From positions 2,432,001 to 2,496,000 of the forward strand of contig OY776215.1 of NCBI GenBank assembly GCA_963675495.1: 64,000 nucleotides of DNA, read 5' to 3'. This DNA comes from an uncultured Methanolobus sp. Its GTDB lineage: Archaea; Halobacteriota; Methanosarcinia; Methanosarcinales; Methanosarcinaceae. The notes under the pieces are model-generated. The model was not told where the DNA came from. It was given only the letters and a program-made list of their open reading frames with translations, and searched no databases. Position numbers and translations under genes: made by a program. Below are positions 1 through 64,000 of the stretch, in pieces (the first letter of the stretch is position 1; each line of letters begins with the position of its first letter).

Positions 1-859
1 GGCATATCTTGACTCCTGCCGAAGGCTTGAGAGTATCTGCTCTGTGGACATATTCTTCCATGCCAGGAATGCCTGTATTTCCGCCTATCATGCAGGATGT
101 AGCCACATGGCCGATGTCACTGATAACAATGTCTGCAAGTTTCTCTTCCCCATTGAGAATAACGCCTTTGATAGTTCCACCTTCGATTTTAAAGCCTGTA
201 ACCTCTGAGGATGTGTGTATTGTTCCTCCATTAGATTTAATCACACCTACAAGAGCATCTGTGATCGCCTTGCATCCTCCCATTGGGACGCCCGCTCCGC
301 CAAAATGGTAGAGGTTCTCAATAATTGCAAAAGCTTCTTCTACAGGTACATCTGCTCCTTTCAGGCTGAGGGACCAACCAAAGAATGAATCAGAGATCCG
401 ATAAGTCCAGTCCTGGGGGATATGCTCTTTACACCATTGCTCAAAGGATTTTCCAGAAGGGGGGTTTTTACGGGTGCTGATTACGTAGTACATCAGCTTT
501 ATACGGTTCAGCAGGTTAAATGGAACCTTGAAGTTCTCGAAAAGAAGATCCTTGTGACCGTACTTGTAATCGGTGTCTCCTTTCTTTCTAGGAATCCTTA
601 GCACTGAGACCGGTTTACCACGAACGATTTTCACATCTGCTCCGATCTCTTCAAGAAGTTGTGCAAGAGGTCCGGTGGGTCCATGCGGAAGCATATGTAA
701 TGCACCGGTGCTTAGTTGGAAACCTTTGTATGGTATATTGGTGAACCTTCCACCTATTATCGGAAGACGTTCAAAGACCTCTACTTCATATCCTGAATTT
801 GAAAGTTTAGCTGCGCTCAAAAGCCCCCCAAGTCCAGAACCGATAATTATTGCCTTCAT
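1..859 (-). CDS. Phytoene dehydrogenase-like NAD(P)/FAD-dependent oxidoreductase (runs off left edge)
   Basis: Manual minus-strand translation from ATG 859: MKAIIIGSGLGGLLSAAKLSNSGYEVEVFERLPIIGGRFTNIPYKGFQLSTGALHMLPHG; GxGxxG dinucleotide-binding motif plus E..GGR; not in ORF track because truncated. Confidence 0.85.
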   Translation of the reverse strand, partial: MKAIIIGSGLGGLLSAAKLSNSGYEVEVFERLPIIGGRFTNIPYKGFQLSTGALHMLPHGPTGPLAQLLEEIGADVKIVRGKPVSVLRIPRKKGDTDYKYGHKDLLFENFKVPFNLLNRIKLMYYVISTRKNPPSGKSFEQWCKEHIPQDWTYRISDSFFGWSLSLKGADVPVEEAFAIIENLYHFGGAGVPMGGCKAITDALVGVIKSNGGTIHTSSEVTGFKIEGGTIKGVILNGEEKLADIVISDIGHVATSCMIGGNTGIPGMEEYVHRADTLKPSAGVKIC

Positions 860-860
860 T

Positions 861-1016
861 CTATGCCTCAATTGCTTTAACCGGACAGTATGCGATACAT
901 GCCCTGCAGTCTACACAGGCAGTCGTTATAGTTGCCTTTCCTCTTACTTCAATAGCATCAAATTTACAAAAGGCAATGCATTGGCCGCATCCTACACATT
1001 TTTCGTTCACTTTCAT
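861..1016 (-). CDS. Small 2x[4Fe-4S] ferredoxin (51 aa)
   Basis: MKVNEKCVGCGQCIAFCKFDAIEVRGKATITTACVDCRACIAYCPVKAIEA*; two CxxCxxCxxxC motifs; below ORF-track length cutoff; 1 nt from the oxidoreductase start. Confidence 0.9.
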   Translation of the reverse strand: MKVNEKCVGCGQCIAFCKFDAIEVRGKATITTACVDCRACIAYCPVKAIEA

Positions 1017-1200
1017 AGTATATTCACCGGATTTTATTGTATAACGTTTTCAACAATAAAAAGCCTTATTGTTCTTTATTTGATTTTGTTTTTTGCAGTG
1101 TTAGTTTTTCAGATGATATAATTTGTATGAAATCACATATTTTTTGATATACTACTTCAAACGGAAATATTTATTATTATGGACATATAATTATATTATC

Positions 1201-1650
1201 ATGGATGACGTTGACCTTGCGATACTGGAACGCCTTTGCAAGAATTCAAGGATGCATAGTACAGAAATAGCAACCGATCTTGGCCTGGCAACATCTACGG
1301 TGCATAAAAGAATCGAAAAAATGCGCGAAACAGGTACTATCCATGAGTTCACCGTCAAAGTGGATACCACAGAGGTTGGCCTGAATGTCACGACTTTTAT
1401 AGGGGTTAACATTGAGCAGAACAAAAGGATCAATATAATTAACCGCCTAAAGAATATCGATGACATATTGGAAATATATGAATTACTTGAGCCTTATGAT
1501 ATATTGCTGAAAGTGCGGACATTTGATATACATTCACTGAAGGAAAATGTTTTGCAGATACTTGGGAATATGGATGGTATAAAGGATTCTCACAGTATTC
1601 TGACAACAAAGTGCCATAAAGAAGTAAGTTGTATAATTCTTAAGAAGTGA
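1201..1650 (+). CDS. Lrp/AsnC family transcriptional regulator
   Basis: MDDVDLAILERLCKNSR...STVHKRIEKMRETGTI HTH followed by RAM domain; start moved to ATG 1201. Confidence 0.9.
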   Translation: MDDVDLAILERLCKNSRMHSTEIATDLGLATSTVHKRIEKMRETGTIHEFTVKVDTTEVGLNVTTFIGVNIEQNKRINIINRLKNIDDILEIYELLEPYDILLKVRTFDIHSLKENVLQILGNMDGIKDSHSILTTKCHKEVSCIILKK

Positions 1651-1730
1651 TCACCATATGTAATGATTATTCGTTATGTATGTGCAAAATTTATATATAG
1701 TTACAGGTTAGTTTCGTTTTAGGTGGTTTT

Positions 1731-2150
1731 ATGAAGAAAGAAGTGATTCAGGTTGTCTCCAGAGAAAATGGAGAATTGTCATCTAAGCAAGTAAAGGCTG
1801 CGCCATATGAATTCACCATGGCCACCCGTGCAAAATGGGAAATGGTGATATCTAATGAGGATACTGAGGTGCGTGCAGGTGAATTCAAAAAAATCAATGT
1901 AAAAGAAATACACCTGGAACCGGACATGGTTGCTCTTCCATGTACTTTCACCCATCATGCAGTTGTTTCATTGGTCAAGGTAGGTACAAAGGGTGGTGCC
2001 AAGCCAGTTGATAATGAACGTGTAATAAATTCTGCCTACATACTGGGTCAGGAGTCTGGCAAGGTCAGGGAGGGTGACCTGCTGGCAGTGCTCAATATAT
2101 TCCCAATAATGTTTACTCGTGAGGCGATGACACCAAAGTCGCTCAAGTAA
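1731..2150 (+). CDS. DUF22 domain protein
   Basis: 139 aa ORF with RBS AGGTGG; TRAKWEMVIS and VREGDLLAVLNIFPI resemble archaeal DUF22. Confidence 0.65.
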   Translation: MKKEVIQVVSRENGELSSKQVKAAPYEFTMATRAKWEMVISNEDTEVRAGEFKKINVKEIHLEPDMVALPCTFTHHAVVSLVKVGTKGGAKPVDNERVINSAYILGQESGKVREGDLLAVLNIFPIMFTREAMTPKSLK

Positions 2151-2187
2151 GTATACAAAAAGAAAACAAAGAAGGGGAGGGTGTTAC

Positions 2188-2694
2188 GTGGAAACTTGTG
2201 ATATATGTGGTGAGTTACAGGACTTTAAACTTTATGAAGGGTACAATATCTGCACTACCTGCGCGGATATCATGGAAGATGTTATGGGTGAGTATTTTCT
2301 TCGCACGATATGGAAAAGCGAACCCAAGGCACATGGTGCTTATTTGAATTATCTCAATAACACTACGAAGTATATCTCAGATTACAAAAAGATCTCGCAG
2401 AAATCAGACAGACATACAAAAGAGGTCGGTGTTCGTGTTTCGGATGCACTTGTAAATGACACTGAGCATCCTTCAAAAAGACGCTATTTCGAGCACATGC
2501 AAAAGGTTCTTGAATGGTTGGAGGCAACTCCGCATTTCTATCATTACTACTTCAAGGATTATTATGTATGTCCTGGATGTAATGCTTCAATATTCGATAA
2601 ATACAAGCGCATGGATGTTGGTGACTGGATGGTCATCTCATGTTCTGAATGTGGCACTGTCATAAAGAAGTATTTCTCTCCGAAAAGAATGTGA
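2188..2694 (+). CDS. Hypothetical protein with N- and C-terminal zinc-ribbon motifs
   Basis: CDIC/CTTC and CPGC/CSEC pairs; strong RBS GGGGAGGGTG. Confidence 0.7.
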   Translation: METCDICGELQDFKLYEGYNICTTCADIMEDVMGEYFLRTIWKSEPKAHGAYLNYLNNTTKYISDYKKISQKSDRHTKEVGVRVSDALVNDTEHPSKRRYFEHMQKVLEWLEATPHFYHYYFKDYYVCPGCNASIFDKYKRMDVGDWMVISCSECGTVIKKYFSPKRM

Positions 2695-2970
2695 ACTATC
2701 TTTTTTCCAGTCACCAATTTTGATAAATTTCCTTTTTTTCTATACTACTATTTTTTGGTTTATTTTTCAGGCTTTCAACATCGTAATTAAGACAATTTAA
2801 ATATAATGAATTATTATCAACTACTAGCCAACACTATCTATTGAAAAATATGTCAACAGATATTGTTTATCTATCTGCATGTATTTGATATTTATTTGTA
2901 TTAGGTCCTTACACGAAGGTGTTTTATACAAATAGTCTATCTACATTTATAACTTTCAGGAGAATAGTTT

Positions 2971-3363
2971 ATGTCAGGAATAATCGATATTAGTAACATA
3001 GCCAATAGTTACATACCGGTTGCAATAATTCTCATAGTGGCACTAGTGATGCCTCCCATAACAATGCTTATCATTAAATTGGTAAGTCCGAGGAGTAAAG
3101 CATCAGCAAAGTACACGACATATGAAGCTGGTTCCTTACCAACAGGAAATGCCAGAATACAATTCAATGTCGAGTATTATCTATATGCCATTGCTTTTGT
3201 TCTATTTGATATTGAAGTCCTTTTCCTTTATCCATGGGCTACGATCTTCAAAGGACATAATATTGATTTTATAGCAACCGTTGAAATGTTAGTCTTTATT
3301 TTTGTTGTATTGTTTGGCTACGTTTATCTGATCAAGAAGGAGGCTCTTAAATGGATGAAATAG
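2971..3363 (+). CDS. fpoA: F420H2 dehydrogenase subunit A
   Basis: NuoA-like YEAG...FVLFDIEVLFLYPWA; first gene of the operon. Confidence 0.95.
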   Translation: MSGIIDISNIANSYIPVAIILIVALVMPPITMLIIKLVSPRSKASAKYTTYEAGSLPTGNARIQFNVEYYLYAIAFVLFDIEVLFLYPWATIFKGHNIDFIATVEMLVFIFVVLFGYVYLIKKEALKWMK

Positions 3364-3911
3364 AGCAGACGAATGTCGAACAAAATGATGTTTTAGACGT
3401 TGGATATACCGACGTTCCGGGAACGATGCTTACCGACTCAAATGCTATCTGTGAATTCATTAAGAAAACAAAGATCCAGGATGTTCTCAACTGGGGTCGT
3501 AAGAACTCTTTATGGTTCATGGTTAATGCAATGGGTTGTTGTGGTGTGGAACTGCTTGCTACAGGTATGGCTCACTACGATACTGACCGTTTCGGTATTA
3601 TCCCACGTAACTCCCCAAGGCATGCTGATGTACTGATCATCAGTGGCTATGTCACAAAGAAGTACCTGCCAGCTCTGAAGAGGGTCTGGGACCAGATGCC
3701 TGCGCCAAAGTGGGTTATATGCTTTGGAGACTGTGCCATCAGCGGTGGTCCTTTCTATGAATCATACAGTACCCACCAGAACGTTGATGATATCTTCCCT
3801 GTAGATGTTTTTGTTCCGGGATGTCCTCCAAGATGTGAAGCTCTCATTCAGGGATTTGTTGAGCTCCAGAAAAAGATCGAAGCAAAGAAGGACAAAGGTA
3901 CTGATTATTGA
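3351..3911 (+). CDS. fpoB: F420H2 dehydrogenase subunit B
   Basis: NuoB-like GCCGVE, SPRHAD, GDCAISGG, PGCPP. Confidence 0.95.
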   Translation: MDEIEQTNVEQNDVLDVGYTDVPGTMLTDSNAICEFIKKTKIQDVLNWGRKNSLWFMVNAMGCCGVELLATGMAHYDTDRFGIIPRNSPRHADVLIISGYVTKKYLPALKRVWDQMPAPKWVICFGDCAISGGPFYESYSTHQNVDDIFPVDVFVPGCPPRCEALIQGFVELQKKIEAKKDKGTDY

Positions 3912-3917
3912 GGTGAA

Positions 3918-4397
3918 TTGATGGACGCTAATTCTATAATTTCTTCACTTACAGGCAAGTTCCCTGAAGATATCTATGATGCAGATATCGAGTCTGATAT
4001 AAGGGTCGTTGCCAAAGTGAAGCCGGAAAATGTAGTGGAAGTTTGCCGCTACCTCAAGGAAGACCTGTCATTCGGACACCTTTGCTGTGAATTTGGAGTA
4101 GACTATCCGGACAGGAATGAGATCGAAGTAATATACATAATAGGTTCCTACGAACACCCGGTAATCCTTACCATGAAGGCTCTCCTTCCAAGGGATAACC
4201 CGGAGGTCGAATCCGTAGTACCTGTTTACTGGAATGCTAATTGGTACGAAAGAGAAACGTACGAACTGTTTGGTGTGAAGTATCTTAATCACCCCGACCT
4301 TAAACCTCTTGTACTTCCAGAGGATATGCTCGGTGAGTGGCCTTTACGTAAGGATTACGAAGGCTTCCCAAACAAAACAGCCAGGAATTTGGTGTGA
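3918..4397 (+). CDS. fpoC: F420H2 dehydrogenase subunit C
   Basis: NuoC-like WYERETYELFG...HPDL...PLRKDY. Confidence 0.95.
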   Translation: MMDANSIISSLTGKFPEDIYDADIESDIRVVAKVKPENVVEVCRYLKEDLSFGHLCCEFGVDYPDRNEIEVIYIIGSYEHPVILTMKALLPRDNPEVESVVPVYWNANWYERETYELFGVKYLNHPDLKPLVLPEDMLGEWPLRKDYEGFPNKTARNLV

Positions 4398-4406
4398 GGG
4401 TTAAAT

Positions 4407-5531
4407 ATGGATGAAACAGTTGGACCTTCTGAAATGATTGTACACCTCGGCCCGCAACACCCCATGCTGCCAGGCCCGTTCAGATTGAATGCAAAATTAA
4501 GTGGTGAGACCGTTGTGGACTCTGAGGTAGAAATGGGTTTTATCCACAAAGGTATTGAAAAGATCCTTGAAAGTAAAACATACCTTCAGGGAATTACCAT
4601 TGTGGACAGAATATGTTACCTTGAAGCACTTACCAACGAAGAAGCATACGTTGGTTGTGTAGAAAAACTTGCAGGCATTGAAGTGCCCGAAAGAGCTCAG
4701 TATATCCGTGTTATAATGGAAGAGCTTTCCAGGATACAGAGTCACATCCTCGGAATGGGTGAATATGCATCCTTTGTCGGATTTGTGAGTATGTTCATGT
4801 ATACCATCAGGGACAGGGAAGATCTTATGTCTCTTATGGACTCCGTAACCGGAGCACGTATCACACACAGTTTCCTGCGTTATGGTGGTGTAAAGGATGA
4901 CCTTCCTGAAAGTTTCAGGGACGATGTAAAATACGTCTTTGGAAACCTTAGAAAGGCTGTTGACCAATATGAGGAATTGTACAGTACCGATTCCATCTAT
5001 AAGGCAAGAACCAAGGGCATTGGAGTTCTTACAGCAGATGTTGCAAAGGACCTAGGTGTATCCGGTCCGCCACTTCGGGCAACAGGTGTTGCTTTTGATA
5101 TCCGTAAGGATGAACCTTACCTTGTCTACAAGGACCTTGACTTTAAGGTATGCACGGAGACAGATGGTGACGTTTACGCGAGGATCCAGGTACGTCTGGA
5201 TGAGATGCGTGAAAGCATGTACATCGTTGAGCAATGTCTTGACCAGATGCCTGCCGGACCACTCTTCCCCGAAAACACTCCGTATGGTAAGAGATCTCCT
5301 GTTATGAGAATTCCTGCAGGTGAAGTTTTCCACCGTGTTGAAGCTCCAAGAGGAGAAATGGGATTCTATATGGTATCCGATGGCTCGGACAAACCATACC
5401 GTGTGAAGATAAGAGGACCTGTGTATCCTACTCTTCAGACCCTGCCACCACTGCTTAAAGGTGTTACAGTTGCAGATATTGTTGCAATTGCCGGCAGTAT
5501 GGACACATGTACCAGTGAGGTTGACAGGTGA
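4407..5531 (+). CDS. fpoD: F420H2 dehydrogenase subunit D
   Basis: NuoD-like GPQHP, HKGIEK, EAPRGE, EVDR; no NiFe CxxC pairs. Confidence 0.95.
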   Translation: MDETVGPSEMIVHLGPQHPMLPGPFRLNAKLSGETVVDSEVEMGFIHKGIEKILESKTYLQGITIVDRICYLEALTNEEAYVGCVEKLAGIEVPERAQYIRVIMEELSRIQSHILGMGEYASFVGFVSMFMYTIRDREDLMSLMDSVTGARITHSFLRYGGVKDDLPESFRDDVKYVFGNLRKAVDQYEELYSTDSIYKARTKGIGVLTADVAKDLGVSGPPLRATGVAFDIRKDEPYLVYKDLDFKVCTETDGDVYARIQVRLDEMRESMYIVEQCLDQMPAGPLFPENTPYGKRSPVMRIPAGEVFHRVEAPRGEMGFYMVSDGSDKPYRVKIRGPVYPTLQTLPPLLKGVTVADIVAIAGSMDTCTSEVDR

Positions 5532-6568
5532 TCATGATGATGGATATAGAAGCAATCATCTACAACCCTCTTTTAAGAGGTATCCTCGGATTATGTATCA
5601 TGGGTGCCGTATTCGGTGGTGCCTGTGTAGCTGTCTGGTTCGAGCGTAAACTCTCTGCAGATGTGCAGCAGAGATACGGTCCTATGAGGGTAGGTCCTCA
5701 CGGATTACTTCAGCTTGTTGCCGATGCTATCAAGCTGTTCACAAAAGAAGATATCATACCAAAGAATGCTGACAAATTGTTGTTCGTTTCAGCACCGATC
5801 CTCCTTATGGGGTCCGTTTTCCTGATGCTTGTAGCAATGCCTTTTGGTGCTATTATTATAGATGGTCAGAGTTATGTGATCGCAGCAACAGAGATGGATA
5901 TAAGTATCCTTTATATTGAAGCAATGTCTGCAATATCAATTATCGGTATTTTCATGGTTGCGTACAGTGCGAACAACAAATTCTCTGTGCTCGGAGCTTT
6001 CAGGAACTTTGCACGTATGATCGGATACGAAGTTCCTCTTGGTATCTGTATCGTGAGTGCTGCTATAATGGCAGGTTCACTGAATATAGTAGAGATCGCC
6101 GAGGCTCAGAGTCCTCTGTGGTTCATAATAATGCAGCCTCTGGGAGCTATTGTATTCTTCATCGCCCTTATGGCTGATATGGGTCGTCTTCCCTTTGACC
6201 AGAACGAGTCTGAGGAAGAACTCATTGCCGGTTTTCTGACTGAATACACAAGTATGAGATTCGGTTATGTTTTCTTTGCAGAATACATCCATTTGATACT
6301 TGGTTCAATGCTTGTTGTATTGTTGTTCCTTGGCGGATGGAATCTGCCTGTATTCCTGACTGATATAACGATCCTTGGTATAATCCTGCCAACAGTATAC
6401 TTCCTGTTGAAGGTGGCTCTGGTAATGCTCTTTATAATCATGATCAGATGGGCTGTTCCAAGGTACAGGATCGACCAGGTAGTAGACCTGAGCTGGAAAA
6501 AACTTCTGCCGTTGTCCCTCCTTAACCTGGGATGGGTAATCGGACTTGGTCTGCTGGGGGTATACTAA
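5528..6568 (+). CDS. fpoH: F420H2 dehydrogenase subunit H
   Basis: NuoH-like ERK...QQRYGP, ADAIKLFTKED, RLPFD..ESE, PRYRIDQ. Confidence 0.95.
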   Translation: MIMMMDIEAIIYNPLLRGILGLCIMGAVFGGACVAVWFERKLSADVQQRYGPMRVGPHGLLQLVADAIKLFTKEDIIPKNADKLLFVSAPILLMGSVFLMLVAMPFGAIIIDGQSYVIAATEMDISILYIEAMSAISIIGIFMVAYSANNKFSVLGAFRNFARMIGYEVPLGICIVSAAIMAGSLNIVEIAEAQSPLWFIIMQPLGAIVFFIALMADMGRLPFDQNESEEELIAGFLTEYTSMRFGYVFFAEYIHLILGSMLVVLLFLGGWNLPVFLTDITILGIILPTVYFLLKVALVMLFIIMIRWAVPRYRIDQVVDLSWKKLLPLSLLNLGWVIGLGLLGVY

Positions 6569-7012
6569 ATGGTTATTAAAAATATCATAACAGCAGTAAA
6601 GAACATTTATTTCGGCCCCCCTGTTACAAGAATGTGTCCGGAAGTACCAACAAAACTTTCAGACAGGTTCAGGGGCTTGCAAAAGTTAGATAAAACGAAA
6701 TGTATCGGTTGTGGAATATGCGCCAATACGTGTCCCAATAACGCTATTAAGATAGTAAGAGCACGTATCAATCCGGAAAGCGAGAAGCAGAGATGGTTCC
6801 CTGCAATAGATATTGGTCACTGTCTGTTCTGTGGTCTTTGTATAGACCAGTGTCCAAAGGACGCACTGTCCAGCACAAAGGTGTATCTGACAGGTGTTAT
6901 CCGCTGGAACCACGAGGATCTTCTCTTTACACCAGACATGCTGGCAAGGGAAGTAGACATTAATGCTGAGGCAGAAGCCGGTGAGGAGGTGAGCAGATGG
7001 ACCCCACAATAG
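6569..7012 (+). CDS. fpoI: F420H2 dehydrogenase subunit I
   Basis: Two 4Fe-4S motifs CIGCGICANTCP and CLFCGLCIDQCP. Confidence 0.95.
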   Translation: MVIKNIITAVKNIYFGPPVTRMCPEVPTKLSDRFRGLQKLDKTKCIGCGICANTCPNNAIKIVRARINPESEKQRWFPAIDIGHCLFCGLCIDQCPKDALSSTKVYLTGVIRWNHEDLLFTPDMLAREVDINAEAEAGEEVSRWTPQ

Positions 7013-7275
7013 GCTCTATAATTGAATTGGCAATTTTTGTGATACTGGCTGTTCTATCGATAATGTTCGCAGTATTCGTAGTGACAGCCAGAGATGTAGT
7101 AAGAGCTGCCCTTGCACTTGTGGTAACAATGTTCATTGTTGCAGCTTTCTACATTATGCTAAATGCACAGTTCCTTGGTGTTGCCCAGGTACTGGTATAC
7201 ATCGGTGCAGTAGGTGTATTGATACTGTTCGCTGTAATGCTTACTAAAAGGGAGTTTGGTACAGATGCTGAATAA
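6997..7275 (+). CDS. fpoJ: F420H2 dehydrogenase subunit J (N-terminal part, J1)
   Basis: NuoJ N-half AQFLGVAQVLVYIGAV; split J is typical of Methanosarcinaceae. Confidence 0.9.
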   Translation: MDPTIGSIIELAIFVILAVLSIMFAVFVVTARDVVRAALALVVTMFIVAAFYIMLNAQFLGVAQVLVYIGAVGVLILFAVMLTKREFGTDAE

Positions 7276-7570
7276 GGAAATTTCATTTACGGCAATGGAT
7301 GTTATCACATCTGTGTATGACTACCTTAAACCACGCATATTTGGAATGTTAATCGCTGCTTTGTTCCTGTCAGTTATGGTAGTGGCAATCGCCTTTACAA
7401 GCTGGCCATCACTTGATCTGATTCCACAGAATATCGAGGATCAGAGTAACATCGAGGGTATTGGAGTGCTTATCTTCACAGACTTCGTGGTTCCGTTCGA
7501 AATAATGTCTATCGTACTGTTGTCCTCATTGATGGGTGCCATCTACATGGCAAAAGGAGATGATAACTGA
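7256..7570 (+). CDS. fpoJ: F420H2 dehydrogenase subunit J (C-terminal part, J2)
   Basis: NuoJ C-half [21 protein letters not shown]. Confidence 0.9.
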
Positions 7571-7872
7571 TGATACCGATCGTCGCTTACCTTGCTCTTT
7601 CCGCAGTTATCTTTTCCATAGGTCTCTATGGACTGATGACACAGCGGAGTGGTATTCGCATTCTCATGTGCGTGGAACTCATGCTCAATGCCGCTAACCT
7701 CAACCTTGTGGCATTTTCAAGCTACAACGGTGATCTTACAGGGCAGGTATTTGCTTTGTTCTCCATCGCACTGGCAGCTTGTGAGGCAGCAATTGGATTT
7801 GCTATATTGATGTCCATTTACAGAATGAAGGACACAATTAGTCTTGACTCTATTAACATACTGAGGTGGTAA
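7570..7872 (+). CDS. fpoK: F420H2 dehydrogenase subunit K
   Basis: NuoK-like [18 protein letters not shown]. Confidence 0.95.
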
Positions 7873-7874
7873 AA

Positions 7875-9887
7875 ATGGCAGTAGAAGATCTCGCATTCTT
7901 AATACCACTCCTGCCTGCACTGGCCTTTGTGCTGACTTTTTTCTTCGGGAAAAAGCTTCCAACAGGCGGTGCAATAATTCCAATAGCCGCTATTGCAACA
8001 TCATTTGTGCTATCATTATTGATAACATTGAGATTACTCGCAAACCCTGAAGAAGTTGTGACCCAGTCATACAGCTGGTTCGCCATGCTCAACATAGGTA
8101 TCCTTGTTGACCCACTGGCAGCTGTTATGCTTACAATGGTGACATTTGTCAGTCTGCTTATACACATATATTCATTAGGCTACATGTCACATGACAAGGC
8201 ACAATCCAGGTACTTTGCTGAAACAGCATTGTTCACAGCTTCAATGCTTGGTCTGGTTCTTTCAGACAACATCCTGCAACTCTTTATTTGCTGGGAACTT
8301 GTGGGTGTTTGTTCATACCTGCTCATCGGATTCTGGTTCCATAAGCCATCCGCTGCAACAGCAGCAAAGAAGGCTTTCCTGACAACCAGAATTGGTGACG
8401 TGATGTTCCTTACAGGAATAGTTGTCCTGTTCTCAGACCTCTTTAAGATATTCAACGGCGTCATTCCTGATGGTGTGTACATACTCAGGTTCGATGTAAT
8501 ATTTGCTCACATTCCTGAAATTGCAGCAATGAATGCAAACATTTTCGGAATGGAAGTAAGTCACATCACACTGATAACACTCCTGTTCTTCGGTGGTGCT
8601 GTTGGTAAGTCTGGTCAGTTCCCGCTTCATGTGTGGCTTCCTGACGCAATGGAAGGTCCAACAACCGTTTCAGCTCTCATACACGCAGCAACGATGGTTA
8701 CAGCCGGTGTCTACCTGGTCGCAAGAACATTCCCAATGTTCATCGCAGCTCCAAGTTCACTGATGATCGTAGCGTACCTCGGTGCTTTCACTGCAATATT
8801 CGCAGCAACAATGGGAATTGTCATGAACGACCTTAAGCGTGTACTTGCATACTCAACCATCAGTCAGCTCGGTTACATGATGCTTGGTCTTGGTGTTGGT
8901 GCAACTATCGGTGCTGAAGCAGTAGGTATATCACTCTTCCACCTGGTCAACCACGCATTCTTCAAGGCTCTTCTCTTCCTGTGTGCAGGCAGTGTTATTC
9001 ACGCCGTAGGTACACACGACATGAGACAGCTTGGTGGCGTTGCTAAAGTAATGCCAATAACCGCAGCAACAATGATTGCTGCAGCCCTGGCACTTTCAGG
9101 TATTGGTATTCCGGGAACATCCATCGGTACAAGTGGTTTCTTCAGTAAGGATGCGATCATCGAGAGCGCATATCTCTTCGGAGAAACGACCGGATCATGG
9201 ATCCCATACGCACTTTCTATCGCTGCAGCTCTGCTGACATCCCTGTATATCTTCAGGCTTCTGTTCATGACATTCTACGGAAAGCCACGTACAGATTACG
9301 GTGGACACGAGTCACCTGCATCAATGACGGTCCCACTTTCAATACTTGCAGTGTTTGCACTGTTCTTCGGTGGCCTGGCCTCAAAGACATTCAACACTTT
9401 TGTAAGTGATACCTTCATGAACAATTTCGTTCACGTGGACATTTCTGAACTTGCATCACTTGGTGGTTACCACCTTGCAGAACATGCAGGACATGAGCCA
9501 ATGCTTATACTCTGGATGCCACTGATTGTCGCAGTTGCAGGTTTCCTGATTGCTTTCCTTGTCTATGGACTGAAGATCGTCAATATGGACAGCCTTGTTT
9601 CAAGAAATAACCCAATTTACAAACTCCTGTACAACAGATACTACCAGAACTCTATCTTCACTAACTTCTTCTCGGTCAAGGTCATCTACGAAGGATTTGC
9701 CTTTGCAGGACGTGCCGCTGACAGAGGATTTGACTGGATAGTTAACTGGTTTGGTGACCTTACACTGGAGACTGGTGAATCACTACGTCAATTCCAGACA
9801 GGAGCTGTACAGAATTACGCCACTGCAGTGATAACCGGAGTAAGTCTTCTGGTCATACTTGTAACAGTGGTAATGGAGGTACTTTGA
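7875..9887 (+). CDS. fpoL: F420H2 dehydrogenase subunit L
   Basis: NuoL-like GKSGQFPLHVWLPDAMEGPTTVSALIHAATMV. Confidence 0.95.
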   Translation: MAVEDLAFLIPLLPALAFVLTFFFGKKLPTGGAIIPIAAIATSFVLSLLITLRLLANPEEVVTQSYSWFAMLNIGILVDPLAAVMLTMVTFVSLLIHIYSLGYMSHDKAQSRYFAETALFTASMLGLVLSDNILQLFICWELVGVCSYLLIGFWFHKPSAATAAKKAFLTTRIGDVMFLTGIVVLFSDLFKIFNGVIPDGVYILRFDVIFAHIPEIAAMNANIFGMEVSHITLITLLFFGGAVGKSGQFPLHVWLPDAMEGPTTVSALIHAATMVTAGVYLVARTFPMFIAAPSSLMIVAYLGAFTAIFAATMGIVMNDLKRVLAYSTISQLGYMMLGLGVGATIGAEAVGISLFHLVNHAFFKALLFLCAGSVIHAVGTHDMRQLGGVAKVMPITAATMIAAALALSGIGIPGTSIGTSGFFSKDAIIESAYLFGETTGSWIPYALSIAAALLTSLYIFRLLFMTFYGKPRTDYGGHESPASMTVPLSILAVFALFFGGLASKTFNTFVSDTFMNNFVHVDISELASLGGYHLAEHAGHEPMLILWMPLIVAVAGFLIAFLVYGLKIVNMDSLVSRNNPIYKLLYNRYYQNSIFTNFFSVKVIYEGFAFAGRAADRGFDWIVNWFGDLTLETGESLRQFQTGAVQNYATAVITGVSLLVILVTVVMEVL

Positions 9888-11374
9888 TGTTGCCGATACT
9901 ATCTTTGATCGTGCTGATACCTCTGATATTTGCAGCACTAACATTATTAACAAAAACAAAAGAACAGGCAAGGTCACTTGCACTGGTAGCTACAGTTTCT
10001 GTACTGTTACTTACAGTATACATGTACTTTAACTTCGACAGCAGTATAGCTGTTAATCAATTCGAGGAACTTGCGCAGTGGGTACCTTCTCTTGGAATTA
10101 CCTACCACCTCGGTGTTGACGGAATTGCAATGCCATTGATACTTCTCAATGCAATTGTTCTTCCACTTCTCGTTCTGTTCACATGGAACGATGAAAGGAA
10201 ATCACCGAACAAGTTCTATGCATGTATACTTGCAACAGAGGGTGCAGTAATTGGTGTATTCACCGCACTGGATTTCTTCCTGTTCTACGTGTTCTGGGAA
10301 CTTACACTCATACCGCTCTTCTTCATGGTGAGCATATGGGGAGGACCCAACAAACACAACGCAGCAATAAAGTTCTTCATATACACTCACGTGGCTTCTC
10401 TTGTGATGCTGCTCGGTATATTCGGACTTTACTTCGCAGCATGGGACATGACAGGAACTCCAACACTGGACATACCAACACTCATTGCCCAGTTCCAGTT
10501 CATTGAATCCGGAATCGCAAAGGATCTGATATTCCTTGCACTGCTCTTTGGTTTCATTGTCAAGATACCAAGTTTCCCATTCCATTCATGGCTTCCTGAT
10601 GCATATACTGAGGCACCAACTGCTGGCAGTGTGCTCTTTGTCATGCTCAAGATCGGTGGATACGGTCTCTTTAAGATAATGCTTCCAATGTTGCCATTCA
10701 CAGCATCACCAAATCTGATGATAACTATCATGGCAGTCCTTGGTTCTGTAAGTATACTCTACGGTGCATTCCTTGCACTCTCACAGAAGGACCTCAAGAA
10801 AATGGTTGCATACTCCAGTGTAAGTCACATGGGCTACGTAACACTTGGTGCAGCCGGTCTGGTGTCACTCTCCGTTTCAGGAGCAATGTTCCAGCAGTTT
10901 TCACACGGACTTATCATGAGTATTATGTTCATGTCATGTGGCGTGATCAACAATGCAACAGGCACAAGGATCATTAATGATCTCGGAGGCCTTGCGCAGA
11001 AGATGCCAAAACTGGCAACTATCATGGTATTTACCTTTATGGCATCCCTTGGACTCCCAGGACTTACTGGTTTCATTGCAGAGGTTTCAGTACTTGCCGG
11101 AGCATTTGTGAACCTGCCAATATACGTTATTATCGCGCTTCTGGCAATCGTAATAACAGCGGCTTATCACCTGTGGGCTCTCCAGAGATCAATGTTTGGT
11201 GTTTACAATGAGAAGCTCGGTACGGTTTTTGATATCAATAGTTATCAGACACTTTCAATGGGTATCATTGCGATTCTCATACTGTACTTCGGACTTAACC
11301 CAAGCCCGGTGCTTGATATGATGTTGACTAATTCAGAACAGATAATCAGCCTAATGGCTGTCATGGGGGTGTGA
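9884..11374 (+). CDS. fpoM: F420H2 dehydrogenase subunit M
   Basis: NuoM-like FPFHSWLPDAYTEAP, AYSSVSHMG. Confidence 0.95.
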   Translation: MMLPILSLIVLIPLIFAALTLLTKTKEQARSLALVATVSVLLLTVYMYFNFDSSIAVNQFEELAQWVPSLGITYHLGVDGIAMPLILLNAIVLPLLVLFTWNDERKSPNKFYACILATEGAVIGVFTALDFFLFYVFWELTLIPLFFMVSIWGGPNKHNAAIKFFIYTHVASLVMLLGIFGLYFAAWDMTGTPTLDIPTLIAQFQFIESGIAKDLIFLALLFGFIVKIPSFPFHSWLPDAYTEAPTAGSVLFVMLKIGGYGLFKIMLPMLPFTASPNLMITIMAVLGSVSILYGAFLALSQKDLKKMVAYSSVSHMGYVTLGAAGLVSLSVSGAMFQQFSHGLIMSIMFMSCGVINNATGTRIINDLGGLAQKMPKLATIMVFTFMASLGLPGLTGFIAEVSVLAGAFVNLPIYVIIALLAIVITAAYHLWALQRSMFGVYNEKLGTVFDINSYQTLSMGIIAILILYFGLNPSPVLDMMLTNSEQIISLMAVMGV

Positions 11375-11377
11375 ATA

Positions 11378-12829
11378 ATGGATCTAATGTTATTTGCACC
11401 TGAACTATCCCTTGTGTTAACAGGGCTGGCAGTATTGCTTATCGGGCTTTTCATCCCGACAGAGTCAAAGAAGATACTGGGTTACATCGCAACACTGGGT
11501 GTAATTGTTGCCCTGTTCTTTACGGTTTCAAGCCTTGGAACCCAGGCAACAGCGTTCAACGACACAGTATCTATCGATGCCCTGTCCCAGTTCTTCAAGA
11601 TAGTGTTCCTTGTGGTCGCATTACTCTTTACGATCTCAGGTATAAAGTACACTGAAGGCAACAGTAACACTGAAGAGTTCTTCGTACTCGGATTATTCGC
11701 AACCATAGGCATGATGTTCGTTGCATCTGCAAACGATCTCATGGTATTGTTCATTGCATTCGAACTTGCAAGTCTTGCAACCTATGCACTTGCAGGTTTT
11801 GAGAAGAAGAACCCCAAGTCACTGGAAGCTGCTCTGAAATACTTTATCATAGGTTCACTTTCAGCGGCCCTTATGCTCCTTGGTATATCCTATCTCTACG
11901 GAGCAACAGGCACAACCAGCATTCCGGGAATTGCAGCCAACGCAGGTGTACTTGTATCTAGTCCAATGGGACTTGTGGCAGTGGTTCTTCTGATAGCAGG
12001 ATTTGGTTTCAAGATCGCTCTTGTACCATTCCACATGTGGGCACCTGACACATACCAGGGTTCACCTTCAGTAGTATCTGCATTGCTTGCAGCCGGTTCA
12101 AAGAAGATGGGTATTGTAGCAGCTCTTAAGGTATTCGTAGTTGCACTCATAGCCCTTCAGGCTGAATGGCAGATCGCATTTGCAGTACTTGCAGTTGTCA
12201 CAATGACATACGGTAACGTTGTAGCTCTTAACCAGACAAGTGTCAAGAGAATGCTTGCATACTCCTCACTTGCACAGGCAGGTTACATCACAATGGCATT
12301 TGTGGTACTCACTCCTATGGCACTTGGTGGAGGTATCTTCTATGCACTATCACACGGTTTCATGAAGGCGGGAGCTTTCATTGCAACTGCAGCTGTGACA
12401 TACATGATACTTTCAGAGAACAAGGATTCTACCGACCCGGACCACATTGATAATTTCAGAGGTCTTGGAAGGAGAATGCCAATAACTGCTCTTTCAATGA
12501 CAGTGTTCGTATTTGCACTGGCAGGTATCCCGCTCACAGCAGGTTACATGAGCAAGTTCATTCTGTTCTCATCCACCATCCAGTCAGGATTTGCATGGCT
12601 CGCAGTAATTGCAATACTTAACAGTGCAATTTCACTGTACTACTATGCAAAGATCGTCAAATACATGTACTTCCTCCCAACAGAGAGTGAAAAGATATCA
12701 GAACCACTCCCATACACCATTGCAATGGTAATTGCTGTGCTTGGTGTACTTGTGCTTGGTTTCTGGCCTGAACCATTCGTCTACTGGGCAATGGAAGCTG
12801 CAAAAGTATTGATTCCTGGAGGTTTCTAA
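11378..12829 (+). CDS. fpoN: F420H2 dehydrogenase subunit N
   Basis: NuoN-like EAALKYF, VPFHMWAPDTYQG, KRMLAYSS. Confidence 0.95.
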   Translation: MDLMLFAPELSLVLTGLAVLLIGLFIPTESKKILGYIATLGVIVALFFTVSSLGTQATAFNDTVSIDALSQFFKIVFLVVALLFTISGIKYTEGNSNTEEFFVLGLFATIGMMFVASANDLMVLFIAFELASLATYALAGFEKKNPKSLEAALKYFIIGSLSAALMLLGISYLYGATGTTSIPGIAANAGVLVSSPMGLVAVVLLIAGFGFKIALVPFHMWAPDTYQGSPSVVSALLAAGSKKMGIVAALKVFVVALIALQAEWQIAFAVLAVVTMTYGNVVALNQTSVKRMLAYSSLAQAGYITMAFVVLTPMALGGGIFYALSHGFMKAGAFIATAAVTYMILSENKDSTDPDHIDNFRGLGRRMPITALSMTVFVFALAGIPLTAGYMSKFILFSSTIQSGFAWLAVIAILNSAISLYYYAKIVKYMYFLPTESEKISEPLPYTIAMVIAVLGVLVLGFWPEPFVYWAMEAAKVLIPGGF

Positions 12830-12830
12830 A

Positions 12831-13193
12831 ATGGCAGATTGTGATCTTTGTGGAGTTGCTATCCCAACAGTAGTTCCTGTGAGGATATTCAAGCCAAAGT
12901 ACGCACATTCCTATCCACATGGCATGTGGCAGGGTCTTTGCGAAGGTTGCCTTGATGCAGGAAAGAAAAGCTTCGACAAGCAATCTGAATCCCCAAGCTG
13001 TGGCTCAGCAGGCAAATGCGAATTCTGCGGTGCTATAGCACAGTTGTATGATGTAACCATCAGCAGACCTTCATTCTCAAAGGGTGCTGAGGAAGACACA
13101 GTGCAGCTCTGCAAGAAGTGCCTTGGATCAATCAATGAGGCACATGCGGCATGGGAAGAGCAGAAGGCTGAAGAAGAACACGAACATCATTAA
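12831..13193 (+). CDS. fpoO: F420H2 dehydrogenase subunit O
   Basis: MADCDLCGVAIPTVVPVR...WQGLCEGC; Cys-rich last gene of the fpo operon. Confidence 0.9.
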   Translation: MADCDLCGVAIPTVVPVRIFKPKYAHSYPHGMWQGLCEGCLDAGKKSFDKQSESPSCGSAGKCEFCGAIAQLYDVTISRPSFSKGAEEDTVQLCKKCLGSINEAHAAWEEQKAEEEHEHH

Positions 13194-13207
13194 GTATTAA
13201 ATTAGAA

Positions 13208-13241
13208 GACCGGTTAAGCCGGTCCTTTCTTTTCTTTTTTT
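13208..13241 (+). terminator. Terminator of fpo operon
   Basis: GACCGG-TTAAG-CCGGTC hairpin followed by a long T tract. Confidence 0.75.
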
Positions 13242-13281
13242 GATTGATTTTACTGTTTTTTTAGTTGATCTTGGTCAGTTC

Positions 13282-14568
13282 TCAATAAAATAGTATATAT
13301 GCTACACTCGTGAACGCCAGACTTGTAATACCCATCACAACACCACCCAGTGTATAACTTTTCAGAACCTCGGCAGTTTCCAGCTCAGCTAGATCCTTGT
13401 ATATCCAGAAGAACGGATCATTGAAGTGTGATATGAGGAAGGTTCCCGAGGCCATTGAAAATAGCACTATCTCCGCTGGCAGTCCAAGTGTAGGGACAAG
13501 TGGTATCACAATTGAAGGTGCCACCAGCATTGTGACAACCCTTGAACCCTGGACACTCTGTATGGCAACCGCAATAAGAAAAGGAACAAGTATTGCAGGC
13601 AATGGTAGTACTGCAAGGAGCGTTCCCATATCCTGACCTACTCCTGTCATAGCAAGAGTGGCTCCAAGAGCTCCTCCACCGCACATGTCCAGAATGACCA
13701 CACCGCTTCTTTTGATAGCTTTTTCAATCCATTGCCTTACAGGAGTGAATGTGTACTGCCTGTAAGCAAAGAAAATAGCCATGACAACTCCAATTAGTAG
13801 AGCCATGTCCGGCTCACCAATTATATTGAATATGGGGATATTTGTAAAAACATCCGTAAGGATCAATGCAACAGGAATTACAATTGGAAAGTAGGCTGCT
13901 ATTCTTCCAGGCAGTTCCAGATTCTGATCATTGTTTTCGTTTTCATTGTCTACAATAAAACCGGACATGTCTCCGGTACTGCAGAATTTAATCGCATAAA
14001 GGTATCCAATCATTGAAACTACAAGTGCAATGATAATTCCCGGAATCAGTATATCGCTACTATTGATTCCCAGTTCGGATACTGCAGAATAAACAACCGG
14101 GGAAGGATAAACAAGGTTATACGATGCCAGTGTTCCAAAAACAAGTGCAGATGCGGTGAGTACTTTTGGAAGTTGTTCTTTGGTCTTGATCTCCCTTGCT
14201 ACCGGGATAAAAATCACATAGGCAAGAATACAGCACATGAGAGGCACTGAGAATATGAATCCAAGTATATTCAGTCCAAAAAGAGGCTTTCTTGATATTT
14301 TGATAATATCACTGGCAATAAGTCTTGCTCCACCTGTCCTTTGTAATATTATCCCTATTATGCTGCCAGCAGCTATTATGATGGCAAAATGAGAGAATAC
14401 TCTTCCCATTCCACTTGTTATGGCTTCAATGGTGCCTGTCGCTTCACCTGCAAGTATTCCCGTTATGATCGATGTTAAAATAAGGCCTAAAAAAGGGTGT
14501 ATTCTCAGCTTTGCAGTAAGAATTAGTATAATTAACAGTGAAAAAACAAAGACTATCAGGGAGTTCAT
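13282..14568 (-). CDS. GntP family permease
   Basis: Multi-TM; KLRIHPFLGL, QGSRVV, SHFNDPFFW motifs. Confidence 0.85.
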   Translation of the reverse strand: MNSLIVFVFSLLIILILTAKLRIHPFLGLILTSIITGILAGEATGTIEAITSGMGRVFSHFAIIIAAGSIIGIILQRTGGARLIASDIIKISRKPLFGLNILGFIFSVPLMCCILAYVIFIPVAREIKTKEQLPKVLTASALVFGTLASYNLVYPSPVVYSAVSELGINSSDILIPGIIIALVVSMIGYLYAIKFCSTGDMSGFIVDNENENNDQNLELPGRIAAYFPIVIPVALILTDVFTNIPIFNIIGEPDMALLIGVVMAIFFAYRQYTFTPVRQWIEKAIKRSGVVILDMCGGGALGATLAMTGVGQDMGTLLAVLPLPAILVPFLIAVAIQSVQGSRVVTMLVAPSIVIPLVPTLGLPAEIVLFSMASGTFLISHFNDPFFWIYKDLAELETAEVLKSYTLGGVVMGITSLAFTSVAYILFY

Positions 14569-14647
14569 TAAAAGGAAATCGGTTGTAGAGTAGTATAAGC
14601 CTTACCCTGTATAAGGTATTCTACTCTAAACCAGTTTAACTTATTCT

Positions 14648-14914
14648 TCAACGTAAAGTAGGTAAAGACAGCTGTTCTCTCTCATTTCCATGAATCCCTG
14701 GATTTTGGAAATTCCTGCTTTTTCCAGCAAACTTTTTTCCATGATTCAGAGGAAGTGCTATCTTTTCGGTATATGCTTTTAAAGCATAGACATATCCAAT
14801 GACATCTCCGTTTTTGTAAGTGATAGTAAGATCGGTTTGTACATAGATAACTCCTTCTACGGTTAGTGATGTTCTTCTATTTTTTATTGCTACATTAAAA
14901 GCGGCCCACACCAC
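14648..14914 (-). other. Doubtful short ORF / possible gene fragment
   Basis: 88 aa ORF in AT-rich decayed region; no recognisable motif. Confidence 0.2.
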
Positions 14915-15141
14915 ATGCTTCTTTTTCCATTCTCTAAGTATAGTTTTGACCTACACAAAGCTAATATTCTAAAACACATTCGGTCCCTTCTTTGCTGACT
15001 ATATGTCATTAGCAAGTGAATATTATGCAATGTCCATTATGATTCTAGGTCTGCTTTGCATTGAATCAGTAAATACACTATATTTGGACATTAATGGCAA
15101 TTATAGTTTGTAATCTCCACAATTGAATTTACTATATTATA

Positions 15142-15681
15142 CTAAAGTTTTGATATTTTAATCCATTTTAATTCTGGGTTTTGCGGATACAATTGTTCAG
15201 TGGTTGCATTATCTTCTTCTATTATCTGTATAGCTTCACTTTCTGACTTAACCGTCATCTCAAAAGGACTCTCACCTCTAACCTCATATCTGAGAAAAAG
15301 CCGTCCCTCTTCTGCCATCAATAGTCTTACATGATCCTGCTTTAAAGACTCAAGTCCGATTTCGTGTCCTTTTTGGCTTTTTGCTGTCCATACATTAAGC
15401 TCAGTCTCTGCTACATATGAAGCTTTAATAACTCCATTGTTAAGTCCGGTTATCTTGTCTTCTTCGACTGGATTAATATCCACGTCATCTACAATAGAAT
15501 AAGATAGATCGTTTGAAGTGGTATTCCTTGAAAATAATAATTTGCTTGATACAGAGTCATCTGTGTTTGCACCTGTTCTTACAAGCGAATGCAGCATCTT
15601 AGTGAATCTAGTTCCCTTGTCACTATCTTCAGTGTTTGATCTTTCCAGATGCTGTGTCCAGATATTTGTCATAAAAGTCAA
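15142..15681 (-). CDS. Hypothetical protein (orphan, possibly partial)
   Basis: 179 aa open frame with protein-like composition directly downstream of a cheY-like relic. Confidence 0.45.
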   Translation of the reverse strand: MTFMTNIWTQHLERSNTEDSDKGTRFTKMLHSLVRTGANTDDSVSSKLLFSRNTTSNDLSYSIVDDVDINPVEEDKITGLNNGVIKASYVAETELNVWTAKSQKGHEIGLESLKQDHVRLLMAEEGRLFLRYEVRGESPFEMTVKSESEAIQIIEEDNATTEQLYPQNPELKWIKISKL

Positions 15682-15689
15682 CCGTTAGA

Positions 15690-15884
15690 AAGTCAATTAT
15701 TATTAAAAACCAAGCTCATCCCAGCACATTCATAATAAAACCTTGCATTTTATCGGGTGATTGTGGGTATTTTTGTATGGGAGCGAGCCCATCGATGCAC
15801 TCGCCTACCACTTAATGATTATTTTCATTTAGTATATCCTTAATGACTATGCGCATAAATGCAGAGCATCTACAATCTCTTCAT
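15690..15884 (-). pseudogene. Decayed CheY-like response regulator
   Basis: Stitched frames from ATG 15884: MK/IVD/SAFMRIVIKDILNENNH*VVGECIDGLAPIQKYPQSPD, matching the CheY consensus IVDDSAFMRMVIKDIL...EVVGEAxxGxxAIxKY..xPD; frameshifts and an internal TAA. Confidence 0.75.
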
Positions 15885-16112
15885 GTCTCCCATATTTGAT
15901 ATTGTACTCATGTGTAAAATTTGCACTACACTTTAGTATAACATGGCAGCATTATTATTTTATTATATAATGATTAGTATAATATATTAAATTATTGTTT
16001 GTCCCGATGTATCCAAGTTTCAAGAATATAGTATTTTACTTTCTGTGCAATATAAAAAACATGGAGCTTTATACTTTATATTGTAAAGTCCCAGTTGCAT
16101 TTTTAGTGTGTT

Positions 16113-16129
16113 TATATATATATATATAT
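16113..16129. repeat. (TA)8 dinucleotide microsatellite
   Basis: TATATATATATATATAT in AT-rich intergenic DNA. Confidence 0.8.
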
Positions 16130-16232
16130 TTATGATTGTATTGATGTATATGTAATTATCTTACATAAGAATTTGAAAATATGGTCATTAAAAAAAGCGA
16201 ATTATATTAACTAAGCATCAGAAAACCTATTT

Positions 16233-17168
16233 TCATGCTATTGATAGAAGTATTATCAGGATACAAAACCTGACTAGTATACTGATTCCCGTAGAGAAAG
16301 CTACAATTCTGATTCCTATACGTGGACCAAATATAGATACATAGCGTGGTAAAAGGGACCTTATACTGAATACAGGGAGCATGAACATACTTCCCAGCAT
16401 AAGTACTATCATTGCCTGGATATACGATATTCCATTATTACTTATCATAGGGCCTAATAGTGATATTCCAAGAATTGGGCTTGCAACGTAGCTTGTGAGC
16501 GGCACAATACTTTCAGAAGGGATACCGAAAAGATCAGCAAGCGGCAATACATTAAATAATTCAAAAGCTCCTCGTTCCCTGAGTATGAAAACAAGCGTGG
16601 TCATCGATAGATAAATGACCGCTATCTTGGTGAACAGTTTGCGATTGCGCTTAAGAGATTTTTTGATCGCATCTTTCAGGGTGACCTTCTTTGATGAAAT
16701 ATTTTCTTCATACTGGCACCTATTCTTTTTGAGGAATATCCTACTAAGTATTATAACTGCACTGACCTTTATAACTGCAGTCAGTATAAATACCATTACG
16801 TAAAAACCACCGACAACCGGTCCAAGTGCCGGGAGGACTATGGGTATTTGATAGGTTATGATTTCCCTTACATATGCAGGTGTGCTGTTGAGCAATGCAC
16901 AGAGCATAGTTTCTCTCTCATTGATGCATCCTCCTTCTTTAAAATTCACAACCATGCTGTTTGCAGCAACAGTAGAACCCAGTGCCACCATAAAAGATGA
17001 TGCGCATGTGTCGGGGAGGTTTGTATACTTGAAAAGTGGTTTTACGAGTCCTGAAAATTTCTGCATGAACCCAAGTTCTATAAGGACTCCGGTTCCAAAA
17101 AGCCCCAAGAATATCATAATCAAAATGGGAATTGCGAAGTCCAGAACTTTAAGGAAAATGGAAAACAT
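16233..17168 (-). CDS. Nucleoside-recognition (Gate) domain membrane protein
   Basis: Multi-TM; LVKPLFKYTNLPD..ASSF Gate-like segment. Confidence 0.7.
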   Translation of the reverse strand: MFSIFLKVLDFAIPILIMIFLGLFGTGVLIELGFMQKFSGLVKPLFKYTNLPDTCASSFMVALGSTVAANSMVVNFKEGGCINERETMLCALLNSTPAYVREIITYQIPIVLPALGPVVGGFYVMVFILTAVIKVSAVIILSRIFLKKNRCQYEENISSKKVTLKDAIKKSLKRNRKLFTKIAVIYLSMTTLVFILRERGAFELFNVLPLADLFGIPSESIVPLTSYVASPILGISLLGPMISNNGISYIQAMIVLMLGSMFMLPVFSIRSLLPRYVSIFGPRIGIRIVAFSTGISILVRFCILIILLSIA

Positions 17169-17316
17169 GGATTATTGTACGGATAAGGAAGTAAATTAAT
17201 CTATCTCTTATCTTAAATACTCATAAATGGAATTATCATGATTAGCAATATGGTTTTGATTTAGATGATAGAAAAACCTTATATTGATTGTAACGTATTC
17301 AAAGGTGGTGATCGAG

Positions 17317-17499
17317 TTGAAAAAGAACCTTATGGATATTCTTGCCTGTCCTGTATGTAAAGGAGATCTTGTCCTTAACATCGAAAAGGAAGATGCCAAT
17401 GAGGTTATATCGGGCACCCTGTACTGTTCTGTATGCAATGAATACTATCCTATAGAGGAGGGTATACCAAATATGCTTCCTCCTGATCTAAGGGAATAA
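17317..17499 (+). CDS. Trm112-like methyltransferase activator (UPF0434)
   Basis: LMDILACPVCKGDL...LYCSVCNEYYPIEEGIPNMLP; TTG start after RBS AGGTGGTG. Confidence 0.9.
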   Translation: MKKNLMDILACPVCKGDLVLNIEKEDANEVISGTLYCSVCNEYYPIEEGIPNMLPPDLRE

Positions 17500-17518
17500 A
17501 ACTGGTGAGGAAATTCAA

Positions 17519-18205
17519 TTGCAACAGGTTCATATCAACAGGCTTGGTGTAAATTCACTGGAATTCGAAACGGATACTGTTGAATTACCTTTATCCCCCG
17601 GTGAAGAACGCAGTTTTGAAATAGTTTTGATAAACTATGGCGCACCAACACATGTAAATTTATCAGTAAGTGATTCTATAAGGGAGAACATCACTGTTCT
17701 TGAAGACAATCCTTATGTTAAGCATGAGGAATACATACCTTTTATTGCAAGAATCCCATATGATGGCAGAGTCTACAGCAAAGGACAACTCTATATTACT
17801 GTGGGCTATGGTTCCAAAAGACAGGGATTTGATCTGAACCTGGGTCATCTAAGCCCAAATGATAAGAGTTTTTCAGTTGATGTTGACGAATCCTTATATA
17901 ACCTTCAAAAATCCAAACCCTCAAAATCCCCTTCTTCCGCAATATCTGACGGGGAACACTGGAGCGCTCAACTTCCTTCCATATCATTTGAAATGCTAAG
18001 ATCAGCTTTAGGTCTGGCAGCTCCGCATTCTGTTAATATATTCAGGGTAGTTATATTGCTGCTATTCGTTTCTGTTCTTGCTTTTATAGTTCTGTCCATT
18101 GACTTTGGCCAGTTCTTTGGTTTTTATCAATCTGTATTGTATGCAATTATTCTTACATTTTTTATGGCTTATCTATTACTGAGACTTCCTAAATCTAAGA
18201 GATAA
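17519..18205 (+). CDS. Conserved euryarchaeal hypothetical membrane protein
   Basis: [31 protein letters not shown]; two C-terminal TM helices. Confidence 0.7.
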
Positions 18206-18219
18206 TCAAGGTGAATAAT

Positions 18220-19803
18220 ATGAAATATATCATAGTGACCGGCGGAGTAATGAGTGGGCTTGGAAAGGGAATTACCACTGCTTCTATTGGGCGTAACCTG
18301 AAGAACAAGGGGCATAAAGTTACGGCCATCAAGATCGATCCTTATATCAACATTGATGCAGGTACTATGAGTCCTTTCCAGCATGGCGAGGTTTATGTTC
18401 TTAAAGATGGAGGTGAGGTAGACCTTGATCTTGGAAATTATGAACGTTTCCTTGATACGGAACTTACAAGGGAACACAACCTGACCACCGGAAAGATCTA
18501 CGAATCTGTGATCTCCAAGGAACGTAGAGGGGAGTATCTGGGAAAGACCGTACAGATAATTCCTCACATAACCAATGAGATCAAGGACAGGATTCGCAGA
18601 GTTGCTGCAAAGAGTGGCGCTGATATTTGTATGATAGAAGTCGGTGGTACAGTTGGTGACATTGAAAGTATGCCTTTCCTGGAAGCTGTAAGACAGATGC
18701 ACAGGGAGGAGCCAAAGGAAAATCTAGCATTTGTGCACGTGACCCTTGTTCCCATGGATGCGCAAGGTGACCAGAAAACAAAGCCAACACAACATTCTGT
18801 AAAAGAGTTAAGGCAGCTAGGTCTCAAACCTAACATCATAGTTACCAGATGTAAGGAACCCTTGCTTGAAGGCACAGTCTCTAAAATATCGCATTTCTGC
18901 GATGTATCCGAGGAAGCGGTCATAAGTGCTCATGATGCAAAGGATATTTATGAAGTACCTCTTATGATGGAGGAAGAAGGACTCACTGATTTTTTGGTGA
19001 AACATCTGGACCTGAGTTCTTCAGGAGCAGATGATGCCTGGGCTAAGATGGTTGACAGAATGCACAATCTTAAAGGTGAGGTGAAAATAGGCATTGTTGG
19101 AAAATACACCCATCTTGAAGATTCATACCTGAGTATAAGTGCTTCTATCAAACATGCTGCCATCGAGTGTGGTGTTAATTACGAAGTATGCTGGATAACT
19201 GCGGAATCCTTTGAAGAAGAGCCTGATACAATATCATGTCTTTCAGAATATGATGGTATACTGGTTCCCGGTGGTTTTGGGGAAAGAGGCACTGAAGGTA
19301 AGATTAAAGCCATACAGTACGCCAGAGAGAACGATATCCCGTATCTTGGTCTTTGTCTTGGAATGCAGTTGTCTGTAATAGAGTTTGCCAGAAATGTGGC
19401 AGGTCTTGAGAATGCCAACAGCACAGAATTTGATGAAAACACACCGTATCCTGTGATAGATATACTTCCTGAACAGGAAAATGTAGTTGACATGGGTGCA
19501 ACTATGAGACTTGGCGATTACTATGCAGACTTAAAAGCAGGTTCACTTGCCGAGAGTATTTACGGCCAGTCCCAGATAATAGAACGTCACAGGCATAGGT
19601 ATGAAGTAAATCCTAATTATGTCGAAAAGATAGAAAACCACGGAATGGTTTTTTCCGGTAAGAACAGGAACAGAATGGAAATCGCTGAGATTCCCGGTAA
19701 GAAATTCTTCTTTGGATCACAATTTCATCCGGAATTTAAATCCCGCCCTGGAAATCCATCACCACCTTTCAAAGCTTTCATTCAGGCAATGATAGGGAAG
19801 TAA
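18220..19803 (+). CDS. pyrG: CTP synthase
   Basis: [38 protein letters not shown]. Confidence 0.98.
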
Positions 19804-19835
19804 GATCAAAATTCAATTTGAAAGTAAGAAAGATG

Positions 19836-19856
19836 AAGCCCACTCTAAGTGGGCTT
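19836..19856. terminator. Hairpin between convergent pyrG and truD
   Basis: AAGCCCAC-TCTAA-GTGGGCTT. Confidence 0.6.
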
Positions 19857-21168
19857 AGCTCATTTTCAATGGTTCAACTTTCATGTATTCCCTGAGAACA
19901 GTTGTTGCATAACTTCCCTTTGGCAAAGAAAAAGTGAGTATTGCCTTGCTTTTTCCAGGGTTTAGTTCGTCTTCTCCGGTTTCAAATACAGGATCGCAGT
20001 AGAGTAACATTTCCCTGCGTAGTCCTTTTGATGCAAGAGCCGACATTTGTTTCATCCGGAATGCTTCCTGTGCCATACCAGTTTCATTATATATCTCTTT
20101 TTCAATATCCCCCGGAACATTGGATGCGAATTCAGTATTGTATCCTACCAGAGGTGCAGTCACAAATGCTCTCCTTCTTCTCAGGAGATTGTTCATGCCG
20201 TCTACATTATCCTCGGTGGACTTCTGCATCTTTGTGACATCAGGCAGACCTTCCTTATTCTTGAAACAGATAATGTCTCCCGGGCGGGCTTCATCAAGGG
20301 GAAGTCCGAGTTCTATTCTTTTACAGATTATGCGGTTGAAGATGTATGATTGGTAAGCGTGTATGAACATCCTGCTGATGTTTTCAGAAAGCACACTAAA
20401 TGACCCCGTAAAATCTCCTGGATTTTCCACAAGGTAATGCATCATTGCCCTCTCATATCTGAGTCGTAATGGATATGTTTTAAGTCCTTCCACAAAATCC
20501 CTGGTTTCACATACATGATCTCTAGCTTCTTTCACGTCATCCTGTTCATCAGGAAAGGACTGTGCAATATATATAAGTGAAGCTTTTTCAAAATCACCTT
20601 GAAGAAGCTGTTCTCCAACCATGTGCGTAATAGGTCTGATGGCACCGAACCTCTGGATCCCAAAAAAGTTAGGAACACCGCCAAACGTATTTATCTCATC
20701 TGTTGTTCTTTTGAGATTTTCTTCCAGTTCATCAGGTTTAAGATCAATATCTCTTATGGTAATACGGAATTCATTACCGTACAGGTCACCAAGTCCAAGA
20801 GACCTGTTTGACCTTCCTATGATTTTTAGTTCTACGTCTTTGAGGTAGAAGTTCTCAATATCTTCTTCCGACATATCGTATATGCTGATCTTCTGGGTTG
20901 TCTTTGCCCTTTTATCCTTCGTACCGGCAAACCCGATTCTCTTCTGGCTGATACCAAGTTTACGTGACATATCTCTAATAAGATGATGCATATCCCAGTT
21001 GGTCTTGGTTATCTCCAGGACAAGGTACTTTCCGCTGTCACCTTCTTCACGGTTTGTTATTTCCCTGACAATAAAATCATCTGTTTCCTGTCTAAGTACG
21101 CCTCCAATTCCATTGGTATCTGTACAGTACAGGTCTATTCCCATCTTTCTTTCAACTGCTGGTATCAT
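19855..21168 (-). CDS. truD: tRNA pseudouridine(13) synthase
   Basis: GFAGTKDKRA, GNEFRI, NFFGIQRFG, FSLPKGSYATTVLRE. Confidence 0.95.
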   Translation of the reverse strand: MIPAVERKMGIDLYCTDTNGIGGVLRQETDDFIVREITNREEGDSGKYLVLEITKTNWDMHHLIRDMSRKLGISQKRIGFAGTKDKRAKTTQKISIYDMSEEDIENFYLKDVELKIIGRSNRSLGLGDLYGNEFRITIRDIDLKPDELEENLKRTTDEINTFGGVPNFFGIQRFGAIRPITHMVGEQLLQGDFEKASLIYIAQSFPDEQDDVKEARDHVCETRDFVEGLKTYPLRLRYERAMMHYLVENPGDFTGSFSVLSENISRMFIHAYQSYIFNRIICKRIELGLPLDEARPGDIICFKNKEGLPDVTKMQKSTEDNVDGMNNLLRRRRAFVTAPLVGYNTEFASNVPGDIEKEIYNETGMAQEAFRMKQMSALASKGLRREMLLYCDPVFETGEDELNPGKSKAILTFSLPKGSYATTVLREYMKVEPLKMS

Positions 21169-21179
21169 TTTAAATCATC

Positions 21180-22370
21180 CTAATTTTGGGGTGCGATATC
21201 GATCACTGTGACTTTGCTGGTGTTCAGGAAAGTCCATCCATCGTCAGTTGGGGCTGTTCCTCCTGCTAGCCCTCCTGCATATATACTGGACGTAGGGTCC
21301 AGCATCAACCACGAACCATACTCATCTGTAGCATAATATATTGGTACAGGTCCGTAGTATTCTCCGATTGCAGTTCCGATATCTTCTGTATTGTTTCCTA
21401 CATATACTGCTGCAAAGGCATGGGTGTCTGTCAGGTAGATCCTTGAGGTTCCGCCGATGGATTCTACCAATGATGCCAGAAGGATCGCATAGTCGTCACA
21501 ATCTCCTGCACCTATTTTCAAAGTGTCACCCGGAGTGGACCACAGATCTTTTCCTCTGGGATCGCTGATGTATTGTATGTTCTTTTTTGTATCATCGAAT
21601 AACGAGCATATCTGGTATATGTTGTATTGCCCTGGGTATTTTTTTGCAGATGCTGCAGCAATTGTCCGCACTTCCAGATCAAATGGTTCTATTTTATCAT
21701 TTATCTGAGTGAATATACTCTCGGGGTTTAATGCGTATTCTGGCTCCTGAATTATAGCTTTATCCGAAACTTCAATTACGATCTCTTCAAAGTATTGTTT
21801 CTTGTAATCATGCCAGGTGTCTGATTTCGTCTGCACAAACAAGGACATCTGTGGCTGGAGTTCAAGCTCTTCAATATTTTCGGGAACATCTATTGATATG
21901 GTTCCAATATTCTTTTCTTCCCCGGGAAGTATGGTTATGCCTGCTTCATGCGAAGCAAGCTCCTTTTCTGCTATTAAGTAAAAACCGAACTGGTATATGT
22001 AAACAGGTGTATTGCCACTGTTTTTGACATATACGCTGACAACACTCTCACTTCCTTCGTAAAATTCAGTATAGTAGTAGTAACTTGAAACCTCAAAACC
22101 AGGTAAATGGCTTGATAATTCATCTGGCGTATCTTCATAGAATGATATTGGAGTAGCTGGAATAATGGGTATTGTCAGTTCATCGGTATTTATTTGATAA
22201 TAGTCCTCTCCCTGGAACAATTTAACAGAGGATGGGTTGAAAATATCCCCTACTTTGTTAAGTGGTTCGGAAAGGCACCCTGCTGACAGGGTCATCCCAA
22301 TTAATGTTACATATAATATTGCATGCAATATCCAATTATTTTTCCCCAGTTTTTTCATGCTAAACTCCAA
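21180..22370 (-). CDS. Transglutaminase-like lipoprotein
   Basis: Lipobox LSAGC; catalytic triad motifs GDCDDYA, HAF, LDPT. Confidence 0.8.
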   Translation of the reverse strand: MEFSMKKLGKNNWILHAILYVTLIGMTLSAGCLSEPLNKVGDIFNPSSVKLFQGEDYYQINTDELTIPIIPATPISFYEDTPDELSSHLPGFEVSSYYYYTEFYEGSESVVSVYVKNSGNTPVYIYQFGFYLIAEKELASHEAGITILPGEEKNIGTISIDVPENIEELELQPQMSLFVQTKSDTWHDYKKQYFEEIVIEVSDKAIIQEPEYALNPESIFTQINDKIEPFDLEVRTIAAASAKKYPGQYNIYQICSLFDDTKKNIQYISDPRGKDLWSTPGDTLKIGAGDCDDYAILLASLVESIGGTSRIYLTDTHAFAAVYVGNNTEDIGTAIGEYYGPVPIYYATDEYGSWLMLDPTSSIYAGGLAGGTAPTDDGWTFLNTSKVTVIDIAPQN

Positions 22371-22389
22371 TGTAGCATAAGGTCCAAAC

Positions 22390-22737
22390 TCAGAGCAGCT
22401 TCAAATTTCCTGTGACCTTATCGAGTTCATCTGCCTTTGCGGGTCCTATGCCAAGTACTGTAACAGTTCCCGGTGAAATCTCAGTAAGTCCTGCGTCCTG
22501 TATAAGTGCAGTAGGAAGTCCCTGTCTTCTTGCTACTTCTTTTAGCTGGAACATGTCTTTTAATGCTGTCACTCTAAGGACCACTTTTTTTTGGCCACCT
22601 TCTTTCCACTTATCGAGGGTTGTACGGTCTGCCCATTCAGAAGCAGATACTGCTGCGTGTGCAACCTGAACAGCAAGTTTTCCTTTTGATAATTTGAGGT
22701 CATCCCTGATAACAATACATTGTTTATATTCGGTCAT
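22390..22737 (-). CDS. pth2: Peptidyl-tRNA hydrolase Pth2
   Basis: [29 protein letters not shown]. Confidence 0.95.
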
Positions 22738-22759
22738 TGTTCTTCCTGATCCCAGATAT

Positions 22760-23674
22760 TTATAGCCGGTTTTCAATGGTATCTATCATATGCTCTGCTA
22801 CATTGATATTCAGAGACTTATATATGCCTGCTCCTGATGGAGTTGCATTTACTTCCAGAACAAAACACCCTTTTTCCCCTTCAATAATATCTACACCAGC
22901 AAATACTGCTCCTATGGCTTTAGCAGCACCAATGCACATTTCTTCCTGTTCCTTTGTAAGTTTACATTTCTGGGGGGTGCCGCCCTGACTCAGATTGTTC
23001 AGCCACCAGCCATCCGGTGCTTTTCTATAGATGGCACCTATGACTTTCCCGTCAACAACAAATGCACGAATATCCTGTCCGGGATTTTCTATGAACTCCT
23101 GTATATAAACCATTCCTTTTTCATTTATTGAGCCGGAAATTAGGTCATATACTGTTGTTTTTTCAGGAGTTCCATCTGGTCCTACCACTTTATTATTTTT
23201 TATGCGTTTGATATCTATCCCCTTATATCCGAACACTGGTTTAATTACAGCATCTTCCCAGGTTTCTAACCTCTTAAGGGCTGGTTCTACATCCTGTGTG
23301 ACGAAGGTCTCAGGTGTATTGATCCCGGCTTTTGATATCAGACAGCTTGCATAGAACTTATTTGCTGCATTCTGTATGGCAGCAGGAGGATTAATCATGA
23401 TGACTCCGCTTTCCTCCAGTTCACGGAGGACATCAAAGCGGAACACATGAGCATCGTTCGTTCCTGGTCCCATGTCCCTTATGATAATTGCGTCCAGCTC
23501 AGACAGGTTAATCATGTCTGCACGATGCTCAATATCTTTCCCAATGAAAGTTTCCAGCTTTCCAAGATTCGGGGAAAAAGTTTCAAATCCTTTTTTTCTG
23601 GCTTCCCGTATAAGCGCATCTGCAGTCCAGTCATTTTGATCTGTAACAACTATTCCCAGTTTTTTCATGTGCAT
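22760..23674 (-). CDS. mptN: Tetrahydromethanopterin:alpha-L-glutamate ligase (RimK family ATP-grasp)
   Basis: [36 protein letters not shown]. Confidence 0.8.
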
Positions 23675-23731
23675 TCCTTAAGTATCCTGTATTATTAGAC
23701 TTATTGCCATTATTAGATTAAGACTTCTGCT

Positions 23732-24403
23732 TTACTCCTCGTTACATTTTCTGTAGATACATGCAGGAATATCAATAACATTCTTTACAGAATCGATAAT
23801 AATTCCGTCAGCTGTGGCGATGACATATGAAGGTTGGCAGTTCTTTAGGTCATAGTCTACATTTCTTGATGTTTTTGCCTCTCCTTTTATTGACAGTTCC
23901 TTCATTCTCTTTCTGATGAATGCTGCCAGCTCTCCACTGTGCTTCATCTGGCTATCCAGAAGCACATCCGTTTTCTTTACATCAGCATTTAAAAGGAAGG
24001 ACAGCATCTCTTCAACAGCCTGGAATGTAAGCTTTTCATTGCTGTGGTTATTAAAAACTCCCTGTATATCCCGCAGGAATGAATCATCTGCGATCCACAT
24101 TCTTTCCCCACCGAGCATACTTTCCAGTGTAATAAGTACATTGTACCCATCTACAAGGAGTGTTTTTCCTTTCAGTTCCTCGCAGTGTAGTTTCTTTTTT
24201 TTGCGAGCCTTTGAGGTGTGGGATGAAAAAACCGTACGTGCAAGTATATATCTATCATATTTATCGAGTCTGTAATGATCACCGGCAAACCTTATTGAAC
24301 TATTTCTTTTGTATCCTCTCTCAAGAAGATAGCGAATATCCGTTGCAGCATCATTCATCCTTTTTTGCTGGATGTCTTTTGATTCGGAGTCTTCTTCGAT
24401 CAT
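23732..24403 (-). CDS. DUF434 family protein (PIN/NYN-like)
   Basis: YLLERGY...FAGDHY, LVDGYNVLITLE, IATADGIIID. Confidence 0.8.
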   Translation of the reverse strand: MIEEDSESKDIQQKRMNDAATDIRYLLERGYKRNSSIRFAGDHYRLDKYDRYILARTVFSSHTSKARKKKKLHCEELKGKTLLVDGYNVLITLESMLGGERMWIADDSFLRDIQGVFNNHSNEKLTFQAVEEMLSFLLNADVKKTDVLLDSQMKHSGELAAFIRKRMKELSIKGEAKTSRNVDYDLKNCQPSYVIATADGIIIDSVKNVIDIPACIYRKCNEE

Positions 24404-24640
24404 TCGATATCTATCTGTAATTCTGTATTTCAGAAGAATTATATGTGTCGGAATAGTGGAGATTTAAACGTTAGTATGCGAGCATGAATTATTGGCTATG
24501 GTTCCTGTTGGCTATCATTTATTCTTGTTCTTTATATTCGGGTTCCATTTATATAGCTTAAATAATATACTGTCTGTGAACATTGATATCTGTTCGTCTG
24601 GTCAAATAGACGCTAACAGAACTTTTTACGAGTGACAGGG

Positions 24641-26287
24641 ATGAATAGAGAAAAAAAGGGAAAAGTGCTGATAGTCGATGACGAATCACTGAACGTCAAG
24701 CTGCTTGAAGCTTATCTCATGCATGAATACGATATAATTTCCGCATCTGGTGGAATTGAGGCGCTGGAAAAAGTGGAGTTACATAGTCCGGACCTTATTC
24801 TGCTTGACTTGATGATGCCTGATATCACTGGTTATGAAGTATGCAAAACATTGAAAGATTCGGAAAAGACCCGCTTTATTCCTATTATAATGGTCACAGC
24901 CCTTTCCAGTCTGGAAGATCGTATAAAAGGTATCAATGTCGGTGCAGATGACTTTTTAACAAAGCCACTTGACAGGATCGAGATTAAGACGAGGGTAGGT
25001 TCTCTTTTAAGAATCAAGAAACTTCATGATGAGCTTGTGGCTGAAAGGGATCAGGCACAGAATTATCTCGATCTTGCAGGAGTAATGCTTCTCGTTCTTG
25101 ACGAAAACGGTATTATCCAGTTAATCAACAGGAAAGGTTGTGAAATACTTGGATACGGTGAAGATGAGATTATTGGGAATGATTGGTTTGATAGCTACGT
25201 GCCTGATATTTTCAGAGAAAATGCCAGAGACGCATTTAACAAGTTAATATCTGGTGAAAGCACTGGAAACGGAGATTTCGAAATACCATTTCTCAACAAC
25301 AAACAACAAAAAAGGATAATGAGCTGGAGCAATATTGCTACAAATGGCCCAGGATCTAATGTAAATGGCTTGCTTATTTCAGGTGAGGATATTACAGAAA
25401 GACTTGAAGCTGAATCTAAAATAAGAAGGGCAAACGAATATTTAGATAATCTTTTAAAAGCATCACCAATTGCAATATTGTCTCTTGACAACAAAAAAAG
25501 GATCATTACTGCAAATAAAAATGCTGCAGATCTCCTTGGTTATTTAGTTAGTGAGCTAATTGCCAGACCTATAAGGGATTTTGCAGAAACTGTTGATCTG
25601 CTGGATTTTGCTGACAAAAAAGATTTTGAGATGATATTTTTCACAAAACATGGTGAAAAGGTCAGAATGAATGTTTCAACTTCTCTTCTTACAGATGAGG
25701 ATGGGGAACAGGGACTCATTGTTACATTACAGGACCGTTCCCGGTTAAGAGGAATATTCATCACTCCTCTTACTGAAGATGTTGAAGGGAACCCGATGAA
25801 TAATGAAGTCGAGATGGAAAGTGGTTATACATATCTTTCAGACTGTGAGGACCCTGTAAAAAGTTACAAGTTGTTCTCTGATCTTGTCAGGAGTGGAAAA
25901 CCAGGTCTTTGTATTACAAGACATAACCCGGATAAGATTCGCAACACGTATGGTATCGCAAAGACACCAATTGTCTGGCTGACAAAAAACAAGATGAATG
26001 GTCAACAATCTATCGATTCAACTGAACTTTTCAAGATATATCCTACAATAGCTGATTTTGTTAGTAAGATAGATGATGGTGTCGTTCTAATGGATGGTCT
26101 GGAGTATTTGATACTTGATAATGACTTTCTCTCTGTGGTGAAACTGATAGAGCAGACCAATGATGCTATTATGGCTTCCAGTTCAAGAATGGTTTTACAG
26201 CTTGATGCAAATGTACTGGATAAGAAGGAGTTCCACTTGCTTAAAAGGTGGATGAGATCTGCATCCGGAGATTCTATCTGTTTATAA
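24641..26287 (+). CDS. Response regulator: REC-PAS-PAS-DUF835
   Basis: IVDD..DLMMP..DFLTKP receiver; two PAS repeats; C-terminal GLCITR..WL..DGLEYL DUF835. Confidence 0.85.
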   Translation: MNREKKGKVLIVDDESLNVKLLEAYLMHEYDIISASGGIEALEKVELHSPDLILLDLMMPDITGYEVCKTLKDSEKTRFIPIIMVTALSSLEDRIKGINVGADDFLTKPLDRIEIKTRVGSLLRIKKLHDELVAERDQAQNYLDLAGVMLLVLDENGIIQLINRKGCEILGYGEDEIIGNDWFDSYVPDIFRENARDAFNKLISGESTGNGDFEIPFLNNKQQKRIMSWSNIATNGPGSNVNGLLISGEDITERLEAESKIRRANEYLDNLLKASPIAILSLDNKKRIITANKNAADLLGYLVSELIARPIRDFAETVDLLDFADKKDFEMIFFTKHGEKVRMNVSTSLLTDEDGEQGLIVTLQDRSRLRGIFITPLTEDVEGNPMNNEVEMESGYTYLSDCEDPVKSYKLFSDLVRSGKPGLCITRHNPDKIRNTYGIAKTPIVWLTKNKMNGQQSIDSTELFKIYPTIADFVSKIDDGVVLMDGLEYLILDNDFLSVVKLIEQTNDAIMASSSRMVLQLDANVLDKKEFHLLKRWMRSASGDSICL

Positions 26288-26399
26288 AGAATTGAACCAT
26301 ATTCCGGTAATTATATAGTTTTCTCCATTAAACATTTATATTATTTTAACTCTATTATTATTACTTCTTCTTTAAATGTATGAAAGAAAGAGGGGTATA

Positions 26400-27098
26400 A
26401 TGCGATTTGTGGACACTATAGATGGTTTGAATGAGGTTTTTGAGACTGATATACCCAAAAACAGTGTTGTGCTTGTAACCGGTGCAGCAGGTACTTTAAA
26501 GTCAGGTTTTACTTTCCAGGTTCTTTCTAATTATCTGGAACAGCAGGGTGAATATGGGTTATATGTGACATTTGAGCAAAGCAAAGAGAATCATCTTCAG
26601 AATATGAATAGCATGGGGATTACCCTCTCTAAAAAGCTACATATTTCAGATTTTAGTGACTACAGGGTCATTTATGATGATTTTTCAGATGACCTTTTGA
26701 CTATTCTGGAGGAGAATATACTTAAGTTCAAAAAGGAAATCGGAGAAAAATGCACATGTGTAGCTATAGATTCCCTTGGTGCGCTATACTCTCTTTTGAA
26801 TGTAGAGCCTCAGGACTTAAGAAAAAAAATGTATAAAATGCTTGAAACCCTGAGACGCGAGGAACTCACTACATTTCTCATCCTTGAAGAAGAGAAACTA
26901 TCCGGTATATTTGATCCATCAACTGGTATGGAAGGTTACCTTGCAGATGGTATAATTGAGTTGGGACTGCACCTTAAAGGTAATGTTGCAAACAGGTATC
27001 TTAGAGTAAGAAAAATGCGTTCTGCTTCTCATAGTATGGAACCCTGGATTTTGACAGTATCAGAAAATGGCCTAAAAGTCTACAAGGGTAATTTCTGA
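26400..27098 (+). CDS. KaiC/RAD55-like ATPase
   Basis: Variant Walker A GAAGTLKS, YVTFEQ, IDSL, YLADGIIEL, VRKMR. Confidence 0.85.
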   Translation: MRFVDTIDGLNEVFETDIPKNSVVLVTGAAGTLKSGFTFQVLSNYLEQQGEYGLYVTFEQSKENHLQNMNSMGITLSKKLHISDFSDYRVIYDDFSDDLLTILEENILKFKKEIGEKCTCVAIDSLGALYSLLNVEPQDLRKKMYKMLETLRREELTTFLILEEEKLSGIFDPSTGMEGYLADGIIELGLHLKGNVANRYLRVRKMRSASHSMEPWILTVSENGLKVYKGNF

Positions 27099-27160
27099 AA
27101 ATCGGATACGAATATTTTTATATATTCCATACTAAGCATATTGTTGCTATTAATAGGGGT

Positions 27161-27589
27161 GTGAAGGATATGTTCTCAGAATTCAATAATGCTTTTATGA
27201 ATCTATTGTTACAATTTCTGTCTGTTATTATACTGGCCATTGCCCTGTCCCAGGTATCGAAAGATCCTTCCGGGAAGCATTGCAACCTTGTAAGTGTTGC
27301 TGTATTGCTTCAATTTCTCTCTATAATTGCGTTCATGTTCCCTTCTATGTCAACACTTAATGAGATTGGTGTAGGCTCTTTCCTGAAGACCCAGATGTAT
27401 CTTCATCATTTTGCAGGCTTGCTGGTTATTTTTTTCTCAATATACATCAAACTTGCAGTTGATGGCAGGATAAGATCCATCGTGAATCCGTTCAATCTCA
27501 TGAAAATAACCCTTGCAATATGGGTGCTTGTTTTCATCGGTGGCATCAGTCTTTATCTTTCGCTCTGGGAAGGCATATCGTTTTTCTGA
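27161..27589 (+). CDS. Four-TM membrane protein (DUF420-like)
   Basis: Four hydrophobic helices with His residues (KHC, LHH). Confidence 0.55.
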   Translation: MKDMFSEFNNAFMNLLLQFLSVIILAIALSQVSKDPSGKHCNLVSVAVLLQFLSIIAFMFPSMSTLNEIGVGSFLKTQMYLHHFAGLLVIFFSIYIKLAVDGRIRSIVNPFNLMKITLAIWVLVFIGGISLYLSLWEGISFF

Positions 27590-28951
27590 CTAACGTCTGT
27601 CTACGATACGTTTTGGTCTTCCCTTGACACGGTAGAAGTCCAGCTCCCCGGGTTTTACGTAGTTAAAGAGAATGTTCAGACTTCCGTCAATATATGAATT
27701 TTCCAGGTTTTTCTTATAGGCAAAAAAAGACCTGAGGAAATTTTCTTTTATCAGTTCTTCATCACATTTCAGAAGATCATTGCACTCCATGCCGACTCTA
27801 AGGGTTGTTTCTCCCTCATCATCCCCACCATAAAGGAATGCCTCATATTCGCCGGTCAGGTACTCCATGTTCTCTCTCTGGAATACACCTTTTTCGACAT
27901 CGACACGATTAAAAGGGGTTCCTGATATCCAGAAAGTTTCCGCTTCCCTTTCAGGAGTCATTATCTTCATATGGGTCCTTCCACAGGCGCACTCGTCACG
28001 GTTAAGCACTACGGTCGTATCTTCAGTATCATAGTTAAGAAGTACGTTTGCACTCTTGGCTCCAACAGGTAACAACGTTGTAAGTACAACCCTGCCGCAT
28101 TCCCCGTCCTTCACAAATTTATCCATATGCGGGTCATATACATCCAGGTGAACAAGGTCCTCGGGAACATGCAAACCACTTATGTCCGTGCATTCTCCAC
28201 ACATGGTCCCTTCGGTGCTTCCGTATGTGTTGTAGACTTCACAATCCCATATTTCCGCAACGTATTTTCTTGATTCTTCCGCAAAGCTTTCTCCACCTAT
28301 AACAAGACGTTCAATGCTGGATCTTGCAGGATCCATTCCCTGTTCTTTCATTCTTTTTGCAAGATGTATCAGCTTGAAGATGCTTCCAACAATGGAAGTT
28401 GGTTTGTATGCTTCCATGATCCTGACGGGGAAAGTACATTTCCCTTCGGGGATGATGGTCATTCCAATATTTCTGGCTGCAAGTGTCATTGTGTTTGCAC
28501 CTACATTCATTCCATAGGAGGCACAAACAATAACGCGGTCGTTCGTTCCAAATCCCTGTGACTGGAAGCTTCTGGCATATTTTTCTGCATATCTTTCCCA
28601 GTCCTCCCATGTAAGGAAAAATGATTTTGGTGTTCCGCTGGTGCCGCTGGTTTCGTGTACTGTGAACACATCTTTCCAGTCCACCATCCTGAATCCGAAA
28701 TCATCTTTCACAGGTGGCTGATTTTCACGAATGGTGTTCCCGGATATGATAGGAAGTTCAAGGAGATCTTCATGTGACCTGATGTCAGAAGGTTTAACAC
28801 TGTGCTCTCTAAACCATTTCTTGTAGAACAATGAATTCTCTGATGCATATTTAACAGTGTACTTGATCCTTTCATCCACAAGGGAATCAAGTTCACTTCT
28901 ATCCATGGTTTCAATATCCGGGTTGTAGAATTTTCTGTTTGACATATTCAT
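27590..28951 (-). CDS. ftsA: Coenzyme F390 synthetase
   Basis: HETSGTSGTPK, YGSTEG, KGRPKRIVDRR; PaaK-like adenylate-forming enzyme of methanogens. Confidence 0.85.
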   Translation of the reverse strand: MNMSNRKFYNPDIETMDRSELDSLVDERIKYTVKYASENSLFYKKWFREHSVKPSDIRSHEDLLELPIISGNTIRENQPPVKDDFGFRMVDWKDVFTVHETSGTSGTPKSFFLTWEDWERYAEKYARSFQSQGFGTNDRVIVCASYGMNVGANTMTLAARNIGMTIIPEGKCTFPVRIMEAYKPTSIVGSIFKLIHLAKRMKEQGMDPARSSIERLVIGGESFAEESRKYVAEIWDCEVYNTYGSTEGTMCGECTDISGLHVPEDLVHLDVYDPHMDKFVKDGECGRVVLTTLLPVGAKSANVLLNYDTEDTTVVLNRDECACGRTHMKIMTPEREAETFWISGTPFNRVDVEKGVFQRENMEYLTGEYEAFLYGGDDEGETTLRVGMECNDLLKCDEELIKENFLRSFFAYKKNLENSYIDGSLNILFNYVKPGELDFYRVKGRPKRIVDRR

Positions 28952-28963
28952 CAGCCTTACTCT

Positions 28964-31081
28964 TTAAATGTGCGAAAGTGTTTCTATCTGCTCCTTTATC
29001 TTATCTATATCATTAGAAGGCAGTTTACAGCTGTGATTCTGGCATATATGTACTGTAGTCTTAGTATCTATCATTTCCATGTCCTTAGTGTAGACCGCAA
29101 TATCTGTTATTCTTTCACTGTTTTTTTCCGGTTTCAAAAGCAGAACCTTTCCGGGTATGAACCTGTCATTTATGAATGATATCATATTTTTGGTTTCGGC
29201 ATTTTCGAGATTGCCAACAATGACTATCTCCAGGGAATCTCTCATGGAAAAGTCCAGAGCAGACATAAATTGGGTGTATCCAATTGGAGTCGCATTTACT
29301 TTTTCCGAGAATGCCTGTATCGTTCTGTTGCCCACACTCTCAAGTTCGTGGTCTGCTGTTATCTTTGAAAGCTTCAGGATGTTTAAAGCGCATACAGAAT
29401 TTCCTGAAGGTAGAGCACCGTCATATACTTCCTTACTCCGGAATATGAGCTCTTCTGCTTCATCGGATGTATGGAAGAATCCTCCATTCTCACTGTCATT
29501 GAAATGTGCTATAAGGTAGTTGTTCAGTTTCAGTGCATGCTCCAGGTAATCGGTATCAAAGTTTGTCTGGTAGAGTTCTATAAGTCCCCATATGAAAAAT
29601 GCGTAATCTTCAAGGAAAGCATCTATTCCAGCTTCTCCATCCCGATAGCGGTGCTGCATCTTTCCATCGCTGTCTGTTATTTCCTTAAGGAAGAAATCTG
29701 CTGCATTTTCAGCAATTTTTAAGTACTCTGTATCATTGAAAGCTTGTGCAGCTTTACAGAGTGCAACAATTACAAGTCCATTCCAGTCAGTGAGTATTTT
29801 GTCATCCTTGGAAGGATGGATACGTTTTTCGCGTTCATTGAATAGTTTTTGTCTTGAATGTTCAACAGACTCTATAATGTCTTCCACATGGTCCGTTCTT
29901 TTGGAAATAATGTCCTGCATGTTCTTTGTCATGTGGGGTATATTGGTTCCAGTAAGTTCTTTTTTGTGTTCTTCAGCGAAATTGCCTTTTTTTTGAATGT
30001 TGAAAATACTTGAGAATAGAGTGGCATTTTCTTTTCCAAGCATTTCTTCAACCTGTTCTTTTGTCCAAAGGTAAAACTTGCCTTCTTCTCCTTCACTATC
30101 TGCATCCTCGGCTGAGTAGAATCCTCCTTCTGGTGAAAGCATATCTCTTTTAAGGTAGGTCACTATTTCTTTAGCGGTAGTTTTGTATTGTGGTTCTGAT
30201 GTTGCCTGATATGTTTCTGCCAGAGCGATCACCATCAATGCCTGGTCGTACAACATTTTTTCAAAATGTGGAACAAGCCATTGCCTGTCTGTTGAATATC
30301 GGTGGAATCCAAAACCTATCTGGTCGAAGATTCCTCCCTTACGCATCTCAATTAATGTTCTTTCCACCATTTCCAGTGCATTTGAATTGCCTGTTCTTTT
30401 CCAGTATCTCAGGAGGAATGTAAGGTGATGTGGTGTTGGGAATTTGGGTGCCCTTCCAAAACCTGCATGGGTATTATCAAAGTTGTCTGACAGTTGGTCG
30501 AATGCTTTTTTCAGTATATCTTCATTGATGGCAACAACCTGTTGCTTTTCCCCGGAGGCTGATACTGCAGCTGTTATGGCTTTGGCACTATTGAGAAGTT
30601 CTTCTTTTTTGTTGATCCACAGGTCTTTTATGGCAGGGATCAGTTCAAGCATTCCCGGATTCCCATATCGGCTTTCTCTGGGGATGTAGGTGGCGGCATA
30701 GAATGGCTTTTTTCCCGGTGTCATGAGGATTGTCAGTGGCCAGCCTCCACTACCAGTGAGTGCCTGACAAACTGACATGTATATATTATCAATATCCGGC
30801 CTTTCTTCACGATCCACTTTAATAGAAACGAACGATTCATTCAGGACTGCTGCAACGTCATAGTTTTCAAATGACTCCTTTTCCATAACATGGCACCAAT
30901 GGCATGTAGAATAGCCAATTGAGAGGAATATCGGTTTATTCTCTTCTCTTGCTTTCTTAAAAGCCTCCTCTCCCCATGGGAACCAATCTACAGGATTTTG
31001 GGCATGTTGCAGCAAGTAAGGGCTTTTTTCCTTAATTAACCTGTTATTTTTTTCTGAAGAATTATTTTTTTCCGTCGTCAA
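28964..31081 (-). CDS. Thioredoxin-domain (DUF255/YyaL-like) protein
   Basis: [38 protein letters not shown]. Confidence 0.9.
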
Positions 31082-31315
31082 TTTATCACTCCCCTTTTAA
31101 AATTAGGTTGTTAAGGATATATACTCTTTTAGTTTGAAATGCTCTTTTCGCGAAAAGATATTGTCAGCTATGTTTTAATTCTCCACCTACTTCCAAAAAA
31201 CTATATATAATGATAATGGTGATTTACTGGCGTGTACAAAAATTTATATAGCACTCGCTGCTTATACATTTTTAATAATAATAATAATATTGATGATTAA
31301 AAAGGTGGTACTATT

Positions 31316-32020
31316 ATGGATAGACGATTGATTTTGCCCGTTGCTATCATGTTTGCATCGGTTTTGCTTTTGAGTGGCCTGATGACTTTCCAGGCAGGTT
31401 CTGCACAGGAATCCCCTGCTCCTGGTAATTCAGGTCCGGTACTGGAAGATTCGGCGACTATTACTCAGAAAGCAGATTCTAAGCCTGCTACAGCAACATC
31501 TTCTGAACCCTCTGAGAATAAAGCCCCTGCACCAACACCTACTATGGTTTATGTCGCGAGTAAGGGTCATAGTACCGTTAGTTATTCTACATTTCCCAAT
31601 GACTCTCCACAGAAGATATCTTCAGATTCTGTGAATAATGAGTCTTCTCCCGTTAAAGCTGATTTCTATGTAGAAATAAATTGTCTGACTGCCAATTTCA
31701 CTGACATGTCAGAGAATGCAACATCATGGGAATGGGATTTTGGAGATGATACAAGCTCAACTTTGCAGGGTCCAGGGCATACTTATGCAGAAAATGGTAC
31801 TTACATAGTGAACCTGACAGTTTACAATGATGATGGCCACAGTGATTCTGTAGAAGACTTCTTGTATGTCGAGGGATGCACAGTATCTGCGGACCCTGAA
31901 GTAGAGGACGAAGAACTTAAAACTGAGTATCCTGAACAGGAAGTTCCTGAGTTCCCTACAGTTGCGATCCCGATGCTAGCAATTATTGGAATGGCATTCT
32001 TCTTTGGTAGAAAGCAATAA
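31316..32020 (+). CDS. Secreted PKD-domain protein with PEF-CTERM sorting signal
   Basis: Signal peptide; WEWDFGD PKD motif; VPEFPT-TM-RKQ C-terminus. Confidence 0.9.
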   Translation: MDRRLILPVAIMFASVLLLSGLMTFQAGSAQESPAPGNSGPVLEDSATITQKADSKPATATSSEPSENKAPAPTPTMVYVASKGHSTVSYSTFPNDSPQKISSDSVNNESSPVKADFYVEINCLTANFTDMSENATSWEWDFGDDTSSTLQGPGHTYAENGTYIVNLTVYNDDGHSDSVEDFLYVEGCTVSADPEVEDEELKTEYPEQEVPEFPTVAIPMLAIIGMAFFFGRKQ

Positions 32021-32046
32021 AATCAGAACTAAATCTGAAAAACACG

Positions 32047-32068
32047 AAAACCGCTGAAAAGCGGTTTT
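32047..32068. terminator. Hairpin between convergent genes
   Basis: AAAACCGCT-GAAA-AGCGGTTTT. Confidence 0.7.
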
Positions 32069-32553
32069 TAATACATTATTTTTGCAAATCCGCCGATTTT
32101 GCTCTTGCAGATATTTGCATGTTTTTCTTCATCTTTTATTAGTTGTTCAATATCCTGCAGGAATTCGATTTGATCATCTTCATTAAGAAGTAGCTCTTTG
32201 ATTACATCTGAATTAGTATTTTTAATGTCAGTGTACGCATTTCTTGCAAGTATTTCGTATTTCATAATTCTCTCGAACATTTCATTGCTTGCCATGCCTT
32301 CAAAGTCAAAGATATGTTTTGGAAGTCCCGGTGGACATGTTTCAGGTATGATTATATTTCCTTTAATTAACCATTTCTTAATGGTGTCTCCATGCCTGTC
32401 GGAGTCATGGGACAATACTTCAAGTGCAGCTACGCTGTCATCCATCATTTCGAGACGTGTTTCCCATGTACCCAATTGCTCCATTTCGGCTTCTATCCAA
32501 TACATTCTCTGGAGTAATTTCTCAAGGGTTGTTTTATTGTTGATCACTGGCAA
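32068..32553 (-). CDS. Ferritin-like four-helix protein
   Basis: E...DSDRH and E...DEEKH spacing typical of ferritin-like diiron folds. Confidence 0.6.
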   Translation of the reverse strand: MPVINNKTTLEKLLQRMYWIEAEMEQLGTWETRLEMMDDSVAALEVLSHDSDRHGDTIKKWLIKGNIIIPETCPPGLPKHIFDFEGMASNEMFERIMKYEILARNAYTDIKNTNSDVIKELLLNEDDQIEFLQDIEQLIKDEEKHANICKSKIGGFAKIMY

Positions 32554-32692
32554 AATGATTCCTCATATTTTATATGTGTCATTTTTATATTTATTTCTTT
32601 TGAAGATTTAACGATTAGTTTTTATACTCTGTCATGCATTAGATATTCCTTCAATATTACCTCAGTATTATCTATGTCATGGAGGATTATCT

Positions 32693-33388
32693 ATCAGTGC
32701 AATTGCTTTGTTAAGTAGCGGTCTTGATTCAGTTACTGCCATTGCGGCAGTTCATGAAAAGGTCGGAGTTAAGATGGCTCTGATCTTCAATTACGGACAA
32801 CGTTCAGTAGAGCGCGAGATCCAAAATTCGGTGAAGGTCTGTGAACATTTCGGGATTGAATATCGTATCCTTGACATAAAGTGGATGAGGGAGATTACCA
32901 ACACATCCCTTGTCAATACGGAAATGGAAGTTCCCTCACTTAGCATGGATGAAATATCAGACAATGCAGATCCTTCCATAACCATTCAGTCGGCAAAAGC
33001 CGTCTGGGTTCCAAACCGAAATGGCATCCTTATAAACATCGCAGCAGCTTTTGCTGAAAGTATGGATTGTGAGTATGTAATTGTAGGTTTTAACAAGGAA
33101 GAGGCTGTGACGTTCCCGGATAATTCAGCTGAATTTATCGCTTCAATCGATGATTCACTTTCATACTCAACAGCAAATGGTGTGAAAGTGCTTGCACCTC
33201 TCATCGGATTGGACAAAAAAGAGATCGTTGCAAAGGCTGTGGAACTAAGAGCACCACTTGAGTTTAGCTGGAGCTGTTATCATGGCGAGGATGTTCCATG
33301 TGGTGAATGCGAGAGCTGTACTCGAAGAAGAAGGGCTTTTGAGGCTGCAGGTATTCAGGACCCACTGCTCGTAAGGCTCGGGATATGA
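32693..33388 (+). CDS. queC: 7-cyano-7-deazaguanine synthase
   Basis: [36 protein letters not shown]; start placed at ATC 32693 (alternative TTG 32708). Confidence 0.93.
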
Positions 33389-33419
33389 CCCGGACATTTG
33401 ATACTTTTGGTGTGATAAC

Positions 33420-33977
33420 ATGAAATGTATAATTCTTGATAAAACGACAGATTATGACGGCAGTCAGATATCATCACTCTGGGCATATAATCTTGCAGAT
33501 ATTCAGACAGACTCTATTATTGCTTTCAGGGGAGGCTGTGATGTTAAGATCGAACATATGATCGATCTTGAGGACAAGAAACAGGGTGATATGATATTTT
33601 CCACTGACATGGTTCACTTCATCATAGAACATTTTGATTCAACTGACCTGAAACTGGTGTATGCAAGGCAGAGGTTGTTTACGGCAATAGTCGCGGAAGT
33701 ACTTTCGGAATACCGCAACGACATTGTCAGAAAGGGTGATGACCTTTTTGTGGATGATAAGAAACTTACAGTGTCTATTGCCAGCACATCAGCCGTTTCA
33801 CAAAAAATTCACTTTGGAATTAATGTCGTGCACGATTATTATGGCAGCTTTAAGGATGTCGGGGTTAGCAGTGAAGGTGTGAAAGGACTAATGGAAAAGA
33901 TTGCAAATTGTTACTATAATGAATTTATCGACATTGAGATGGACCTTCGTAAATCAAGGCCATTGGATGTGATCTAG
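33420..33977 (+). CDS. DUF366 family protein
   Basis: YDGSQI..LWAY, HFIIEHFD, RKGDDL, KKLTVSIA, HFGINV. Confidence 0.85.
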   Translation: MKCIILDKTTDYDGSQISSLWAYNLADIQTDSIIAFRGGCDVKIEHMIDLEDKKQGDMIFSTDMVHFIIEHFDSTDLKLVYARQRLFTAIVAEVLSEYRNDIVRKGDDLFVDDKKLTVSIASTSAVSQKIHFGINVVHDYYGSFKDVGVSSEGVKGLMEKIANCYYNEFIDIEMDLRKSRPLDVI

Positions 33978-34693
33978 TGTTCGCACCCATAAATGAGATA
34001 TTTTGCTCAGTACAGGGTGAAGGTCCGTATGTAGGGTGCAGGCAGACATTCGTTCGTTTTACCGGGTGTAACCTGAATTGCCATTATTGTGATACTCCTG
34101 TGGAAGCAACGAAGTTTTGCAGGGTTGAGAAGAGTGTGGGGTCCAATGTTTTCCAGAACATTGAAAATCCTCTTTCATCGGATGAGGTTATCGATATCGT
34201 AAAGTCATTCTCTGGCTTGCACTCAGTCTCACTAACCGGTGGTGAACCGTTGCTTTATGCGGAATTCATATCCTCAATAGATGTGGATGTTCCTCTTTAT
34301 CTTGAATCTAACATGACCCTGCCTCATATGGCCAAAAAAATAAAAAACAATTTGTCATATGTTTCCGGCGATGTGAAACTTTTACCTCATTCATCACTTG
34401 ATGATCCGGAACTTCATCTTGACAGAACGATTGAATGCTTCAGAACATTGAGAACTACACAGGACAGGGATTGTTTCTGTAAGATAGTTGTAACAAAAGA
34501 CACACCTATTGGTGATATCGAAGGTATTGTCGGCGCCATATCCGGGTATATATCTACCCTCATACTGCAACCGGTGACACAGAAGGATATGCAGCCTGAA
34601 CCTGGCTATTTGCTGGGTTTGCAGGAATCCTTCCTTAATGATATTGATACTAGAATAATACCACAGACCCACAAAATGTGGGGGTGCTTATAG
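33977..34693 (+). CDS. queE: 7-carboxy-7-deazaguanine synthase (radical SAM)
   Basis: EIFCSVQGEG, GCNLNCHYCDT, TGGEP, PQTHK. Confidence 0.92.
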   Translation: MFAPINEIFCSVQGEGPYVGCRQTFVRFTGCNLNCHYCDTPVEATKFCRVEKSVGSNVFQNIENPLSSDEVIDIVKSFSGLHSVSLTGGEPLLYAEFISSIDVDVPLYLESNMTLPHMAKKIKNNLSYVSGDVKLLPHSSLDDPELHLDRTIECFRTLRTTQDRDCFCKIVVTKDTPIGDIEGIVGAISGYISTLILQPVTQKDMQPEPGYLLGLQESFLNDIDTRIIPQTHKMWGCL

Positions 34694-35037
34694 TGAAAAT
34701 GAAACTTGGAATAACTGATTATATTGACAGTGCTCATTATCTTCCGGGGCATGAGACATGCGGGATCGTTCATGGACATACTTATAAGACAGAAGTCGTG
34801 ATCGAAGGTGAGAAAAAGGATACTGGAATGGTTATGGACTTTTATGAGATAAAGAAGGTCATAAAAGAAGTCCTTAAAGAATATGACCATGTGTTGTTGA
34901 ATAACATACTTGAGTTTCCAAGTGTGGAGAACCTTTGTGAGCATGTCCACACTAAGCTTTCATCCCGACTTGACTACCCGCTATCCGTAAAAATGTGGGA
35001 AGGCGAAGGCAAGTGGTGTGAAGTAAGTACATGTTAA
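34693..35037 (+). CDS. queD: 6-carboxytetrahydropterin synthase
   Basis: SAHYL...CGIVHGHTY, MVMDF, DH..LN, PSVEN. Confidence 0.92.
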   Translation: MKMKLGITDYIDSAHYLPGHETCGIVHGHTYKTEVVIEGEKKDTGMVMDFYEIKKVIKEVLKEYDHVLLNNILEFPSVENLCEHVHTKLSSRLDYPLSVKMWEGEGKWCEVSTC

Positions 35038-35119
35038 ATTAGAAGTTTATACAAAACTATATCTATGAGTTTACCTTAAATTGAGCCGTGTTTATTGGAG
35101 CTGCATAGGAGCTATATTT

Positions 35120-36058
35120 ATGGAAAATAAAGAAAAAGACATTTGTGAAATTGAAATTTCCAAGGGTGACGATATCAAGAGAATAATATCACAACATCCT
35201 TGTTATTCCAAAGAAGCCCAACACAAGTTCGGAAGAATTCATCTTGCAGTAGCTCCGAAATGCAATATTCAATGTAATTATTGTGACCGTAAATTTGATT
35301 GTGTTAATGAGAGCAGACCTGGAGTTACCAGTGAAGTACTGACTCCACAAGATGCTCTTGAAAAGACCCGGCAGGTCCTGAAGGAATATCCTTTTATCAA
35401 GGTTGTTGGTATCGCAGGTCCTGGTGACCCATTGGCCAATGATGAAACCTTTGAGACATTGGAACTTATCAAGAAAGAATTCCCGGATGTAACACTTTGC
35501 CTGAGTACCAACGGACTCGCATTGCCTGAGAAGTTGCCTGATCTGATCAGGGTAGGTGTTACTACACTAACGGTTACGATGAATGCCATCGATCCTGAAA
35601 TCGAGGCTCAGTTAATAGGTCATATTTCTTATAAAGGCAAGATATACAGAGGCATCGAAGCAGCTGAGATCATGGTGAAGAATCAATTGGAAGGCATCAG
35701 GCTTGCAGTTGAGGCTGGTCTTGTGCTCAAGATCAATACTGTGCTTGTTCCAGGCATCAACGATAAACACATTGTTGAAGTTGCCAAAAAGATAAATGAG
35801 CTCGGTGTCTTTATCATGAATGTTATGCCGCTTATATGCCAGGCAAAATTTGCGCACATGGAACCACCAACACCTGAAGAGCGTAAGGCTATTCAGAAAC
35901 AGTGTGAGCCTTATGTCCAGCAGATGAGACACTGTCGCCAGTGCAGGGCTGATGCATATGGTCTTATCGGAACGGACATGTCACAGATGAGTGAAGAACG
36001 CAGAAAAGTCGTTAAACTCGATATGGATAAAAAGACGCATTCAGATGAGAAGGCTTAA
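35120..36058 (+). CDS. nifB: Short NifB-like radical SAM protein
   Basis: HPC, CNIQCNYC, ESRPG, AGPGDPL, CRQCRADA; no NifX domain. Confidence 0.85.
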   Translation: MENKEKDICEIEISKGDDIKRIISQHPCYSKEAQHKFGRIHLAVAPKCNIQCNYCDRKFDCVNESRPGVTSEVLTPQDALEKTRQVLKEYPFIKVVGIAGPGDPLANDETFETLELIKKEFPDVTLCLSTNGLALPEKLPDLIRVGVTTLTVTMNAIDPEIEAQLIGHISYKGKIYRGIEAAEIMVKNQLEGIRLAVEAGLVLKINTVLVPGINDKHIVEVAKKINELGVFIMNVMPLICQAKFAHMEPPTPEERKAIQKQCEPYVQQMRHCRQCRADAYGLIGTDMSQMSEERRKVVKLDMDKKTHSDEKA

Positions 36059-36122
36059 AGCTTCTCACTGATATTTTATATTTATATTTATTAATTCTAT
36101 TATCATTGTGCAGGTGTTTTTT

Positions 36123-37094
36123 TTGTATATTGAAGAGCTTGCGGCAAATTTAAGGAACTTTGAAGGGGTTACCCGGAAAAAACCAATTGCAGAAATTGTG
36201 AGCATATTCGAGACAGTTCGCTCGGAGTATGGAGAGGTCATTGATGACTTTGGAGACGATGCTGCAGTTATCGATATTGGCACTGATGATGTCATCCTCT
36301 TTGCTGCTGATGCAATTTGGGGAAAGATAGTCAATAAAAGTCCCTGGTGGACAGGTTACACTTCCGTTGTTGTGAATGTGAACGATATCTCTGCAATGGG
36401 TGGTCGCCCACTTGCAATGGTCAACGTTATGGCTTCCAGTGACCAGGAATCCACTGAAGAGATAATGAGAGGTATTCGGGATGGTATCAAGAAATTCGGC
36501 GTACCAATGGTAGGCGGACACATGCATCCTGACACTCCTTATAACTCACTTGCAGTATCCATCATAGGTATTGCTAAGAAGGACTGTGTGATCCGAAGCG
36601 ACAGTGCGAAGCCAGGAGATGTTGTGATAGTTGCATATGACATGGATGGCAGGGTCGGACAGAATTCCCCTTACAGTTGGGATACAACTTCATTCAAGGA
36701 AGCTGATGTTGTGCGTGAGCGTTTCATGGTCATGCAGGAGATCGGGGAAAAGAAATTGGTAAGCGCAGGTAAGGATATCAGTAACCCGGGTACTATAGGT
36801 ACTCTTGGCATGTTATGTGAAGTGAGCAGGATGGGCGCGTCTGTGGATATTCGAAAGATACCACGACCGGAAGATGTTGACTTTGAGCAGTGGTTGAAGA
36901 TATATCCTGCAACTGGTTATGTTGTCACTGCAAAAGAAGAGAATGCTTCTGAGTGTATTAAGATGTTTGAAAATGCTGGCCTTAAGGCTGCTGTTATGGG
37001 TGAGATCAATGATAGCCAGGTCATTGATATTTATGATGACAGCGGTAATGCTATTGTTTTTGATCTCAAAAATGATACAATTACAGGAATTTGA
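36123..37094 (+). CDS. Methanogenesis marker protein 2 (AIR synthase/PurM-like)
   Basis: GVTRKKPI, FGDDAAVI, VNVNDISAMGG, GGHMHPD, GKDISNPG. Confidence 0.88.
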   Translation: MYIEELAANLRNFEGVTRKKPIAEIVSIFETVRSEYGEVIDDFGDDAAVIDIGTDDVILFAADAIWGKIVNKSPWWTGYTSVVVNVNDISAMGGRPLAMVNVMASSDQESTEEIMRGIRDGIKKFGVPMVGGHMHPDTPYNSLAVSIIGIAKKDCVIRSDSAKPGDVVIVAYDMDGRVGQNSPYSWDTTSFKEADVVRERFMVMQEIGEKKLVSAGKDISNPGTIGTLGMLCEVSRMGASVDIRKIPRPEDVDFEQWLKIYPATGYVVTAKEENASECIKMFENAGLKAAVMGEINDSQVIDIYDDSGNAIVFDLKNDTITGI

Positions 37095-37132
37095 AAGGAC
37101 TGGCTTCTAAGCCCGTCCATTTTTATTAAAAG

Positions 37133-37441
37133 TTAATCGCTTTCTATCCAGGCCTGCAGCTCTTGGTGCAGATACTTTTCAGCAGCCTGTACTTGTTCCA
37201 GGACACCCCTAAGGACAATCACTTCTCTCTCATCCGTTTCTACGATGTGAACCCCTATCTTCCTTCCAAGTGCTTCAAGCTCGAATTCTTCCACAAGGTC
37301 GTAGATTATGTATGAAGGAGTTCCGGGTGGCATTATAAGATCATAGAGATTTTCCAGGTCCTGTACGGCAGGATCTGCTTCTATTTTGCTTTTTGTTCTT
37401 TCAAGGTCCTCAATTTGCAGTTTTTTTGCCAATGTAATCAC
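37133..37441 (-). CDS. Hypothetical protein
   Basis: ~100 aa acidic ORF (LYDLIMPPGTP...LRG); probable TTG start near 37432. Confidence 0.65.
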   Translation of the reverse strand: MITLAKKLQIEDLERTKSKIEADPAVQDLENLYDLIMPPGTPSYIIYDLVEEFELEALGRKIGVHIVETDEREVIVLRGVLEQVQAAEKYLHQELQAWIESD

Positions 37442-37582
37442 CGTCTATGCTGATTTGATGGTATAATATACATAAATAGTAATCGCTGCGTTTAACAGGG
37501 TTTAACTATTAATAGTGTTAGTCGCAAAAATGTAACTAGTTTAAGTGTGCTTGAAACGACATGCAACATCCGGAGGGTATGA

Positions 37583-38281
37583 ATGAGATTAATCGATTTA
37601 TCAGATGAGAAAGGACAGATCAGGGTCGAGTTTGGCGGATGCAACATGAAATGTCCTTATTGTGTTCACATACATCAGCCTGTGAAGGAGTGGACTGTTG
37701 ATGATGTGGTGGACTACGCGAACAAGTCTACGACTGAGAATGTCTATCTTGGGGGGGCAGAGCCAACTCTGCAAAAAGATCTGATGCCGCTTATTGAGGG
37801 ACTTCACAGCATAGGCAAGAGTATTATCCTGAAGTCAAATGGCATGAAACCTGATATTCTTGAAGTTGCGCTTCCTTTTGTTCATGGCTTTGTACTTGAG
37901 ATAAAAGCTCCCAGTGATGATATAAAAGGCATAATAGAGCTTACGGGCATGTCAGAGGGACGTAGCACAAAGTATGTGGAGCTCCTTAAACAGTCGCTGG
38001 TCATTGCAAAGAAAAAATGGCTTAGGGTCTGGATAAGGGTAATACCTGAATATGTGAATGCCGATACGATGCCACGTATATTGCCTGATCTTGAGGGTGC
38101 TTCTGAGGTCATGCTTTATCAGTTCATGAGCAATCCGGAATTCGATCTGCCATTTATGGGACATGAGAAGCCGACACCTTCATGGAGAGAAATTAAGAGC
38201 CTGGGACAAATAGTGTTAAAAACAGTTCCTTTGGTCAGGGTCGTTGGTGACAGGGGTCAGATCTTGTTGCAGGAAGAATAA
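37583..38281 (+). CDS. Radical SAM protein (activase-like)
   Basis: GGCNMKCPYC, GGAEPT; strong RBS GGAGGG. Confidence 0.8.
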   Translation: MRLIDLSDEKGQIRVEFGGCNMKCPYCVHIHQPVKEWTVDDVVDYANKSTTENVYLGGAEPTLQKDLMPLIEGLHSIGKSIILKSNGMKPDILEVALPFVHGFVLEIKAPSDDIKGIIELTGMSEGRSTKYVELLKQSLVIAKKKWLRVWIRVIPEYVNADTMPRILPDLEGASEVMLYQFMSNPEFDLPFMGHEKPTPSWREIKSLGQIVLKTVPLVRVVGDRGQILLQEE

Positions 38282-38432
38282 TGCTAACGATATTGTAATG
38301 TTTTCGAAGGTATTTGTGAATATTTTGCCTTCAAATACTCTTGACTGATAACCAATAGGATTAAAAATGGTGCGATGCATGATACCTACTGGAATTTTAT
38401 TCAATTTAAGCCTATAATAGGGGATGATATTA

Positions 38433-38744
38433 ATGAAGGAATACAAATTAAAGCGTGGTTCAACACCCGATATGGATAGGATACACGAATGCCTGACAGA
38501 GTCTTTTCCAAGTGAGGTCACGAAGGAAGATGGTAAGTTCGTTACTTCTTATGGTGTTCTTTCCAGTCTGACTGTATGGCTAGAAGGTAAAAAACTGGCT
38601 GTTGATACGGTGTCTGATACTACTTTGACAGACGATGAGCTTATACTGGACTCGAATAAACGATTCAGAGATTTCCTTTTAAAGGCTACAGGTTATACTG
38701 CCAAGGAACGTCTGAAACAGGCAAAGAAGGAAGTTGGCAAGTAA
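38433..38744 (+). CDS. DUF5611-like conserved archaeal protein
   Basis: EYKLKRG...FRDFLLKATGYTAKER. Confidence 0.7.
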   Translation: MKEYKLKRGSTPDMDRIHECLTESFPSEVTKEDGKFVTSYGVLSSLTVWLEGKKLAVDTVSDTTLTDDELILDSNKRFRDFLLKATGYTAKERLKQAKKEVGK

Positions 38745-38789
38745 CTTTCCATTCCCTTCCATTTATTTACAATTCAGGAATCGTTTTGT

Positions 38790-39296
38790 ATGGAATTTCT
38801 CGAAAAACTAAAGAGCTTTGAGATTCCCACATGCCTGAGGGTGTGTGCAGGAACCGATGGTTCGGTCACTTTCCTTCTGGAAATTATGACCAAACACCCC
38901 ACAGCTGTTGTGACAGAGTTCCAGCATATAATTCCGGCAGATGAGCAGAGTGCAGAGATATTCGGAGTAGATATTGGCGCAGACATCAATGAACGTGTGG
39001 TCACCCTCACAGCCGGGGATGTCCCCTATGTGTTTGCTCGCTCCCTGTCAGCTATTGAAAAGATGCCCGATGGCGTGCGCAGTGATATGATGAAAGCCGA
39101 CATCCCAATAGGTAAGATACTGCGTGACCACGATATAGAGACCAGAAGAGATTTTGAAGGCATCGAGATAGTCGAGGAATCTCCACTCTTTGGAGCAGAA
39201 AAAGTACTTTCCCGTTCCTATCGTATTGTCCACCACAACGGTGTCCTAATGTGGATCAACGAGAAGTTCCCGGTAGATGACCGCTGGTGCTTATAA
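38790..39296 (+). CDS. Chorismate lyase-like (DUF98/UbiC-like) protein
   Basis: TDGSVT..LE, ADIPIGKIL, ETRR, INEKFP. Confidence 0.8.
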   Translation: MEFLEKLKSFEIPTCLRVCAGTDGSVTFLLEIMTKHPTAVVTEFQHIIPADEQSAEIFGVDIGADINERVVTLTAGDVPYVFARSLSAIEKMPDGVRSDMMKADIPIGKILRDHDIETRRDFEGIEIVEESPLFGAEKVLSRSYRIVHHNGVLMWINEKFPVDDRWCL

Positions 39297-39371
39297 ATCA
39301 CCATTATCTCAACCGAAAACTTATTAATTGAGTCTGTGTATTAAGGGAAAGCACCCCAGTACTTATTGTGT

Positions 39372-39443
39372 GCCTCGGTGGCCTAGGGGTATAGCGCGTC
39401 CTTGGTAAGGACGAGATCGTGGGTTCAAATCCCACCCGAGGCT
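39372..39443 (+). tRNA. tRNA-Thr(GGT)
   Basis: Acceptor GCCTCGG/CCGAGGC, anticodon arm CGTCC-TTGGTAA-GGACG, T arm GTGGG-TTCAAAT-CCCAC, discriminator T, no encoded CCA. Confidence 0.95.
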
Positions 39444-39526
39444 CTATTATTTTTCCAGTTTAACCTCGTACTCTTAATCTATATTTTAGCTTGGAGAAGT
39501 CATTACTAAATAAATATTATATGTAA

Positions 39527-39783
39527 TTGGATGAATCACTGTTTAAGCTGATTGGGAATATCAGTGAAGAACATAAATCCAATGAATTAAAGCCTGTTAT
39601 TTGTAAAGATGTAAGACCATGAATGGTCCTACTTGTGCTTTTTGTTCTTCATGTGGAATGGCTCTGACAATTGAAGCAATTAAATATATTGAAAAAAGGA
39701 GATTGGATATATCTATGGCTCTGATGGAGCTTGTAGAGAAGGATTCGGAAGTTGCTAAGGTGTTGAGGGATGTTATAGGCTAA
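39527..39783 (+). pseudogene. C-terminal remnant of an archaeal tyrosine integrase (zinc-ribbon tail)
   Basis: LDESLFKLIGNISEEHKSNELKPVICK/RCKTMNGPTCAFCSSCGMALTIEA...; 1-nt frameshift at ~39607; 84 bp from tRNA. Confidence 0.65.
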
Positions 39784-39870
39784 TTTTACTTCTCTTCTCT
39801 ATACGAATATATAGAGTCTATACATAATTTTCTTAAACATGTAGTTTACATACTAAATATTCTCTACTAT

Positions 39871-40635
39871 TTGCTGGCTGGTGAGATTATCGCAAAAAGA
39901 AACTACAGAAAAAAAAGATATTCTCGAAAGAACGATGGCGATGATTTATTAGGAAAAATAATAGTTGCTGGATTTGCTATATTTCTGGTTTTAAGCTTAG
40001 CAATCTACATACTGGAAAATTACTGGCCTTATCTACTACTTGTTGGAATTGCATACTTAGTGTATGCTCATGGACCTTATTGCTATTCAAAATTCAAAGC
40101 AAGGAATGCATCTGTTGTACCAGAGTCTTATGAAGTCATAAATGTTGTTGATGACATAGAAATTGAAGAAGAAATAGTAGATGATGAAGATAATACAGAA
40201 AAGGGAGACATGTTTGAAAGATTCGTTGTTGATCTTTTCAGTGAACAAAGCTTCACTATTGTGGAATGGACCACAGATATGATGAGAAAACATGATCGGT
40301 ATGTTGAAGCTGACACCAGACCTGATTTAAAGCTAAGACACAAACAAACGGGTGCTGAATTCTATGTAGAATGCAAATATAGGTCATACATATTTGAAAA
40401 TAAGGTTCAGTGGTCCAGTTATGGCCAGATGCAAAGGTACAGAGAATTTGCAGATAAGATGAATTTGCCTGTTTTTGTAGTAATAGGACTGGGAGGTATG
40501 CCTGATTATCCTGAAAGACTATTTTGTATTCCTCTGGAAGATGCAAAATATACAGGATTATATCCAAGTTATTTAGGGAATTATGAACATAATCCAAGAG
40601 AATATTTTAGATGGAAATCGAATGTTCTCAATTAA
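39871..40635 (+). CDS. Membrane-anchored PD-(D/E)XK nuclease-like protein
   Basis: Basic N-terminus, two TM helices, acidic linker, then KGDMFERFV...RPDL...FYVECKYR. Confidence 0.7.
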   Translation: MLAGEIIAKRNYRKKRYSRKNDGDDLLGKIIVAGFAIFLVLSLAIYILENYWPYLLLVGIAYLVYAHGPYCYSKFKARNASVVPESYEVINVVDDIEIEEEIVDDEDNTEKGDMFERFVVDLFSEQSFTIVEWTTDMMRKHDRYVEADTRPDLKLRHKQTGAEFYVECKYRSYIFENKVQWSSYGQMQRYREFADKMNLPVFVVIGLGGMPDYPERLFCIPLEDAKYTGLYPSYLGNYEHNPREYFRWKSNVLN

Positions 40636-40674
40636 TCCAACCATAATAAGCATCATATTGAAACTTTGCCTATG

Positions 40675-40696
40675 CGCCGCCAAAGGCGGGCGTTTT
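40675..40696 (+). terminator. GC-rich hairpin plus T tract after nuclease gene
   Basis: CGCCGCC-AAA-GGCGGGCG-TTTT. Confidence 0.5.
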
Positions 40697-40866
40697 AATC
40701 ACTGGCCTTTGCCTGAGTAAAATAGCCGGCATTCTGAAAGGATGTGTAGTTATCGATTTTATTCTATTATATTATGCGGAAGTATTAAGGAATCTAAACG
40801 TAGCAGTGAGTTGGATTATAGAAAATAATAATCCATCAGTCAAAATGTTATCATTATTAAATAGCA

Positions 40867-42120
40867 ATGTTTATACGGTTTAATTCACTATTTTATATAG
40901 TGTACCCTTATATTACTTCTATTGTTAAAGTTTTATCAACTATAGGCTTAATATTTGCTAATCTGATTACGTATTTGTTCCTTTCTAACTATCTTCTGAA
41001 TGTTTCATTATGGGGTTATCTACTGTTAATTGCGTTAACTGGGGTTATTTTAAGAATTGATATTTCACTTTGGCTATGGTATTCACTTAAAAAAACATTT
41101 TCAAAAACAGTTGATTGCTTAATTAGTATTCCAAAAAAAATCAAAATGGTGAAACTTTTTAATAGTCAAGATGTATTGAAAGCAAATACATACATACTTA
41201 TTTTGCAAAAAATAAAAAAGAAAATAACCTCGTTAAAACATGCTATTAAAGGTCTCTTGCACAAAATAATTGATATGAAATTCCTTTTTGTATCTATTAG
41301 ATTATTGTTTTTCAATACGTTCTATGATTTATTTTCAGTCTATGCTATATGGTTAAGTTTACTTGGTTTAGTTCATATAACTAAAATATATACAGTACAG
41401 ATAGATGATCCAAATGAATCATTTTTTGAACTAAGTGCCATTTTAGGCATCTTTTTAGGTATTTTTCAGTTTGTATTACAAAGAAACGATGAAAAAATAG
41501 ATACTAAAATAAATTCCTACTCAAATCTTGTAAGGTCAATAATTTATCAAGAGACTCAATTTACCAAATTTTACAAAATGGTTTCTGATGATGACAATTC
41601 CCTTAAGGATTGGATTAGTAAAAATACTGATCCAAAACTCCAATTGATTGATTTTTTTAAATCATTAACTGATAATAAAGACTTTTCTACACAATTTTTT
41701 AGACTTATGAATAAGAAAAACATGCCCTTTTCAATAAATATGGCTTATCCCGATTCTAACAAACAATATGAGATTTTAGATGTGGCTGCAGAGCACGAAA
41801 AAGACAAAAAAGAAGAGTTACACAAGTTGTATCATCTGTTTTTTGTAGATGAAGAAAGAATAAACCAGATTTACAATAAAATAGATGAAAAAATAGATAT
41901 TAATGAATTCAGATTTTTAGCATTGCGTAATATCAATATCATCTCCGAGATACTTCCTAAGTTTATAACCTACGATGCACAGAAAATGGCAAGCAAAATC
42001 GGACAGGAAGAAAAGGAAAATGTAGATGAAAAAATGATTGAATTTGAATCATCAGAAGGATATATAGCCTACTTAAATGAAAAGATAAGTGGAAGAGTTC
42101 TTGGTGATTTATTAAAGTAA
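40867..42120 (+). CDS. Orphan, very AT-rich membrane protein
   Basis: 417 aa open frame; about 4 TM helices then a soluble helical C-terminal region. Confidence 0.65.
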   Translation: MFIRFNSLFYIVYPYITSIVKVLSTIGLIFANLITYLFLSNYLLNVSLWGYLLLIALTGVILRIDISLWLWYSLKKTFSKTVDCLISIPKKIKMVKLFNSQDVLKANTYILILQKIKKKITSLKHAIKGLLHKIIDMKFLFVSIRLLFFNTFYDLFSVYAIWLSLLGLVHITKIYTVQIDDPNESFFELSAILGIFLGIFQFVLQRNDEKIDTKINSYSNLVRSIIYQETQFTKFYKMVSDDDNSLKDWISKNTDPKLQLIDFFKSLTDNKDFSTQFFRLMNKKNMPFSINMAYPDSNKQYEILDVAAEHEKDKKEELHKLYHLFFVDEERINQIYNKIDEKIDINEFRFLALRNINIISEILPKFITYDAQKMASKIGQEEKENVDEKMIEFESSEGYIAYLNEKISGRVLGDLLK

Positions 42121-42147
42121 CATTTATCTTAATAACATTAAGTAATT

Positions 42148-42800
42148 TTATACTAAAGCATCAATAACCTCACAAGTATCATACAGTTCTAGAATAGGTG
42201 AAGGGTCAATCATAATCTGTGAAGGAGAAAGGGAAAAAGTTCCCCACTTATCTTTTTTTAGGGTATCGACTTTGATAAGAAGAGGATTATCATCCTCGTC
42301 TTTAACTGTTTCTACTATAGGATGGCCACCATTCTGTCACTGTAGCGGTCGTCTATGAGGTCCATGGACTGCATGTTAAGATATGCGTTCATGTCACGTT
42401 TTGCAAGTTTTGAGAGGATAACAGAGCCTTTCATGTTGGTTTTTGTGCCAAATGCCCGGGAATCGAAGGTATACCATGCTTCGTCCATGACAAAGGTACC
42501 GGACTGCATAGAATCCATCTGTTGAATAGATGTTATGCGAGTATGTGGGAATTCAAGATGATAGTTTGAATAGATCGGTATACCTTGAAGGTAATCACGG
42601 TATGCAATAGCAGTCACTAAGGCGGTTTTGCCTGCTGGAAGGAGTCTACTATCATACGTTCTTGGTCAGGAATATATCGAGGTTTAAACGGCTTCAGGTT
42701 CTTATTACGTTCCTTGAAAGGACGAATGACACCAGAATCTACAAACACATTACCAAATATCTTTTTGAAGCCAACATTAAAGCCTAAATATAAATTAACG
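42148..42800 (-). pseudogene. Frameshifted Zot/inovirus pI-like (FtsK-HerA-related) viral ATPase
   Basis: Stitched frames: ...PDQERMIV/PAGKTALVTAIAY..IYSNY..FVMDEAWYTFDSR..MQSMDLIDDR../..ILELYDTCEVI*; degenerate Walker A, Walker B with DSR, Q..ID.R, and YDT tail. Confidence 0.65.
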
Positions 42801-43006
42801 AGAAGCTCTTTTTCATATTATTAATATCGATAACTTTTTAGTTTTCATTTATTTCTCTTGTCTGAATTTATTTGTTGCATAGTCGAATTTAAAATTTGAG
42901 ATTTCATTTTATACTGGGGCATTTTGTCGTCTATACACGACAAAAAACACATATTTTATCGTTTATACTCGATGGGTATATAAGCAAAAAGACACAATTA
43001 TTATTT

Positions 43007-44332
43007 ATGGACACCAGGGATAAGCTGAAAAGTACTATTATTGACTGGCAGGGGAGGGAGTTACCGCCACTTCAAAGACGTAAATATGAGCTAAATATTG
43101 ATACGCCTCATGTAAATGATATTGTGGGTGTCAGGAGATGTGGTAAAACCTATTACATGTATCAGTTGATGTCTGAATTGCTTGAACAGGGTGTACCAAA
43201 GAACAATATATTGTATTTGAATCTTGATGATGACAGGCTGCAGCCACTTAATGGAGATGAACTTCAACTCCTGATCGAGACATTCAGGGAAATGCAGGAG
43301 ATATCCGAAGACGATCGTTTGTATATTTTCCTGGATGAGATCCAGAACTTTCCTTCATGGGAGAGATGGGTCAAAGGCATCTATGACAGAAAACAAAACG
43401 TGAAGATCGTAATAAGTGGTTCAAATGCATCCCTGCTTTCACAGGATATATCCACACTGCTTACTGGCAGGCATCTAAGCACAAGAATGTTCCCTTTCAG
43501 TTTTCAGGAATATCTGGATTTTCATTCGATAACCTATGATGTGAAAGAACTCCCCTATTCCGAAGACAGAGCAATTATCAAGCGCAAGTTCACAGAATAT
43601 CTTAAAAATGGAGGATTTCCTGAGACTATCGTCTATCCATCTATCCAGCATCGGGAAATATTACAGTCGTATTTCGATGACATCATATATCGTGATATAA
43701 TCTCACGATACGGGATACGTAATCCTATTATCTTCAAGGACCTTGCATTGTTCTGCATATCAAACATCGCAAAACCACATACTTACAATTCTCTCAAACG
43801 GCTGTTTGCTAATTATTCATCTCTCAGTACAGATGCCATAATTAATTATCTTTCATATCTTGAAGATACCTTTTTGCTTTTCAGTATCCGGCATTATGAT
43901 GAATCATTGAAGCAGCAGATGAACAAACCCCGGAAGTTGTATTGCATAGACACAGGTATGATTAACGCAGTCTCCTTCAAACTCACCTCTGACACCGGAA
44001 GATTATACGAAAATCTGGTTTTCATCCAGCTTTTACGCTCTGGTGATGAAATATATTACTGGCAAAATCAGAAAGGACATGAAGTTGATTTTGTAATGAA
44101 GAAAGGACTTGATCCAACCCAATTGATACAGGTATGCTTTGATCTGTCTGACCCCAAAACCAAAGAACGTGAGATAAATGGTCTCCTGGCTGGGATGACG
44201 AATTTTAAGATGAACGAGGGTACTATCATCACTTCAGATGATTTTGGCGAGGAGATTGTTGATGGGAAGAAGGTGAGGTATGTGCCATTGTGGTATTGGT
44301 TGTTGGAAGGGGATGGTGTTTTGGGAGTATAA
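43007..44332 (+). CDS. AAA_14 ATPase with DUF4143 (PD-(D/E)XK) C-terminus (COG1373-like)
   Basis: GVRRCGKT, FLDEIQ, SGS, LTGR, GGFPE, YEN.VF, HEVDF. Confidence 0.9.
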   Translation: MDTRDKLKSTIIDWQGRELPPLQRRKYELNIDTPHVNDIVGVRRCGKTYYMYQLMSELLEQGVPKNNILYLNLDDDRLQPLNGDELQLLIETFREMQEISEDDRLYIFLDEIQNFPSWERWVKGIYDRKQNVKIVISGSNASLLSQDISTLLTGRHLSTRMFPFSFQEYLDFHSITYDVKELPYSEDRAIIKRKFTEYLKNGGFPETIVYPSIQHREILQSYFDDIIYRDIISRYGIRNPIIFKDLALFCISNIAKPHTYNSLKRLFANYSSLSTDAIINYLSYLEDTFLLFSIRHYDESLKQQMNKPRKLYCIDTGMINAVSFKLTSDTGRLYENLVFIQLLRSGDEIYYWQNQKGHEVDFVMKKGLDPTQLIQVCFDLSDPKTKEREINGLLAGMTNFKMNEGTIITSDDFGEEIVDGKKVRYVPLWYWLLEGDGVLGV

Positions 44333-44373
44333 TGTGGCAGATTACATGATCACCACTCTAAAAAAAGAAACAC

Positions 44374-45093
44374 TCAATACGGAATCTCAAGTGCATGGAT
44401 TATTTTTTCAGTGTTCTCGGGGTTGTTGAATATGAGACGGATATTTCCATTTTTGAAATAGTAGAGTCTCATTCTTTCATCAATGTGGGATTGGCCGGGA
44501 TGGATCTTTATTCCTTTTGCTTCGGAGGGAGCTGTGGTGTTCAGGGTTATGTCAACAAGTTTCCCGAGGCTTTCAAGGAAATTGATGGACTGTTCAGGGC
44601 TCTTTAATGCTTTTAATTTAATAACAGTTTTATTCCGTGTTTCCAATACTTCTGAGGAAGGGACATGACTGATAGGTATAAGACGCCTGCAATCGCTTTT
44701 AATTCTTTTTAGAATATGATCGTCGTTCTGGAAATACTCGGTTTTGATATGGTCTGCTATCTTGAAGGCATCATAGGTTTCCAGGTTGTCGATAAATCTA
44801 AGGATACTGTCATAGTCCACAGAGATCATTGGATCATTTTTGCTCTCGATCTGGATTATTTGATTTAAGAAAATCTCCCTGATGTTGTTTATGGCCTGAT
44901 TGAGGTTCACGGAGTCAGTAAAAGGAAACATGAACAGAGACTGCCGACTGGTGGAAGGGATAATACTTCCAAGATGAGTATTGATCTCTCTGATATTGTC
45001 TTTTGTTTCTTTCTGAGCATTGAACAATAGTTCGATCGTTTCGTTCTGCAAGGAATAAGTCGTTGTTCTGAGATCGTTATTGTCTTTGGCCAT
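44374..45093 (-). CDS. Hypothetical protein
   Basis: 239 aa from ATG 45093; C-terminal YYFKNGNIRLIFNNPE. Confidence 0.65.
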   Translation of the reverse strand: MAKDNNDLRTTTYSLQNETIELLFNAQKETKDNIREINTHLGSIIPSTSRQSLFMFPFTDSVNLNQAINNIREIFLNQIIQIESKNDPMISVDYDSILRFIDNLETYDAFKIADHIKTEYFQNDDHILKRIKSDCRRLIPISHVPSSEVLETRNKTVIKLKALKSPEQSINFLESLGKLVDITLNTTAPSEAKGIKIHPGQSHIDERMRLYYFKNGNIRLIFNNPENTEKIIHALEIPY

Positions 45094-45272
45094 CAGGCGT
45101 CCTTTTAGCATTAAAATTATATATATTTTTACTGAAGAACTGATAAGATGCATCCCATCTTTTAAAAGTTGGGGATTATTCTTTTTTACTAAGCGATTAC
45201 GAGAGTTGTTTTTAGATGTGAAAAATGCTTTATCCCATGTATTACATACTTATACATTGAGGAGTGGATTTT

Positions 45273-45737
45273 TTGCAAAGTGAAATGTACAAGAAAATAA
45301 TGATTGCGACCGATGGTTCTGAAAATGCAAGTAAGGCAGCACTTTCCGGAATCGAAATTGCAAAGCTGGCCGGAGCGAAACTTTATGCTTTGAATGTAAT
45401 GCCGATGATACCACATGCCTCTTATTTTGGGGTACCCATAGAACCGCCCAAAAAGGTATCTAAGGATGAGAAAAGTTTGCATGAACATTTTGAAAAAGAT
45501 GGAACAAAGGCACTTGATACCGTGAAGGAGATGGGTTCACAGGCAGGTGTAGAAGTCGAAACAGTAATGGCTGATGGCCATCCTGGGTCAGAGATCATAG
45601 ATTTTGCTGAAAATAACGATATAGATCTTATCGTTATGGGTACATTGGGAAGGACCGGTCTGGACAGAGTTATTCTTGGAAGCGTGGCAACAGATGTCGT
45701 CAGGCACGCAAATACACGGGTTATGATCGTTAAATAA
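45273..45737 (+). CDS. Universal stress protein
   Basis: KKIMIATDGS, DLIVMGTLGRTG...LGSVA. Confidence 0.93.
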   Translation: MQSEMYKKIMIATDGSENASKAALSGIEIAKLAGAKLYALNVMPMIPHASYFGVPIEPPKKVSKDEKSLHEHFEKDGTKALDTVKEMGSQAGVEVETVMADGHPGSEIIDFAENNDIDLIVMGTLGRTGLDRVILGSVATDVVRHANTRVMIVK

Positions 45738-45813
45738 TCTTTCCCTCTTACTTTTTTTGTAATGAGAATTATCAAGCAAGGTTCCTTTCGGGAAAAAATT
45801 AGTCATTTCTAAG

Positions 45814-46001
45814 CTTTTTCTTTTTCTAAGTATCAGCTATTACGATGAATCATTGAAGAAGCAGATGACAAACCATGGAATTTGTATTACATAAATATAG
45901 GTATGGTTAACACAATCTCCTTCAAGATTTTCTACGCCATTGGAAGATTATACGGAAATCTTGTTTTCATCTCGGTTTTAGCTCTGGTGATTGCATATAT
46001 T
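45814..46001 (+). pseudogene. Degenerate copy of part of the AAA_14-DUF4143 gene (matches 43870-44057)
   Basis: Collinear identical blocks GATGAATCATTGAAG, TCTCCTTCAA, GGAAGATTATACG, GCTCTGGTGAT; frameshifted. Confidence 0.85.
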
Positions 46002-46129
46002 GTTTTTATCTCTAAATGGGTACGGTTTGATAGGTTTAGAATCTAGTGTGTTCTTTGTACATACAGGACAGCAATTTCAAATATTTTTAAGAAATAACTT
46101 TGGAATAAAATCCTAAAGACAAGCATCCT

Positions 46130-46348
46130 TTAAACGTATTCTACTCCCCGATAATCTCCACATTTATCACATTTGTAAATCTCCACATTTACAACTGCTG
46201 GATTGAGTTTTTCGTTCATTTTCGAAACCAAACCATTGACTTTTTGCTGGTCTGTTAACATTTTCATCTCATCTGGCTCGATAAATTGACTGTACTTATC
46301 GATTAATTTCATACTTTCACTACATTTTATACACTTTTGCTTTTCCAT
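46130..46348 (-). CDS. Small zinc-ribbon protein
   Basis: CIKC...CDKC; RBS AGGTGG. Confidence 0.65.
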   Translation of the reverse strand: MEKQKCIKCSESMKLIDKYSQFIEPDEMKMLTDQQKVNGLVSKMNEKLNPAVVNVEIYKCDKCGDYRGVEYV

Positions 46349-46543
46349 TCTACCACCTTAATTTTGCTTCTCAGTAACAAATCACGATGATTGTTTATAT
46401 TCATCAGGTTAGCAGGGTGAAAGTATTATTTTTTAATAATTTATGGTTGGAATATCAAAAATGGAGTTATTTGACAAATTATCTTTTATACAGCATAAGG
46501 GCATATATGCATTAAAAAATAATGAATGGGTTAAAATCGGGTC

Positions 46544-48349
46544 GTGACAATGCCATTAAAAGTTATGCAATCTGACATATTAGGATTAACGTCTGGGGAA
46601 AATAGGGTACTCAACAAGCTAAAGACAATTTACAGTACTAAGGAGTACGATGCTTACTTGTACCCTCAACCACTTATTCTCTCTTATAATCCTGATTTTA
46701 TTCTCATAGATCCTTTCAAAGGTGTCTGCATTCTTGAAGTCAAGGACTGGTCACTTTCATATCTTCAATCCATGAACAGGATATCATTTACAGATATAAA
46801 TGGTGAGGAATTACATAATCCTGTCTACCGTGCAAGACAATATTTCAATACTGTAAAGAGTATCCTGCAAACAGAAGAATTCCTTTTGAATGTAAAAAAA
46901 GAACTAAAGTTCAGATTATATTCTAAAGTAATTTTCACAAAAATGAATTCTGTAGAGGTTTCTTCCTTGAAAGATGTAATTTGTCAGCCAGTTACAGAAT
47001 GCATAAGTTCCGATCAATTAACTTCACTTTCTGTCAATACTTTATTTACAGAAGATACTATTTTTCTTGACAAAGGCACAATATCAACCATTAGGGGAAA
47101 AATATTCCCCGAATTACAGATTAAGCGAGTCCAAACTGAAATATGGCAATTCAACAGGGTAAATACTCAGGATAACAGAGTGATTGCTACATTGGACTAT
47201 GAACAGGAACAGTTTGCAAAGAGAATCCCTTATGGTCACTATATGATTACGGGCGTTCCTGGAAGTGGTAAAACCGTTATTTTAGTTGCAAGAGCAATTC
47301 ATCTTTTACGGGAAAATCCTGATTGGAGGATCAGAATACTGACTTATAACGGGCTTTTAGAAAAAAAACTGGAACAGCACTTCGAATCAAAACGCGAAGA
47401 CCTTCATTACATGGGTATAAAGTACGAGAACATAGAGGTATCAACTTTTCATCAAATGGCTCGTGAAATTGCTGCTGCCAATATCACAGGTCAAGAGGAT
47501 AGTTTGTTTTGGAATGTGACTCTTCCATACATTGCGATGGACAAAGCCCAATCAGTTTATGATGCAGTTTTAATAGACGAATATCAGGATTTTCATGATT
47601 CATGGATAAAGCTGTGTTTGAAGATATGTAAGAAACACGAAGATAAGAATGGAGTGATGAGTGAGAATATTTTTCTTGCAGGTGATAGGTTACAGAGTAT
47701 CTATAATCCTAAAACACATAGCTGGAAGAGCCTTGGGGTTAACATTGTAGGTAAATCAAAATTACTCAAAACTTCATATCGTTCAGGTGGTTCACATATT
47801 GATCTTGCAATGAACTATCTGATGCTACACGATGAATTACGAACGGAAGTGGATAAATTTTATGAAGGTAGAGATGGTATTTGCCAGAACTTTGACTCTG
47901 AAAGTTCAGTGAGTTTCTTTACTGGTAATTTCAAGAGAATAAATGATATCCTTCTAGACTTGCTTAATACTAACTATAACCCTGAAGATATCCTTGTTCT
48001 CGGTTCTTCACACATGGGTAACGAAAAGTTGTATCGAAATCTGGATGATTCAATAAAACGTGTGGCAAAAGTTTCTAAAAAATTTGCTGATAACAAATTG
48101 CTGATAACCACTTATCATTCATCAAAAGGTTTAGAAAATAAAGTTTGTATTCTTCTTAATGTTGATAGGTTGGATAATCAACGACTTGTCTACGTGGGTC
48201 TAACAAGAGCATCAGAGAAATTATATATTCATTCTTACAAACAGGAAGGTGGAGAGGTTTTTAATCAACTTCTATCTTGTAGCTGTTCAGATGATGAAGT
48301 AATTCCAGAAGATTCTTCAATTTTATCCACTCAATCTATCACACTTTGA
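46544..48349 (+). CDS. NERD nuclease fused to SF1 (UvrD-like) helicase
   Basis: PDFILIDPFKGVCILEVKDW; GVPGSGKT, DEYQDF, GDRLQSIY, TYHSSKGLE, YVGLTRA. Confidence 0.88.
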   Translation: MTMPLKVMQSDILGLTSGENRVLNKLKTIYSTKEYDAYLYPQPLILSYNPDFILIDPFKGVCILEVKDWSLSYLQSMNRISFTDINGEELHNPVYRARQYFNTVKSILQTEEFLLNVKKELKFRLYSKVIFTKMNSVEVSSLKDVICQPVTECISSDQLTSLSVNTLFTEDTIFLDKGTISTIRGKIFPELQIKRVQTEIWQFNRVNTQDNRVIATLDYEQEQFAKRIPYGHYMITGVPGSGKTVILVARAIHLLRENPDWRIRILTYNGLLEKKLEQHFESKREDLHYMGIKYENIEVSTFHQMAREIAAANITGQEDSLFWNVTLPYIAMDKAQSVYDAVLIDEYQDFHDSWIKLCLKICKKHEDKNGVMSENIFLAGDRLQSIYNPKTHSWKSLGVNIVGKSKLLKTSYRSGGSHIDLAMNYLMLHDELRTEVDKFYEGRDGICQNFDSESSVSFFTGNFKRINDILLDLLNTNYNPEDILVLGSSHMGNEKLYRNLDDSIKRVAKVSKKFADNKLLITTYHSSKGLENKVCILLNVDRLDNQRLVYVGLTRASEKLYIHSYKQEGGEVFNQLLSCSCSDDEVIPEDSSILSTQSITL

Positions 48350-48361
48350 AAATCATCTACT

Positions 48362-48566
48362 TCACTTCTTTCCTCTGTTTCTCTTATCCATGATATAAAC
48401 AACAACACTTTTCCTTACGCCATTCTGTGTTCTTTTATTGATACCAAACAGATTTATCGCTTCAACAAGCTCACCAGGTTTTTCGGGTCAAAATCAGGGC
48501 TGCGTTTGATGAGGTTTCTGTCGACTTCTGTCAGGAAAGCCCATTCATCCTCATCTGCAGGATCTA
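48362..48566 (-). pseudogene. Remnant of OST-HTH/LOTUS C-terminal domain of a NYN (LabA/DUF88) protein
   Basis: ADEDEWAFLTEVDRNLIKRSPDFDPKN/GELVEAINLFGINKR...VVYIMDKR*; resembles DGWA.L.EVG..L.K..PDFDPRNYG.KKL.ELV with YG.KK deleted. Confidence 0.65.
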
Positions 48567-48905
48567 CTTATGATCTTTCCTCAAATTTTTCATTCTTTCA
48601 AGCTCAGCCTCTAGTTCCTGTATCTTCCTCTCGTCGATTCTGTCCGATCTATCTGCAAGTTCCTGGCTTGCCATCTTTGTTGAACTATGCAGCTTATCGA
48701 CTACATTTTTCTCTAGGCACAGCTTCTTTCTCTTTGTTTCACTGATAACGTCACCGACAAAGATCTTGCCTTCTTCTTTGTTGATTCCATGTTTATGGGC
48801 CTTGTTTTTCATGAAATCCCTTACTTTTTCTTGTGACAATGCAGCGAGGCTGGCACCGAGAAGTGCTGCTCCTCCCAGAAGGCTTGCTTTCTTTATTTTA
48901 TCCAT
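48564..48905 (-). CDS. Phasin-like coiled-coil protein
   Basis: MDKIKKASLLGG...ALSQEKV...INKEEGK...IQELEAEL pattern. Confidence 0.5.
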   Translation of the reverse strand: MDKIKKASLLGGAALLGASLAALSQEKVRDFMKNKAHKHGINKEEGKIFVGDVISETKRKKLCLEKNVVDKLHSSTKMASQELADRSDRIDERKIQELEAELERMKNLRKDHK

Positions 48906-49235
48906 ATTAAAACTCCCACATATCTGTATCACTCTATATACTCAAGAACGTTCAAATTATTCCGAACAAAGTTAGCAACTCGATGATCAAACATTGCGTT
49001 AAGGATGCTATAACCCCTGCACCCTTGCTTCACGATAGAATTATTGGAAGTTCAATCTATATTAATACAATGGATGAGGACAGTAATAAAAATATTATAA
49101 GTTCCTTTATGAAAATGGTTATTGAACATAACGGGACTTTTTCGTATCCTACATAGTTATTAACGATGAGCAGAAACAAAATCATTAATTTAGCTCTGCC
49201 AAATTATTTAACGAGTAGTATCATTGTTATTTTGA

Positions 49236-49775
49236 GTGGCTATGAAGGTAAACGATCTTAAGGCAATTCTAAAATTCAGTGTAAAGGAAGAGGCTATTTT
49301 TGGCAGATTTGACCTTCCTAAAGATGCTTTCTATCCAATGATCCTTTCTCTGAAGCTTGGTGGTGCCTGGAGTTACTCCACAGATGACCTTAAAAGCATC
49401 TCAGTTATGAAGGTATTCACTACCTACGATGAAGAAACTAACACAGGCCATACTGTAGAGGAAATATATCTCCTTCTGGATCCGGAATATGTGTCAAAGG
49501 AAGGAACTGTTCACCGGCTGGAAAAATGTGGTGGCAGGGATGAAAGGGCTCTGGTGACGAGGCCATATTCAGTGACATTGAAAGCAAAACGGATAATTCT
49601 TGCATCTGTGAGTACAGAAAAGAAGAAGATATTTATCAAAGAGCTTGATAAAAACACAGTTTCATTCACTGGTCCGTCTGCTTTTTACGCTGCCCATGAG
49701 ATGGAACACTTAGAACATATTGAAATAGATGGACTTCCAATGTGGGCTTTTGAGTATGAAGAATTGAAAGGTTGA
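49236..49775 (+). CDS. Peptide deformylase-like predicted metalloprotein
   Basis: LLDPE...LEKCG...VTRPYSV...AFYAAHEMEHL. Confidence 0.7.
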   Translation: MAMKVNDLKAILKFSVKEEAIFGRFDLPKDAFYPMILSLKLGGAWSYSTDDLKSISVMKVFTTYDEETNTGHTVEEIYLLLDPEYVSKEGTVHRLEKCGGRDERALVTRPYSVTLKAKRIILASVSTEKKKIFIKELDKNTVSFTGPSAFYAAHEMEHLEHIEIDGLPMWAFEYEELKG

Positions 49776-49971
49776 TGGTGCATCTGTAAATACGTACAAA
49801 TCTCTACAAACATCTTTATATGCGTTATACATGCTTAAAAATAAGCAAAAACAGTTATTAAATAAAGTGTTACTAACTACAGGTACTAATTATATCAAAC
49901 CGTGCTGGAACCTGTAAGGGTGCGGAAATTAACACGTTGAACATGTGCTATTGAATAAAAAAGGTGCTAAT

Positions 49972-50988
49972 ATGGGAATGCTAGATGACGTCAAATCAAA
50001 GAAAAAACAGAAAGCTGCTGAAAATTGGATGAAAATGGCTGAATCAGCCAAAACACTTGAAAAGCAAATAGAATACTATACCAAATCACTGGACATAGAT
50101 CCCTATAATGCAGAGGCGTGGTTCAAGAAGGGCAAAGGCCTGGAAAGACTTGGACAGTTTGAGGAAGCTAAAAGATGCCTTGACCTTGCAGTCGAAATTG
50201 ATCCGGACTATCAGGGACTTATTAGCCAAAAATATGAATCAAATGCTTCTCCAGCTCCTCTTGTAGATGATGGTGCAAGTTTTGTTTCATCCCCTTCTGA
50301 ACCAGTCATTGAAGATGAACAGGACACCGGGGAATGGATAGCTGAAACACCGGACACAATCATTACAGAAGAAGAGGAAGAAGTGCTTAAGGAGGATGAA
50401 TATTCTTTCACACCGCCTGTTGGGGAAGAATCGATATTCAGCAATGCAATATCAAATTCAGATGAAGACAATGGCTCTCCTGCAATGATTAGGGAAGAAG
50501 AGGATGATGATGTTTTTGGCAGCAGTCAGGAAGGATCATCTGTAATATCTGAACCCGACATAATTTCGGAAAATGGCCACATGGCTGCTGACGAGGCTTC
50601 TTCATTTGCAACATCTATCTCCTCTGAAGTTGAAGAAGTAGTGGTGAATGAAAGAGAGGACACGTTATCATCCGTTCAGGCATCAACTACCCCGGAAACT
50701 CCTTCATCTTTCAAAGCCGAAGAAAATGTTATTAGCAATAAGGAAACTGTAGTCTCAAAATCAGCTAGTATAAGCTCTCCCTCCGCAGCTATCCCCGGGA
50801 AACCTCAAATGGATAAAATGAAAGCTGGATCACTTCCTTCTTCAAAACCCATCAGTAGTTCAAGGCCAGTTGCAATCTCCAGCTCCGAGATAGTAGATAT
50901 CAGGATACCATTGAATGAAACAATAAAATTCTGGGCAATAGGTATTATTGCAATGCTTATCGTTCTGATAATCTCCTCAATAATTTGA
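49972..50988 (+). CDS. TPR protein with acidic disordered linker and C-terminal TM anchor
   Basis: YTKSLDIDPYNAEAWFKKG TPR; E/S-rich middle; terminal hydrophobic helix. Confidence 0.8.
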   Translation: MGMLDDVKSKKKQKAAENWMKMAESAKTLEKQIEYYTKSLDIDPYNAEAWFKKGKGLERLGQFEEAKRCLDLAVEIDPDYQGLISQKYESNASPAPLVDDGASFVSSPSEPVIEDEQDTGEWIAETPDTIITEEEEEVLKEDEYSFTPPVGEESIFSNAISNSDEDNGSPAMIREEEDDDVFGSSQEGSSVISEPDIISENGHMAADEASSFATSISSEVEEVVVNEREDTLSSVQASTTPETPSSFKAEENVISNKETVVSKSASISSPSAAIPGKPQMDKMKAGSLPSSKPISSSRPVAISSSEIVDIRIPLNETIKFWAIGIIAMLIVLIISSII

Positions 50989-51194
50989 AGATGATCTGGA
51001 AGTTTCAGGAAATTTACTTGGCTGCAGTTATCGAATGATGTAGAGGGTTCAGACATCATTCCTTCTTTTTTAAAAAGTTTGGTAAATTGAATGTTTCCAC
51101 GTAACAAATTACTACTTTGGTGGGAGTCTTCTTCCATTTAGAAATCATTCTAATACTCATCCTTATCTATAATGAAAACAAAACAGTCCCACTG

Positions 51195-51926
51195 ATGTTC
51201 GGACGATTCAGGTGTAATGATAATGTGTTCTACGGTGAGGTGAGTGGCAATACAGTAACTTCACAGGAAGGTGCAGCTGTGGAATATAAACTATCAGAGT
51301 TAGAGGTGCTGCCACCGTCAAATCCATCTAAGGTCGTTTGTGTGGGTCTTAATTATCATGACCATGCAGCTGAGCTCGGTCTTAGCGTTCCCGAAGAGCC
51401 AATACTGTTTATCAAACCACAATCTGCTGTTATTGGTCACAATGGGAAGATACTCTATCCTAAAGTCAGTGAAAGGGTTGACTTTGAAGCAGAGTTGGCT
51501 ATCATTATCGGGAAAAAATGTAAGAATATCACCTATGACCGAGCTTATGATGTTGTTGCTGGTTTTACGTGTTTTAATGATGTGACTGCCCGTGACTTGC
51601 AGCAAAAGGATGGACAGTGGACAAGGGCAAAAAGTTTTGATACCTTTGCGCCTGTAGGTCCTTTCATAGTTCCGGTTGAGGACTTCAATCCGGAAGATGC
51701 TTCAATTGTCACCCGTGTCAATGGTGTCGTAATGCAGGATTCTAATATATCAAAACTGATATTTGATGTACCCTATCTCATAGAATTCATTTCAGGAATA
51801 ATGACACTGGAAGTTGGAGATGTAATTGCAACAGGCACTCCTCCAGGTGTAGGGGAGCTTCACCCCGGTGATATTGTAGAGGTGGAGATAGAAGGAATAG
51901 GGGTTTTGACCAACGAGGTTGTATAA
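51195..51926 (+). CDS. Fumarylacetoacetate hydrolase family protein
   Basis: KVVCVGLNY, DFEAEL, NDVTARD, KSFDTF, TGTPPGVG. Confidence 0.93.
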   Translation: MFGRFRCNDNVFYGEVSGNTVTSQEGAAVEYKLSELEVLPPSNPSKVVCVGLNYHDHAAELGLSVPEEPILFIKPQSAVIGHNGKILYPKVSERVDFEAELAIIIGKKCKNITYDRAYDVVAGFTCFNDVTARDLQQKDGQWTRAKSFDTFAPVGPFIVPVEDFNPEDASIVTRVNGVVMQDSNISKLIFDVPYLIEFISGIMTLEVGDVIATGTPPGVGELHPGDIVEVEIEGIGVLTNEVV

Positions 51927-52225
51927 TGTTATTTGATCAGGTTAACAGGGAACTGGAACTTGCCCAGCGTCATCTTGAAGTTTTAAAAGTGGTTATTGAC
52001 CGTGGACCTATTGGCATACTCAAGCTTGCGGAAGAAACCGGAATGCCTACACACAAAGTACGTTATTCACTGCGTGTGCTTGAGCAGGGTCAGCTCATAA
52101 AGCCTTCATCTCATGGTGCCATTGCAGGTGATGCAGTGGAGACTTTCCTTTCTGAGTTTGAAAAGGATATTGATGAGCTGATCAGCATGGCAGAAGTGGT
52201 AAAAGATATTGGAAAATCCTTCTGA
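51926..52225 (+). CDS. Winged-HTH protein (predicted regulator)
   Basis: RHLEVL...GPIGILKLAEETG..HKVRYSLRVLE. Confidence 0.75.
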   Translation: MLFDQVNRELELAQRHLEVLKVVIDRGPIGILKLAEETGMPTHKVRYSLRVLEQGQLIKPSSHGAIAGDAVETFLSEFEKDIDELISMAEVVKDIGKSF

Positions 52226-52339
52226 CCATATATTTTAAATTCAGTTCTAATAATTCATTCTACTATGCTTACAATACAAGGGATTACGGAAATTTCCAAT
52301 CCCACTATTACTTTGATCTGATTTTTTCGGAGATCTATA

Positions 52340-54049
52340 ATGACTTTAACTGATGATGATAAAAAAACTATAGAGAAGTATGCACTCCAGAATGCTGTGA
52401 AATATGGTCAAGCTCCACAAATTGGTGCTGTTATGGGTCGTGTCATGGGTGAGTGTCCTCAGCTTCGTTCCAAGGCCAAGGATGTTACTCCGCTCATACA
52501 GGAGATTCTTGTGGAAGTTGCAAAGGAAACACCAGAGCAATGGCAGGCTCGACTTGAGACAATTGCTCCTGAACTTATCGAGGAATTGAATACTAAAAAA
52601 GAACCTGATAAGGGTTTAAAGGCATTGGATGTTGAAGAGGGGCAGCAGGTTGTAATGCGTTTTGCGCCAAACCCTAATGGTCCGCCAACCCTTGGAAGTA
52701 CTCGTGGTATCGTTGTGAATTCCGAGTATGTAAAAAAGTACGGTGGCAAGTTCATCATACGTTTTGATGACACCGACCCTCAGACAAAGCGTCCCATGCT
52801 TGAAGCATACGACTGGTATGTGGATGACTGTAAATGGCTCGGTGCTAACCCTGACGAGATAGTCATTGCTTCTGACAGGGTGTCTGTCTATTATGATTAT
52901 GCCCGCAAGCTCATAGAAATGGGACATGCATATGTCTGTTTCTGTGATGGTGGGGATTTTAAGAAATTCAAGGATGCAAAGGAGCCCTGTCCACACAGGA
53001 ATGCAAGTCCTGAGGAAAATATGGGACATTGGGATAAGATGGTCGCAGGTGAATATGAGGAGAGATATGCTGTCCTGCGTATCAAAACCGATATCACTCA
53101 TAAGGACCCGGCACTTCGTGATTTTGGTGCATTTAGGATTGTAAAGACCCCACACCCTCGTCCGGAAGTTGGGGATAAATACTGTGTCTGGCCATTACTT
53201 GACTTCGAGGGTGCCATTGAGGACCATGAACTCGGTATGACTCACATCATCAGGGGTAAGGATCTGATGGACAGTGAAAAACGCCAGACATACATCTACA
53301 ATTACCTTGGCTGGACCTATCCGAAAACAACTCACTGGGGTCGTGTGAAGATGCACGAGTTCGGTAAGTTTAGTACCAGTGGACTTCGACAGGCTATAGA
53401 GGATGGTGAGTATTCCGGGTGGGATGACCCTCGTCTGCCAACCTTACGTGCACTGCGCAGGAGGGGTATTCTGCCCGAAGCTATCCGTAAGTTCATGATC
53501 GATATGGGTGTTGGTGAGACTGATATCAGCCTCAGTATGGACACACTCTATGCAGAGAACCGTAAGATAATTGACCCGATAGCTAACAGGTATTTCTTCG
53601 TATGGGATCCGGTCGAGCTTGAGATTGCTAATGCAGAGCCCTGCACAGTGACTCCTGCACTTCATCCAACAGAAGACAGGGGTACTCGCAGTATAGATGT
53701 CGGTTCAAAGATATACGTATGTAATGATGATGCCGATAAGTTTGAAGTGGGTTCAAAGTTGAGGCTCAAAGACCTCTATAATGTAGAGATAACATCTATG
53801 GAACCACTTCAGGTTCGCTACATTGATGATTCCATGGAGACAGCCAAAAAAGAAAAGATGAGAATAATCCACTGGGCTCCAATGGATGGGGCTTCTGTGA
53901 GGGTGCTCTCACCAGATGGCGAGTTCACTGGGATTGGTGAAAGGCAGGTCGCTACAGAGCTGGACAAGGTTGTACAGTTTGAAAGATTTGGTTTCTGCAG
54001 GATAGATGCCGTGGCAGGAGAAGTGGTGGCTTATTATACACATAAGTAA
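52340..54049 (+). CDS. gltX: Glutamate--tRNA ligase
   Basis: RFAPNPNGP, RFDDTDP, THIIRGKD, FSTS, QFERFGF. Confidence 0.97.
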   Translation: MTLTDDDKKTIEKYALQNAVKYGQAPQIGAVMGRVMGECPQLRSKAKDVTPLIQEILVEVAKETPEQWQARLETIAPELIEELNTKKEPDKGLKALDVEEGQQVVMRFAPNPNGPPTLGSTRGIVVNSEYVKKYGGKFIIRFDDTDPQTKRPMLEAYDWYVDDCKWLGANPDEIVIASDRVSVYYDYARKLIEMGHAYVCFCDGGDFKKFKDAKEPCPHRNASPEENMGHWDKMVAGEYEERYAVLRIKTDITHKDPALRDFGAFRIVKTPHPRPEVGDKYCVWPLLDFEGAIEDHELGMTHIIRGKDLMDSEKRQTYIYNYLGWTYPKTTHWGRVKMHEFGKFSTSGLRQAIEDGEYSGWDDPRLPTLRALRRRGILPEAIRKFMIDMGVGETDISLSMDTLYAENRKIIDPIANRYFFVWDPVELEIANAEPCTVTPALHPTEDRGTRSIDVGSKIYVCNDDADKFEVGSKLRLKDLYNVEITSMEPLQVRYIDDSMETAKKEKMRIIHWAPMDGASVRVLSPDGEFTGIGERQVATELDKVVQFERFGFCRIDAVAGEVVAYYTHK

Positions 54050-54050
54050 C

Positions 54051-54081
54051 AAGGGAATTTTTAGATATTCCCTTTCTTTTT
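54051..54081 (+). terminator. Terminator after gltX
   Basis: AAGGGAAT...ATTCCCTT followed by a T tract. Confidence 0.6.
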
Positions 54082-54151
54082 ATTCCATAAGTTAAATCCA
54101 AAAACTCTTTTTTGTTGCTTATTGTATTAACATACTATTGAGGTCTTTCGA

Positions 54152-55099
54152 ATGCCCAAATTCCCACGTCCTATCATTGTGATCAGCAAGTGTCTTGGAT
54201 TTGCAGCCTGTCGCTATGACGGAGAAATGCTACCATTCCAAATAGCTGAATCCATGAAACCTTTTGTTGACTTCATTGATGTCTGCCCGGAGTGTGAAAT
54301 TGGTCTGGGTGTTCCACGCAAGCCTATTCGTATAGTTTCCAATGACAAGAAACGTCTTATACAGCCAGCTACCGGAAAGGATCTCACTGATGAGATGGTG
54401 ACTTTTGCACGATCCTATCTTGGAAAATTGGATGATTTTGATGGTTTCATTCTGAAATCGAAGTCACCTTCATGTGGAATTGGGACAACTAAAGTTTTCC
54501 CCGATTCAGATAGTAAAGAATACTTGCATAACCAGGAAAATGGTTTTTTTGTGGATGCAATATTAAGAGATTATCCATACCTGCCTGTTATTGATGAAGT
54601 ACGAACAGACGACTATCTTCTAAGGGATCATTTCCTAACCCGGGTATTCACAATGGCATCTTTCAGGGAAATATCATCTTCCACAAAGCTGCATGCATTG
54701 GTTGAGTATCATACAAGGAACAAACTTCTGTTCATGGCATACGATAAGCAACTTATGACTGGCATGGGTAATCTTGTTGCAAATAAAGATAATCTTCCGG
54801 TTGAGCAGGTTTATGAAAAATACCTATCCTTTTTGCTGCAGGTCCTTTCAAAACCAGCTGAAACAGGTCCTGTTGTCAATTCTATGATGCATGCATTCGG
54901 CTATTTTTCACGGAACCTCAGTACCAGGGATAAATTCATCTTCATGCAGAAATTACAAAATTATCGTGAAGACAATTCTTCAGTTTTTCAATTGAAAAAG
55001 TGGTTCCTATCTAAAGCAGAAGAGTTTAATGCGGACTATCTTTTAAAGCAAACATTTTTCCATCCTTATCCTCAGGAACTGTCTGCTGTTTTCAGGTAG
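54152..55099 (+). CDS. DUF523 (thiouracil desulfidase-like)-DUF1722 protein
   Basis: SKCLG..CRYDG, CPECEIGLGVPR, KSPSCG, HAFGYF. Confidence 0.88.
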   Translation: MPKFPRPIIVISKCLGFAACRYDGEMLPFQIAESMKPFVDFIDVCPECEIGLGVPRKPIRIVSNDKKRLIQPATGKDLTDEMVTFARSYLGKLDDFDGFILKSKSPSCGIGTTKVFPDSDSKEYLHNQENGFFVDAILRDYPYLPVIDEVRTDDYLLRDHFLTRVFTMASFREISSSTKLHALVEYHTRNKLLFMAYDKQLMTGMGNLVANKDNLPVEQVYEKYLSFLLQVLSKPAETGPVVNSMMHAFGYFSRNLSTRDKFIFMQKLQNYREDNSSVFQLKKWFLSKAEEFNADYLLKQTFFHPYPQELSAVFR

Positions 55100-55176
55100 T
55101 TTGATATGTTTTAAAAATCCATATTATATTATCGGCACAGTGTTCGTCAGGGGTAAACACCAGGGAGGATTTTATC

Positions 55177-55419
55177 GTGGAAGATGATGGTATCGAATCA
55201 ATTGACATTAAAGATTCTGATAAGAACGAAGAAGAAAAACTCATAGAAGTGTGTCCTGTATGTGGCAGTCCGGATCTTTATTACGAGACCGGGGGGATTG
55301 AAGGTCTGTATCATTGTAAATACTGCGGTTACATTGGCGGATTTGTTATTGATGCCAACGAGAAAATGATGGCTCTTATACGTGATGAATACGAGCGTAA
55401 GCTAAGGATATCTGAATAA
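55177..55419 (+). CDS. Small zinc-ribbon protein
   Basis: CPVCGS...YHCKYCGY; RBS GGGAGG. Confidence 0.75.
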   Translation: MEDDGIESIDIKDSDKNEEEKLIEVCPVCGSPDLYYETGGIEGLYHCKYCGYIGGFVIDANEKMMALIRDEYERKLRISE

Positions 55420-55464
55420 ACTTCCAGCTCTTTTCCATGGCAAATACATAAAAAAGTAAAGATT

Positions 55465-55482
55465 AGGTGGTTAAAACCACCT
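55465..55482 (-). terminator. Terminator of rps3ae
   Basis: AGGTGGTT-AA-AACCACCT with T-rich run downstream on minus strand. Confidence 0.6.
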
Positions 55483-55492
55483 GAATATTAAT

Positions 55493-56083
55493 TTAAGCTG
55501 CTACAGGGACAGATTTTACTTCTGTCTTTCTGATCTCTACTCTTCTGAGAGGATAGATAGACTTTGCATTTCTGTAAATGTTTGCGGAAAGTTTGCCCAT
55601 GATAGCTTCTTCGATAAACTGCTCGTAGCCAAGTTCTGCTGCACGATCATTTACGATAGTGGTCATTACTTCTCTGATGCCTTTTATCTGGCTTGTTCTT
55701 GCTCTTTTGACTGTGAAGCATATAGGCTTCACTCTTACGACATATCCGTCCTTTGTTGTAACGTCGAGGTTTGCGTCAATTCTTGATGTCTGACGCTTTA
55801 CGATAGAGCGCAGGTAATCTGTAGTGATCTCGTGACCAAGGAATCTTGTACTTGCAATGTCACCATTGACATCGTTGATCTCGAGTCTGAGCTTTGTGTT
55901 GTGCTTTGTGAAATCGTTAGCAATTTCCCCAACAGTGGTCTCAACTACACGGCCAATGAGCTGCTCTGGTTCTTCTGCAGGTGTGACACCAATGTTTGCC
56001 CTGCTCATAAATTCCGGTGTTTCAACGTTGTACCATGTCTTAGACTTCCATTTGTCTAACTTTCTCTGCACTTTCCTTGCCAA
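55493..56083 (-). CDS. rps3ae: 30S ribosomal protein S3Ae (eS1)
   Basis: [36 protein letters not shown]. Confidence 0.96.
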
Positions 56084-56264
56084 ATAATTCCTCCGAATGA
56101 TTGTGATTTAATGATATATGCAATTCTAATGATATATTGTAATTGTTCAACTAGCGATCAGAATCTGATTCTGAAATAATGTATAAACTGATAAATTGGC
56201 TCTCTATACTATGCATGTCTCTATATAAAGAAATCGGTTACTGGTTTCATTAGAGAGTATGGGT

Positions 56265-56322
56265 AATTGTGAGTGACAAAAAGTATTTTATTAATAAATA
56301 CTTCTCTATGACATTCACAATT
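56265..56322. promoter_or_regulatory. Long imperfect dyad over the thiME promoter region
   Basis: AATTGTGAGTG..AAGTATTTTATT | AATAAATACTT..CATTCACAATT. Confidence 0.45.
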
Positions 56323-56375
56323 GGAAATCTACTATCAAGAAAATGCTTCTTGTGGCATAGAGGAGTCTATTATAT

Positions 56376-57161
56376 ATGAATCATCCACTACAGAAAATAA
56401 GGGAAACAAAACCGTTGGTGCATCACATCACTAACTGGGTAACTATCTACGACTGTGCTAACATGACAAGGGCATTCGGTGCTCTTCCCGTAATGGCTCA
56501 TGCTAAGGAAGAGTGTGCAGACATGACGGGTATCTCGTCAGCTCTTGTTCTTAATATCGGTACCCTTACAACCGATCTTATTGATGCTATGCTCATCTCT
56601 GCAACTGCTGCAAATGAAAAGAACATACCTGTGGTGCTTGATGCTGTAGGTGTTGGTGCCACAAAGTTCCGTGATGATATGGCAGCAAAGATACTTGATT
56701 CCGTTCGTATTGACATTATAAAAGGTAACTATTCGGAGATTGCAAAACTTGCAGGAGAAAATGCCCAGACAAGAGGCGTTGAAGCAACATCCATTGATGC
56801 TGATCCAAAGAAAGTTGCAAGGGAATTCGCAAATTCAAGGTCATGTGTTGTTGTGATGACTGGTAAGGAAGACATCATCAGTGATGGGAAAACTACCTAT
56901 GTTGTAAAGAACGGCCATGAGTCAATGGGTCTTATCGTAGGTACAGGTTGCATGGCTGCATCGGTAATTGGTTCATTTGCCGCGGTCAATGCAGATTATT
57001 GTGATGCTGCAAAGGATGCATTGTGTTATTTCGGGATTGCCGGGGAACTAGCAGCTCACCAGTCCGCAGGTCCGGGAACTTTCAAGATGTATTTCTACGA
57101 TGAAGTATTCAATCTTTCAGACGAAAAAGTGCAGCCTATGATGAATGTTGAAGAATGCTGA
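56376..57161 (+). CDS. thiM: Hydroxyethylthiazole kinase
   Basis: [37 protein letters not shown]. Confidence 0.95.
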
Positions 57162-57167
57162 GTTGAC

Positions 57168-57821
57168 ATGGAACACAAAAGATCATTGCTGGACCTTATG
57201 GACTTCTATCTTGTAACTGATTCAGGCCTGTCCGTAAAGGGAACCCTGTCAGATGTAGAAAATGCGGTTGCTGCAGGATGCAGGATCGTCCAGTACAGAG
57301 AAAAGACCATAAGCACAAAGGATATGGTCATTGAAGCGGCACAGATCAAAATTCTATGTGGCAGTGAGGCGATATTCCTTGTGAATGACAGGGTTGATGT
57401 TGCACTCGCCGTTGATGCAGATGGTGTTCATATCGGCCAGGATGATATGCCCATCGACACTGCCAGAGAGCTTCTGGGGAAGGATAAGATTATCGGTCTC
57501 ACTGTCCATAATGTAAAGGAAGCCCTTGAGGCTGAACAAAGTGGTGCTGATTACGTGGGCCTGAGCCCAATTTTTGATACATCCACCAAGAAAGATGCTG
57601 GGAATGGCATTGGTCCTGAAAGTATCAAGGCCGTTAAGGATGCAATAAAGATACCAGTTGTTGCAATCGGTGGCATCAATAAACAGAACACCGAAAGTGT
57701 CATTATAGGCGGTGCTGACAGTCTGGTGGCCATCTCCGCGATTGTATGTAGTGATGATGTTACAAGGGAAACAAAGGACTTCATTGATCTTATAAGACTG
57801 ACAAAGGGACAAGGCCAGTAA
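57168..57821 (+). CDS. thiE: Thiamine-phosphate synthase
   Basis: [28 protein letters not shown]. Confidence 0.95.
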
Positions 57822-57859
57822 ACAAAAACTGTATTGCTACTCAAAAAATGAAATGGATG

Positions 57860-57883
57860 TTGATGGGACATTATTCCCATCAA
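57860..57883. terminator. Hairpin between convergent thiE and serS
   Basis: TTGATGGGA-CATTAT-TCCCATCAA. Confidence 0.65.
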
Positions 57884-57893
57884 AAACAAAATA

Positions 57894-59465
57894 TCAGAGG
57901 AATTTGATTCCTTCTGGAATCTTTCCTGCTCTTTTCCTGAATTCCTCAGGCCAGTTCTCAGGGTCCAGTCCTTTCTGTGCAAAGAACGCGGAAGCCCATC
58001 TTTCCAGTCCAACACCGGAACATCCGGACCAGAGTTCTTCACCAGACTGGCATTTGACATTGAATCCAGACGGGTACTTGTTGCCGTTCACACTGACATT
58101 CTGGAATTCCAGCCATTCACCATCTTCGCCACGGTAAGGCAGGACTGCTTCATAATCGGTTGTACCAGCTTCGGTCTGTTCGGAAACTCCGGTAAGGCCT
58201 TCCTGTGCCATGAACCAAGGTGTGACCCATGCTTTTCTCCATTCAAGGTCCAGTATTTCATTGAATATGTGCATGTATCTTTCGTGTAACTCGTTAGCAG
58301 TCTTAATAACCTGCTCTTTGTTTCCGACCCAGAGAATTTCTATTCTGTGGAACTCATCCACACGTTCCATGCCGTGAATTCCACCACTCTCATACCTGTG
58401 TGAAGTTCCTGACCTGTCAAATACCTTTATAGGGAATTCGTCGGTTGGTACTGTTTCACCCTGCAGGTATGTCCAGAAAGGAGGACACTGTGCATAGCAC
58501 ATTCCACCGATAGGGTCACCAATTTTCTCTTTTATAAGGGACGTAGGGACCTCAAGGGTCACTTTATAGTGGTCAATGACCTCTTCCCAGAATTCCGGGT
58601 CTCTGGTCTTAGGTGGGCACACGTAATAAATTTCAGGATAAACACCTTTTGCATGTCCTGATTTCTGCCATACTTCCCAGGGCACAAGTTTTGGGAAGAT
58701 CATTTCACTGTACTCAAGAGGTTCCAGCAGTTCGTCAAGCACTATCTTCTCAAAGGTCCTGAACATTTTTGTGGACTGGGGGCCATGTATCCATTGTCCT
58801 CTGCTGGCTCCTCTTTTGAGCCATCCGGCTTCTACCATTGCTTTTGTCGGGTCTTCAGTGAAAACGTGTTCCTTTTTTTCACTTTGCCAGAGTACATTCC
58901 AGTGTTCTGTCTTTCCGCCGTATGTCTGTTGTTCCAGTTTGTCTTCCATCAGGGAAAGTATCCTGTCAGGCACACGGTTTGACATTGCAGCCTCATTAAC
59001 ATCAAGTACAAGTTTGATGTTCCCGTTCTCATAGCTCATCTCTGTGACATAGGGGATCTTCATCTGGGGAAGTTCCTTTTCAGATGGCACTTCAATGGTG
59101 TATGACTTGACCTCGATTCCACGTATACCGATCTTGAACTCTTTTCCAAGCTTAGCTGCGAGGGGCTTTTTCATACGAAGCAATGCATCATGGACACGTA
59201 CATGCCTGCCGGACTGGATGGTAAGATTGATCCTGTCTCCATCTACACTATGTTCTGTTACCTTTGCTCCCTGTCCTTCAGGTGCACCTTTGGTGAGTAC
59301 GGTCTGATTAGCTTCATCAATATATGCGTTAACAACGTCCACAGCTTTTGTTGCATCAGCACTTGTCTTAAGTGAACACTCCAGCCTGAATTTGAAATTG
59401 ATTACAGCTCCGACACCATCAGTTTTGTCTGCTGGACAGCATTCATCTCTTTTCTTTGCTTCCAT
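57894..59465 (-). CDS. serS: Methanogen-type (type 2) seryl-tRNA synthetase
   Basis: [50 protein letters not shown]. Confidence 0.95.
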
Positions 59466-59670
59466 TATGATTCCATTCCTTTTTGTAATTTTGGTAATTT
59501 AGTGGCGATAAGTAAGTTATGATGCCTGATTTCCACAAATATTTATCTGTGTCTGCTTACTTTATGCATGATGTATCTTTTGCTAATTAAGAGCTTCTCT
59601 TTATTGGTTGCCATCCAAGAGTTATTCTTTTAACGGAAAAAAACATCTAAGTCAGAAACGAGGGTATTAT

Positions 59671-60600
59671 ATGAATGTTCTAATATTAGGCGCTGGAGCG
59701 GTAGGTCTTTCCCTTGCCGCAAAACTTTCCTCAGTTTGCAATGTGCACGCGGTCTGCCGCCAGAAGCATGCTGACAAAATAAAGTCTGATGGTTTCAGAA
59801 TGACTGGAATGTGGGGTGATGCTACATACACTTTCAGCTGCTCGGAAGATGTCCCGGATACTAATTATGATTATATTTTCATCACTTCGAAATCAACCTC
59901 TACCAAAGCCATATGTGAGCAGTTCTCTGACGTTATCAAAGGTAAGGAAATCATAAGCATGCAGAACGGCCTGGGTAACGAGGAAATAATTGCCAGATAC
60001 ACCGATAAAGTAATCGGTGGCACCATTATCACTGGATTTGAATGGGCAGGCGATGCAAAGATTCATGTTTCTGTGGAAACAGGTCCCATGAACCTTGGCA
60101 GGTTCCCATCAGGTCTTGATGGATCTGTATTGGAGCTGGTTAAGCTCGTAAAAAGTGCAGGTATTCAGGTTACTGAGACAGAGAACATAATGAGTTCCGT
60201 CTGGTCCAAGGTCCTTTACAACTCAGCCCTTAACCCACTTGGTGCAGTCATGGGTGTTCCCTATGGTAAACTGGAAAACCCGCATGCATGGGATATCATC
60301 AAGAATATCGTAAATGAGGCCTTCATTGTCACAGAAGCTGAAGGAGTTGTCCTTCCATGGAAAACAGCGGAAGAATATCTAACATTCCTGCACGATTTCC
60401 AGCTCCCAAACACAGCAGGACACCATTCTTCGATGTTCCAGGACATCTCATCAGGAAGAAAGACCGAGATCGACTTTCTTAACGGTGCTATTGTTGCAAG
60501 GGCAAAGAAATTGGGTATTGATACACCCTATAACACTTTCATTTCAGAGCAGATACGCTTCATGGAAGCTTTGCAGGCAGAAAAACAATCACAGGTTTAG
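59671..60600 (+). CDS. panE: 2-dehydropantoate 2-reductase
   Basis: ILGAGAVG, QNGLG, WSKVLYN, SSMFQDI..GRKTEIDFLNG. Confidence 0.9.
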   Translation: MNVLILGAGAVGLSLAAKLSSVCNVHAVCRQKHADKIKSDGFRMTGMWGDATYTFSCSEDVPDTNYDYIFITSKSTSTKAICEQFSDVIKGKEIISMQNGLGNEEIIARYTDKVIGGTIITGFEWAGDAKIHVSVETGPMNLGRFPSGLDGSVLELVKLVKSAGIQVTETENIMSSVWSKVLYNSALNPLGAVMGVPYGKLENPHAWDIIKNIVNEAFIVTEAEGVVLPWKTAEEYLTFLHDFQLPNTAGHHSSMFQDISSGRKTEIDFLNGAIVARAKKLGIDTPYNTFISEQIRFMEALQAEKQSQV

Positions 60601-60643
60601 ATTATTTATTAGATCGATGTAACTATAGTTGGCAGGTGTGTAC

Positions 60644-61213
60644 ATGACAATCCGAAAAGTGAGTGAACTTGTAGATCAGGGATTTGAAGGCATCAAAAAA
60701 GAGATTATGGGATGCACTGACTGTCAGCTTCATGAAACGGTAACAAACAAAGTCATCAGTAAAGGTTCCCAAAATCCGAGGGTTGTTTTTGTTGGTGAGG
60801 CTCCCGGCAAGAATGAAGATGAAACTGGTATCCCCTTCTGCGGCAGAGCTGGCAAGAATCTTGATAGTATGGTAGCTTACATGGGGCTTTCCGAGAAGGA
60901 TTATGCAGTTATAAACACAATAAAATGCCGCCCTCCTAAAAATCGTAATCCTCTGAAAAGTGAGATAACTGCCTGCAAACCTTTCCTTCAGGCCCAGATA
61001 GAACTTCTTGACCCAAAAGTTATCATTCTGCTCGGGAACACTGCGGAAAAAGCCTTTTGCAACGGAGAGAAACTTGAATGGGGTGTTCCCAGAATTGTGG
61101 ATGGAAAGTATACTTTGCTGAAGATCTATCATCCAGCAGCGCTCATTTATCAGCGCTCAAGAATAGAAGAACAGAATGCTCTGATAGATAGCAACAGGAA
61201 TCTATGGGAATAA
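60644..61213 (+). CDS. Family 4 uracil-DNA glycosylase
   Basis: CTDCQL, GEAPG..ED, KCRPPKNR, YHPAA. Confidence 0.92.
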   Translation: MTIRKVSELVDQGFEGIKKEIMGCTDCQLHETVTNKVISKGSQNPRVVFVGEAPGKNEDETGIPFCGRAGKNLDSMVAYMGLSEKDYAVINTIKCRPPKNRNPLKSEITACKPFLQAQIELLDPKVIILLGNTAEKAFCNGEKLEWGVPRIVDGKYTLLKIYHPAALIYQRSRIEEQNALIDSNRNLWE

Positions 61214-61231
61214 AAAACTAGGTTTTGAATT

Positions 61232-61465
61232 TTATTCTTTAAGTTTTTCGGCTATCTCTTCTGCTATTTTTGCATTCATAAGGAGATCATCAACCGTAGC
61301 TATTAGCGAGTTTATCTTCTCAGTAGAGATATGGATGCACACACTATCATCCTTTACCTCAGTTCGCATGCTAGTCAGATTATCTGGAGCCAGAGAGTTC
61401 GCAATTCTCCCAGCTATCTGCATAGCTCCTTCATCTTTGAATTCGATGGTAGTACTTATCTTCAT
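61232..61465 (-). CDS. pcc1: KEOPS complex subunit Pcc1
   Basis: SLAPDN...SLIATVDDLLMN; translationally coupled to the DHH gene. Confidence 0.8.
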   Translation of the reverse strand: MKISTTIEFKDEGAMQIAGRIANSLAPDNLTSMRTEVKDDSVCIHISTEKINSLIATVDDLLMNAKIAEEIAEKLKE

Positions 61466-62802
61466 TCACTCTTCTCCGGTTTTGGGAGTTGCTCTGCAAC
61501 TATCTCATCGACTTTACTGATAAACTGTTCTGCCGTTCCCGGAGGTATAGAGGCACCGGATGCTACATTGTGTCCTCCGCCTTCACCACCGACCAGTTTA
61601 GCAGCCTCGCGAAGCGCAAATGACAGGTCAAGTCCTTTTTCTACAAGGGCACGGGTGCCTCTTGCGGAAACTTTCACAAGTTCTTCCACCTGGTTAACTG
61701 CAACGAAGGGCATTTCAGGATTGACATATCTGACGAAAGTACTTGCTATCAGGCCAGTGCCTTCCATATCTTCCCCTATCAAGTATCCAATGCTATTACC
61801 ATGCTGTACTATATCCAGGCCTTTTTTGATATTTTCCACAATAGATATCTGGTTGGATATTGCCATATCCGTTGCTTCTGCAAGGTGCGCATCATTCTTC
61901 ATACAGATGGAGATTCCCATGCCACCTTTTTCAGCCTTGCCACAGGTATTGAGTATTGCAACGAGGTCATAGACGTTGTGAACTAGCTCCTTGTTAAGGG
62001 TGTACACATCGCCGATGGCTGCATCGATGGCTTCAGGACTGGCATTCTTTGCCAGTTTGAGTGCAATGGCGGATGTAAGTTTTTTAGTCTGGTCTGGATC
62101 AAGGTCTTCAATATTTCCATGAAGCCCTAGAATATCAAGGAAATTTTCTATTTTCTCCCTATCACCAGTGATGTCGAGATAAGGTTCAGGTGTGTATTCA
62201 AGTACTTTTGCAAGGTCTCCGTCACCAATTCGAAGTCCTTTTTTAACGGATACAACTTCTGCGTTCACAGCCTCTTCCAGTATGTGGCCATTGATTGTGC
62301 TGAAAAGCTGTTTATCGCCCACAGCACCTGCAATTGCGAGTCCTGCAAGGTCTATGTTATCAGGTCCCATTTCCATCGCTACAAAGAAAGTTACTCCGGA
62401 TCCGGACACATGCATTGCTCCGTCAATTCCCACAATGTGTGGGTTTACAAGAACCTTGGCAGGTGTCTCTCCTACCGGTACGTGATGGTCAAGCACAATG
62501 ATCTCCTGCTTGATCTGAGAAATTATATCAGACTGACCGCTACCCATATCACAGAAAAGCACCAGGTCACCATCAGCAGCAGTAGTTTTTATCATTTCCA
62601 CTACGGCTTTATCAAGCCTTGGTACAATGGTAGTATGAAAGCGGATGTCCTTTCTCATGAGTGCCTGGCAGATTATTCCGGCAGACGTAAGGCCATCGGC
62701 GTCATTGTGTGAAATGACACGGACATGCTCATATTTCTCAATTACATCCGCTGCTTCTCTTGCCAGTTCCTTGAGTTTTTGCATCTCGATATTTAGTTTC
62801 AT
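61462..62802 (-). CDS. DHH/DHHA1 phosphoesterase (RecJ-like)
   Basis: HNDADG, DMGSG, LDHH, GAVGD, GGGHNVASG. Confidence 0.9.
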   Translation of the reverse strand: MKLNIEMQKLKELAREAADVIEKYEHVRVISHNDADGLTSAGIICQALMRKDIRFHTTIVPRLDKAVVEMIKTTAADGDLVLFCDMGSGQSDIISQIKQEIIVLDHHVPVGETPAKVLVNPHIVGIDGAMHVSGSGVTFFVAMEMGPDNIDLAGLAIAGAVGDKQLFSTINGHILEEAVNAEVVSVKKGLRIGDGDLAKVLEYTPEPYLDITGDREKIENFLDILGLHGNIEDLDPDQTKKLTSAIALKLAKNASPEAIDAAIGDVYTLNKELVHNVYDLVAILNTCGKAEKGGMGISICMKNDAHLAEATDMAISNQISIVENIKKGLDIVQHGNSIGYLIGEDMEGTGLIASTFVRYVNPEMPFVAVNQVEELVKVSARGTRALVEKGLDLSFALREAAKLVGGEGGGHNVASGASIPPGTAEQFISKVDEIVAEQLPKPEKSE

Positions 62803-62834
62803 CCGAACCTCCGGGATAAAGACAGCAATTTGTC

Positions 62835-64000
62835 TTAATTAGTTTTTCTTTTGTGTATGACAACTTCACCGGGCATGGTGGTAGTTCCCGGTTCCATTAC
62901 AGTACCGATATTGATACTGGTATTGATGCCAGTGTGAACATCATCTCCCATGATGACTCCAAGTTTTCTGCGACCTGTGTCTACCAGCTCACCTTTCACC
63001 ACTGACCTTATGTTCCTGTTATCATGCCTAAGATTCGCAACCTTGGTACCAGCACCGAAATTACAGGCTGTGCCTATGACACTGTCACCAAGATATGAAA
63101 GGTGTCCTATCTTCGTACCATCCATGATGACGCTGTTCTTGACTTCAACAGCATTGCCAATATGAACATCATTACCAATGGCAGTTGAAGGTCTGATGAA
63201 GCAGTTGGGTCCTATGTCGCAGTTATCACCAATAATTACCGGTCCGACTATGTAAGCACCGTTGCGAATAATAGTGTTCTTGCCAACCCTGACGTTCCCA
63301 TTCAGGGTCGCATAAGGCTCAACAGTTCCATCACGTGTGTTGTCGATATTTTCAAGCAGCACCTTGTTTGCATCCAACATGTCCCATGGTCTTCCAATAT
63401 CTATCCAGTCGCTGGTGAGTATCTCATAACCAACACTGCAGTCATCGTCTATCATCATCTGCAGTGAGTCCGTAATTTCATACTCTCTTCTTTTTGATTT
63501 GCCGGTTTTGTCTATGTAATCAAAAATAACATCGTTAAAAAGATATATGCCGGCATTGGCAAGGTTAGTAGGTGGATTCTTTGGTTTCTCGATAATCCTT
63601 GTGACTTTCTCTTCCTGGGTTTCAATTACGCCGAACTGTGAAGGATCATCCACTTCTTTCACACTGATAATAGCATCCTCTGTTCTGGATATCAGATGGC
63701 TGATATGTTCTGTACTTACAAGCATGTCACCGTTAAGGACAATGAAATGCCCTTCCACATACTCTTTTGCATAGCCGATGGCATTGGCAGTTCCAAGCTG
63801 CTCTTCCTGGTGTACATATTCTACACTGATGCCAAGGTGGCTGCCATCCCTGAAATAATCCATAATTGCATCTTCACGGTATCCGGTAACGATAAGAAAC
63901 TCTTTTATTCCTGCATCCATGGCAGCATTAATTGTATGCTCTATCATGGGTTTGTTTGCTATAGGGAGCATAACCTTTGGTTTGGATACGGTAAGTGGTC
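62835..64000 (-). CDS. glmU: Bifunctional sugar-1-phosphate nucleotidyltransferase/acetyltransferase (5' end beyond window)
   Basis: RPLTVSKPKVMLPIANKP, QLGTA, NGD, hexapeptide repeats, HLSYLGDS. Confidence 0.85.
   Translation of the reverse strand, partial: PLTVSKPKVMLPIANKPMIEHTINAAMDAGIKEFLIVTGYREDAIMDYFRDGSHLGISVEYVHQEEQLGTANAIGYAKEYVEGHFIVLNGDMLVSTEHISHLISRTEDAIISVKEVDDPSQFGVIETQEEKVTRIIEKPKNPPTNLANAGIYLFNDVIFDYIDKTGKSKRREYEITDSLQMMIDDDCSVGYEILTSDWIDIGRPWDMLDANKVLLENIDNTRDGTVEPYATLNGNVRVGKNTIIRNGAYIVGPVIIGDNCDIGPNCFIRPSTAIGNDVHIGNAVEVKNSVIMDGTKIGHLSYLGDSVIGTACNFGAGTKVANLRHDNRNIRSVVKGELVDTGRRKLGVIMGDDVHTGINTSINIGTVMEPGTTTMPGEVVIHKRKTN

Follow-up and report, generated by a model that had tools for sequence, protein, structure and literature searches.

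The Zot/pI proteins of filamentous phages (PF05707; phrog_1675; PDB 2r2a, the N-terminal domain of a Zot-like protein from Neisseria meningitidis) have a P-loop fold and a motif order that runs from an N-terminal Walker A through an SNY-type strand, a Walker B DE followed by F.D/xSR, and a QS..D..D.R element to a YDT/YES tail; both the fold and the motif order recur in the methanogen proteins described here. Inovirus-like proviruses have been reported in Methanosarcinaceae, and the portion of that article available to us describes a pI-like ATPase marker, small single-TM proteins, integrases, and PCR evidence of an excised circular provirus of Methanolobus profundi (Roux et al., 2019, Nat Microbiol, PMC6813254). 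Two viruses of Asgard archaea, Lokiarchaeota virus WyrdV1 (MZ666939) and Muninn virus (OM716000), encode an ATPase of the same family, which lacks a transmembrane domain and stands at the end of a block of capsid, adhesin and small genes. Their capsid genes are His1-like, and Muninn also has a protein-primed polymerase; the gene order and the His1-like capsid are given as well in the accessible part of a preprint by Medvedeva et al. Protein VP8 of the pleolipovirus HRPV-1 (FJ685651) bears a distant likeness to these ATPases over Walker A, Walker B and the F.D.R motif, in a gene order that is broadly alike. In the literature on archaeal inoviruses, Methanolobus proviruses and wyrdviruses, we found no later re-evaluation of the Methanosarcinaceae elements.

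We analyzed a stretch of 64,000 nucleotides (hereafter, the window) of contig OY776215.1 from an uncultured Methanolobus sp. The region from 39445 to ~42920, roughly 3.5 kb in size, is with a probability of about 90% the decayed and no longer mobile remainder of a virus-like element, once integrated at a tRNA gene and belonging to an element family of Methanosarcinaceae (Table 1). The initial annotation of the locus had proposed the fossil of an archaeal inovirus-like or related small virus, citing the proviruses of Roux et al. (2019), which are indeed on record. That it is the fossil of a small archaeal virus-like element is supported by intact copies, which lie in tRNA-integrated elements with integrase, coat-like and adhesin-like genes; as to inovirus-like parentage, the proposal needs qualification, since the ATPase has its nearest viral relatives not in filamentous phages but in viruses of the spindle type, whose capsid genes are His1-like. 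With the proviruses described by Roux et al. (2019) the family shares its host family, the pI-like ATPase marker, small single-TM proteins, integrases and, on the accessible account, excision as a circle, and we infer that it is the family of the M. profundi provirus; however, the window holds a dead remnant only, and the comparison is one of published descriptions.

Table 1. Features of the decayed element in the window (positions count from the first letter of the window).
Feature	Position	Strand	Description
tRNA-Thr (GGT)	39372..39444	+	Integration target and left border of the remnant; ARAGORN
Integrase stub	39527..39780	+	C-terminal zinc-ribbon tail of a tyrosine integrase, ~residues 312-394 of 394; frame change near 39604-39607
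Nuclease-like gene, 254 aa, open	39871..40635	+	N-terminus with two hydrophobic segments; PD-(D/E)XK/Mrr-like nuclease-like domain; element cargo
Orphan 417-aa ORF	40867..42120	+	Very AT-rich; between the nuclease-like gene and the ATPase relic
ATPase relic, C-terminal part	42148..42317	-	~Residues 124-180; includes the LYDT tail and the stop; frame differs from that of the middle part
ATPase relic, N-terminal and middle part	42318..42637	-	~Residues 18-123; AGKT of Walker A, IYSNY, Walker B DEAW, DSR, MQSMDL
Deletion junction	42632..42637	-	CAGCAG microhomology; DUF7845 fragment joined to the ATPase within Walker A; from DNA alignments with intact ATPase and DUF7845 genes
DUF7845 fragment	42638..42817	-	~Residues 391-449 of a 479-485-aa DUF7845/winged-helix protein; tblastn 62.7% identity, E 3e-19
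Right edge of remnant	42818..42920		No second tRNA 3' end (attR); similarity to the G068 empty site begins again at 42921

The remnant consists of the tRNA-Thr, the integrase stub, the nuclease-like gene, the orphan 417-aa ORF, the ATPase relic and the DUF7845 scrap only, and just two cargo ORFs in it remain open. Its extent is defined because the same tRNA-Thr site is empty in a related genome, G068, where the DUF4143 gene follows the tRNA after ~100 bp. Searching the window (tblastn) with the intact integrase of G068, which matches Pfam Phage_integrase at E 5.9e-17, placed residues 312-336 at 39527-39604 and residues 338-394 at 39607-39777, in different frames. Allowing up to three mismatches, the patterns of 29 nt and 19 nt from the tRNA 3' end have a single occurrence in the window, and a direct-repeat search for att sites found, with the settings used, none in the window or in three intact loci. 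Therefore, with the integrase cut to its last ~80 residues and no attR, the remnant is unable to excise; a functional provirus would have a tyrosine integrase next to the tRNA and att repeats, and the window lacks this combination. The structural module, which spans ~7.6 kb in G068, is entirely missing as well.

The two open genes have relatives in the same host family. The 254-aa gene is 46% identical to its G068 homologue, and homologues lie between the ATPase and the integrase in both G068 and G082; a homologue gives weak matches to Pfam Mrr_cat (E 0.0033, below cutoff) and PDDEXK_11, and the window gene itself matches no Pfam or PADLOC family. The 417-aa ORF is probably cargo. It has a GC content of 0.25-0.29 vs. 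0.40-0.48 in the host flanks, matches no Pfam or PADLOC family, and has homologues (~40% identity) in 4 of the 176 remaining family genomes, none of them at the other tRNA-Thr sites compared. On the far side of the relic, the DUF7845 fragment amounts to 60 aa of the C-terminal region of a protein that, when intact, matches Pfam DUF7845 (E 1.5e-23) and phrog_3288 (E 5.8e-14). Its truncation point next to the host DUF4143 gene is the same in G082, at 94% DNA identity, and tRNA-Thr(GGT) is a recurrent site of landing and decay across species.

Re-reading of the window located on the minus strand all of the strings quoted in the initial annotation, which had taken the annotated 100-aa ORF (42315-42617) for the middle of a longer frameshifted gene. 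The ORF is contained in the N-terminal and middle part of the relic, and both pieces of the relic are homologous to intact orthologues of 179-184 aa. A single frame at 42318-42641 (minus strand) reads LLPAGKTALVTAIAY...IYSNY...FVMDEAWYTFDSR...MQSMDLIDDR, and a different frame at 42148-42318 (minus strand) reads ...ILELYDTCEVIDALV*. The tail that had been predicted in another frame is therefore there, with its stop following IDALV rather than EVI, and the frame is homologous to the same ATPase family as the 100-aa ORF: an intact orthologue compared with the window by tblastn covers residues 18-123 (88.7% identity) plus 129-180. Frameshifting itself was correctly called downstream, where the frame change at 42317/42318 is a 1-nt deletion (CCTA-TAG vs. 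CTTATAG of the intact genes), because of which the TAG TAG stops appear. On the 5' side there is no frameshift; instead, the gene is truncated and fused to the DUF7845 fragment. The reading of PAGKT as a degenerate Walker A has to be given up, as the junction falls within Walker A and leaves just AGKT of the ATPase; the motif of intact orthologues is GEYSAGKT or GDLSAGKT, and a complete N-terminal Walker A (GxxxxGKT/S) is absent from the window copy. A GLLPAGKT Walker A, restored by one lost G and in frame with the upstream ORF, was considered and dropped; the upstream frame is the DUF7845 gene.

In our preferred reading, a microhomology-mediated deletion took out the entire structural module and left the ATPase gene fused to the DUF7845 scrap; the same event removed about the first 17 ATPase codons, including that of the first P-loop glycine. 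The ATPase gene is dead because of the 5' loss, the 1-nt deletion and the lack of any remaining partner genes, and the window copy is a pseudogene of the Zot/pI-like family, not a working member. For annotation, the locus is better described as a pseudogene in a degraded integrated element at tRNA-Thr than as a 100-aa hypothetical protein.

At the DNA level, positions 42350-42650 are 91-96% identical to the intact gene of G082, the ~30 nt that adjoin the frameshift (42319-42349) come closest to the G091 type (77%), and the C-terminal part is 75-81% identical to the gene type of G075 and G091 but only ~50% to that of G082 and G068. The intact G082 gene that the middle of the relic resembles lies elsewhere in that genome, yet the junction between DUF7845 and host DNA is also common to G082. 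In the source genome (G000), the one ATPase match is the relic itself, with no other copy.

Profiles and structure carry the assignment of the ATPase. All 4 intact orthologues compared show a match to phrog_1675 (M13 protein I; best E 1.6e-5), and the Pfam Zot profile, which had been put forward as a check, matches 56 of 109 aligned family members (best E 5.3e-10), so that this check succeeded at the level of the family and failed for the four single intact orthologues (0/4) and for the relic, whose three frames match no Pfam family; relic against phrog_1675 reaches only E 0.14. A profile of the 109 family sequences aligns end to end with 2r2a (E 3.4e-14), Walker A and the LYDT tail included. 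This match needed the large profile; one of 7 close orthologues was insufficient, finding nothing relevant in PDB and one unrelated match at E 0.4. The AlphaFold model of an intact orthologue (pLDDT 94.1) has as its best BFVD fold match an Inoviridae Zot (E 2.5e-11, TMq 0.77) and as its best PDB fold match 2r2a (E 4.3e-9, TMq 0.63). The assignment thus rests on profiles and structure because single intact orthologues miss Pfam Zot, and at the family level these comparisons support a Zot/pI-like ATPase, as the initial annotation had it. In contrast to filamentous-phage Zot/pI, the intact methanogen proteins are only ~180 aa long; they end ~10 residues past the LYDT motif, show no hydrophobic segment in a hydropathy scan, and have neither the transmembrane helix nor the C-terminal domain of canonical inovirus pI (M13 gene I type). 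A crude Kyte-Doolittle scan predicted no hydrophobic segment in 145 of the 150 best family representatives; the family comprises roughly 1,960 representatives.

Gene order is conserved across seven loci of the element family in related genomes; intact elements lie, for instance, near 1141000-1154200 of G068:C2 and 219000-231000 of G051:C1. Counted from the tRNA inward (as gene order, not transcription direction), the intact element comprises a tyrosine integrase, variable cargo, the module and the DUF7845 winged-helix protein; the integrase adjoins the tRNA (Thr-CGT, Ser or Arg) in 3 of 3 loci holding both. The module is convergent on the integrase and encodes a small soluble protein, a coat-like small membrane protein, a 116-aa type-I membrane protein, a 370-730-aa adhesin-like protein, a 320-aa membrane protein, proteins of 150 aa and 125 aa, and last the 180-aa ATPase, which has no transmembrane segment. 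Beyond it, farthest from the tRNA and in the same reading direction as the module, lies the gene of the DUF7845 protein. The cargo that separates integrase from ATPase takes in nuclease-like genes and, in two loci, large genes as well. In all 6 intact elements the coat-like protein (91-103 aa) combines a signal-like N-terminus with AAA at its end, an acidic start, a single long hydrophobic segment and a basic tail. Of its 6 members, 3 match phrog_2186 weakly (best E 0.0024); coat families appear at E 0.028-0.15, among them the "major coat protein" family phrog_6548 at E 0.028, and Atlas rows give Phage_Coat_B or Phage_coatGP8 at 0.88. The 90-aa protein encoded directly upstream of the coat-like protein is modeled as four strands plus helices and would resemble PUR/Whirly-like ssDNA-binding folds, with weak matches at Foldseek E 0.03 and VIA Z 4.5-4.6 and none at Foldseek E <= 0.001 or VIA Z >= 5. 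No HUH-type Rep was recognized among the element proteins scanned, in which the large protein is the DUF7845/winged-helix protein. By analogy with filamentous-phage pI, the ATPase of the intact elements may power virion assembly or extrusion at the membrane.

What kind of virus the parent was is a matter of balance. That it was a genuine inovirus-type archaeal virus, filamentous, with ssDNA and extruded, as Roux et al. (2019) propose for the Methanosarcinaceae proviruses, is a serious possibility to which we give slightly under even odds. The pI/Zot-like ATPase fits it, as do the small protein ahead of the adhesin-like gene, which is built like an inovirus major coat precursor and has the coat-family leads given above, the possible ssDNA-binding fold of the 90-aa protein, and the reported excision as a circle. 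However, the coat and ssDNA-binding similarities all fall under significance, the ATPase lacks the transmembrane and C-terminal parts of pI, an HUH-type replication protein did not turn up among the scanned proteins, and the available text of Roux et al. (2019) gives no virion morphology. A non-filamentous parent, spindle-shaped or pleomorphic and wyrdvirus-like, that shares only the pI-like assembly ATPase with inoviruses is but little less probable. Among viruses, tblastn searches with the ATPase rank Muninn virus (E 3e-9) and WyrdV1 (E 2e-8) first, ahead of inovirus Zot at ~1e-3, and the family profile aligns with the WyrdV1 ATPase over its full length including the tail (hhalign probability 99.8%, E 1.9e-30). 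The methanogen ATPase likewise closes an adhesin and small-gene block without a transmembrane segment, and the order of capsid, adhesin, 4-5 small genes and ATPase is common to WyrdV1 and Muninn. The two genes directly upstream of the ATPase align weakly, though collinearly, with the two upstream of the Muninn ATPase (probability 53%, E 1.3e-4; 26-30%, E 5-7e-4), although these similarities fall short of the significance usually required and were obtained with thin profiles (5-21 sequences vs. single sequences). A winged-helix ORF of the spindle-shaped Pyrococcus abyssi virus 1 is a match of the DUF7845 protein (E 9e-6). Against such a parent, no His1-like capsid protein was detected in the methanogen elements, which unlike the Asgard-archaeal viruses carry an integrase and the DUF7845 protein: the coat-like protein aligns with the WyrdV1 capsid proteins at an hhalign probability of 0.3%, the other module families give none above 13% with the WyrdV1 and Muninn capsids (thin profiles), and the coat-like protein has no tblastn match in the phage collection. 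A further reading, less likely than not, is that the Methanosarcinaceae "inovirus-like" elements are a distinct archaeal virus lineage that shares a whole assembly block with spindle-shaped Asgard viruses and are not filamentous-phage relatives taken over from bacteria; the shared block may then be two small proteins and the pI-like ATPase without a transmembrane segment, paired with an inovirus-style single-helix coat protein. If true, the elements would form a bridge between filamentous and spindle-shaped virus assembly, and an archaeal origin of the ATPase clade would be favored over a bacterial one.

Other parents fare worse. A non-viral integrative plasmid or defense island, in which the ATPase would serve something other than virion assembly, is improbable: the nuclease-like cargo between integrase and ATPase, the large cargo genes in two loci, a DUF7845 protein known to PHROGs only as "transcriptional regulator" and the lack of a proven capsid protein would suit it, but a conserved block of secreted and membrane proteins, including the adhesin-like protein, always stands ahead of the ATPase, whose best matches are all viral. 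The pleolipovirus-type ATPase that the initial annotation had offered as its alternative is weaker still, and we regard a pleolipovirus-type parent as very unlikely. HRPV-1 has a loosely similar order (small membrane protein, spike, small ORFs, ATPase), and its VP8 aligns from Walker A through the DE..F.D.R region at an hhalign probability of 69.5% (E 4.3e-5), a weak match to a protein of 343 aa with a long N-terminal extension; no pleolipovirus appears among tblastn matches at E up to 10, and the module families reach no more than 2% probability with VP3, VP4, ORF6 and ORF7. It is scarcely credible, finally, that the gene is intact in the cell and broken by assembly errors, or that the 100-aa ORF, which is open and has a GTG start, is a functional mini-protein. 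The 5' loss is a structural change in which another gene has been joined on, and contigs of two samples from one study, one of them possibly the assembly's own source, show no differences or indels over 39300-43000; those of the second run are short and fragmentary and served for identity comparison only, and one contig of the second sample spans 42139-42332 with zero differences. The ORF, moreover, is missing the beginning of the P-loop as well as the C-terminal third of the fold, and no common frame is conserved because the relics of relatives are truncated differently.

A decayed virus-like element at a tRNA gene, our preferred reading, also agrees with the distribution of the ATPase. The middle piece of the relic has matches in 14 further family genomes, which makes 15 of 177 with the source genome (best E 1.3e-63), and on comparison of sequences the homology of its motifs is far beyond chance; a word-indexed protein search for the relic within longer proteins gave no match among 67 candidates. 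Among the 16 matched places in the 177 genomes, 6 are intact, 1 has no canonical start and 9 are broken by truncation or interruption: this gene decays as a rule, and the element family is common in Methanolobus-like methanogens, where it survives mostly as relics. The locus is an ordinary fossil that matters little for the source genome, and intact copies of the mobile element persist in related species. The initial annotation had advised looking for such copies, and six genomes (G082, G068, G101, G075, G091 and G051) hold intact ATPase ORFs with an ATG start, accompanied by small coat-like membrane proteins and, in three relatives, by an integrase beside a tRNA; these copies provide material for asking whether archaeal "inoviruses" are filamentous. 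Homologous proteins carry the source names Methanolobus, Methanohalophilus and Methanomethylovorans.

The locus beside tRNA-Thr(GGT) is the decayed remnant of a tRNA-integrated, virus-like element, of a type that the literature already describes, and the initial annotation's reading of it as a fossil virus holds. The motifs quoted for its ATPase relic are all present on the minus strand (42148–42860). The relic's middle frame reads LLPAGKTALVTAIAYRDYLQGIPIYSNY...FVMDEAWYTFDSR...MQSMDLIDDRYSDRMVAIL followed by TAG TAG, a second frame reads IVETVKDEDDNPLL...ILELYDTCEVIDALV up to a stop, and a third, upstream, reads ...FNVGFKKIFGNVFVDSGVIRPFKERNKNLKPF...DSFQQAKPP and then stops. A Pfam scan of the three pieces returned no family for any of them, the match of the relic to phrog_1675, "morphogenesis (protein I of M13)", reached only E = 0.14, and neither a word-indexed search among longer proteins nor a search for a second copy elsewhere in the same genome gave a match.

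Features of the remnant and its flanks in the window
Feature	Position	Strand	Remark
tRNA-Thr(GGT)	39372–39444		left end of remnant map
Integrase tail	39527–39780		residues ~312–394 only, split over two frames
Nuclease-like gene	39871–40635		open frame, 46% identity to G068 homologue
Orphan ORF, 417 aa	40867–42120	+	hydrophobic N-terminal third
ATPase relic, second frame	42148–42318	-	right of orphan ORF
Annotated 100-aa ORF	42315–42617	-	within relic's middle frame
ATPase relic, middle frame	42318–42641	-	ends TAG TAG
Third frame (DUF7845 scrap)	42620–42817	-	right of relic, upstream in its reading direction
Host AAA_14/DUF4143 gene, 478 aa	42896–44332	+	Pfam E 8.7e-40 and 6.1e-24
Degenerate DUF4143 copy, ~165 nt	45817–45980		78–81% identity to 3' part of host gene

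A six-frame search among 177 genomes of the family (Methanosarcinaceae), the window genome included, found matches to the relic in 15 of them at 16 places, which were sorted by inspection of ORFs. The search for intact copies succeeded in six genomes (G082, G068, G101, G075, G091, and G051), which hold complete genes of 179–184 aa with an ATG start; at a seventh place (genome G162) the frame is open but no canonical start precedes the P-loop, and the remaining nine, the window copy among them, are truncated or interrupted. With a narrow profile, matches occurred in 13 of 401 genomes sampled across the phylum, all within this one family. The intact proteins start M..R...G(R/K)(F/Y)(A/S)IIG(E/D)(Y/L)S(A/E)GKT, contain every relic motif, and end ...LYDT(S/C)E..., and therefore the middle ORF is part of one gene with the tail read in the other frame; the frame containing YDT is homologous to the same protein family as proposed, since both pieces match one intact gene.

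The proposal of a longer, frameshifted gene was right downstream and wrong upstream. DNA alignment to intact genes places one missing base at 42317/42318 (CCTA-TAG vs CTTATAG), the sole frame change in the relic, and a short contig from another sample of the study spans this spot without difference. Upstream, no homology to intact ATPase genes precedes CAGCAGGCAAAACC, which encodes (S)AGKT, and the preceding frame encodes the C-terminal region (residues ~391–449) of a different element protein of 479–485 aa, which when intact matches Pfam DUF7845 (E = 1.5e-23), phrog_3288 (E = 5.8e-14), and, at E = 9e-6, an ORF with a winged helix in Pyrococcus abyssi virus 1. Compared with intact DUF7845 genes, the switch to ATPase sequence lies within CAGCAG, common to both genes, at 42632–42637; in intact elements the two points fused here are separated by ~7.6 kb, the entire structural module. 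By these alignments, the upstream end results from a deletion rather than a frameshift. The supposed degenerate Walker A, PAGKT, consequently consists of a junction-encoded proline followed by the final four residues of an ordinary Walker A. The relic lacks the first strand and first P-loop glycine, its frame is broken past residue ~123, and all partner genes are gone. It is also a mosaic at the DNA level: over 42350–42650 it is 91–96% identical to the G082 gene, and in its last third it is closer to the G075/G091 type (75–81% identity) than to G082 (only ~50%).

The assignment of the ATPase to the Zot/pI family is sound, as concordant profile and fold matches indicate. Single intact orthologues had no Pfam match; phrog_1675 was matched by all four tested (E = 1.6e-5 to 0.054). 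An exhaustive profile search collected 1,961 cluster representatives at E ≤ 0.001 (702 at ≤ 1e-10), and among 109 aligned family members Pfam Zot was found in 56 (best E = 5.3e-10), followed by AAA (25) and nSTAND3 (24). The 109-sequence profile gave one convincing solved structure, 2r2a, aligned from the P-loop through the LYDT/LYES tail (E = 3.4e-14), with P-loop-only matches after it (E ≥ 0.0045). Likewise, the AlphaFold model of an intact orthologue (pLDDT 94.1) matched best in the PDB 2r2a, the zonular occludens toxin N-terminal domain of N. meningitidis (E = 4.3e-9), and among viral proteins "Zonular occludens toxin" proteins of Inoviridae (E = 2.5e-11, TMq 0.77); RecA/Rad51-like and viral packaging ATPases were about three orders of magnitude weaker than 2r2a. 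Unlike canonical pI, however, the methanogen ATPases stop about ten residues past LYDT, without a hydrophobic segment, which a crude hydropathy scan also found lacking in 145 of the 150 best representatives.

Ahead of the ATPase, seven loci of six relatives at the level of genera share one gene order: a soluble protein (~90–100 aa), a coat-like protein (91–127 aa) with a signal-like N-terminus, long hydrophobic stretch, and basic tail, a type-I membrane protein (116–120 aa), an adhesin- or spike-like protein (350–731 aa) with signal peptide and C-terminal anchor, a membrane protein (~320 aa), a C-terminally anchored protein (~150 aa), and a soluble protein (~125 aa) whose homologues carry the source names Methanolobus, Methanomethylovorans, and Methanohalophilus; the ATPase, the eighth gene, ends the order. 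Downstream and convergent lie variable cargo, in G068 and G082 a nuclease-like protein that has a membrane anchor and matches Mrr_cat/PD-(D/E)XK weakly, and a tyrosine integrase (Phage_integrase, E = 5.9e-17), which adjoins a tRNA gene (Thr-CGT, Ser, or Arg) in all three loci holding both. The intact copies are thus found within tRNA-integrated elements that have small coat-like genes. In the intact element of G068 (locus L018, 3404–4284), a 37-nt motif with core CCCATAATAAAGGAAG occurs five times, 156–290 nt apart, each copy before a small ORF with an ATG within ~10 nt; the repeats probably serve the element's early genes as promoters or ribosome-binding units. Three large homologous genes (~760–890, 473–486, and 489–567 aa) stand beside the ATPase in G101 (L019, 1834–7386), there between integrase and ATPase, and in G162 (L023, 10540–16084), a locus where no integrase was seen; repeated motifs in one of them presumably resemble those of a type I restriction-modification specificity subunit.

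Inovirus-like proviruses in Methanosarcinaceae have indeed been reported: Roux et al. 2019 (PMC6813254) describe four inovirus-like sequences in Methanosarcinaceae and Aenigmarchaeota and showed by PCR that the one in Methanolobus profundi MobM is excised as a circle; no statement of virion shape was found in the main text. We infer that the elements found here belong to this provirus family. The parent element may be filamentous or may be of spindle-type archaeal virus origin. By tblastn, the nearest viral genes to the ATPase are those of Muninn virus (E = 3e-9) and Lokiarchaeota virus WyrdV1 (E = 2e-8, G162 query), both of which have His1-like capsid genes, vs ~1e-3 for inovirus Zot genes and 7e-4 for Spiroplasma plectrovirus ORF2. 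No pleolipovirus was among these matches, and the family profile aligned with the WyrdV1 ATPase over its full length (99.8%, E = 1.9e-30) and with pleolipovirus HRPV-1 VP8 only partially (69.5%, E = 4.3e-5). The WyrdV1 ATPase is described in the wyrdvirus preprint as pI-like and without a transmembrane domain (10.1101/2021.07.29.453957). In WyrdV1 and Muninn virus, His1-like capsid genes, an adhesin, and four or five small genes precede the ATPase, and the pair of genes directly before the methanogen ATPase aligns with the corresponding Muninn pair, collinearly although weakly (53% and 26–30% probability). The coat-like protein, however, has no similarity to WyrdV1 capsid proteins (0.3%) and resembles an inovirus coat precursor in architecture, although coat-family leads are weak; the predicted model of the 90-aa protein encoded upstream of it (pLDDT 74.6), four strands plus helices, has sub-threshold PUR/Whirly-like matches, a lead toward possible ssDNA binding. 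Useful by-products of this analysis are a set of intact copies from relatives and a connection to the ATPases of spindle-type archaeal viruses.

In the intact element, by analogy with filamentous-phage pI, the ATPase would power membrane-associated virion assembly or extrusion and, because it has no anchor of its own, would make membrane contact in trans through neighbouring membrane proteins. At least three lesions probably produced the remnant: a deletion on the side of the integrase, an internal deletion mediated by microhomology, and the 1-nt deletion; loss of the attR side would add a further one. In G068 the DUF4143 gene follows the same tRNA-Thr after ~100 bp, and therefore the insert in the window extends from 39453 to ~42920. 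A second copy of the tRNA 3' end was not found within the window; with integrase and attR absent, the remnant is unable to move.

Comparison of five tRNA-Thr loci (L049–L053, from G082, G081, G085, G088, and G068, respectively) indicates that elements have landed and decayed at this site repeatedly. The DUF7845/host junction of the window recurs in G082 (94% identity), scraps of the ATPase lie 2–3 kb from the tRNA in both G081 and G085, and G088 holds a full DUF7845 gene, an integrase, and, 6.4 kb away, 27 nt that copy the tRNA 3' end at 96% and are likely an att repeat. Differing element-family remnants occupy the site in at least five species, and one species has it empty; in G082, an integrase also adjoins a second tRNA-like sequence.

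The orphan ORF has no family in Pfam or PADLOC, a GC content of 0.25–0.29, and, among the 176 other genomes compared within the family, homologues (~40% identity) in only 4, one of them stop-interrupted; it looks like mobile cargo. The host AAA_14 + DUF4143 gene matches the PADLOC candidate defence family PDC-S01 (E = 8.3e-125), and its degenerate copy lies 1.9 kb downstream, behind a UspA-like gene. Most ATPase relics elsewhere (L008 in G094, L009 in G046, L011 in G098, and L013–L016) keep the 3' end and have lost the 5' end, which fits deletions eating into the element from the interior while the integrase-proximal end survives. In G093 (L013, 442–1110), a separate 223-aa ORF beginning IWGVPGAGKTY, with IVIDEAYRNYNSRD and AYDT motifs, apparently represents another, distinct lineage of Zot-like ATPases within that genus.
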